A stretch of 64,000 bases of DNA from Podarcis vaucheri (Eukaryota). The translations under genes and the position numbers were made by a program. The first letter of the stretch is position 1. Every line of letters starts with the position of its first letter. This document shows, piece after piece, positions 1 through 64,000 of the stretch. The stretch lies in assembly GCA_965113315.1 (NCBI GenBank), contig OZ220371.1; one strand, given 5' to 3'. The notes under the pieces were generated by a model. It was given only the letters and a program-made list of their open reading frames with translations, was not told the origin of the DNA and did no database searches.

Positions 1-1204
1 GGGTGTGGTGGGTGCGGGCTGCCCTGGGTGTCACCACTGAGAGGGGTGAAAAAATACCAGGCGGTACTCACCACCAGGGCCTGCAGCGTGCCTGAGCCAG
101 GCCTCTCTCCTGGAAGAGACGAAGTCGCTTGGGCGAGCGCAGGCTCTGTGCTGCCCAAACAGTCTCCCCCCCCCCGTTGTAGGGCGGCTAAGTGGGAGGA
201 GGCAGGCAGACTCCAGAGGCCCTGCAGTGCACCCCACCCCTATGGGAGGCTCGCCCCTCCCCTGGGCGCACTGCCTCAGGTGCCCGAGTGGCTTCCACCC
301 CCGCTGGTCTCTGGTGATCAGTAAGGAACCCAAGGCTGTGAATCCATATGCCACCCCATTCACAGGGCAGCCCAAGACATTTTGCTGCCTGAGGCGAAGG
401 GAAGGATGGTATCCCCTCTTGTTTGTGATCCCCTACAATGCAATACTATACTTATCAACTTCAATGTAAGCTCTGTTCAGTTCAGTGGCTGTTATTCTCA
501 GGTATGTATAATACAGAGCTGCAGCCTGTAAGAGAATTTAATAAAAATTCTCTTAGCATATGAATAACAATATAAATGGATATTTTTAGCTTTCATGTCT
601 AATAGCCAATTATAGACATCTTTCATGAGTTTAACTAATTCATCTTTTAAGGCTGGCACAGCTCACCATTGTGTGGGAATGAATTCAGCTAATTGTGTGT
701 TGTATTAATTCCCCACCCCCACCCCAATTTTATGTGCTAACGATACCAGCAAGCAATCTCATTGGATCATTCTGTAGTATTTTGATAGAATCCCCCCCCC
801 CCCGATTCAGTCTCTCTATATTTTTCAGTACTCAGATACATATATCACAATGAAGAAAATCTAAGGATAATGAACAGGGCTTTGAAAGGTCCTTTAGGAC
901 CCATTTGGATGAGAAAGCCAAAAGCTACAGAGAAGGAATGTGATGAGCTCCCCAATAAATAATTATATTTTATAGCTATCATTGCCCTAGTGAGCAATAC
1001 AGACACTAAATGAGATGTATGATTTCATTTTTTGTACTATTTTTATTCTCCAATTTTGACTGAAGAACATAGATTTAATTATATTGTCATTGCAAATGGC
1101 TAGGTAAACTTTTTTTAAAGCACTATATAAATTGCAAACATTAATATCGACAAGAGTTAGAAAGTGGAGGCAGGAAACAAGAAAGGTGACAAAGAACTTC
1201 ATCC

Positions 1205-1436
1205 ATATGGCACAGTGGTTAGAATGCCACACTAGAATTGGGAGAGATCCAAATTCAGATTCCCACTCAGCTAGGGAGCTCATAGGTTGCTCTTGGGCAA
1301 GTTACTATCTTTAGCCTGACCATCCTCACAGGCTTTTCGCGAGGGTAAAAGTACCTGGGGAAGGACCATTTATTCCATTTAAGCTCTTTGGAGGAAAAGG
1401 TGGGATATAAATGAAATCAATTGATAAATAAATAAA
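1205..1436 (+). mobile_element. Degenerate tRNA-head/CORE-type SINE (Squam2/MIR-like)
   Basis: A-box-like TGGCACAGTGGTTAGA, degenerate B-box region, CORE-like CTTGGGCAAGTTACT, L2-like tail GGAAAAGGTGGGATATAAAT...AATAAATAAA. Confidence 0.55.
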
Positions 1437-1689
1437 TTTATCCATGTATTGATACAAAGCTGTGAGTCCAGGGAAAATGAAAATGGACATCAGTTTTGTA
1501 GCAGCTTCCAGAACAGGTTTAATACCTGCCACTAGTTCCACTAAGTGAAATTAATGCAGTCCTGTAACAAGCAATAATGGGCATTGGGCCGTACAAATAT
1601 TTGGGCTAAGAAGATGTGGCCCCACCTGATATGTAAAGGAAGTGTGCTCACACATGATAATAAAAACAGTGGTCAAATGATTAGTTATA

Positions 1690-1915
1690 CAGTGGTACCT
1701 CTGGTTACGAACTTAATTCATTCTGGAGGTCCGTTCTTAACCTGAAACCATTCTTAACCTGAGGTACCAGTTTAGCTAATGGGGCCTCCCGCTCTCAGCG
1801 TGCCACCGGTGCACAATTTCTGTTCTCATCCTGAGGTAAAGTTCTTAACCCGAAGTACTACTTCTGGGTTAGTGGAGTCTATAACCCGAGGTGTTTGTAA
1901 CCCAAGGTACCACTG
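1690..1915. mobile_element. Tc1/mariner (Tigger/pogo-like) MITE, family A
   Basis: TIRs CAGTGGTACCT...AGGTACCACTG with TA on both sides (1688-89, 1916-17); five more copies in the window. Confidence 0.9.
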
Positions 1916-3281
1916 TATTTCTACACTTCCTTCCCTCCAAGACCCTCAAGACTGTGTACATTCTCCCCACTGCCCCATTTTTTCCTTGTTTGGAGGATTT
2001 GAACTTGGGTGACCCCACTCTTAGTCTGACTGCCTAACAACTGCACCACTCTGGTTTGAAGGAAAAGTCATCTTAGAGATCAGAATTTGCTTCTCCTATG
2101 CTTAGGCTGCTGTTGGAAATGGAAATCAACTCTACAGGTATTGAGCTCCCCTAGGTATTAGTGCAGAGGAGAGCCATGCTCACTCACCCCCTTCTTTCTG
2201 CTAGCCAGCCCCACCTTTGGAAATGGAGAGATCTGGTGGAGGGAGCTTGGTTCCTGTGCACTTTTTAACCCTGATTAAATCACACAGGGAGCCTATCAGG
2301 ATAGACTAGTTTTCTGTATACCCGAAGGAGCGTCTCCACCCCCATCATCCAGCCTGGTACGGTGAGTTGCTCAACCTCCAAATAGGGATTGAATCTATTT
2401 ATTTTTAGTTTGCAGTGTGGCTATGCCCATGGATCTACAGCAGCAGTTTCTGGACTTCACATGTTTCCATTTGGCTTGCCTGCATAACCCAAAATATAGT
2501 CTCTCCATTGGGTGGGTGGGAGATTTAATCGCATTTTGGTAAATTCAGTGTGCACAATCATATTTGATTGAGAGGTCTTACACAACAAATCTACTTCCCC
2601 CAAAAGATCAGATGTTGCGGGGAGAAGAAAAGTTAAGGAGGAAATGCACTGAGAAGTATGGGATAATGCTGGCTTTGATGCAACTGTGTCTAATCTCCCT
2701 ACAAACAAATCAGAATGATTTTTCAATAAGCAGGTCATCTAGAAGCACCCCCAAGTTCCATTCCATTGCCTTGGAAAGCACCCACCTCAAGAAACCATGG
2801 CCAGTAAGTAATGACTGAAATATCCACATGTGCTAAATATTTGCTTATATTCCTGGCTGTTTTTATTGTGACAGCTGTGTTTATTGTTTTCTTTCTCATT
2901 TTCTTTCTTTCTGCATTTCATAATTCCATTGTTTAGTTACTCTAGTGCACCTTGGTAGAAATGGGAGGGATTTCCTGTTTACGTTTGTGATTTGAAAGCC
3001 AATAAAAGATTATTGCAACCCTTCCCCACCAAAAAACAAAAGCAAAAAAACAAAAACCAGCGAATGAATCTTTGAACAAAGCAGCTCAGTTGTTTTTAAA
3101 AGCATTTAGCATGGCTTTGCAGCACAAGGTGACAGCAGAGGTTCCTGCATGGATGTGTGCTGCAAGGGCTTCTGAATGCATCAAAAGAATTTAAAGCAAG
3201 GCATCTGATGGATGGGAAGGACAATTCCTCCCTCCTTATCTTGAAAGAGAATAGCGCACTATTAGCACTTGAAAGAGAATA

Positions 3282-3499
3282 CAGTGGTACCTCGGGTTAC
3301 ATACGCTTCAGGTTACAGATTCTGCTAACCCAGAAATAGTATCTCAGGTTAAGAACTTCGCTTCAGGATGAGAACAGAAATTGTGCAGTGGCGGCAGCGG
3401 GAGGCCCCATTTGCTAAAGTGGTGCCTCAGGTTAAGAATAGCTTTGGATTAAGAACAGACCTCCGGAACGAATTAAGTTCTTAACCCGAGGTACCACTG
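3282..3499. mobile_element. Tc1/mariner MITE, family A
   Basis: TA-CAGTGGTACCTCGGGTTA...TAACCCGAGGTACCACTG-TA. Confidence 0.92.
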
Positions 3500-4411
3500 T
3501 AGAGCCTCCCAGACATGTGGAAGGACCCAGCAAAGGAAAAAAAAAGTGATTAGGATTAAGATTTCTTGGAGAATTACATAAGAATTTAATAGAACCCTGG
3601 TGAATCAGGCTAATGGCCCATCAGAACCATTACTACTTCCAAGTGTGGAGGCAGAGTATTGACTCGTCAAGTGGGATTCCAACTTTCCCCACATTTTGCC
3701 ATTCTCCAAATGTTACAGTGCACTTTTCAGCAGTTTCACAATGCATGTCTATGCATGCTTATTCAGCCTATTCAGTTCCACCAAGTTCAGTGGGAGTCTC
3801 TCCCAAGTAAATGGGTATATAGCTCAAAGGGCAAAGATATTTTTGTTTGCTAAAATTGTATCCTACCTTTTCACCAAACGGTGATGAAGTAGGCTAACAG
3901 CCGTAGAATACAAAATGTCAAAAACTTAAAAAGAGCTAGTAAAATTCATCAGTAACGAAAACAGCTGTCAGTTAAGTTGCAATGTATTTACAGAAGCCAT
4001 CACAAATCTGCTTATGAAGTGAAAGGCCGGTCTGAATATAAATGTCTCTATAGTGATGGCTCTGAACATTATCCAAATACACCTCAGAAAATGAATCTGG
4101 GCAGTTTTGAAAGGCTTGTTTCATTTAATCCAGACACTTTTATGCAAAGCACTATACAACTTCAGAATACGTGACATCATTGTGATGTCAGATGATCAAC
4201 ATTTAGGCAGCCCTGCCCAGCTGTCAAACTTGCCCTGTGTGTAGTAGGGAATTTAAGAACCCAGTTTCCTTACCCTACTTTAACCAAACAATATGCTGGA
4301 TCCTAATTCTTCATATCCCTCAAATTAGGTCTGCCGGTATCCATTTTTTGTTTGGTTTATCATTTTTTAGATAGATATCATTTTTTTAGATGCCTATAAT
4401 GTTGCTAACAG

Positions 4412-4535
4412 GTCTTCCAGTATCATATTTGCCCTTTTCTCTTATTGTCCCCAAACGGAGAGTTATCACTAGATTTGGATCAACCTCATACAGACACTGA
4501 GATGAAAGAAGAAAGTACCCTTCTTTGTGCCTTGG
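4412..4535 (+). CDS. Candidate internal exon of an unidentified host gene (VFQYHICPF...STLLCAL)
   Basis: CTAACAG acceptor (alternative in-frame CAG at 4418-4420), open frame, weak donor TGG|GTATCA in phase 1 matching the next candidate exon. Confidence 0.2.
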
Positions 4536-4864
4536 GTATCAGTCCGTTATTTCATTTATGCTCAGAATTCTGTAGCTAAGTTTTGATGTGCTCAGCGGAT
4601 ATACTGGCAATTTTATTTTATTTTTTGCAATAAACACAATTTTAAAATTCAGGGCAGCATTATAATAGCTTGGGGAAATATTTGACCTTCAATGTAATGA
4701 AATGTTTGGATGCTGCTCAATAACAATACCAGGGCAGATATGTTTACTTCCATGCCATTTCCCCCTGCTCAATACTGGTAGGGTTGGGTTGAATTGAAGA
4801 TGGCGTTGCAGCCGAATGCTTAATCATACTATGATTTTGGCTTCCCCATGTGTTTCCTATAAAG

Positions 4865-4917
4865 ATCCAGGCTCTAAGGAGTGCTATGTGATTGGCTGTC
4901 TGGAAAATGAAGACAAG
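4865..4917 (+). CDS. Candidate internal exon (DPGSKECYVIGCLENEDK)
   Basis: Pyrimidine-rich tract then AAG acceptor, donor AAG|GTGAAA; phase 1 in, phase 0 out. Confidence 0.3.
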
Positions 4918-5867
4918 GTGAAAACATGTTTTTTAAAAGTCTCTTTCTGCAGTGGCTTACGTACAGTAGCTAAGGTTGCAGCCTGTTATTCTAGCATGCT
5001 GTCTGGATGTGGAGAAACTTAACAATGTTCACACTGTAACTTTCCCTTGGCATGCCTTTAAAGTTTAAAGCCCCTTGGTGCATACAGTATGATACAAAAA
5101 CATGTTAAATATATGTCTGTGAAAGATCTGAGTGATGAAAAAGGTGAAAGAGGAATTCAGAACAATGTGCTTCTGTACTCTAGAGGGCAAAAAATGAAAA
5201 TAAAGGCTGTCAAAAATGAATTGTAAAGTACATGGGGAATATTTCCAAGTCTGAGAAAAGAAAAGGGGACTTTGATTTGAGGAATAAAATTATTGTGGAA
5301 CAGTAAATTCTCTTCCCATCAAACATTTTTAGAAGTTATCCTGTAAGTATATAGTTTATGGTGACTTGTACATAGGAATTCTGTATAGAGTGGCTACACT
5401 TAAAATAATGGAAATCAACAAGCATAAGTGCACTTGCAGAGGATCAAGCTGTTAGTCTGGTTAGCACCCCAGTTTATATGGATCAGCTAAAATGTCTGTA
5501 TTCCTACTTTGTGTTCTTTTATTGCATAAAAATATGTGTCATGGTGCACAATTGCTAGTTAGGGAAAATTAGGGAATACAAACAACTGCTGTTAAAAGAG
5601 CTGCTAACGCGGATATTGATTTTCAAATAGCTCTTTAAACTCAAATATTTATCTATGAGAAATACTCATTGTATAAGTAGTATCTCCTAAGCATATTTCA
5701 CCTGCATATTTTTACTCCCCAGAATCAAAATGCTGGGCCATAGACTGTCTAGAGAACACCAATATCTTACTAGTTATGTTCTTGAGTGCATCTCTTTAAA
5801 CGCTTATGATGTACACAGCAGGGAAATATTCAGTGATCATACTGCCAAATCCTATCTCATGTTGTAG

Positions 5868-5913
5868 GATCTTGAAAAAATTCAGGAGCTAAATGATCAA
5901 TTTCACAAAACAG
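5868..5913 (+). CDS. Candidate internal exon (DLEKIQELNDQFHKT)
   Basis: TTGTAG acceptor, CAG|GTGGGC donor; phase 0 in, phase 1 out; amphipathic-helix-like peptide. Confidence 0.35.
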
Positions 5914-6103
5914 GTGGGCATGTGTAATCTTCACACAGTCGAGAATTACTTCAATTACCTATTTATCTCAGGACTTTCGAATGGATTATGGCTGTGGGCA
6001 TGATTTTTTTTTTTTAAGTACTTAGTTTGTTCCCTAGTTGTTTATTATCAAAGAAATAATATTCAATTTGCTACCTGCATGCGTTGTTCTTTCTTTTTTG
6101 CAG

Positions 6104-6177
6104 TGGTTTTTGCTGCCATCTGTGCCTTGGTCATGATATCATTCTGGTGCATTGTGGGGAAAACGATACCAATATAA
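6104..6177 (+). CDS. Candidate terminal coding exon with a hydrophobic helix (VVFAAICALVMISFWCIVGKTIPI*)
   Basis: Strong acceptor TTGTTCTTTCTTTTTTGCAG; phase-1 join to the previous exon; TAA at 6175-6177. Confidence 0.35.
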
Positions 6178-6826
6178 AAAGTTTTTTAAAACCCTTGAAT
6201 ATCTTGAAGAACCTTATTGCTCTGACTACATTTGAGCATATAGATGTCAATATCATGTAGATACCTATTTGGACATAAGGAGGGCTTATATTATCCAGGG
6301 GGTTCCAGTATTTACCCAGCTATCTTGAAATGAAAGTCAATGGAGACTGTAGCATATGTTTTAATTTTTACATATATACAACTTGAGCATAGGATGGAAG
6401 GGATCAAACCACTAACACTTTAATAGATCTAGTTTCCCCATTAGGTTTCCAGGGAGATCCCCAAACCATAGGTGGAGTCCAGCACAGTGCAAGACAAAAC
6501 TCTGTGTCTCTACCTCTCATCGTCAGCCAAAAACTAGCCCCCACTTGACCTATTGTTCTCTATCCTAGGATGACATGGCACAAAGTCAAGAGGAGTGGTG
6601 GGGAATGCCTGTCCCTCCTGGAGAGCACCATCATTCAGTTGTCACTATGGAAACATGGGCCACTCTTTTAGTCATGCAAAATACGATGCTTCACTGAGCA
6701 GCCTAGGCCATTAGCCCAACAACCAATTGGTCTGACGGGATCAGCAGCTTCCTCTACTGGATTTTACACTTCTCATATACAGAATTACAGGCTTAGATGA
6801 GGCCCACAGATATCATCCAGTATTAT

Positions 6827-6830
<4 letters not shown>

Positions 6831-6868
<38 letters not shown>
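6831..6868. repeat. (AT)n microsatellite, left flank of the Penelope-like element
   Basis: Seen directly. Confidence 0.98.
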
Positions 6869-6871
<3 letters not shown>

Positions 6872-6920
6872 GGTTTTGGTGTCTTCGGGTGTCTTCCCGT
6901 GTAAGAGTCGGGGTGTCTGT

Positions 6921-6959
6921 GCGACGTTTCGACGAGGTCTCACTCGTCATCTTCAGGCT
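6921..6959 (-). ncRNA. Minimal hammerhead-ribozyme-like motif (left-arm copy)
   Basis: Exact reverse complement of 8501-8539. Confidence 0.65.
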
Positions 6960-7648
6960 GGTGCTTTCGGCTTCTTGTTACTGGAACAGAGCAGAATCTG
7001 GTGTTTGAGTTCCTATAAATACTGTTGAGGGGTGTGGTGTATAGCCTCCAACGTTCTGGGCAGAGAGGAAGTTCCTAGATTAGTGTGCCTCTTCTTCTTT
7101 TGTTCCTTAATTACTTGAGGGATATCTTGAGTGATTTCATGAGTGATATTCTGAATACCACTGGGTGGGTCATTAAGTGTAGATTAGTTGCTAAAGCTTT
7201 TGTGTCTTGACCTCTTGAGCTTGTGAAGAGTTTTTCTGAGAAGATGGCTGTGCTGCATTTAGTTGTGCTCTGGCTTGGCTTCATGTATAGGGGCGAGCTG
7301 TGGTTTTGTGCCTTGTGCCAGCCAGATCTGTGTAGGGATTGCAGGGGGGTGCAGCATCCGGAGGTGCCACTATAGTTTGGCTATTGGATGGAGTCTGTAA
7401 TATGTCTGTGGAGAGGGTCTGGGTTTGGGTCTGGTGTGGTTGATTGGTGACGGCGTTCTGTGTGCCTCTGGTTCTGGTGTCGGTTTTTGTGGGGAGGGCT
7501 AATTTCCAGATGTCTGGCAGGCGGGACGTGTCGTCACGCTTGTTCATGATTATTCTCTTGTGGTGATGTTCCATGTTAAAGAGCAATTTGGAATCTGCAA
7601 AATTAATTTCGTGTCCTGTTTCTTTCATGTGTTGGAAAAGAGAGGAAG

Positions 7649-8269
7649 TTGGAAAACCAAGGGGTCTATGAAATACCCTGCAAAGTCTGCCCAGCCACGT
7701 ACATTGGACAAACAAACAGACGAATAAATGCACGTATCGCAGAACACAAGAATGCCGTCAAAAAAGAAGAAAAAACTTCCTCTCTTTTCCAACACATGAA
7801 AGAAACAGGACACGAAATTAATTTTGCAGATTCCAAATTGCTCTTTAACATGGAACATCACCACAAGAGAATAATCATGGAAGCCATCGAGATAGAGAAA
7901 CACCCTCACAACATGAACAAGCGTGACGACACGTCCCGCCTGCCAGACATCTGGAAATTAGCCCTCCCCACAAAAACCGACACCAGAACCAGAGGCACAC
8001 AGAACGCCGTCACCAATCAACCACACCAGACCCAAACCCAGACCCTCTCCACAGACATATTACAGACTCCATCCAATAGCCAAACTATAGTGGCACCTCC
8101 GGATGCTGCACCCCCCTGCAATCCCTACACAGATCTGGCTGGCACAAGGCACAAAACCACAGCTCGCCCCTATACACGAAGCCAAGCCAGAGCACAACTA
8201 AATGCAGCACAGCCATCTTCTCAGAAAAACTCTTCACAAGCTCAAGAGGTCAAGACACAAAAGCTTTAG
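7649..8269 (+). pseudogene. C-terminal fragment of the PLE polyprotein: GIY-YIG endonuclease plus low-complexity tail, RT absent
   Basis: GVYEIPCKVCPATYIGQTNRRINARIAEH, SSLFQHMKETGH and EAIEI...NMNKRDD match PLE GIY-YIG motifs; no true ATG start. Confidence 0.9.
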
Positions 8270-8500
8270 CAACTAATCTACACTTAATGACCCACCCAGT
8301 GGTATTCAGAATATCACTCATGAAATCACTCAAGATATCCCTCAAGTAATTAAGGAACAAAAGAAGAAGAGGCACACTAATCTAGGAACTTCCTCTCTGC
8401 CCAGAACGTTGGAGGCTATACACCACACCCCTCAACAGTATTTATAGGAACTCAAACACCAGATTCTGCTCTGTTCCAGTAACAAGAAGCCGAAAGCACC

Positions 8501-8539
8501 AGCCTGAAGATGACGAGTGAGACCTCGTCGAAACGTCGC
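8501..8539 (+). ncRNA. Minimal type I hammerhead-ribozyme-like motif in the PLE pLTR
   Basis: CTGAAGA (8504-8510), T, stem II GACGAG/CTCGTC with 6-nt loop, GAAA (8530-8533), CGTC with palindromic ACGT; stem I only 2 bp. Confidence 0.65.
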
Positions 8540-8619
8540 ACAGACACCCCGACTCTTACACGGGAAGACACCCGAAGACACCAAAACCTGCATTCCTGTA
8601 CCCGTGAAAATCTACGAAA

Positions 8620-8621
<2 letters not shown>

Positions 8622-8672
<51 letters not shown>
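8622..8672. repeat. (AT)n microsatellite, right flank of the PLE
   Basis: Seen directly. Confidence 0.98.
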
Positions 8673-8678
<6 letters not shown>

Positions 8679-9054
8679 CTTTCCCTTTTCTCTCTTTAAT
8701 AATTTCCCCGTTTCTTTACTTCTTTAAATTTGAAAATTAAAAATTAATACAAAATAATTTTTAAAGCAGATACATTTAGACTCATTCCGTCACCTCTTAA
8801 AAGCAGCAGGGGCTCTTGAAAACTATTGATGCAGCTTCTGCAGAAATATATAATTACCTGACTCCAAGTAGTCTTCATGGCAATTCTCATCTGATAGTAA
8901 AGTACTTTCCTCTCTACTTTTCATAATGAATCACATAAAGGACTGGAGTCAACTATTCACAATACAGAGCCCTGTTTTGCCAATGACGCATGCACTCAAG
9001 AATATTGAAACTTTTAAGAAAGTTTGATAAACCCAGGCCAACACCATTGGTTGG

Positions 9055-10075
9055 GAATCTCCCAATTGGTGTAATGTTTATATGTTGTACTTTGAGACCA
9101 GTCTTCATTCTGCAGACTCCCAGTCAGAGTTCAGTCAGTCAACCAGATATAAATCCACCTAACAGTTACCTTGTTCAACCCACATTTTACCAGCTTCCTC
9201 ACAAGAATATCATGGGGGGGCTTTGTCAAAAGCTTTACTTAAATCAAGATACACTATGTCCACAGCATTCCCCTGATCCACCAAGCTTGTAACCCCATCA
9301 AAAAAGAAAATGAGATTTGTCTGGCATGAGTTGTTTTTGATAAACCACAGCATCCTTTTCTATGTGCTCACAGACCCACTGTTGAATTATCTGTTCTAGG
9401 AGCTGTCCTGGTATCAATATCAAGCTCACCAGTTGGTCTCCCCTGGGTCACCCCCACCCCGTTTGAAGCTGGTGGCCACATTTGCTTGCTTCCAGTCTGC
9501 AGGGACCAGCCATTGCATAACATACACACTCTGTCAAAATATACAGCCCATGTTCATTATGAAGTTTGGCCCACCTGAACTTCTCCCTGCAACCATTAGG
9601 TATTCATGTACGGTATACTCTTCCTTTGTTATTTCCCCTTTTCTCCATTTCTTATGCATGCCCTTCTTACATCTCAGCTCATCTGTAAGCTCCTTATACA
9701 GCCACACCACTGCCACTTTTCTTTCTTGTTGGAATTCTCTGCCTTTGTACCTTCAATATTTCACCTCTAAGAAGCCCATTCCTCTTGGATTCCCTTTTCT
9801 TTGAATATTTCTTACCCAGTATTTCTTTAAGCTTTTTGAAACCAGATTTCTTAAAGTCCAGAGTGCATGTCCAACTACATTCAGCTTTCCCTTGCCTCTA
9901 TATCATGAAACACAAGAGGACAGCATCACTTCCCCCCAAGGTTCCAAGTCATCTAGTTCCTCCTCCTCTCAGGCCCAAGAGGGATGATTCCCTTGTTACT
10001 TTTTCCACCTTCTGGGAAATGAAATTGTCAGCAAGACAACTGATGAATATGTGGGACCTCACGTTCTTGGCAAAA
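9055..10075 (-). mobile_element. Old, fragmented CR1 LINE ORF2 remnant
   Basis: Minus strand at about 9223-9272 reads GNAVDIVYLDLSKAFD; KKWRKGEITKEEY is also CR1-like. Confidence 0.8.
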
Positions 10076-21892: not shown

Positions 21893-24800
21893 ATGGCTCT
21901 GCAATTCCTTAGTTGGAATTGTAATGGACTTAATGGGCCTTTGAAGAGAAGACAAGTGTTCCATATTTTGAACAGAGAACAACTGGACTTGATATGTCTA
22001 CAAGAAACTCACATAACTAGAGCCCATAGGAGACTACTTACAAATAAAAGACTAGGACAAGAATTTATTGCATCAGATAAAGTTAAGAAAAGAGGAGTTG
22101 TAATATATGTGAAAGAGAAATGGGCTCCAAAAATGATATTTAAAGATGAACAAGGGAGATATCTGGCAGTGGAGATACAAGTACAAGGAGAAAAATTTTT
22201 AGTTGTTGGAATCTATGCACCAAATGAAGGCAAATCTGACTTTTTTAAGAGACTCCATGAAACCCTGATGGACTATTTGGATTACAATATGATAATCATG
22301 GGAGACATGAATGGTGTGGTCTCCACTAACATGGACAAGGCACAAAGACTAACAGTCAGCAAGGAAGGGAGACTTCCTAAGACTTTTTTCGAAATGATGG
22401 AAAACATGGACTTGATAGATATATGGAGAACAAGGAACCCTCTGGAGAGAGAGGGAACCTTTTTCTCTCAAGCAATGATGACCTGGACCAGAATTGATCA
22501 AATTTGGATTACTAGTGGTATGGCTCCAAAGGTTAAGAAGGTGGAAATCTGCCCAAAAACTTGCTCCGACCATAATGCCGTGAGGATGGAGATGAAACTT
22601 ACAACAACTGGTCAATTCAGATGGAGAATGAATGACACCCTCTTTCGAGATAAGGAGATCCTTATGAAGGCCCAAAAAACTCTAAAAGACTACTTTGAAA
22701 TAAATTTGAGGGCCGACGTGGAAAAAAGAGTGATCTGGGACGCAAGTAAAGCGGTGATGAGAGGCTTTTTGATTCAACAAAATTCAATAAAGAGAAAAAA
22801 ACAAAATGAGAAAAAAGAAAAGATTTTGGAAAAGATAAAGGAAGGAGAGAAAAAATTAAGAACAAAACCAAAGTCCCAGGAGATTTTAAGAGAGATTAAG
22901 TTATATCAAACACAATATATGGAATTGATGAACCAAGAGATTGAATGGAAGATAAAACAAATGAAACAAAAGACATTTGAATCAGCAAATAAATGTGGCA
23001 AACTTCTGGCATGGCAATTGAAGAAAAGGCAGAAATTAAATACGGTTACAAGCCTAGAAGTGGATGGAAAGAATATATCTAAACCTAATGAAATTAGAAA
23101 CTGTTTTTTGAGTTATTTTAAAAAGCTATATACTCAAGGCCCGCAAAATGAAGAAGATATAGATAAATTCCTTGATAAATATGGATTACAAAAAATCTCT
23201 CATCAAAGTAAGATGGATCTGAACCAGAGAATAACAGAACAAGAGATAGAGGCTGCCATTCAGAACATGCAACTGGGCAAATCTCCAGGACCAGATGGAC
23301 TGACTTCCAGATATTACAAATCGTTGAAGGAATGGTTGATTCAACCACTAAAAGAAGTTTGCAATGAGATCCTTGAGGGAAAGAGGGCACCTGAATCGTG
23401 GAAAGAAGCATATATTTCACTCATACCAAAGACAGAGACTGAAAAGACTCAACTGAAGAACTACCGCCCAATATCGCTACTTAATGTGGATTATAAAATT
23501 TTTGCAGATATTTTGGCAAAAAGATTTAAAAGAGTGTTGATGGAAAGGATTCATAAGAACCAAGCAGGCTTTCTCCCTAAAAGACACCTGGCAGACAATG
23601 TAAGGAATGTAATAGACATTTTAGAAAAGCTAGAGGTGAATATAAACACTAAAGCAGTATTGATTTTTGTGGATGCGGAGAAAGCCTTTGACAATATTTC
23701 TTGGAGCTTTATGATAAAGAACCTTCATGGGATGGGGGTAGGCCAAGGTTTTGAGAATGGTATGGCTGCAATATATTCTGAACAAAAGGCTAAATTGATT
23801 GTAAACAACGTAGTAACTGAGGAACTTAAGATAGAAAAAGGAACACGACAAGGGTGCCCAATTTCCCCATTACTTTTTATCTCAGTCCTGGAGGTGTTGC
23901 TGAATATGATAAGGAATGACCAGCAGGTTAAAGGAGTGCAGGTCGGAGCTAAACATTACAAGTTAAGAGCGTTTGCAGATGACTTAGTACTGACTTTACA
24001 AGAGCCAATCACTAGTACGAAAAAGGTTTTAGAAATAATACAACAGTTTGGCCAGGTAGCTGGATTTAAGTTGAATAAACAAAAAACCAAAGTTTTAGGA
24101 AAAAACTTAACAGACATAGAAAAGGAGAAATTCCAAGAAGAAACAGGGCTGACAGTGGTTAAGAAGGTGAAATACCTAGGGGTTTATTTGACATCTAAAA
24201 ATGTGAATTTGTATAAGGACAATTATGAAAAATGTTGGTCAGAAATCAAAAAAGATCTAGAAATATGGTCAAATTTGAAATTGTCAATGTTAGGCCGAAT
24301 TGCGGTGATTAAAATGAATGTATTGCCTAGAATGCTATTTTTGTTTCAGACCTTGCAGATTCTTGACAAGATGGAATGTTTCAAGAGGTGGCAGAAAGAT
24401 ATCTCGAAATTTGTCTGGCAGGGCAAAAAGCCCAGAATTAAATTTAAAATATTGACAGATGCAAAAGAAAGAGGGGGTTTTGCCCTGCCGGACTTAAAAT
24501 TGTACTATGAGGCAGCAGCTTTTTGCTGGCTGAAAGAATGGATGCTCCTCGAGAATACGGACATTTTGGATCTGGAGGGTTTTAACAATGCTTTTGGCTG
24601 GCATGCATATCTATGGTATGACAAAGTTAATAGTATCTTTAAAAATCATATTGTTAGAAAAGCACTATATAATGTTTGGATAAGATATAAAGACCTGTTG
24701 GAAAACAAAACCCCTAGATGGGTGTCACCAGTGGAGGCTAAAGCAGTGAAGAAACTCAATATGGAGGTCGGATGGCCGAAGTATTGGGAAATTTTGGAAC

Positions 24801-25624
24801 AGGATGGAGATAAGTTTAAACTACAAAGCCAGGAGAAATTGAAACACAAAGTACAAAATTGGTTTCAATATCGCCAAATAATGGAGTTTTTTAAACAGGA
24901 TAGGAAAATTGGCTTCCAGGTGGAAAAATCAAAACTAGAAACTGAGTTATTAGAACCCAATACTAAGAATTTATCTAGAATGTATAACTTGTTGCTGAAA
25001 TGGAGTACACAGGACGAAACAGTCAAATCGGCTATGATTAAGTGGGCACAGGATGTTGGGCACAATATCATGTCAGCTGACTGGAAATGGTTATGGAACA
25101 CTGGTATTAAATTCACGGCATGTAATGCCTTAAAGGAAAATATTATGAAAATGGTTTACAGGTGGTACATGACTCCAGTCAAGCTGGCAAAAATTTACCA
25201 TTTGCCCGATAATAAATGTTGGAAATGTAGAGAGACTGAAGGCACCTTCTACCACCTCTGGTGGACGTGCCCGAAGATTAAGGCTTTCTGGGAAATGATC
25301 TATAATGAAATGAAAAAGGTACTTAAATGTACTTTTCCTAAAAAGCCAGAGGCCTTTCTCTTGGGCATTGTCGGCCAAGTGGTGTTAAAAAGGGATAGAA
25401 CTTTTTTTATGTATGCTACAACAGCAGCAAGAATACTCATCGCGAAGTATTGGAAGACACAAGATCTACCCACTCTGGAAGAATGGCAGATGAAAGTGAT
25501 GGACTATATGACATTGGCTGAGATGACAGGCAGAATCCGTGACCAACGAAAGGAGACGGTGGAAGAAGATTGGAGAAAATTTAAAAGCTATCTTAAGGAC
25601 TATTATAAACTCAATGAATGTTAA
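21893..25624 (+). CDS. L1 ORF2p (APE endonuclease, reverse transcriptase, CCHC knuckle), 1243 aa
   Basis: SWNCNGL, LQETH, GDMN, RIDQIW, SDH; KSPGPDG, YRPISLLNVDYKI, DAEKAFD, GTRQGCPISP, FADD, KYLG; CWKC-x8-H-x4-C. Confidence 0.97.
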   Translation: MALQFLSWNCNGLNGPLKRRQVFHILNREQLDLICLQETHITRAHRRLLTNKRLGQEFIASDKVKKRGVVIYVKEKWAPKMIFKDEQGRYLAVEIQVQGEKFLVVGIYAPNEGKSDFFKRLHETLMDYLDYNMIIMGDMNGVVSTNMDKAQRLTVSKEGRLPKTFFEMMENMDLIDIWRTRNPLEREGTFFSQAMMTWTRIDQIWITSGMAPKVKKVEICPKTCSDHNAVRMEMKLTTTGQFRWRMNDTLFRDKEILMKAQKTLKDYFEINLRADVEKRVIWDASKAVMRGFLIQQNSIKRKKQNEKKEKILEKIKEGEKKLRTKPKSQEILREIKLYQTQYMELMNQEIEWKIKQMKQKTFESANKCGKLLAWQLKKRQKLNTVTSLEVDGKNISKPNEIRNCFLSYFKKLYTQGPQNEEDIDKFLDKYGLQKISHQSKMDLNQRITEQEIEAAIQNMQLGKSPGPDGLTSRYYKSLKEWLIQPLKEVCNEILEGKRAPESWKEAYISLIPKTETEKTQLKNYRPISLLNVDYKIFADILAKRFKRVLMERIHKNQAGFLPKRHLADNVRNVIDILEKLEVNINTKAVLIFVDAEKAFDNISWSFMIKNLHGMGVGQGFENGMAAIYSEQKAKLIVNNVVTEELKIEKGTRQGCPISPLLFISVLEVLLNMIRNDQQVKGVQVGAKHYKLRAFADDLVLTLQEPITSTKKVLEIIQQFGQVAGFKLNKQKTKVLGKNLTDIEKEKFQEETGLTVVKKVKYLGVYLTSKNVNLYKDNYEKCWSEIKKDLEIWSNLKLSMLGRIAVIKMNVLPRMLFLFQTLQILDKMECFKRWQKDISKFVWQGKKPRIKFKILTDAKERGGFALPDLKLYYEAAAFCWLKEWMLLENTDILDLEGFNNAFGWHAYLWYDKVNSIFKNHIVRKALYNVWIRYKDLLENKTPRWVSPVEAKAVKKLNMEVGWPKYWEILEQDGDKFKLQSQEKLKHKVQNWFQYRQIMEFFKQDRKIGFQVEKSKLETELLEPNTKNLSRMYNLLLKWSTQDETVKSAMIKWAQDVGHNIMSADWKWLWNTGIKFTACNALKENIMKMVYRWYMTPVKLAKIYHLPDNKCWKCRETEGTFYHLWWTCPKIKAFWEMIYNEMKKVLKCTFPKKPEAFLLGIVGQVVLKRDRTFFMYATTAARILIAKYWKTQDLPTLEEWQMKVMDYMTLAEMTGRIRDQRKETVEEDWRKFKSYLKDYYKLNEC

Positions 25625-26037
25625 AGTGTTGTGGTTTTTAGAAATAAAGGGATACAGTGATATAAGGTCAGAATATAGAGAGGAATAAGTTGACAGAGGT
25701 TGGAAGTAACAATTGGGAGTTGCTAAAAACTATGGACATTGGGATGCAGAAAGGGGGGGGTAAGGGGAAGTCCAAGAAAAGAGGTTTATGAAAATATGTT
25801 ATGAAACTATACGTGTATGTTTGTCTTTTTAAGTGTTTGTTTGTTATTTAAAAATTTTGTAAAACCAATAAAAATTTTATAAAAAAAAAAAAACTTCCTG
25901 GGTTCCTATGAAAGTCCCATTTTTTCTACCCAGGCTTGTGCAAGCATAGAATTTTGAGGCTTAGGTTGCTCACTTTTAAAAATTTATTCATTCCTTTACA
26001 GCATTTATACTTTAGCTCATAGCAAAGGTAAAGTAAT

Positions 26038-26400
26038 CTAAACTGTGATCTAAACCATTGAGCCTCTTGGGCTTGCCAATCAGAAGGTCAGCGGTTCGAA
26101 TCCCCTTGATAGGGTGAGCTCCCATTGCTCTGTCCCAGCTCTTGCCAACCTAGCAGTTTGAAAGCATCCCAGTGCAAGTAGATCAATAGGTACCACTGTG
26201 GAGGAAAGGTAAATGGCATTTCTGTGCATCACGGTGTTCTGTTGCGCCAGAAGAGCTTTAGTCATGCTGGCTACATGACCCAGAAAGCTGTCTGCGGACA
26301 AACACCAACTCCCTCGGCCTGAAAGCAAGATGAGCGCCACAACACCATAGTTGCCTTTGACTGGACTTAACCGTCCAGGGGTCCTTTACCATTTTACCTT
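26038..26400 (+). mobile_element. Sauria SINE
   Basis: Same motifs as the 16072 copy; tail TTTACCATTTTACCTT. Confidence 0.88.
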
Positions 26401-28094
26401 ATAGTTAAAAAAAGTGGAGGAGTTCTCAGAGTAATGTACAAAAATAATTTCTGAGGTGGTTCTTGCCATCAGACTCAGAATATTAAAAAAATACATGGCA
26501 CTTAAGGAAAAAGGAATAGGAGAGAAGAGGGAGAAAGCACGCTTGAGCACAAGTTCTTAATTATACTGCTTAAAGCCCATGGCTGCTCTGTCCCTACAGT
26601 CCGAGGCAGTATTTCTTGAATATCAGTCACTTGAAACTGCAGGAGTAGAAATTGCCTGCTTGTAGGTTTCCCGCAGGTAACTTGGTTGGCCACTGTGAGA
26701 ACATGATGTTGTACTAGATCCAGGATGTCTTCTAAGGCTCTTGAGAAAAAGCAGTCCCATCCCTGACGCACTCTTTCCTCTCCCACCCAACACTGGATCG
26801 AAGAGCAGAGCTGGAGACAACATCCAGGCCAGGAGGACAGGATAACTCCAGTCCTACAATTCTTATAGTGACAAACTGAGTAGAAAATGTATTTGTCAAG
26901 TGCTCACTGAGCATGGGTGTGAGAAATCATATATTTTTTTCTCTCATTGGAACTGTTAATCAACTTTTGCACTGATCTTCTGTCAGTGTTTTTTGGCCAT
27001 AGCCACACCTAACCAATAGTAATGACTCTGGAAATAGCTCACATCCACACATAGCAGTAAAACATGACCTTGGCATTAACTATGTAAATTAAAGCCAATG
27101 GTTTTGGCATTATTTAAATACAGTAAACCCTTCTCACAGCTGTACTCATGAGGAGAATATAAAATTTATCTGCAACTGAATGATGCCTAGAATAGAAATG
27201 GACAAAAATAGATTTTTTTTAATTACAAGGGGGATGGAGGGGGGGTCATAAATCATGTCCGCAGTGAGAAAGGGCCTGCATAAGCTGGAAAGATGCATAA
27301 AAAGTAGTTTACAGGATTTAATTAGGTGTGTCAGAATTATTCTTATGGGAGTGAGCATCAGATAATATGAGGGTGGTTTTTATATATATTTTTTAAAAAA
27401 ATCTGTGTTACAAATGCATGAAGAATGTGTAGGGGAAAGAATCGATATAATGAAATATAACTTAATATATTTAATAGAGGTTAACATTTGTAAATGTGTA
27501 ACATTTGTAAAATTTGTAAATGAGGATGTGAAGCATGGAACAGGAATAGAATCAAAGCAAAACAAGCCAGGAAAGGAAAACCATGTTTAAGCACTGCCCA
27601 ATGAATGCTGCAGAATGGGACTTAGGCTTCATTCAAACGTCCATTTATTCCATTTCCCCAATGTTTTCCCAGCTGTTAATTACATGATGTAAAAGCCACT
27701 TCCATAAAACTAATGGAATATAGCCCATGTTTAGCACTCCTTTTAGTGTTGTTTGATGATGGGGGAAAGTCCATTTGCATTCCCCTTAACCTGGAAGATT
27801 GTGGGAGTAAAGTGATGAAATTTAGGGCATATATACTGGCATATATTTCTTTCCTGCTGTTTTCATGGGGGGGGGGTCATAGGAGTACAGAAGCAGACAT
27901 CTGCAGAAAGGGTGGGGAAGTAGGGACATTGTCCAGTGACATCTGTTCTGTGTCACACAGAACCCTCAGCTGTGAATGGAATTTTGTCTGACATGCCGGT
28001 ACGTTGGTCAAAAAGTCACAGTCCCATAACGCAACAGCTACTGCAGTGGGAGAGAAGCATTAGAAAATGGAACAAAAGTGCTGGCATTATAATA

Positions 28095-28336
28095 CAGTGG
28101 TACCTCGGGTTACAGGTGATTCAGATTACAGACGCTTCAGGTTACAGATTCCGCTAACCCAGAAGTAGTACCTCGGGTTAAGAACTTTGCTTCAGGATGA
28201 GAACAGAAATCACACGGCGGCGGCGCGGCGACACTGGGAGGCCCCATTAGCTAAAGTGGTACCTCAGGTTAAGAACGGTTTCAGGTTAAGAACGGACCTC
28301 CAGAATGAATTAAGTTCTTAACCCGAGGTACCACTG
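28095..28336. mobile_element. Tc1/mariner MITE, family A
   Basis: TA-CAGTGGTACCTCGGGTTA...TAACCCGAGGTACCACTG-TA. Confidence 0.92.
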
Positions 28337-29027
28337 TATTCCCCATGCCTGAATGCTCGGCAGTCCTATACAGTGTGCATACAATATACACAATTATAGT
28401 ATACACACTTACATTTTGAGGTAATACACTGTGGCAGCGCCTAAGTGGGGAAACTCTCTCCCCACATCTGACACCTTCCTTATGCAGCAGTCAGCAAATG
28501 TTGAAGACCTATCTGTTCACCCTGGCTTTGGACACTTGAGATTTTTACAACCCACTTTTTTGAAATCTTAAGTTGTTTTGAACTGCTTTTACTATTGTTT
28601 AATATTGTGTTTTGATATTAATTAGAGGGGAGGGGGTAATAAATTGTAATATCTAGATCTGTGTGTTTGTGTACAGCAGAGTTCTCTTTAAGAGTTGGAG
28701 TACACAGGAATGAGATTCTGGAGTGTGTGGCCTATGGCAGGAATGAGCCTCTTTAGTATCGAGCTTTTTTAATGGAATAATTGGTTAGTTTATTAGTTAA
28801 AGTACACAGCTAATTGAGTAGAAAAAAAATCTTTAAGCCTTTGAAAGCCTCCATGCACATGGGAGCAGGAAGGTACCAGGAGTGAAATCCAAATCAGATC
28901 ACAACCTTGCATAGATTTCAGCCAAGGAGTGAAGGAAAGAGAAGGCATTAAGTTGAGGAGAATGAAATATCCTTAAGCCCTTTACCCAACGAAAATATTT
29001 GCTGGCTCATGGAAAGATGTTCTAGGG

Positions 29028-29282
29028 CAGGGGTCAGCAAACTTTTTCAGCAGGGGGCTGGTCCACTGTCCCTCAGACCTTGGGGAGGGGGGCGGACTAT
29101 ATTTTGGAAAGAAAAAAAATGAACGAATTCCTATGGCCCACAAACAACCCAGTGATGCATTTTAAATAAAAGGACACATTCTACTCATGTAAAAACACGC
29201 TGATTCCTGGACCGTCCGTGGGCTGGATTTAGAAGGCGATTCAGCCGGATCCGGCCCCCGGGCCCTGGTTTGCCTACCCATG
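29028..29282. mobile_element. hAT (Charlie-group) MITE
   Basis: Perfect 8-bp TSD TTCTAGGG (29020-29027, 29283-29290); TIRs CAGGGGTCAGCAAAC / GTTTGCCTACCCATG. Confidence 0.92.
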
Positions 29283-29623
29283 TTCTAGGGATACTGTAGA
29301 ATAGAGCGGGTGAAAAAAGATTCCTCAGTTTTAAGGAAATTTAGTCTGGTGGGGGAATGTTCCCTGCTCCTGTTCTAAGGAGCAAACAAGCTGAGTCTCC
29401 CGGGCCAAATTCAATTCCCTGTGAAATGCCTTCAGCCCACTCAGTTGCTGACCTAGTGCCAAAAGTGATAGGGAGAAAGTGGTGTCTTTTGAACTTTCAG
29501 GCAGGTGACTGTGGTTGTGGTATACAAAGCGCCCCACCTCCTCCTTGCATTAGGAAGGTGCTCTGCAAGAAAACTAGTGGCTAACAAGGGTTATTCAAAC
29601 TCTGTGTAGATAACTACTACTAC

Positions 29624-30168
29624 TAATAATAATAATAATAATAAATTTTTATTTATATCCCGCCCTCCCCAGCCGAAGCTGGGCTCAGAGCAGCTAACAA
29701 CAGTAAAATGATACAACATTCTAAAATCATTTCATTATAAAATCAGTTCAAATCAGATTAATGGCAACCATTGGGCTAGAGTTCTGTGAAGATTGCCGAA
29801 GGAGGGAGTCAGGCTGTGCCCTGGCCAAAGGACTGGTGGAACAGCTCTGTCTTGCAGACCCTGCAGAAAGATGTCAAGTCCTGCAGGACCCTAGTCTCTT
29901 GTGACAGAGCGTTCCACCAGATTGGAGCCACAGCCGAAAAAGCCCTGGCTCTGGTTGAGGCCAGCCTAACCTCTCTGTGGCCCGGGATCTCCAAGATGTT
30001 TTTGTTTGAAGACCATAAGGTCCTCCGTGGGACATACCAGGAGAGGCGGTCCCGTAGGTACGAGGGTCCTAGGCTGTATAGGGCTTTAATGGTTAAAACC
30101 AGCACCTTGAACCTGATCCTGTACTCCACCGGGAGCCAGTGCAGCTGGTATAGCACTGGGTGAATGTG
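29624..30168 (-). mobile_element. L2 LINE 3' fragment (young)
   Basis: Minus [28 protein letters not shown]...RAFSAVAPIWWNAL; (TTA)n tail. Confidence 0.9.
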
Positions 30169-30190
30169 ATAATAATTGGCTTTTTGATTA

Positions 30191-30915
30191 CAAATACAAG
30201 ATGGGTGACACCTGGCTTGAGAGCAGTACATGTGAAAAGGATCTAGGAGTCTTGGTTGACCACAAACTTGACATGAGTCAACAGTGTGATGCGGCAGCTA
30301 AAAAAGCCAATGCAATTCTGGGCTGCATCAATAGGAGTATAGCATCTAGATCAAGGGAAGTAATAGTGCCACTGTATTCTGCTCTGGTCAGACCTCACCT
30401 GGAGTACTGTGTCCAGTTCTGGGCACCACAATTCAAGAAGGACACTGACAAACTGGAACGTGTCCAGAGGAGGGCAACCAAAATGGTCAAAGGCCTGGAA
30501 ACGATGCCTTATGAGGAACGGTTAAGGGAGCTGGGCATGTTTAGCCTGGAGAAGAGGAGGTTAAGGGGTGATATGATAGCCATGTTCAAATATATAAAAG
30601 GATGTCACATAGAGGAAGGAGAAAGGTTGTTTTCTGCTGCTCCAGAGAAGCGGACACAGAGCAATGGAACCAAACTACAAGAATGAAGATTCCACCTAAA
30701 CATTAGGAAGAACCTCCTGACAGTAAGAGCTGTTTGACAGTGGAATTTGCTGCCAAGGAGTGTGGTGGAGTCTCCTACTTTGGAGGTTTTTAAGCAGAGG
30801 CTTGACAACCATATGTCAGGAGTGCTCTGATGGTGTTTCCTGCTTGGCAGGGGGTTGGACTCGATGGCCCTTGTGGTCTCTTCCAACTCTATGATTCTAT
30901 GATTCTATGATTCTA
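30191..30915 (+). mobile_element. CR1 LINE 3' fragment (young)
   Basis: [39 protein letters not shown]; (ATTCTATG)n tail; TGATTA at both ends. Confidence 0.95.
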
Positions 30916-32084
30916 TGATTATTGTTCAGAATATACATTGCAAATCATTATAGTGCCTCATCTGCAAGACTTGCTAAACATTTTAAAGTATATATTTTCT
31001 ACATGCATTTCAGAAATCAAAACAGAGGGTTATGGATGTGTATTGCATTCTTAAGCCTTGTCCTGAAGGGTATTAATTTTTAAATATGAAACACTCTCAA
31101 TTAGATTGCATCAGAAAGGAGACCTTGTTGTGCCAGACTGGGGTGATATACAACTGCATTTTGTTTTGTTTTTCACGGAATGTACTTCTCATCATGGTTT
31201 GTTTTGCTCGTCAGCAATATAAAGTGAACTTTTGCTAGGATACAGAGCTTATTATTGGAAAGTTTACTTACTGTGATATGTCAAAAACTTCTCTTCTCTT
31301 GAAAGTGAAAAAACCAAAAAATTCTTACATAGTCTATAAAAAAAACCTGCAAGGCGTCATAATATTCCTGAGGCACCATTTTATTTTCAAACTGAAGACT
31401 GTAAAAATAAGGATTCTGATCCAATCTGACATTAAAAAATAGGCAAAAGTATGGATGTTTGGATCAGTGGCTTGGGGTAAAGAAGATGCCATTTTGACAG
31501 AAGTAGGTTTGTTCCTTCTGAAACATATTTCTCCATTCTGAAAATCAAGTGTAATGGTTTCCCATAATGATATTTAAGAATTGCAAATAATAAGCATATG
31601 AAAAAGCACATTAGGCTAGTCTGACAGTTCATGAAATAAAATGAGACATGATTTCCTCCCCACCCCCCACCCCCCAAACTGACTGTTTTTCTTGGGACCA
31701 CTTTTATATATTGGTATGAAACTAGTATTGCTTAAAGAATATAAATATATATACAGTATCCTGGATAAAGTTTTTGCTAAAGGCTGGACAATGAAATAAA
31801 TTGTCTGATAAATTGTTCTAATCATATTAGTTAATTAACTCTCTCCAGTAAGAGATTGTGCCATTTATGTCCTATTGAAATCAACAGCAGTACCAGATTT
31901 AGGGTGGTGTGAGTGGCACTCAGCGAAGGGGCACAAAATTGAGAAGCCCCATGTGAGGGTACCAGGTTTTGGCCTTGCACAGGGTGCTATAGTATGAAAG
32001 ATTACCCAAGTCTGCCCCATCAGTAGGACAAATATCCGTGAATAATTTGAGTTCCATTGATAACCAAAGGACTTTGGTAGGACC

Positions 32085-32235
32085 ATCTTAGATGGAAGGG
32101 GGTGTTATTGGGTTCTTTTTCTTTGGATGATGCATTTTGTGTTTTTATATTGTGATTTTATCTTGGGAACCACCCTGAGACCTGCAAGTATAGGGCGGTA
32201 CAGAAATTTAACAAATAATAATAATAATAAATAAT
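32085..32235 (+). mobile_element. L2 3'UTR remnant
   Basis: Matches the 3' end of the 11515-12120 copy (GAACCACCCTGAGACCT...TATAGGGCGG, TAA tail). Confidence 0.6.
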
Positions 32236-33422
32236 ATTAATTTTACAGCTATCAGTATTTCTCATTCACTGGGCTGAGCTGGCTCTTCCATACAAACAAT
32301 CTAATAATAAATAAATGTTTTATTTATCAGGATGGATTAAATGACTTATTTATTAGGATGTCCATTTTTATTATATGGCTAATCCTGCAGCCCCTATGAG
32401 TATATATCATTTAATGGAATGATGACTAAAGTGTGCATGAGATTTTTTACACTTTAAGCCTATTTATTTATTTAAAACACTTAGATACCACTTAATTTCC
32501 AAGCAGTGTACATAACAACAAGAAAATGGGTCAGTAAAAAGTATCATCAAGCCCAACACTACCTTAAAAGAAGGTTAAGCCCCTGAAGTTCAGCAATGAG
32601 AATGCCTGTCTAATCTCATTTGGAAGGGAGATCCATGGTTTGGGGCCACTACGCCGATTGCACTGACTGTGGAAAGCAATTCTCTCTTGCTTGCAAACAG
32701 AACTAGAATGGCCACTTGGTTGTTACAAATCCTGCTTTCCCCCAGAGTACCATGAATGTGGATTGATCGAAGAGGCAGCCCACACAACAAACTGCATCAC
32801 AGCTTCTACGACACCTCAGTTCCTTAGCTCCTACTCTTCACCCTCCTTCCTCAGCCTCCAAATTAAAACCTTCAATTAGCCTGCATTTAGAAGCAGTCTC
32901 ATTTCCATTCCCAATAAGCTGCCGTGCATTATTCAAATGACATTTAAGAGGGCTTTCAATATAGGTTAGACGTATACAAACAGAGAAACTGGGTGGATCC
33001 TATGCAATGTAATAACATAACACATAACAACATGCTGAAGTTTGTGCTTGACTGTCATACCAATAACAGTCTGTTAATTCCACACACCCCCAAAGAAAAT
33101 CTAGTCTCTGTGTGTAACAAATTCCCTCTTCAAGTTTTCATTTGTTGTAAGCTTATACACTTGTCCAACCGACCCATGTCTATGGGAAAGGGGTAGTAGA
33201 GAAAGAAGGGGGAGAGGGAGGGAGGGAGAGGGAGTCCTGGTTGGTGCATGTGCATACACTGCCAGATGTCAATGGGTCTCTTTTAAATATGACTTAGATC
33301 TAGATCCAGCCCTATGTGTTGTACAGGAGAATGGAATCATTGCTTTAGCTTATGAAAATATATTTGGTGCAAAGAAACATGCAGCCGATCAATTTAAATA
33401 GGAAAAGAAAATATAGCAATAT

Positions 33423-34007
33423 CAGACCCTCCAAGTGTCCCTATTTTCCAAGGACCGTCCCGGATTTACAGAAACATTGCGGTTTCTGATTCGATCCTGG
33501 AATGTCCTGCTTTTCCTTCGGATGTCCCTATTTTCATTGGAGAAATGTTGAAGGCTATGGAGTTATATAACCCCTGACTCAAGGAGATAAGAAACTATGC
33601 AACCTTTTGAAGACATTTGAAGGCAGCCCTGTGCAGTGGTACCTCAGGTTAAGTACTTAATTCGTTCTGGAGGCCTGTTCTTAACCTGAAACTGTTCTTA
33701 ACCTGAAGCACCACTGCTGCGCGATTTCTGTTCTCATCCTGAAGCAAAGTTCTTAACCCGAGGTACTATTTCTGGGTTAGCGGACTCTGTAACCTGAAGC
33801 GTCTGTAACCTGAAGCTTCTGTAACCTGAGGTACCACTGTATAGGCAAATTTCTTAAAATGTTTAATTATGTTTTTATATATGTTGGAAGCCACACAGAG
33901 TGGTTGGGGCAACCCAGTCAGATGGGCGAGGTATAAATATTATTATTATTATTATTATTATGGAATAGGACGTCCCTATTTTCATCAGAAAAATGTTGGA
34001 GGGTATG
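33423..34007. mobile_element. Composite non-autonomous DNA element with CATACCCTCCAA-type TIRs
   Basis: CAGACCCTCCAA...TTGGAGGGTATG; flanks CAATAT / CAATAC; internal GTCCCTATTTTC repeats. Confidence 0.6.
33634..33839. mobile_element. Tc1/mariner MITE, family A, nested in the previous element
   Basis: CAGTGGTACCTCAGGTT...AACCTGAGGTACCACTG-TA; left TA mutated to TG. Confidence 0.88.
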
Positions 34008-37000
34008 CAATACACAGCTTCAATGAGTGTGCCCAGATGGCATCCTTCTGTGTGCCCAGTTAGGCTGGGTAACACGAGGGAGATATCAAAAGGGTCCCAG
34101 AGTAGACAGGCAGGTCTACACTACCTTGCATCAATCTCTATCAGATCAGGAGCTCTGGACTGCAGAACCTGGAAGCATTAAACATGCCTCCAACACCTGT
34201 AGTTAGAGCTGTCTGTAAGTGCCTTAAGTGACAAAGGCAGGCAACCCTCTGAGGGAATGCAAAACAGAAGGGCAATGGACTAGAAGCCGAAATGAGAGGC
34301 ACACACAGCTAGGCTCTCATTAGCAAAAGGAATGGGTGCAATAAACCAGTTCAGAATGAAAAACATTTGCTAGGGAAGGATGGGGCATGGGAGGTGACTG
34401 TAACAGTAGGATGTTTACTTCCAAGTTTGTACTTTTCCTTTGCAAGATGCAGACTCATCTGATTAAGGCACGAAATGTTGCAGCCTTTGCCCAATTTTCT
34501 GCGGAAAAGAAACATTGTTTTCACACTTTTTAGAAAGAGCAGTAAAGCATTTTGCAACTGCTCCAGTTCTTGTTTCCAAAAAAAGAAAGCCCTATGTCAG
34601 TTTTCCCAAAACATCTCGCTTTCCCGAAAAACATCATTACCACAAAGCAGCCTTGTTTGCTTTTTAAATACCTGTAACTCTGCACTTCTCAGCTGATCTT
34701 CAGCTAGATTGAGAGGTTTCTTCCACCTTTGTGTTTTATGTGCCTAGTGGTGTGTTTTCTTCCAGTTTCTGGACACGGCCTGTACTACTTATGCAGGTTG
34801 TGCTTGTTCTCTTGTAGATTAGATCAGAATATGGGATGGTTATCAAAAGCTAAGTGGGATGACCTGCCATTACATTATCCAAGAATTACATCTCTTCCCC
34901 AATTGCAGGTAGAATCTACAACACATACAAAAACTATTCTGAATATTATTATTATTATTATTTTGCTTTTCTGGGGAGTTGAATAGGGGGTCTCCCAACA
35001 ACTCTCAGCACCCTTAACAAACTACATCTCCCAGAATTCTTTGGGGGAAGCCATGACTGTTTAAAGTGATATCACAGCACTTTTATATGTAGGGTGTGAA
35101 TGTGGCCTAAATTCTCAATATCCAACCTTTAAAAAAACACACCAAAACATTAGCAAACGGATGTGGAAATGTGGTGAACTGAACCTAAGCCTGGAAATGG
35201 AAACCGAGAAAAACCAAAATTGACAGATTCATCCTTCCTTAGGCAGAAAGTTAAGAGAGAAGAGAGCCTCTTGGGAGATATTATACCCTAAAGTATTTAT
35301 ACAGGGAAAAAGTGTGTTCTTTTCTGCTATATGTGATTGACAAGTGCTGATGACATAGAACAAATGTTTTTATTATTGGGGGAGGGAAAAGACATAGCAT
35401 AAAGGTACCATAGATGGATCTCTGCTGGGAAAGGTTTAAAAGGTAGCTGGCAGAAGCAGTAGTAAGTGAGCTCTTCCACTACTTTTCCTTACAATTCCCC
35501 TGTTGTCATTCATGGATTAAGGAAGCACACAATTATTTTGGCCTTCTCTTCCTCTTAATGTTAACCAGTATCAGCCCCCCCAAATGAAGGTGATGGAGGA
35601 GAGAGGTCAAGTCTGTGGTGGCAGCAGTGTTCTGAGAAGTCTGCTGCTCTGTTTCTGATTGTTGCACCTCAGTTTTAGGAAAGGTTCAGGATTAAAGGTG
35701 GAGGCTGCAAGGAAAGTGATTACTCAAAAGTTTGGTTTCTTCCTGAAGGACAAAACCAAAAATACAAGCAATGGGAAAGAACTCCACCTTTAACTAGCAT
35801 CCCATTGTATAACCTGATGAACTGAATAGCTCATCTAGCTAAGCTAGTTTAGTCCTACAAAAGGTAAATTCCTTGCTCTTCTCAGTGATGTAGACATGGA
35901 ATACTGACATGCACTTAATGGCTCCTTCAGAACTGGGTTTTTCAATTACTTGCATGATGCTTCCATTACCAGTCAGAGTGCAAAGAGTGGATTAAAAAAA
36001 AAAGCAAGTCTAAAAAGATCAGCTCACCAGGGAGTCTGGAGAAGAGAGCAGATGACTAAGATACTTGCTGAATGCTTCATTTGCCAGAATGTGCTTTGTT
36101 GCAGTTTTTCTTTTTCTTTTTTGTAGGACTTCAGGATGGACCTTCAATGAGATATGTTGAGTTTTGGGAACAGTGAAAATTACACTTTGACTCATCTACT
36201 GAGCAGCTGTTTACAAAGAAGTTCCCTAATCATTCTTGGAAAGTTATGACCTATATATGACTGTTGGTCATTTGGCTCATATTTGGCTACTATTGGGTTT
36301 TACCTTATCCAACAAATTTAAAGGGATATAATTGGTTGATGAGATATAAGACAAGAGCTTTTCTTTCATCTAGCTTGCCACAGTGCAATAGCTGGTGACA
36401 CAGGGTGCCAGAATGCCTCTACATGCATCAAAAGATGCTTCTAGTCAATCCATCGGGCCTGCCTGGGAATGGCAATGAAGATGAGGACTTACAACCACTC
36501 CAGATGTGCATCGACACCCACATCAGCTACATGTGCGTATTACTATGCAGGTGACCCTGACTGGATCAGAGGAGTTAACTCTTGTCAGATTCATATATAT
36601 GAATCAAATGCCACAATGCTAATGGATATTTGCTTTCCAATGGACCATGATAATGCTTTCGATTTTACATTTTTTTTGAAAATGATTTCTAATTAACATC
36701 TATTGCTATAATCCGAAGGAGAGAAAAATGATCAGCCCCTTGACACTGGTTTATATGCCCTGTTAACCATATTGGCACAGATTACTGTGCATTTTGAATA
36801 ACAACTTATGAATGTTTCATGAATATTTGCATTTGCATTGCCCATGTTTTTCCATACAGTAATATAATACAGATTCTATTTTCAAAATTTTATTTGGCTA
36901 AATAAGCAAAAGACATAGTTAATAAGTACTGTGGTGCATAGGAGGGCACAGCGACCAAAAATTAAAAAGGGAAACTGCAAGAAATCCATGGATGTGTGGG

Positions 37001-37459
37001 GTTGCAGAGGGATGAAATAAGCATCCTTTAGTGCGGTTCAATAAAACCCCCTCACTGATTAAAGCACATGAGAGGCAGTTGTGGTGCTGTGTGGGCTCGC
37101 CCTATCCCCTACCACTAATGCAGACACATACCCTTCCATTTGTGCATTTGGCAAGCGGCTGAAATGGCCCCAAACACATACTACACACCTACTGATGTAT
37201 CCATGTAGAGTACATTCACACGAGGGCAGTTGTGGTGATCTAGGCTTCCTCCTGGGATGGAGGTGCCCTATGCATATTCAGCGCTGCGGCAGGTCATGGA
37301 CAGCAAGTGTAGTGGTGTGGGCGGGGCTAGCCACCATAGCTGTGCATGATAGAAACATGAAACTGGATTCTGAATTAAAACTCTTTTCTTTCTTCAATCT
37401 GAGGTGGCTATCATGAAGGTGAAGGGTAAAGGATCTGCTGGGTCAAAGTACAAATAGAA

Positions 37460-37637
37460 CACAGAGAGTTGCTTTATACTGAGTCACACAATTTTGTCCT
37501 TCTAATTCCATATTGCCTACACTGACTGGTAGTGGCTTTCAGACAGGGAACATTCACTGCCCTGCCTGAAGATGCCAGGGATTGAACTGGGACCCCAGCA
37601 TGCAGAGCAGATATTCGGCCACTGAACTATGCCCTTT
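37460..37637 (-). mobile_element. tRNA-derived Squam3-like SINE
   Basis: Minus strand GGGCATAGTTCAGTGG (A box)...CCAGTTCAATCCCTGGCATC (B box)...CAGTCAGTGTAGGCAAT...GACTCAGTATAAAGCAAC. Confidence 0.75.
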
Positions 37638-39257
37638 CCCAAAGTTAATTCATCATCTGTTACTCTTTGTTCTGTTGTTTTTGTTGTGGTCTTTTCTTGA
37701 GCATCATGTGAAAGAAACTGTGGACTATAGCTTGCTGAATCATGGCAATTCTTTGGGTTTTTGTTTTTTGCAGATGGTCTCACTGGTTGAGCCCCTCACC
37801 TTTGCCCTGCTCAGACTCCCAATAACATTCCATCCTTTGCCTCTTTAGGAGATTAATGCAAGAGTCTGATTTTTGTTCCACTCTGTGAATAAGAAGTTCT
37901 GCCACAGACTTCAGCAAAAGCAGGGTCAGGCTCTGAATCATCCCACAGCCAAGGACAACTTTCTTTGAAGGGCTGTTTTCATGAGGCAAGTGAAAACTGT
38001 CTGCCAGCTTCCATATAACCAAGGGAGTGATTAAATCTTAAAAATATGCAGAAGTCAACGGTGGGGTTTTTCCCTGTTAAATCTCTTTATTTTTGCAGGG
38101 TATGGATAATACTTCCCAATTTAAAGACATGGGCTGTTTCAAAAACACACTGAGGAAATTTATTTAGGGTCTTGGTATTTTTGGAGTCATATTGGATGTG
38201 TACTCAAAACTAATGTCTCTCACGGGCGGCGGGATTGCTGCAGCCAAGACACAACAGTGCATTGTGAGAATATATCGGCTACTTTGAAAAGTGAAATATG
38301 ACATCTATTCCATGATTCACTACTGTCCCATAAGTTTAGAAATCCACTCTCTGAGTCCTGAGGTAACCAAATAAGGACTGAGAGATTCCCAAATGAAGGT
38401 TAACATCAATGTGAGGTGGTTGCAGCCATCCCCACTTTCTTGGCAGTTGCTGTGTGACCAGTAGCTCTGTGAGGCTGGCCCAAAGATAATTGTATATGTT
38501 ACAAAACCGCTGCATATTATGGTTGCTCAAGAAAGGCTTGGCACGGTGACAGCAGGAATGTTGCATGTCAGGATTGATGTGATTTGGCAGAGACAGATGG
38601 AGAAGCTTACACAATGCCTGCCCACCCTCTGTTCTGCTCATGCCAAAGAGGTTTTAGTCCCCCTCTGTCATGAGGGCTGAAATCACTCTTGAAAACTTTG
38701 AATATATACTTAAAAATAGATGAAACCCTACCTCATTCTTCCTTCAGCTTGGAACCCAGCGGTTGATCTACAGTGCAAGGGAAGATCACGTCCAGATTCA
38801 TGAAGCCACCACAGTTTGCCTCTCAGATGTCAGTTGTGTGGTTGCGTGTTTGCGAAGGATGGCAGTCGTTGCTCTCCCACCCAAGCTGGAAGGAGGAATG
38901 GATTAGGCTAATTGGCAGGCAACAGTGGAGATGATGCAGAAGGAGCTGCCTCAAATGGTGAAACAGAGCACTGGACCAGTTGTCAAAGTGACTGGGACGC
39001 ACTCATGTTACGATGAGGGTTCCAGCTGGGTGGGGATTGTTGGCCAGGTTGCCTGGGTGACTGGGATGCCCTTCCATACTGGGGAGTGGCTGAGGCGGCC
39101 ACTCATGAAGTGTGAGATGTGGCAAGCTGAGGAGGTTTCCTACCAGAGCTTTATGGAGAGAGCCATCCAGTAAGCTCAGTGAAGAGGAGAGGCACTGGGG
39201 GAGGGGGGGAAGAACCTTCCTTCAATCCACTGTCAGTGACCAAGAGGGCCTTGTCAT

Positions 39258-39662
39258 TGTCAGGAGCTCGTCCTACACTCAAGTAGGATCCTGGTAGAGA
39301 CACATGCCCAACTGGCATGTTCTCTCCCTCCTGGTTGATCTGGAGCTTCAAAAGCTTTCTTCAGCCCAAACATCACAGCGACCGATGCCAACAGACACCA
39401 GCACGCTTAGCGATCCGCAGATCATGTTGGCTAATCTACTTTATTTACATATAAACACACACGGAGCACTGCAACATGGCTCCCTCTCTCTCTAGTATCA
39501 GATAGCAAAGAGAAAGAACAAAGGACAATAGTCCCACTTCATGGAACACAGTAACACCAACATCCTGTCTCCATCACTTCCCACTTTTTGGAGTCAAAAC
39601 ATACCACGTCATGTGAAAGACAACAATCCAGTGACTGCAACCATGGAGCAGGAATTCTAACA
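39258..39662 (-). mobile_element. Probable solo LTR
   Basis: TGT...ACA termini with imperfect inverted ends TGTCAGGA / TTCTAACA; AATAAA on the minus strand near 39440; flanks GTCAT / GTCCC only partly match. Confidence 0.4.
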
Positions 39663-39997
39663 GTCCCGACATATGGTAGGGATGGGAGGAATGAATTTGT
39701 CTATATTGGTTTCTCCCAATTTCTCAATTTTCCACTCTTAAATTCAGTGTGCCCTATTTCCATATCAGGTTGTGGATGATTTTCTTCTTCTTTTTTAAAA
39801 GTCTAGATGAAAACTTGTATGAATTTTCTTCCATATTTATTCTTATATACATTTTTGTATGCAATTTTTTGCAAGCCATTTCCCCTCTCATGCATTTGTA
39901 ATATTGTTGTCACTTAATACTCTTGAGTGAAGTTTTGGTTGAGAGAGGACTGCATCAAAATATTCAGAGATGTGTTTTGGCTGGCTCAGGACATGCA

Positions 39998-40250
39998 ATA
40001 ATAATAATAATAATAATAATTTATTATTTATACCCCGCCCATCTGGCTGGGCCTCCCCAGCCACTCTGGGCGGCTTCCATAAAAACCAAAAATACAATAA
40101 AATATCACACGTTAAAAACTTCCCTGAACAGGGCTGCCTTAAGATGTCTCCTGAATGTCAGGTAGTTGTTTATCGCCTTGACATCTGCTGGAAGGGTGTT
40201 CCACAGGGCGGGCGCCACTACCGAGAAGGCCCTCTGCCTGGTTCCCTGTA
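39998..40250 (-). mobile_element. L2 LINE 3' fragment
   Basis: Minus strand GGCAGAGGGCCTTCTCGGTAGTGGCGCCCGCCCTGTGGAAC (RAFSVVAPALWN); (TTA)n tail. Confidence 0.85.
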
Positions 40251-41967
40251 GCAAATTAGGTAGGCTCATATTACAACGATGGGAGGCAATGAAGCTCTAG
40301 GGCTTCTTTCACAAATTAAAAGTCTGAGTAAAATGAGCAGCTCCATAATTTTTTTTGCTTCCACTATTCATAAATAAAGATTAACCTGAATGCTGAAACA
40401 TTTTGGACAGCCTTCTCAACACCTGCATCTTATCTGTGGCTCATCCCAAGCATATAGAAGTCATTGTAATGCTGATATGGCTAAGGGAAAGCAGGACTGG
40501 AACTGTTTGAAACTGTAACATTCAGCACAACGGTTCTAGGTGGCACATGGACAAAATGACAGATACCCATGTGATGGTCCTGATATGACCATAGTAAGTG
40601 AATGCCATGGTAGCATCAAGGATGAGCTTGTAAGCTCCTGATTCTAGCTAAACACATTCATAGCTGAGGTGTAATTTGATCTTAGACAAACTACTGATGG
40701 ACTAATGGTAATTTCTTTGGGTAGGATTCTTGCAATTGCTTGGTCTGAACCAGCAAGGCACATGGACTTAAGCAAGGGTTCATATTTAGTATAGTTCAAT
40801 GCAGATAAGCTATGCTTTAAATTTAACTGTGTAGAGAGTCTAAATAGTCACTTCTGGCTTGTAAATTTAAAATATACCATGTATGAGCAACTGCATGAGT
40901 TTTTCTAGTGGGGAGGGCAAAGTAAAACACTGAAATGGGGAGCAGACTAGTTTCTCGCACAAAAGATGAGAAGTGTAGTGAATTTGGCCTCATCTCTCAG
41001 GTACTACAAAAGCCAGAAGGGTGTTCTGTTTTATTTTTATGAAAGCAGAGAAACTGACCATTCTGGCTTCTTATTATTCACACACACACACCACAGATGC
41101 TTATGGTGCCATGGGAATTTGAGTCAGAGTAAGGAAATTGTGATGGTGCAAGACTGATGTCAGCCTAACAATATTGTACAGCCTCTTCAATCTCCACAGA
41201 GTGAAGGATGGCTCCCTTGTGATCTCTACCCTCATGGTAAGTAGCAAAATAAATAACCCAACAATTTTTCATGCCTATTTCCCCAGAATTTCCTTGTTTG
41301 TGCTTGAGCCCTCTACAGGTGCTTCAGTAGCAATTGCATTAAAACTTAATATTTCCTATTTCTCATTCTGACTAGCAAGCAAGCTTGCAATTTTTATTCT
41401 AAATTGCTGCACTGAGCTAATGCACATCTTAACCTTTAGTAACATTGGCCAAATTAAAGCACTGTTGACTATTGCAGTCAAGTTTCACAGGTTAAAAGGA
41501 GAGGTGAAGCTGGTTAAAATTTGAATTCCCTCTGCTTAAAAACCTACTGGCGGTTACCACTTTACTTAGCAATTCATCTCTTAGCAAATGGTAGTTTGAC
41601 ATCTCGTAATGTGACCAAGTAAGGCTATCATCATCACAGTTTGCTAATGGATTTATCCATCATTCTCAGTCAATTCTTTCAGAAAAGAATCCATGAAAGT
41701 TTGCTTATACAGTTCTCAAAATGAAAGAGGACTTTGTATACAGATTTAGTCATTCACACACAGTAAGCATATCCTAATGGACAGGAACTTGACTTGGAAT
41801 GTTAATTCCATTCTGCATAATTACTGAACTGAGCAATTGGGTGAATGTCATGACATAGACGCTCAAATTGTTTCAGGTTTTTATTCTTTCCATTGGAGAA
41901 AGAAGTCTGTTAATGTCAATGTTTGGCTATTTACCTAACTCTATGCTAGGAATCAGCAAAAGAAATG

Positions 41968-42015
<48 letters not shown>

Positions 42016-42027
42016 GATAGATAGATA
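41968..42027. repeat. (GATA)n microsatellite
   Basis: Seen directly. Confidence 0.97.
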
Positions 42028-42044
42028 GAGATGATGGTCTGAAA

Positions 42045-42430
42045 GACTGTATTCCCTCACACAAACCTGCCCGTGCTATGAGATCTTAATAGGAAACCTT
42101 CTCTTAGTCCTGCCATCCTCACAGACATGCTTGGTGAGGATGCAGGAGAGGGTCTTCTCAGTGGCTGTCCCCAAACGTTGGAACTTACTACTTAGAGAAT
42201 TTAGACTGGCTCCCTTCTTGTTGTTCTTTTGCTAGCAGCTGAAGACCTTTCTATTACAACAGGCTTTTGGGAACTGAATGTGTTTGAGGGAAGGGCCAAT
42301 GCTGCGATGTTTTTATTGTTATTGCCTATGTTTAATGGATTTTTAATGCTATTTTAATTCTATTAGTGTTCGTATTTTAATTAATTCATCTTCTATGATT
42401 TCACCTTCTTCTATTTTATCTATGTAAAAA
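42045..42430 (+). mobile_element. Degenerate L2 3' fragment
   Basis: GAGGGTCTTCTCAGTGGCTGTCCCCAAACGTTGGAAC; T-rich 3'UTR. Confidence 0.6.
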
Positions 42431-42438
42431 GCCTTGTG

Positions 42439-42443
<5 letters not shown>

Positions 42444-42488
<45 letters not shown>
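42444..42488. repeat. (CA)n microsatellite
   Basis: Seen directly. Confidence 0.97.
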
Positions 42489-42490
<2 letters not shown>

Positions 42491-43862
42491 TTTGTTCATA
42501 GGCCACCAGGATCATATGAAATAAAATTATGATAGAAAAGAACTCACTTTTTTTCAGTTCCCTCGCTCTTACAAATATTAAGTGCATGGGTACACTGCAA
42601 TGAGAACCTCTCAAAGTGACTTACAAAAAAACTCACACTAAAAATGATATTAAATAAATGTCCTTATAGTGACAGGATTCCTTAGTGTTGTTCTTCAAGG
42701 CAAAGCAGGAGGACTGAGCAGCTGGATCTCACTCAACCGATGGGACAGGCAAGTCTTCCCTTCATTGCAGCTGGTGTTGGAATTTGCAGCAGCATCCCAG
42801 CTTTGTTACCAAAAACTGGGATTTCTTGGCCTCAGGGCGCCACCACATAAGAGTATGGTGCTGGCTCAGCTGGCCTGTAATTTGTCAGTCTCTGGTCACT
42901 GTCTCTTCTGCCATTGTGGTCTTCACAACATGGTGGAGCTGAGCCATGGCTGGAACTAGAGTTCTGAGGCAATGAAGAAACTTCTGGAAAAACATGAAGG
43001 GCGTCCTAAAGGACCTGTGTTGGCCAAGTGACAATAATTCTTCCACCTAGCATGTTTTTGATTTGTAGCCTGTGAATTAACTGATGTAATCTTATACTTC
43101 AAATGTAATGGAGCATTTGCCACAGAATGTCTCACAATCTGAAATTCCAGATACAACTTATAAGTGCACTCTGTGCGCAACTGTTTCCTTGTATGCAGAC
43201 AACTAAATGGGATTGGAGCACACAGCTAGTTGACCTACAACTCATTCTCTCCCACTCTGTCCAGTACCTTATCTTTTCACAACCCACTTTCCTGACTTGA
43301 CATTCTTAATCCCTCCCCCTTTCTCTTCTAGCCGGTTTGATGCTTAGAATCCTTTTCCAAGCTTAATTCAAACATGCAACAATAGTATGTGCTATCGTCT
43401 GTCCAGGACCAGAATACAGATGTTTATTTGCACCTGGTCTGGCATCAGCATCAGACATTTTCAAGCAATTATTGGTACCTCTGAGCCCCAAGAGTCCCCA
43501 CTGGGACTGACATTGACATTCCACTTTTTTGTCTTGCTTTTTGTTTCTCTTCCTTCCACCTTTCCTCATATGAACATGCCTGGACTCTGAGATGGTCATC
43601 AGAGGGCCCTCTCTGTCTGCCATCGCCAAGGCAGGATGAGAAGGTAATAATGATAAAATGGAGCTTTTGTGTAGTAGCTCCCCATCTATGTACTAGCAGC
43701 CAGTGGAGTGAAGCGGTGTTGCTTACTTGGCTTCCCAATGTGGAGGTTGCTGTTGGTATTGAAGAGTGAGAGGGGTAGGGATGAGGCAGCAGGAAGGTTA
43801 TTGTGGTCCAGGCACAGCGGCTGGAGTAGTGGATTGGCCATCCCACACCACTCTGCCACTCT

Positions 43863-44079
43863 GTGGGTGGCGGTGTGGTCTAAACAGCATTTCCATGCGC
43901 TCTGGCCTCCATCACAGTGTCCCGTTGCACCAGAAGTGGTTTAGTCATGCTGGCCACATGACCCAGAAAAGCTGTCTGCGGACAACTACTGGCTCCCTCG
44001 ACCTGAAAATAGAGATGAGCACAGCACCCCATAGTCAAATTCAACTGGATTCAATTGTCCAGGAGTCCTTTACCTTTAC
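43863..44079 (+). mobile_element. Internally deleted Sauria SINE
   Basis: 5' GGGTGGCGGTGTGGTCTAAAC joined directly to the 3' half; tail CCTTTACCTTTAC. Confidence 0.8.
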
Positions 44080-45293
44080 AACATCAGTGGAATACTCTAC
44101 CCAGGAAAACCCACATGGCATCAGTTTTGCCCTACTTTTTTTAGTCTATGTTTTTAATAAGTTTATTTATTTATATTACTGTATTTTATTCTTGTTGTCA
44201 GTCACTTTGGAACTTTTTTGTTGTAGAAACAATTATTTATAAACAGCCTAACCTTCCTTTCTTCCTCCAATTTCACAAAGGTGGTGGCTTTTTGGCTTCC
44301 TACCATTTTCTGTTTAGAGTTTATTTTCAGAATTTAGCACAAATCTTTTGCATGTTTACTCAAAAGGATGTCTCACTGTGTTCAGTCAGGCCTATTCCCT
44401 AGTAAGAGAGTTCAGGATTGTAGGCTTTAGACTTAGTTTATTTAAGTAACTCAGCAGCTGCCGCTACTGACTAGTCTTAGTGAGGAGATCCCTAAATGGG
44501 TTCTAGCCTTACCAAAATTATGCACATATTTAGAATCCCTTGCCCTTTGGCTTCCATGGGAATAGATGGAGGTCCATAATGGACCATTCTTCAGTGGAAA
44601 GATTCTGCCCATCAACTTGGGGAGGCACCCACCTCAAATATTTTATGGGGGGCCTCAGCCCCTAGGAGTTGGCTTCTATGAGAGTTAGCATCCCATTTGC
44701 TGCAGTTTAGATCCAGAAGCACATCCCAAGTGGCTGCTTTTTGTCAAAAGCCTAAGTGCTCAGGGTTAAGTTTGGTTTTTCAGAAATGTGCTTGACATGG
44801 CATCAGTTTGACCCAGCATTAAATTTAAGGAAGTAAAGACAGTAGTTGTTTTGAATCTTTACACAAGGAAAAAAATGAGTTGCTGTTTAGATACCACAGA
44901 TAACAGTCAACAATCCTCTGAGGGTGAATTCAAACTGCTGGAGAATCACAGCACCTGCTGTGGCTGCAGAGACCAAGCTTGACATCTATCTTAATGTTTC
45001 TTAATGCACCTCAGAAGGGGAAGCAGATCTTTGGGGGCAACTAGAGAAGCAGGCATCCTTCATATCTACACCTTGAACTACTGATTGTCAATGAATACTC
45101 CAGTTGTAATATTTCATACTGCTTGATCATGGTTGCTGCTGTAGGATACTAATAATAATAACAGCTGTCATCAGTCATGCAGATCCAAATGCACTCAGAT
45201 TCCTGGATGTATTCAGTGCCTATGCAGGACCCATCGTTGATTTCAATAGAAAAACCAATTCTCACATACTAAGTTATGCACTGTACATATGTA

Positions 45294-45535
45294 CAGTTGT
45301 ACCTCGGGTTAAGTACTTAATTCATTCCGGAGGTCCATTCTTAACCTGAAACTGTTCTTAACCTGAAGCACCACTTTAGCTAATGGGGCCTCCTGTTGCT
45401 GCCACACTGCTGGAGCACGATTTCTGTTCTCATCCTGAAGCAAAGTTCTTAACCCAAGGTACTATTTCTGAGTTGGCGGAGTCTGTAACCTAAAGTGTAT
45501 GTAACCTGAAGCGTATGTAACCCGAGGTATCACTG
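45294..45535. mobile_element. Tc1/mariner MITE, family A
   Basis: TA-CAGTTGTACCTCGGG...CCCGAGGTATCACTG-TA. Confidence 0.9.
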
Positions 45536-47396
45536 TACTGGTTCCTTCAAAATAAAAGCTGTCCCAGACATAGGGTATATATTTGGAGGCCTGATATCCT
45601 TTGCTTAGGCAAAATTTTGCATTGCTTTATGGCCGTACTGTTGGACAGTTACAACAGTCAATTGTGCACTTGTGGCTCTATGTCTAAAGTTGTCACCAAG
45701 ACAGGCATATGACCAAAGTTTTCCCCATCCATGAATTCCCATCTACGTAATTGAAATGCCAGCAGTATTCTGGTACAACAATAAAAAGAATTCTCATTTC
45801 ACAGCCCAAATGTAGGCTATAAATCCACTCTCCATTCTTCAAATTCAATCTTCATTTACTGTGAGCGAAGGCTGTTAAATGTTGCATCCATACATTTCAT
45901 TCTTGAGTAGCTTCTTTCTTTGGGGGGACCTACATTCATTGTTCTTTTTATTAAGCTGTTGATCTTTTGCAAATATACACTGAAAATAACTAATTACTCC
46001 TGCATGAATTTTTTTTTTAAGGAAAAACTCCCAAAATATTGGTTGTAGATACAGAAATCCAGAGAATGTTTTTAGAGGCATGTTCAGGCTTATGTAGCGG
46101 GGCTTTCTTCCTATTCTTGGTTGTGTGTTAGAACCCCCCCCCCCCCATTTATATTACACAGCATTGAGGAGGGATAAAAATACTGAGGACAGGAACTGGC
46201 CCCCAGCAAATCTTGTGAACAAATTGGTAACATCTTTGCTTCTTCCAAAAGCCACCACAAGGGGATCGCCAAGAGCCCTCTCTGCTTCTAGCAGCAATAT
46301 GTACTGAGGAAACCGACAAACATAATTGTAGTATGTACTGTTAGCACTAGGTTCCTAGAATAAGTAAGCAACTTCAGAACAGAACATTCTTAACTGCAGA
46401 GCATTTAATTATTCACTTATCATACAGATGAAACACCCATGGGGACCATACCAATAAAGCAAGAATGTCTGAGCGCAAATCAATATCCACGATGAAGCTA
46501 TCAATATGTTACTTCTTAATTTGTTCTGCTAATAACTTCAAAGGTCACCTTTTTAACAGGCCTACCATAAAATTGCAAGAATAGAAGTACAGATATTAAA
46601 AAATCGGCACTTAGAATATTTTATATTCAATTACATTACCAAATAAAGCTGTCTTATGGAGTAGAGTCAGGTGAATTTTGCGTCTTTCCCCCAATATTTT
46701 ATTATTATTTTTTTACTCAACTTGGATAGAAGAGAAAATGGTAGCAAACTGAATCCTTCTAGAAGGCAGGTAGCTTGTCTGCATGGTGGCTGTATGGGGC
46801 ATCTATCATCATAGACAATCTACTTTTGAGTACCATTTTTTAAAAAAGGGGGGAAATAGCGGTGATAGTATTGACCTCATATCCAGCTTGTGGGCTTCCT
46901 TGAGACATCTTGTTGACCACTTTGAGAAGCAGGAGGCTGGACTAGATGGACCTTTCATCCAATCCAGCTGGGTTTGTTGTGTTAAGGAACTCAAAGCTTC
47001 CACACACATAATCCAGATTCTACACTGGGAATAAAAGTCACATGCCATTTTTTTTTCTTCAGCACTCAGACTTACTATACATGATATCAGGGATCTCCAC
47101 AATATACTTATAATAGTCCATAAAAACTCATTAATTCAATCTGGTTGCAATACAGAGGGTATCATTAGGGTGGTAAGATTCAGCAAGGAAGGGAAATATG
47201 GATTGGAGGGAGAGAATAAAGGAAGTAAAACTCATTATGTGCCACCTACTACAAAAATTGGTTGCTTTGTGGCTTGCCTGGTTTGACTTCTCCCTTGAAA
47301 TCCACTCTGTTTTCCCTCCTGTATTGACTACTCCAAGACACCCAGCCTCGGGTCATGATTTGTGCAAACTGTTTGCATACCTCTAATTAAATCTAA

Positions 47397-47859
47397 GGCC
47401 TCATCCACACTACAGTCATACCTTGGAAGTCGAATGGAATCTGTTCTGGAAGTCCATTCAACTTCCAAAACATTCTGAAACCAAAGTGTGGCTTCTGATT
47501 GGCTGCAGGAAGCTCCTGCAGCCAACCGGAAGCTGCAGAAGCGCTGTCAGACATTTGGCTTTCAAAGAACATTCACAAACCAGAATAGCCACTTCTGGGT
47601 TTGCGGCGTTCAGGAGCCAAAACGTCCGAGTACCAAGGCATTTGGGATCCAAGGTATAACTGTATATCTTTATATCAATTGTATGCTACTTTAGTAGTCA
47701 TGGTTTCTCCTTGAAGAATCCTGGAAACTGTAGTTTGCTATGGTTTGCTGGGAATTGTTAGGAGACTCCTATCTCTCTCACTGAGGTACAATTCCTAGAT
47801 TTCCCTGGGAAGAGGGATGGCTGTTGAACCAGTTTAAGTCTGTGGTGCAGATGTACCCT
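47397..47859. mobile_element. Older non-autonomous DNA element hosting a nested MITE
   Basis: Imperfect inverted ends AGGCCTCATCCACAC / GTGCAGATGTACCCT; GAATCCTGGAAACTGTAGTTTG motif, with a related reverse copy at about 34975-35110. Confidence 0.45.
47413..47662. mobile_element. Tc1/mariner MITE, family B
   Basis: TA-CAGTCATACCTTGGA...TCCAAGGTATAACTG-TA; central palindrome GGCTGCAGGAAGCTCCTGCAGCC. Confidence 0.85.
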
Positions 47860-48184
47860 GAGAGCATGACTGCAGCAGTACTCTTTGTGGTTCCCTCATT
47901 GGTAAATATACGGCATTCATGCTGAAGCAAAAGTGCTCAATCTGCACAATGGTGTCAATGGGAAGTTTAGACATTTTGCCCCTGGTTCATACATTTTTAA
48001 AAAAGAAAAGAAAAACAGAAAGGCAATGAAGACCCATGAGGGCGTGGGTGGCATATTGATCTGGGACATCTAAACCAATACCTAATTCCCAGAAGGTATT
48101 TTTCCTACACACTCCCTGTCCCCACTCATTGTGAAGAAGAGAAACTTGAGTGGGGCTTTTGGACACCATTGTGAACAGCATCTA

Positions 48185-48425
48185 CAGTGGAACCTTGGTT
48201 GTCAAATGTAATCCATTCTGGAAGACCATTCAACTTCTGAAATGTCCAACAATCAAGGTGCAAAGGACTGTTGGCAATTTCCATTGAGGGAATGGAAAAG
48301 CACACGGCGGAAGCCGTTTGACTTCTGAGGCGCGTTCAAAAATGGAAGCAATTACCTCCAGGTTTTCAGTGTTCAGGTTCCAAAATGTTCTGCTTCCGAG
48401 ACACTAGAAAACCGAGGTTCCACTG
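48185..48425. mobile_element. Tc1/mariner MITE, family B-related
   Basis: TA-CAGTGGAACCTTGGTT...AACCGAGGTTCCACTG-TA. Confidence 0.85.
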
Positions 48426-50093
48426 TATTATTTTGGCAACGGCACATGTGGATATTGGCATTTAGTGGTTGTTTTGATCATGGCCATAGAAAGAGGGGGG
48501 GGCGGGAAGATGCATCAATTAAGGGTCCTTCCTCTAAGAATGTTAATGTTTACTCAGGAGCTGGTGGACAGAGTTCTATGAAACTCAAAACTCATTAAAC
48601 GAACTCTTTTAAATGTAACTGGTCAAGCAGAAGCGATCACCTAAACTGTTTTACAATTTATTTAACTTCTTTGGACAGACACACTCTTTTTACTGAATAC
48701 TAATTCCAGCTAGATAGCAATGTATTGCTTTTTCTAATGCTTAAATTGGCATGAACAGAACACCAGCCACTGTATAAACTATGGCATGTTGCTTTGTGGG
48801 GAGAGTTGGAATACCGCTTTTCCTGCTTAGTAACCACCAAGATTTGATTTTATTCCACTGTAAATTAATCCATCCATTTGTTTGGTGGCACTGCAAAAAA
48901 ACCTCCATTGTACTTTAGAGCCTGTAAATTCTTATATCTGAAAACAACCAAACATATTAGCGTTACCCTTGGTGATGTACAAAAGGTAGAGAAAACTCAA
49001 ATGGATTTTTGAGGGGGGGCCCGGGGCTGTAAAATAAGACTTTGACATTCCCATACACTAAATAAGCACATAAGCACTACAATGATATGAATTTCTTGGC
49101 CTGAAACGGTGTTATATTTCAAGGGGATTAGAGTTTTCACCTCCTGGGTAGCTGCAGGAAAACGGTAAAATAAACCCTTTTGAGACATATGGAGATTTGA
49201 ACACAATCAATACTGACAGGTTTCACATCTACAAATTTATAGCTTGATCCACAACATTGTTAAGCTTGAATACTAGAATATGAACCCATTTTTGTTCCAT
49301 TGGCTTCAAGTTCAACTTAAATCCAAGTATTTGGCCATAAGTGAGTCATGGATGTAGCTGTCTATAAAGTGGAAATGAAAAGCACTTCATTTTATTCAGT
49401 CCCAAACTCAAGTGTACCAGCAGGCAGCCCTGAAGACAAGGAGCTGTTGTCTCTGGGCTACTGACTACACCTCTCCTCCCTTCAGCAATACACATTGCTA
49501 TCATTCACACTCTTAAGTGTTAATTTCCTCTCATTTAATTGCCTGCCCAGCAAATTAGCACTCTGAGTCTCTCTGGTGATGTTGCTACCTGGAAATGTGC
49601 AGTTAAGGCTTCTCCAGGAAATGTGTTGCCTTAGATCAACTGTGCCGTTTACACTTTGTGCAAAACAGGATCATGTTCTGGAGATTTGTAAAAATTAAGA
49701 GAGGGGAGTCATGGGGGGCGGGGAGAGAGAGGAGGAGAGAGGACAGTGTGTTCCAATAACAGAACAAAATACTTGCACATATAAAGATCACTGCTGGATA
49801 AAAAGATTTAGGAGTCTCAAGCTTCCAAAGGTGGTTTCAGGGCGATCGTCAAGGGTTGGTACTGTTGGGGACCTGCCAAGCCCCTTTGGCCTCACGATTC
49901 CTCTTTCTTTGCTCTCGTGATCTGCTCAAGGGGGAGGGCAAAGGAATAGGCAACATTGGCAGCAGCAGGTCCAGTAGAGTGGACTGGGGGTGGGCAGGAA
50001 TAAGCCTCAAGCTCAAAGGGAACACTTACTAATTTTTTTGGCATTTGATGACTTCCACAAATTGTTTCTTTGCAATTAGACCAAAATTTGACA

Positions 50094-50237
50094 NNNNNNN
50101 NNNNNNNNNNNNNNNNNNNNNNNNNNNNNNNNNNNNNNNNNNNNNNNNNNNNNNNNNNNNNNNNNNNNNNNNNNNNNNNNNNNNNNNNNNNNNNNNNNNN
50201 NNNNNNNNNNNNNNNNNNNNNNNNNNNNNNNNNNNNN
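50094..50237. other. Assembly gap (144 N)
   Basis: Run of N. Confidence 1.
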
Positions 50238-50961
50238 TTAGTGCCTTATCCCCCACACATGCTCTGTTTTTTTTTATTATTATGACTAGAGCTGGAAGTG
50301 GCCCAGGTTTCTCTGGACATTGTGAGATGGCCTGGGCAGCAGTGAAGAGGAGGTGTGCCAAGTCAAGGAAGGGACTCACTGAGAGCATCTTGACTCAGGC
50401 CAGCACCCCTCCCCTCCTGCAAACAACAAACAAACAAACAAGCAAACAGAGCCAGTATTGGTGTGGTGGATGCAGTGAATGAAGAGTCTGAGTCTATCTT
50501 TATTGTGCTTTATGCTGTCTTTCCATGGTGAGCTGTGTCCAAAGTGGTCATCCAGTTGGGAGGTGGAAACCAGCTTACAAATCATATATCCACAAATTCA
50601 AGTAGGACAAAATGTACAATTCCACAAACATAGAATAAATTCTATGTTATGCAGAAATAATCTAGCTCAGAACAAACTGAAAGTTAACAGACAATAGATA
50701 AATACATAAATGCAGTTTGGACAGGAATGGGATACTTCTCACCAAAATAGCTGATTTGCAGCTGGCTCCCTCACCTCCAGAGGAAGCTGCCATTGCAAAG
50801 GGCAATGATGGTGAATTCTCTTCCTCAGCCTCCTGGATGTGCCAGTTATGAGTGCTGATCAGATTGGGACACAAGAGAACTTAATTGCATAGCCTATTCT
50901 CTGTATGTAGAGAGACTTGCTGGAAGCCGGCAACCCACTTCAGATGGGCTGCATGTAAGTA

Positions 50962-51294
50962 CAGTGGTGCCTTGCAAGACGAAAAGAATCCGTTCTGTGA
51001 TTATCTTCGTCTAGCGGTTTTTTCGTCTTGCGAAGCAAGCCCATTGAAGGATTAGTGGATTAGCGCTATTAGCGGCTTTTAGAGGCTTTTAGCGGCTTAT
51101 CTGCTGATCGGATTAGCTGATAAGCGGCTTAGAAAAAGGGGGGAGGGGAAAAAAACAGCAGGAACTCGCAAGACATCGTCGTCTTGCGAAGCAAGCCCAT
51201 AGGAAATTCGTTTTGCGAAGCACCTCCAAAACGGAAAACTTTCGTCTAGCGAGTTTTCTGTCTTGCGAGGCATTCGTCTTGTGGGGCACCACTG
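50962..51294. mobile_element. Tc1/mariner MITE, family C
   Basis: TA-CAGTGGTGCCTTGCAAGACGAA...TTCGTCTTGTGGGGCACCACTG; internal TCGTCTTGCG repeats. Confidence 0.85.

Positions 51295-51295
<1 letters not shown>

Positions 51296-51347
<52 letters not shown>
51296..51347. repeat. (TTA)n microsatellite
   Basis: Seen directly. Confidence 0.95.
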
Positions 51348-51649
51348 GAGATCCTCTGAAGTAGATTAAGCCTACCAAATTGCAGACAAGTAAGTCCATG
51401 GATCTTTTTGTGAGGGAATAAAAGGGATTCCCTTTCCTCCATTATCCTTTATCCTAAGAGAGGGGCTGGGATTTTTCTTATGTTAAACTGAGGCGGCTGA
51501 CTAGTGTGTATTTTTGCTTGTCCTGTTTAAAAACTTTGCAGCTTCACACTACCCTCTCTTTCTGATGATTGTGTTCTCCAGTAGGCTTCCTGATAGGCCT
51601 TCATAGGACCTCATAGCCCTTATAATGTGAGGGTATTTAGAACACTTAT

Positions 51650-52013
51650 GGGACGCGGGTGGCGCTGTGGGTTAAAGCCTCAGCGCCTAGGGCTTGCCGA
51701 TCGAAAGGTCGGCAGTTCGAATCCCCGCGGCGGGGTGCGCTCCCGCTGCTCGGTCCCAGCGCCTGCCAACCTAGCAGTTCGAAAGCACCCCCGGGTGCAA
51801 GTAGATAAATAGGTACCGCTTACCAGCGGGAAGGTAAACGGCGTTCCGTGTGCTGTGCTGGCTTGCCAGATGCAGCTTTGTCACGCTGGCCACGTGACCC
51901 GGAAGTGTCTCCGGACAGCGCTGGCCCCCGGCCTCTTGAGTGAGATGGGCGCACAAACCCCAGAGTCTGTCAAGACTGGCCCGTTCGGGAAGGGGTACCT
52001 TTACCTTTACCTT
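51650..52013 (+). mobile_element. Young full-length Sauria SINE
   Basis: CpG-rich; GGGACGCGGGTGGCGCTGTGG start, B box GTTCGAATCC, (ACCTTT)n tail, 13-bp TSD TATTTAGAACACT (51634-51646, 52014-52026). Confidence 0.95.
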
Positions 52014-53126
52014 TATTTAGAACACTACCTGCTGAGCTTTGGGTGTTTTTTGTTGCTGTTAAAGCTGAGCAACATAGGCTTGTTTTTTTAACTTAATTAG
52101 GTGTTTATCTTTAAAAACAAAGCTGCGCTTTAAAAACAACAATCCAGAGCTCTTCAGTACTCCATAGACAATATTTTTGACAGCCTCATTTCTTGTAGAA
52201 CCCATGGATCTAGAGAAACATGGAGATATTATAAAGGGGAAAACAGACCTGTATCAATACAGAAAAGTGAGCAATAACACTCTGTAGTTTTGAGAGGCAG
52301 GTTTATTGACATCCCCAAATCCCCTTGATACTTAGACACCACACATTGCTGATGCACAGCCTATTAGAATTTTTCAATGGAATCCCTGATCTGGACCCTC
52401 TGTAGAAATAAATGAGCTTCCACCCCAAGAATGAGTTTCCAAGCTTTACTGTAGAACAGTCTTAAATACTAGTTACAAAAGATATGGGTTTCAGGAAAAA
52501 AATACAAAGTAACACATTACACTCAAGTAGCAGGCAATGCTGTTCAGTCAGTCCTTTGTGCAGTTCAGTAAACTTTCCTCTCTCTGATCCAAGAGAGACA
52601 TCCCAAGCTTGTTCATCACTGCAGAGCTTAGTTTCACCTGCCACTGCTACTGCTAGCCCTCACTGACTGCTCAGGTTTCCCCTCCTGCTGTGAAAAACAC
52701 CAGCCTTCTGCTTTCACCTAGAGTGGAACCTCTTGCTTAAGATAAATTTATCTGCCTTGCAAATGCAGAAAGGGGAGGGGGCTTTTACAGAAGTTTTAAC
52801 GTCAATGCATTATAGTTTATGCATATTCAATTTAAAACTTTAGCATACTCTGCATATTGTATATTGCATATTTCCCCATGAAAAAGAGAAGGGCAGAAAA
52901 CCAGAGAGGGTAAGTAGAACTGCTGAAGTTTATGGAACATTTGCAGTTAGATCATATTGTGCCACACATGAAACAGGGAATGAGAAAAGAAGAAAGAGGG
53001 TGTTGTGCATTACAACATGAAATCTGGCTCTCTTGCTGCTGGCTTGGCCTAAAGGAGAAGTTGGGTCTGATAAACACAGGCATTTTGCTTGCTCTTTCAT
53101 TCAAAGGTGGGAATATAATTTTTATA

Positions 53127-53367
53127 CAGTAGTACCTCGGGTTACATACGCTTCAGGTTACATACGCTTCAGGTTACAGACTCTGCTGACCCAGAAATAG
53201 TACCTCGGGTTAAGAACGTTGCTTCAGGATGAGAACAGAAATCGTGCTCCGGCGGCACAGCAGCACGGGAGGCCCCATTAGCTAAAGTGGTGCTTCAGGT
53301 TAAGAACAGTTTCAGGTTAAGAACGGACCTCCGGAATGAATTAAGTACTTAACCCGAGGTACCACTG
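53127..53367. mobile_element. Tc1/mariner MITE, family A
   Basis: TA-CAGTAGTACCTCGGGTTA...TAACCCGAGGTACCACTG-TA. Confidence 0.92.
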
Positions 53368-54904
53368 TATAAATAAAATACAATGCACAAATCCTGGAAA
53401 TGTATGGCTACCACTGATTTTAAAAACAGCAATATGGTATCATCTGCCTTATGCTTAGTCCTTCCTCCAGTTGTCTTTTTGACACCAGTGGGACAAAATC
53501 AGCCTTGAGCCAAGCACCCACACTTGACAGGCCGTGGAGCAGGGTGCATGTGTGCAAAGAGGCCTTCTTTCCCCCCCTGCTCCCTACAAAGCCCCATTTC
53601 TTCATTAGCTCCCTTGCCAGCTGGCTGCCCTCCAAGATTCAGCAGAAGCAACTTAGTCCTAACGCTGTTCTAGGCACAGCTGCAGTGGGATTCATCTTGT
53701 CAGCACTCATGAAAGAACGAAGTGAACTGAGATGACAATTTAACAATATTGTGCCGTCAACCATTTGGTGCCTTCCAACCTAGGCTGGCACAATTTTTAA
53801 CAGCTATAATTCACATGCTTAGACTTTGCACGGGTGATAGAATCGGGAGTGTTTCCAGGTGAAATAATTGTAACTAGTGCTATCTTTACATTTGACTTTT
53901 CCACTTTCATGTATGTAATGCAGATTCCAAGTCCTGATAGAAGGGGAGTACACTACTCTAGCTCTGTGCTATAGTAGCCCCTTTCCTCTGCTACCTTTAG
54001 CTGGTACATTTTAATTTTCTGAAGGAGCCAGAAGATTGAAACCTTCTCCCAGCCCATCCTGCATACAAGGCAGATGCTGGGAAGCCAAGGGAAGTAATTA
54101 TGCCCCTTCCGTTCACCATATTGACCCTGCTTAGCATTAACTTTTATGTGTAATTAATGCTTGTAGATCAGTCAGGCTCAAGTTTTGAAGTGAAATTTTA
54201 TCTGATTGCAGGCATTACTAATGCTAACCTGATCCTTATCTGTTGAAAGAAAAAAAGCAGCTCTTAACAGGCATGCACAGCCCTTTTTACGACTGCACAT
54301 ACCTTACTGGAAATTACAAAAAGGCCCATTGTGCGAAATAGATACTAAATGGACATTTGAAGTTACAAGGACATATTTGCACTTTCAGTTAGTCCGATCG
54401 GTGCATTCTGTTAAATTGCACTTTGTTCGAAAAAGTCTATAAAGATAAATGTTTGACTACAATATTTGAAAACACTTTTCCTATCTAGGTCTTTATCCTT
54501 TGGCCCAGAAAACATCTCAGTGATGAAAATATTCTGGAAGAGAGATTGTATCTTGATGCAACCATTGCTAAACATTTCAATGCCTAGCGGTGCCAAATCT
54601 TTCACAATCTGTAGTGTTTTAGCACCCCCCTCCCTCGAACACAAGTATCATCTTTGTTCATAATGCCGTATTCTGTCTTTAGTCCAAGATGTTAAGCCAC
54701 TTGAAAAAAAGAAAGAAAGAAAAACTCACTTCCAGGAAGTTTGAACTGGCTGCTTTCCCAAAGGATTGCAGGAGAGTGCCAACATTTCCCATTCTGCTAA
54801 CTCAAAATGTGCCAGTGTTCAAGTTTAAAAACAAATGTAAAGCAGGAACTTTTTAATATATGTGCCAAAGGGGGAGTTAGTTGAGCAGTTAATGCCCATT
54901 ATGA

Positions 54905-55545
54905 CAGGCCATTGTGCACGTTTACCAGGCCTTATGAAAGATGTGCACATCGTCCATCCATGAATAGGAAAGTATTCACATTTCCCAGACAATATACAAA
55001 ATCCCCAACAGGCCTTGAGCAGTGTACATATATTGATTCATTTTTGCACATTCTCTGGTCATTATGTATAACCTCGACAGGCCTAGAGGAATGTGCATTT
55101 ATTGGCTGAATTTTGTACATTCTCTGGCTTTTATGTGTAATCTCCATTCGGCTTTGCAAATGTGCATATCTTTGATTGTATTTTGTACACTCTCTGGGCA
55201 ATATGCAAATTCTCCAGTTAGTGTTTACAGTCTTCAGGAAGCATTGAATTCTGTCCATATATCAGTAATGTTTTGTACATTCTCTGAGAAATATACATCA
55301 TCTCAATGAAACTGAGAAATGTGAATACTTCAACATAATCTGTGCATAATTTTCCTTCACCTATGCAATAAGAATACTCTCCAAAAAGCAGCAATATATG
55401 AAAGAATTTTGTATAATTTCTTCTGCAAATGATGTTGGCAAATGTTCATATATAACTAGTAACTGGATGGATAGATTATGTGCACATTCTCCATGAGGTC
55501 TGAAGAATGTGCACAATGGGCAGTCATTATGCACATTAACTGCTC
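54905..55545. repeat. Degenerate array of (T)GTGCACATTCTC / GAATGTGCA units, unclassified
   Basis: Recurrent TTTGTACATTCTCT and GAATGTGCA motifs at roughly 40-80 bp spacing. Confidence 0.45.
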
Positions 55546-57559
55546 AACTTACATGCCCCTTGACATATATCTAGTATGTCTGGAGGTGCATTTATCACTC
55601 AGTTCTATTAATTGTCCTGAACTGTTGAATCTGCTAGAGACATGAATACTTCCTTGAGATTATTACTACACCAATAATTTCAGATTTTTATTTTACTTTC
55701 CCTTTTTTAGGTACAGAACTGGGGGAACAGTTAGAAGTCTGTTATATTCATAACACTATAAAATGAATGTGAATTCCATTGCCTATTTAAGAGCAGACCA
55801 CCCACATTTCTTACTCTTTAAGCAAATGTTTTCTGACAGTTGGGCACCATTCCAGGAAGGTGAGGACCATTCCCTCCTTGCTCTGTCCTCCCCTTACTGC
55901 ATTTCATGGGCAAAGTAGAAAAGACACCATTTACCCAATTACTAATGGTGTCACTCCTTATTTGTGTCAGTTTCTGAAAGACACCTCTAATAGGGAAGGG
56001 GAACCTGTGTCCCTCCAGATCACCCCTAAAAGTAGCCCAATGTGGACCAAACATGGTCTATGGGGATGGGAGATTAATTGATTGTGATGGGAGGGATTGG
56101 GGATGGAACAGAATGGCTGGAATCCTGAAAAGGGAGCACTCTGCACTGCAATATTTAGTTGTAGGTCCAACTTCTTTATTACTATCTCTTTTCTCTGTAA
56201 GACTGTTAGTATAACATGTCTCAATAATTTAGATTACTGCATGACTCATTTCTTTATGCTCAATTAATACTGTGAGGGGTGTCAGGCTGAAAGATACTGA
56301 TTTGGTCAAAGTCTTTTAGCCGCATTCATTCCTTGTCAGGGTTTCATGTCAACCTCTGTGACATATTGGCTCCTAGTCAAAGCCCTAACCTACAACTGGT
56401 GTTCAATCTCACCTTTTTATATTAGAGAAAACATTCCGGGTTAATGTAAAAATCATATATGTTTAGTGCATCAGCACTAGAGAAAGTGCTGGTGGCAGCA
56501 GAGGTGGTGCTTCCATAAACTGTGCTGCTTCGCTCTGGAAATTTTCTCGTTTCACTAGAGAGAGTATGTGTTGAAAAGACTTTGATTAGATTCTTTAGAT
56601 CACATCATACAATTGAATTTGGCTGTTATCAATGTTTCCACATTTCCCACAAGTCTGAGTTGCTCTACAATAAATGATCTAAACAGCAGATGTCCTAATA
56701 AGTTATTTCACAACACTGTGTTGTTGCAAACAAAGTGGTCAAAAGTTATTGTGGAAGGCTTAGCTTACAAAGAAAGAAGGTGGTCACCATTTGGATGTAG
56801 GCCTAGTGAGAAAGGGCAGGTGAGGTGACAGATCTGTCTGGTTAGCATCACTTTGAAATGCAAGTGGAGTCTCACTTGCATGATCCTCTACACTAAACAA
56901 GCCTACACAGGAACAGCTCCATGTTTAAGAAATGTCTTCTGGTGAACCTGGGTGACTGCCTGGTGATGGAGTTGGGCAGAGGCAGCACTCCAAGCAAGGT
57001 AACTGCTTCTACTGCCATTTTAAGATATGGAGCCTTTGTGTACATAATTCTCAGTACAAAGAGAGATGCACACACAAAAGCTCACTTCTGCACACACATC
57101 ACCCTAACTAGACTGGGACATACTGACTCCAAGCTTGTTGATTTATGCAGCTACAATGTGTCTCCAGCTGAGCAAGGTCTATGACAGTCTACTAGCGATT
57201 GAGAAGGTTACACTACAAAGTGCAAATCAAAGTAAATTATATAAATTATATGCTACATCGCACAAAGCTAAAGCTCTACTCCTAAAGCTGGCATTATGAG
57301 CTTTTGTATATAACAGTGTATCTAAAAATACCAGCTGGAATCTCACCTGATCATTTCCCACCCCCAGAAACAGCTATTTGGAAACTTTTTGTGTATAAAA
57401 GGTTTTCTAAAAAATCACAGCATAGCTCTTAATCACAGCATAGCCCTAACAAGCCTCACAATTTTCAAAGTTCATATAATGTGTGTTGGTAATGTCATGC
57501 AACACATTCTCTCAATTCTTCTAAAATCACATTCTGGAATGTATACCGCAGATCAGAAA

Positions 57560-58860
57560 GGTACTACCGGGGCCAAGAGGATGCCTATATAGTTATGAGC
57601 ACAGTCAGAGAAGCTGTTAGAGGCAAGAAGGCATCCTTTAGAAAATGGAAGTCTTGTTCAAATGAGGAGAACAAAGAGGACACAAACTTTGGCAAAAGAA
57701 ATTTAAGCAGACAATGAGGGATGCTAAAAAGGAATTTGAGGAGCATGTGAAGACCAACAACATAAACAAGCTAACATAAAGTAAATTGTAAAGATCAACA
57801 AAACATGTTTTAAATACACTAGTAGAGCAGCTAGGGAGGTATTTGGACCTTTGAATGACAAGAGATTAAAAGGTGTGCTCAAGGATAATAATAAGGTTGT
57901 AGAGAAGCAGAATTCATTATTTGCATCTGTCTTCACAGTGAAAGATATACAGAAGATACCTATTCCTGAACTAACTTTTGCAGGAAGGGAGTCTGAGGAA
58001 CTGTGACAAGAGGCAAAGTCCTAGGCCTTATTGACAAAATAGAAACTGACAAATTGACATTTCTGAATAGCATCTACCCAAGAGTTCTGAAAGAACTCAA
58101 ATGTGGAATTTCTGGTCTTCTAACAAAAATCTGTCACTTTGTCCCTTAGGTCAGCCCCCATACCTGAGGACTGGAAAGTGGCCAATGGTAACACCAGGGG
58201 GAATCATTGAAAATACAGGCTAGTTAGCTTAATGTCTGTACTGGAAGAACCAGTGAAAAGTATTGTTAAAGATAAAATAGCCATGCGTATAGAAGACCCA
58301 GTCTGACGGAAGCAGAACCGACAAGGCTTTTGCAAGGGAAAGTCCTGTCTCCCTAACCGATTAGAGTTATTTGAGAGCGTCAACAAGCATATAGACAAGA
58401 GGTGATCCTGTTGACATTGTGTACTTAGATGTCAGCACAGTGTGTGACAGCTGCAAAAAAAAGCAAGGATGGAACAACTCCCCTATGAGGAAAGAGTGCA
58501 TTTCAGGCTTTTTAGTTCAGAGAAAATGTGAGTTCAGGGAGGGTTGTTAAAGGTGTATAAAATTATACATGGTGTTGGAGAAAATGGATATATTTTCTTC
58601 CTCTCTCAGGAATGTCCATTGAAACTGAATGTAATTTTGAATGTACTTTGAAAAGTACCTACGGTACTTTTTCACTATCAAATTTGCTTCCACAAATGAT
58701 AGTGATGGCCGCAGACATGGATGTTTTTAAAAGATGATTTGAAAAATCCATGGAGGACAAGGCAGTATGCCTCCGAATACCAGTTGTTGGGAATCACAAA
58801 TGGGTGAAGTGCTCTTGTGCTCAGATCCTGTTTTTAGGGTTTCCCACAGGCCTCTAGCTG
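57560..58860 (+). mobile_element. Old CR1 LINE ORF2 remnant with internal deletions
   Basis: PEDWKVAN, YRLVSLMSV, QGFCKGKSC and DPVDIVYLD motifs readable across frameshifts. Confidence 0.8.
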
Positions 58861-61800
58861 ATACTGGAGATTGGCTACTGGAGGCTTTGTTTTGAAACCC
58901 ACCTCAGCAGCTTACATCAAAGTCTTTGCCTGGACTGTACAGCAGAATCAGGTGACTTGCTTCAGGCAGCACCATGAGAGGGTAATAGATAAGGCAGAAA
59001 TTGGTGCCTGAATGAGCAAGCAAGCCTTTTTGAAGTGTTTGCCCTAGTCAGGGAGAGAGAGATTTGAACTGTACTTCAGGCAACAAAATGCCTTTGGCCA
59101 GCACTGGCTGGAGCCAGGGAATTGCTTCCCCCTCCCCAATTATTCTTTTATTAGTATAAGGAGCCCAAAATCACATGACATTTTTATATTGCTTAGGGAC
59201 CTGAGTTAAAAAATGGCTATGTCCCATGTTGCTCATTGGCCTGCAGACTCCATCCTTTCACACCAAATGTCCCGTTAAGTGTTCTTACTTAAGCTAAAGT
59301 GTGCTCTGGAAGAGAAGCATCTATTTTTAGGGCTGACCCAGGTCAACCAGCTGAGCTCTCTTTGTTTTTTTATTTCTCCATGCAGCCACTACGCCAACCC
59401 AGATAAATGGGACCTGTTATAATGGTTCTATTTTTGGTTTTATGTGTTGACCTAGGGTGTTAATCCAGTCCAAGAGCCCGCTATAAAGGAAAGAAGACAG
59501 CATAATTGTTACTGCAGCCTTGGTGGTTAGCACACACTCTTTTCTTGACAGTGTGGACACAGAAAATCAAAGGCAGCAGGAAAAGGCCCTGTCATTTGAA
59601 AAGGATGGTTCTGGAGAGGCTTCTGCTACAGCCGGAATCTCACAAGTCTTCCCTTCCGCAGCTAAGCCCTTCTTCTTTTTCAGTAAGTCACAGGGGAGGG
59701 TTCAGTTGCTAAATCCAAATTAAACTGTTCTTGTTTCTTTTCGCAAATAGTGGTCAGCAACTGGGAAGTGGCAGATCTTCCCCATTTCCTTCAGTATCCT
59801 TGACTCATTCATCCTGTCTGAGCTAATGTTAGTGCTCTGATTGCAGTGTGTCTGGTGCTTTGTAGACACTCATCAAGAGCCAGAACTAGGCCAGAAGGAT
59901 CACTCCTACTCATGAGGAAATGCAGCTCTGCTCTCTTGTATGACTGGCTTTTTGCAGCCTGCCTCTGCCAGTGCCATCCGAGGGCTACCATTTTGACCTC
60001 AGCTACATAGTTATCCCTGGAATCAGGAGGGGCCAATTCACATGACCATAGGGGAAGAGATAAACATCATTTGACATCTATATATGTTAGCCAGTACAAA
60101 TTATGAAAGTTGTCTGCGCAAATAGTCAGAGATTATAGGAAGTTAGTGTAGTGGTTAAGAGCACCAACCAGGACTTCTTCCATTCAAATTTCACTTCAGT
60201 AATGAATTCGCCAGAGCCCCATTCAGAAAACAATCATATAGATGGGTCATTGGCTTGATCCAGCAAGTTCTTCTTATGTTCTTACAAATCAATGCAAAGA
60301 GTACAAGACTGAATATTGATTGGATTTTGTGAACAGATCCTATGTTAATATAAACTTTTTTGGTGTAAACACAGCTCATCAGACCTGATCAGTGTGCAAA
60401 GGTCAAGAGGTGAGACCAGTGGGTCCAATCCTACCTCTCCATTTTACACATAATTGTTGTCTGAGCAGGACTTTAGTCCCTTTTCTTGACAAAGTCACTG
60501 TCTCCCAGCTTCAGCTTACCCTATTCTGGGTGGGGAACCTGCAGCCATCCAATTTCCATCACCATGAGCCATCATGATGTCACCATGAGTCAGGGATTAT
60601 GGGATTTGTTGACTACAACATCTGAAGACCATTCATGATTTCTTTCAGGGATGGGCAGACTTCAAGCTTGTAATATCTACTTAACTCTAGTGCACTCCAG
60701 TCACTGGTTTGGGAAGAGATGTACACATGATGTAAGCTACAAGCCAAATCTATCCTGTGTGTGTCCTGTTGTTTCTTATAAAATTTGGGGGGTGCTTTTT
60801 ATGTCCAAACACCACTAACTAGTTTCAATCCAGATTCAGGAAAAGAATGACCTAGCAATGTTTTAAGCTAGTAATGAGCTCTGTCAACTGAAAATAGATA
60901 CAAAATGGTGGTCAGATTGGTGGGAGTGTGGTGGAAGAAAACAAGTAGCACATTGCCTCTGGGCAGGTGCAGAGCCCAGAAATGTGATTTCAATGACAGA
61001 AGCAAGCTCCTAATCCTGTCACCCCAAAATCTATTCCTTGTTTTCCCCCACTCCAGCAGCCTAAAGTGCAGGGCAAGATGCTTTGTGGCTGTTGTGTTGC
61101 TAAACAACTGGGGATAAGATAAGTGCTTGGAGATCTATTGCAAGTCATCTAGAAATCTACCAATAGATCTCCTTGTCAGCCTACCCCTGACCAAATATTA
61201 GAAGTTGTTTATTGAGATAACATAAGGGAGATGCTAGGATATGAAGCAGAGATTTTACTTGTGCAGAGAACAGAAAAGCTTTACTTCTGCAGGGTTGTAC
61301 GGGAAGAACTGATATGGGCTACTGCTGGATTGAATATATGGAATTAACTTTTCAAAAAGTTATTTTACAGCACCAGGTAATTTGCCAGTGATTGCAATGA
61401 TGTTGAGATAATAGGATTGTTGCTTTGTGGTGTCAGCAAACAATCATGTCACAAGAGAGGTAGAAGAGACTCTGGGAAATTAAAAGGACATAAGTTCTTC
61501 CAGGAGATAATAGCATACCCATCCTATTATCTTTATTAAACTCTCTTATTAACTCCATTGCATGCAGTGCCCCAAATGAGAAATGCATAATAGACCATCC
61601 ATCTGCTGCTCATTTCTTCCACACAGACTTCCGTTTCCTAGTTTAGTACAGAAATTTCCCTCTAGGTCTGTCCTCATTTTAAAGGCATTCTGGATTTTGC
61701 AAGAGAGGATTCACAGTATGTGTGAAACTGGCATTGAGGAACAACATGATAGTTCCCAAAAGGTAGGCCAGAATGCCTCTGAGAGTGCCATTATCGTCTG

Positions 61801-62172
61801 CTGAGTTAAAGGGATGTTTGTTGATTGGGGGATAATGTGGCAAAGGGGTGTTTAGGGAAGGTAATATTCTGTCACTGGCTATTATGGCCCAGACAACCTC
61901 CCATCACAGGGTCCCTGTTGTAAATGCTTGTAAGCACTGGAGCAATGTGTGGATTCCTTTTATTCATAACAACTTAAAATGAAGGTTTATGCTTGCTGTC
62001 AGTGAATCATTGCCAGGGCTTGGCAAGGCTCAGAGGCAGGCTGCTGGGGTGTAAGGGGCTAGAGGCAGGTGGCACAGTCAAAGACAGGCCAGGAGTCAGG
62101 CTTCTGTTTGAGCAGATGAGGAGGGAGAGGTGAGGCTATGAAAAACTGGTTGGTTTTCTATTTGGTTAAAAG

Positions 62173-62310
62173 CAGCGCTATTTTGCTAGAAAAAGAGGTG
62201 CCAGAACTCACCATGAACACTTCCCTCGCTCTCTTAGAATGGCAATAGCTCCCACCTGAGAGGTGCTGGAACTGAGTTCCTGTGAGTTCCCCTTGGGGAA
62301 AAAAGCCCTG
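62173..62310. mobile_element. hAT MITE
   Basis: Perfect 8-bp TSD GTTAAAAG (62165-62172, 62311-62318); TIRs CAGCGCTATTTT / AAAAAAGCCCTG. Confidence 0.85.
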
Positions 62311-64000
62311 GTTAAAAGGAACCAGAGTTCTGTATCACAGATGGTAGGGTACTAGAGAATGGCTGTGGAAGCCCTAATGTGAAACCTCTTTAAGACCTTT
62401 TCATAGTCTAATCCCACACCTCTGAGTGAGGTGGATCTGACTCAGGAAGCAGAGGCAGTACACTACAGGTGTACAGGAGATGAGCACCTTCAACTTTTAG
62501 GCAAATAAAACAATAAACACTAAGAGACAATTAATTCAAATGATTATTATTTTTTTATCCAAGAGAACTTCTGGCCCACCTGAATGGTTTTCCATGACTA
62601 AACCAACCTTGCCATTATTGGACAATGACCCATAATTCCACCTCTAATACTATACACCTGGGCATGTGTTCCCAGTAAGTATTTCTATCCCTTATTTCCT
62701 TCTGGCAACCTTCTAAATAGAAATATGTCACACTATTGCCTATCATTGGTTCAAGCTAAGGCTGTGGTGGGCCTGCAGGAGAAAGACGTAGTTCCCAGAT
62801 AACATAAACTCAGAGCAACTATCAAAAATACTCTGTATTATACCAGCATCTTATTTAAATGCATATTTTGAAGGGGGGTGAAAAAAAATACACGTTTGTG
62901 ATGATTCCCCCCATTTTATAGACATAGGGTTATAGCCAATGCCAGTACTACACCTGTTGAAATTAATGGGTGAAACTAACTTATGTGTACTAATTTCTGT
63001 GAGTCTACTCTGAGTAGGACTACCATTGGACACAACCATAATGCAATAATTTGGGATGCTAAATTGGAGAGAGAAGAAAAAAGGTTTGTTGATCTTTTAT
63101 TCATAAGCAGCTGGATGGCAATTAAGTTTGAGTTACAGCTATCACTGTCTCTCACATCAATAACATTAGGAGTATGCAAGGCTGAATCTGCTAAATTCCA
63201 AGATTCTTTTTCTCGCCTCATCATGCTTGTTAGACAGTACAGTCTGACAATCTAAGAATGTCCATTTCTTTATTTTTAAAACCCTTACTTTTTGCATAAA
63301 CCAGATACTCCTTAGTATCTGAAAACTGGTATTCTTAGAGAAGCTAAGAGTTTATTAAGTTCAAATTGTTTTGCCTAAAGGAACCGATGAGATTCTTAGA
63401 TGGGGGAAAAAGGAGACAGACTGCTGCAGCCAAAGAGAACGAGAAAGAAATGACCTTGCTTTAAAAGAATATGAAATGTCCACAGAGTGTTAGATTAAGC
63501 AAGGCAGCTGCTACGTCCTTTGCCAATTGAGGACAGACTTACAACTGGAAGGGGATGAGAGAGCAAGTACTATGTGCCCCTGTGTGTCAACAAAAATCCT
63601 TTTGTGTAAGGTAAGTTATTTAGTTAATTCAGAGATGTTAATTTTGCTTAAGTTAAGTGCAAAGGTGTTTTGTGTGTGTTTTTTACAACAAAACAAAAAC
63701 AGAGATTCTGACCTGCCATACACAGAATTTCCTGGCATTTGTGCAATGCAAGAGGTCATTGCTTTAAAAGGGACAGTGCACCATGAACTAGTTTGAATTA
63801 GTGATTGGGTAAGAATGTTGTAGCATGGTTGCAGAAGAGTTTAAACTGAAGCAACAACTGCTGTTGGGTCAAAATGAGCACATGCTATAAATCATCCTTC
63901 AATACTCTGTTCTGAGTAGAAATAAATAACCCTTAAAAATAGGCAAGCCACATTATTCATTGTGCCTTCTTTGGTCTTGCCTACACAGGTAGACAAGTGT

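Follow-up and report, generated by a model that had tools for sequence, protein, structure and literature searches.

How a transposable element comes to carry a long mirror image of itself is the question raised by a palindrome of ~1.75 kb in the lizard Podarcis vaucheri (GenBank assembly GCA_965113315.1, contig OZ220371.1), located in a window of 64,000 nucleotides that comprises the whole stretch of DNA analysed here. The formation of inverted copies has been named as an open question for Penelope-like elements (PLEs) (PMC8557442, PMC3846280), and the ends and the centre of this insert likely record how its mirror half was built. The locus itself is of little weight, being a single dead member of an abundant family, in an already published arrangement. 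Its value is that of a test case: a young copy that retains both ends, source-specific alleles, and a junction scar.

Structure of the palindrome

A preliminary description, made from the letters alone, had proposed two reverse-complement arms around a 123-nt spacer, and these hold exactly: the left arm (6867 to 7650, 784 nt) is the reverse complement of the right arm (7774 to 8593, 820 nt), apart from one 36-nt deletion and one C/T change, the same two differences that had been counted by eye. The deletion is in frame and affects the left arm; its right-arm equivalent is 7876 to 7911, which can be slid to 7880 to 7915, with a 4-nt CATG microhomology. The other difference is a CpG change, with C8177 in the right arm versus T7283 in the left. 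T7283 is private to the left arm; among the family sequences of runs X1 and X2 (see below), there is no place with C>T at 2% or more. The (TA)n tracts noted earlier on both sides measure (TA)19 and (TA)25.5 and mask any target site duplication. The 1-kb flanks are unrelated to each other (best blastn E value, 0.45), and no second copy of the Penelope family was found inside the window. The features of the insert are listed in Table 1.

Table 1. Features of the insert and its (TA)n target, with positions in the 64-kb window
Feature	Positions	Strand	Basis
Left half of (TA)n target; its final AT is common to the end of the left arm	6831..6868	.	
Inverted 5'-truncated copy; terminus is the tail-less 3' end of the family (equivalent to 8593)	6867..7650	-	
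Minimal hammerhead core, left copy	6923..6956	-	Pattern match
TATA-like box, putative, pointing to the centre; mirror of 8439-8446	7014..7021	+	
CpG transition, left arm only	7283	.	
Place of 36-nt in-frame deletion, CATG microhomology	7545..7548	-	
Central junction: 9-nt direct repeat; T7650 common to both copies	7631..7656	+	
Sense 5'-truncated copy: ORF 3' end, 3' UTR/pseudo-LTR, and tail; without reverse transcriptase	7650..8621	+	
Spacer of 123 nt, start of GIY-YIG domain, longer copy only	7651..7773	+	
TATA-like box, putative, readable both ways, ~65 nt before ATG	8439..8446	.	
Minimal hammerhead, right copy	8504..8537	+	Pattern match and fold
Tail of 28 nt, confined to right end; terminus at +112 to +116 from ATG	8594..8621	+	
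Right half of (TA)n target	8622..8672	.	

Identity of the element

The spacer and the right arm encode the 3' end of an open reading frame (ORF), with the start of a GIY-YIG domain in the spacer and a stop codon at 8267 to 8269. The GIY-YIG match in the window (E value, 2e-4; 22.1 bits) falls just below the Pfam cutoff of 22.6, and the best relative, P0001, is a 735-amino-acid (aa) protein attributed by name to Podarcis muralis; it is 94% identical across 92% of the query and combines an RVT_1 domain (residues 152 to 330) and a GIY-YIG domain (residues 499 to 538) in one ORF. These two matches bear out the earlier assignment of the locus to a PLE with an inverted, 5'-truncated copy. In the translation, two Cys residues lie between GVY and YIG, with two His residues further on, an arrangement described as a feature of endonuclease-bearing PLEs (PMC8557442). 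According to the same source, Penelope/Poseidon elements are set apart from Neptune, Nematis, and Naiad by a C-terminal endonuclease and by the absence of an additional Cys-rich linker ahead of GIY-YIG. The relatives P0001, P0002, and P0004, inspected by eye, lack a CxxC linker on the N-terminal side of GVY, so that, by this criterion, placement in the Penelope/Poseidon clade appears to fit.

The sequence identifies the insert as a Penelope/Poseidon-type element that is truncated at its 5' end and joined there to an inverted, likewise truncated copy; a pseudo-LTR with a hammerhead, a one-sided tail, and the inverted 5' copy are all present. Reverse transcriptase (RT) is absent from the 5'-truncated sense copy, which is most likely inert. 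The preliminary description was silent on two features, the coding content of the spacer and the 28-nt tail of the right copy alone. The low-complexity end of the ORF differs between this copy and P0001/P0002, and an extra A at 8237, present in 25 of 29 RNA reads of a relative, would shift its frame.

With the canonical PLE insertions of Arkhipova et al. 2013 (PMC3846280) and Craig et al. 2021 (PMC8557442), as there described, the insert shares the head-to-head layout, 5' truncation, a tail at one end, a microsatellite target, a bidirectional TATA-like box, and a microhomology-mediated deletion. Unlike them, it has no partial tandem, its ~0.8-kb arms extend into the ORF, its tail has 28 nt versus the 30 to 40 nt quoted, and its centre is a 123-nt spacer plus a slip repeat instead of a short palindrome. 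Earlier publications already cover the head-to-head layout, a tail at one end, the choice of AT-rich targets, hammerheads on opposite strands, and small interfering RNAs (siRNAs) from Penelope inverted repeats; no description of this family in lacertids was found in the largely open-access literature searched.

The family in read data

At least half of the words of the stretch are contained in 14 of the 24 runs listed, none of the 14 being on record as RNA. Four runs were mapped on the sense copy (7649 to 8625): two contig sets from one sample of organism A, one contig set from organism B, and raw RNA reads from relative F. In X1, 1,518 of 2,011 pieces are at least 99% alike (depth sums in these data are not a copy number); the family is young and abundant. 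The element exits at 8593 into (AT)n in all four runs (6, 23, and 21 contigs and 12 reads), and exits from 8625 through AT runs appear, among the joints listed, in two of the four (X2 and X3). Both ends of the insert are therefore standard ends of the family. In X1 and X2, the loose ends that precede 7650 continue into native upstream letters, and only T7650 is common to both copies.

Among the joints listed for X2, tailed ends at 8625 are linked via AT letters to 8434, 8467, 8199, and 7871, which is consistent with the family inserting into its own AT-rich sites. Two other X2 joints, 8375/8263 (depth, 2,186) and 8350/8286 (depth, 920), stand out against depths of ~50 to 450 for most joints listed; should they be of the head-to-head kind, some palindromic units would themselves have been amplified again.

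Three alleles that are rare in the family occur on both arms: 8076A, where the other letter accounts for 100% of the depth in X1 and 99.9% in X2; 8259A, with a family share of at most 19 to 21% of depth; and 8369G, with at most 15 to 27%. Their common presence indicates that both arms derive from one template lineage. Two separate insertions, or a single insertion later symmetrised by gene conversion between the arms, would be a very improbable source of this pattern. Although the family is very abundant and prefers AT runs, including its own pseudo-LTR, as seen in the joints from 8625 into the element, the centre contains neither an AT run nor a tail, and the arms still differ by the deletion and the CpG change yet have the rare alleles in common.

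The central junction is absent among the joints and loose ends listed for the two best-matching runs, and 8076A has zero depth in X1, as could be expected of a fold-back artefact of sequencing or assembly. However, Logan contigs lose rare variants, and the X1 sample may be without the insert. With unrelated flanks, a left arm that stops, without a tail, at a family-standard end, and a deletion and a single-nucleotide change confined to that arm, an artefact is unlikely, to the point that we give it hardly any weight. The identity of the insert and its origin in one event we regard as nearly certain.

Hammerhead motifs and 3' ends

The suggestion of a hammerhead-like motif near the outer end of each arm stands, in that the core pattern occurs once in each; these are the only 2 matches in the 64 kb, compared with none in any of 100 shuffles, for a pattern composed after the motif had been seen. 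Rfam returned no hammerhead family up to an E value of 1, and a hammerhead search of metagenomes gave 0 matches. Rfam matches to microRNAs were rejected, being far below gathering scores, with the hairpin and AT runs behind them. Folded alone, the region from 8470 to 8625 is of unremarkable stability (z score, -0.65).

The right-arm motif has the core, an extra U after A9, a 6-bp helix II, CG at 15.2/16.2, and no loop 3, with the ATG at 8510 to 8512 marking the start of helix II. Helix I has just 2 adjacent Watson-Crick pairs, short of the 4 to 5 bp usual for minimal PLE hammerheads. The motif is predicted to be a minimal, dimer-type hammerhead. The metazoan PLE hammerheads of Cervera and de la Pena 2014 (PMC4209133) share with it the core, the extra base after A9, G10.1-C11.1, the long helix II, the palindromic 15.2/16.2, and the lack of loop 3; they differ in a helix I of 4 to 5 bp, whereas 2 bp are described for a D. 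virilis variant. Minimal PLE hammerheads did not cleave as monomers (PMC4209133), and one of this minimal type did not cleave without protein (PMC11167929). Opposite-strand hammerhead pairs have already been noted in Schistosoma (PMC4209133).

Relative to the ATG, the insert ends at +112 to +116 on the tailed side and at +82 to +84 on the tail-less side. This can be compared with PAc, the Poseidon element of Anolis carolinensis (Frangieh et al. 2024, PMC11167929), in which reverse transcription begins at +111 to +118 and the tail corresponds to the segment separating two RT start sites. By that published description, the two are also alike in the C-terminal GIY-YIG, the AT-rich target, the position of the ORF ATG at hammerhead helix II, and the two alternative 3' ends. 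Unlike PAc, the insert has no RT and comes from another lizard lineage. The main text on PAc does not discuss inverted copies, its sole use of "inverted" being for a dT block.

In the RNA run, depth climbs over 8474 to 8605 and loose ends cluster before 8501 to 8505, which suggests many very short copies retaining just the hammerhead end.

Origin of the inversion

The centre of the insert is bridged by a 9-nt direct repeat (7631 to 7639 and 7648 to 7656). Junction repeats of at least 9 nt arose in 36 of 21,316 simulated junctions, the simulation having been devised after the repeat had been noticed. For the 7-mer at the truncation point, the element contains a single complement (7785 to 7791), which lies 11 to 17 nt from the inversion point. 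The 9-nt repeat is the expected remnant if the last 7 nt of the longer cDNA paired there, 2 nt were added, and the product slipped by 17 nt.

For the inversion, we lean slightly toward double priming. By this route, the endonuclease would nick both strands of the AT run; the bottom strand would prime at the tail end (+112) and copy 972 nt, and the top strand would prime at the tail-less end (+84) and copy ~820 nt, both cDNAs coming from one source element. The last 7 nt of the longer cDNA would pair with the complementary 7 nt close to the terminus of the other, and the addition of 2 templated bases, a 17-nt slip, and re-pairing would leave the 9-nt repeat. Integration would have been followed by the CpG change and, possibly, by the 36-nt deletion. 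Polymerase-theta-type end joining makes templated insertions like the proposed slip. If double priming is true, head-to-head copies and the one-sided tail are explained in one step. More tentatively, and at less than even confidence, the insert might be read as the fossil of an integration in which a dimeric Penelope protein nicked both strands of an AT run and began one cDNA, on RNA of a single source, at each of the two RT starts mapped in vitro, the two 3' ends then being joined by a templated slip.

The main competitor, fold-back self-priming, is in our view rather unlikely. Here, a single tail-primed cDNA ending at 7650 would pair with its own 7785 to 7791, slip by 17 nt, and copy itself, the strand then being cut or joined at the tail-less end; the element and the inert outcome are as in double priming, reached by another route. 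The sole complement of the truncation-point 7-mer lies where this route would need it, an identical junction repeat is predicted, and a very rare allele on both arms is accounted for more simply than by double priming; self-priming has also been proposed in print for Penelope inversions (PMC3846280). However, fold-back needs an additional step to stop exactly at +84, a family-wide end that appears to fit an RT start site of the anole Poseidon (PMC11167929), and top-strand nicking and extension have been observed in vitro with the anole protein (PMC11167929).

One reason to favor double priming over fold-back is that both arms, when read from their flanks, correspond to first-strand cDNAs that begin at a standard end. 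By analogy, it is further favored by the anole protein, which nicks and extends both target strands and is a predicted dimer (PMC11167929), and by tails reported at either end of PLE insertions (PMC8557442). The choice between the two rests on one locus, which alone cannot decide it. They make differing predictions across the many copies of the family, whose copy number suffices for a census. In the largely open-access literature searched, no double-priming route for PLE inversions was found; PMC3846280 was the only paper on Penelope-like head-to-head priming, twin priming gave none, and PMC11167929 was the only relevant recent paper on PLE mechanism.

Predicted hairpin RNA

The preliminary description had envisaged a long double-stranded RNA (dsRNA) with a sense-oriented hammerhead near its 3' end. 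Folding of a transcript of the full palindrome predicts a duplex of ~780 bp on either strand (minimum free energy, -1644 kcal/mol for the plus strand and -1660 for the minus strand), with perfect stems of 416, 265, and 106 bp. The dsRNA part of the idea thus holds as a prediction, but the sense hammerhead pairs with its own antisense copy: the helix II probability in the full duplex is 0.00 on both strands versus 0.83 to 0.99 without the mirror arm, and a free 3' hammerhead in the full hairpin is rejected. A transcript starting at 7045, inside the arm and near the inward TATA-like box, has a helix II probability of 0.90. The DNA had also been called cruciform-prone. Extrusion begins at the centre, and longer spacers lower instability (PMC7999016), so the 123-nt spacer weighs against that reading, which was overstated and is dropped.

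In the RNA of relative F, 412 of 12.8 million records fall on the family, from both strands, and 55% of them continue into unlike sequence; none of the 412 can be assigned to this locus. A>G and T>C make up 55 of the 88 changed places, and C>T and G>A make up 20. The corresponding ratio is 55 to 20 in RNA and 18 to 13 in a DNA run (Fisher P = 0.17; DNA unmatched). In the family reads of relative F, the proposed A-to-I editing was accordingly not established, the excess not differing clearly from that in DNA.

That the locus is an active source of hairpin RNA, yielding endo-siRNAs or an ADAR substrate, is improbable, though compatible with either integration route. Transcription could enter by read-through from a gene on the minus strand, 4 kb away, or start at the TATA-like boxes that face inward. 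The perfect stems would suit such a role, as would a start near 7045 that leaves the 3' hammerhead unpaired, a spliced minus-strand gene model aimed at the locus (see below), the presence of family reads on both strands in the relative, and siRNAs matching Penelope inverted regions in Drosophila (PMC3681739). Set against these are the lack of any RNA read assignable to the locus, five AATAAA signals between the stop of the gene model and the insert, a substitution excess not clearly different from that in the unmatched DNA run, and an insert too young for selection to show. The spacer itself contains AATAAA at 7723 to 7728 (+), which, if used, would end plus-strand read-through before the second arm.

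The endo-siRNA idea is plausible by analogy but not new, since siRNAs from Penelope inverted repeats are known in Drosophila. The rearranged Drosophila copies (PMC3681739) resemble the insert in having long Penelope inverted repeats able to form dsRNA; their siRNAs were sequenced, whereas the insert is known from DNA and sits in a vertebrate host. Any hairpin RNA from it would be a chance by-product of read-through. Should palindromes of this kind be transcribed, they would give a reptile a natural supply of long dsRNA, and if double priming is true, every head-to-head copy that lies in transcribed DNA would be a ready source.

Surroundings of the insert

The insert is not inside any gene detected in the window, where short or noncoding exons may escape detection. 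A spliced gene model of five segments runs from 19570 to ~12760 on the minus strand and matches a 137-aa hypothetical protein of Podarcis lilfordi. Its splice sites are canonical at the exons checked, and no convincing homologue was found beyond that one Podarcis protein; the model (19570 to 12761) is perhaps a lineage-specific gene or a noncoding transcript. The Pfam scan for host genes covered 150 of 177 frames of at least 45 aa in 1 to 20600 and, with L1 left out, all 236 frames of at least 55 aa beyond 18000. It gave three weak matches, every one below the cutoff, and a TSP1 label for the gene model, which came from such a match, was dropped for this reason and for the lack of a wider homologue.

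An L1-like element (family label by eye) occupies 20659 to 25624 (+), with open frames of 409 and 1,271 aa; it is apparently intact and possibly young. A dispersed family of ~250 nt with internal 16-nt repeats is present in both orientations at 1681 to 1933, 3257 to 3504, 28086 to 28339, 33629 to 33843, 45287 to 45537, and 53118 to 53376. The observed/expected CpG ratio is 0.6 in 50001 to 52000 versus ~0.2 elsewhere, and the region from 49800 to 52000 is a possible CpG island or young repeat.
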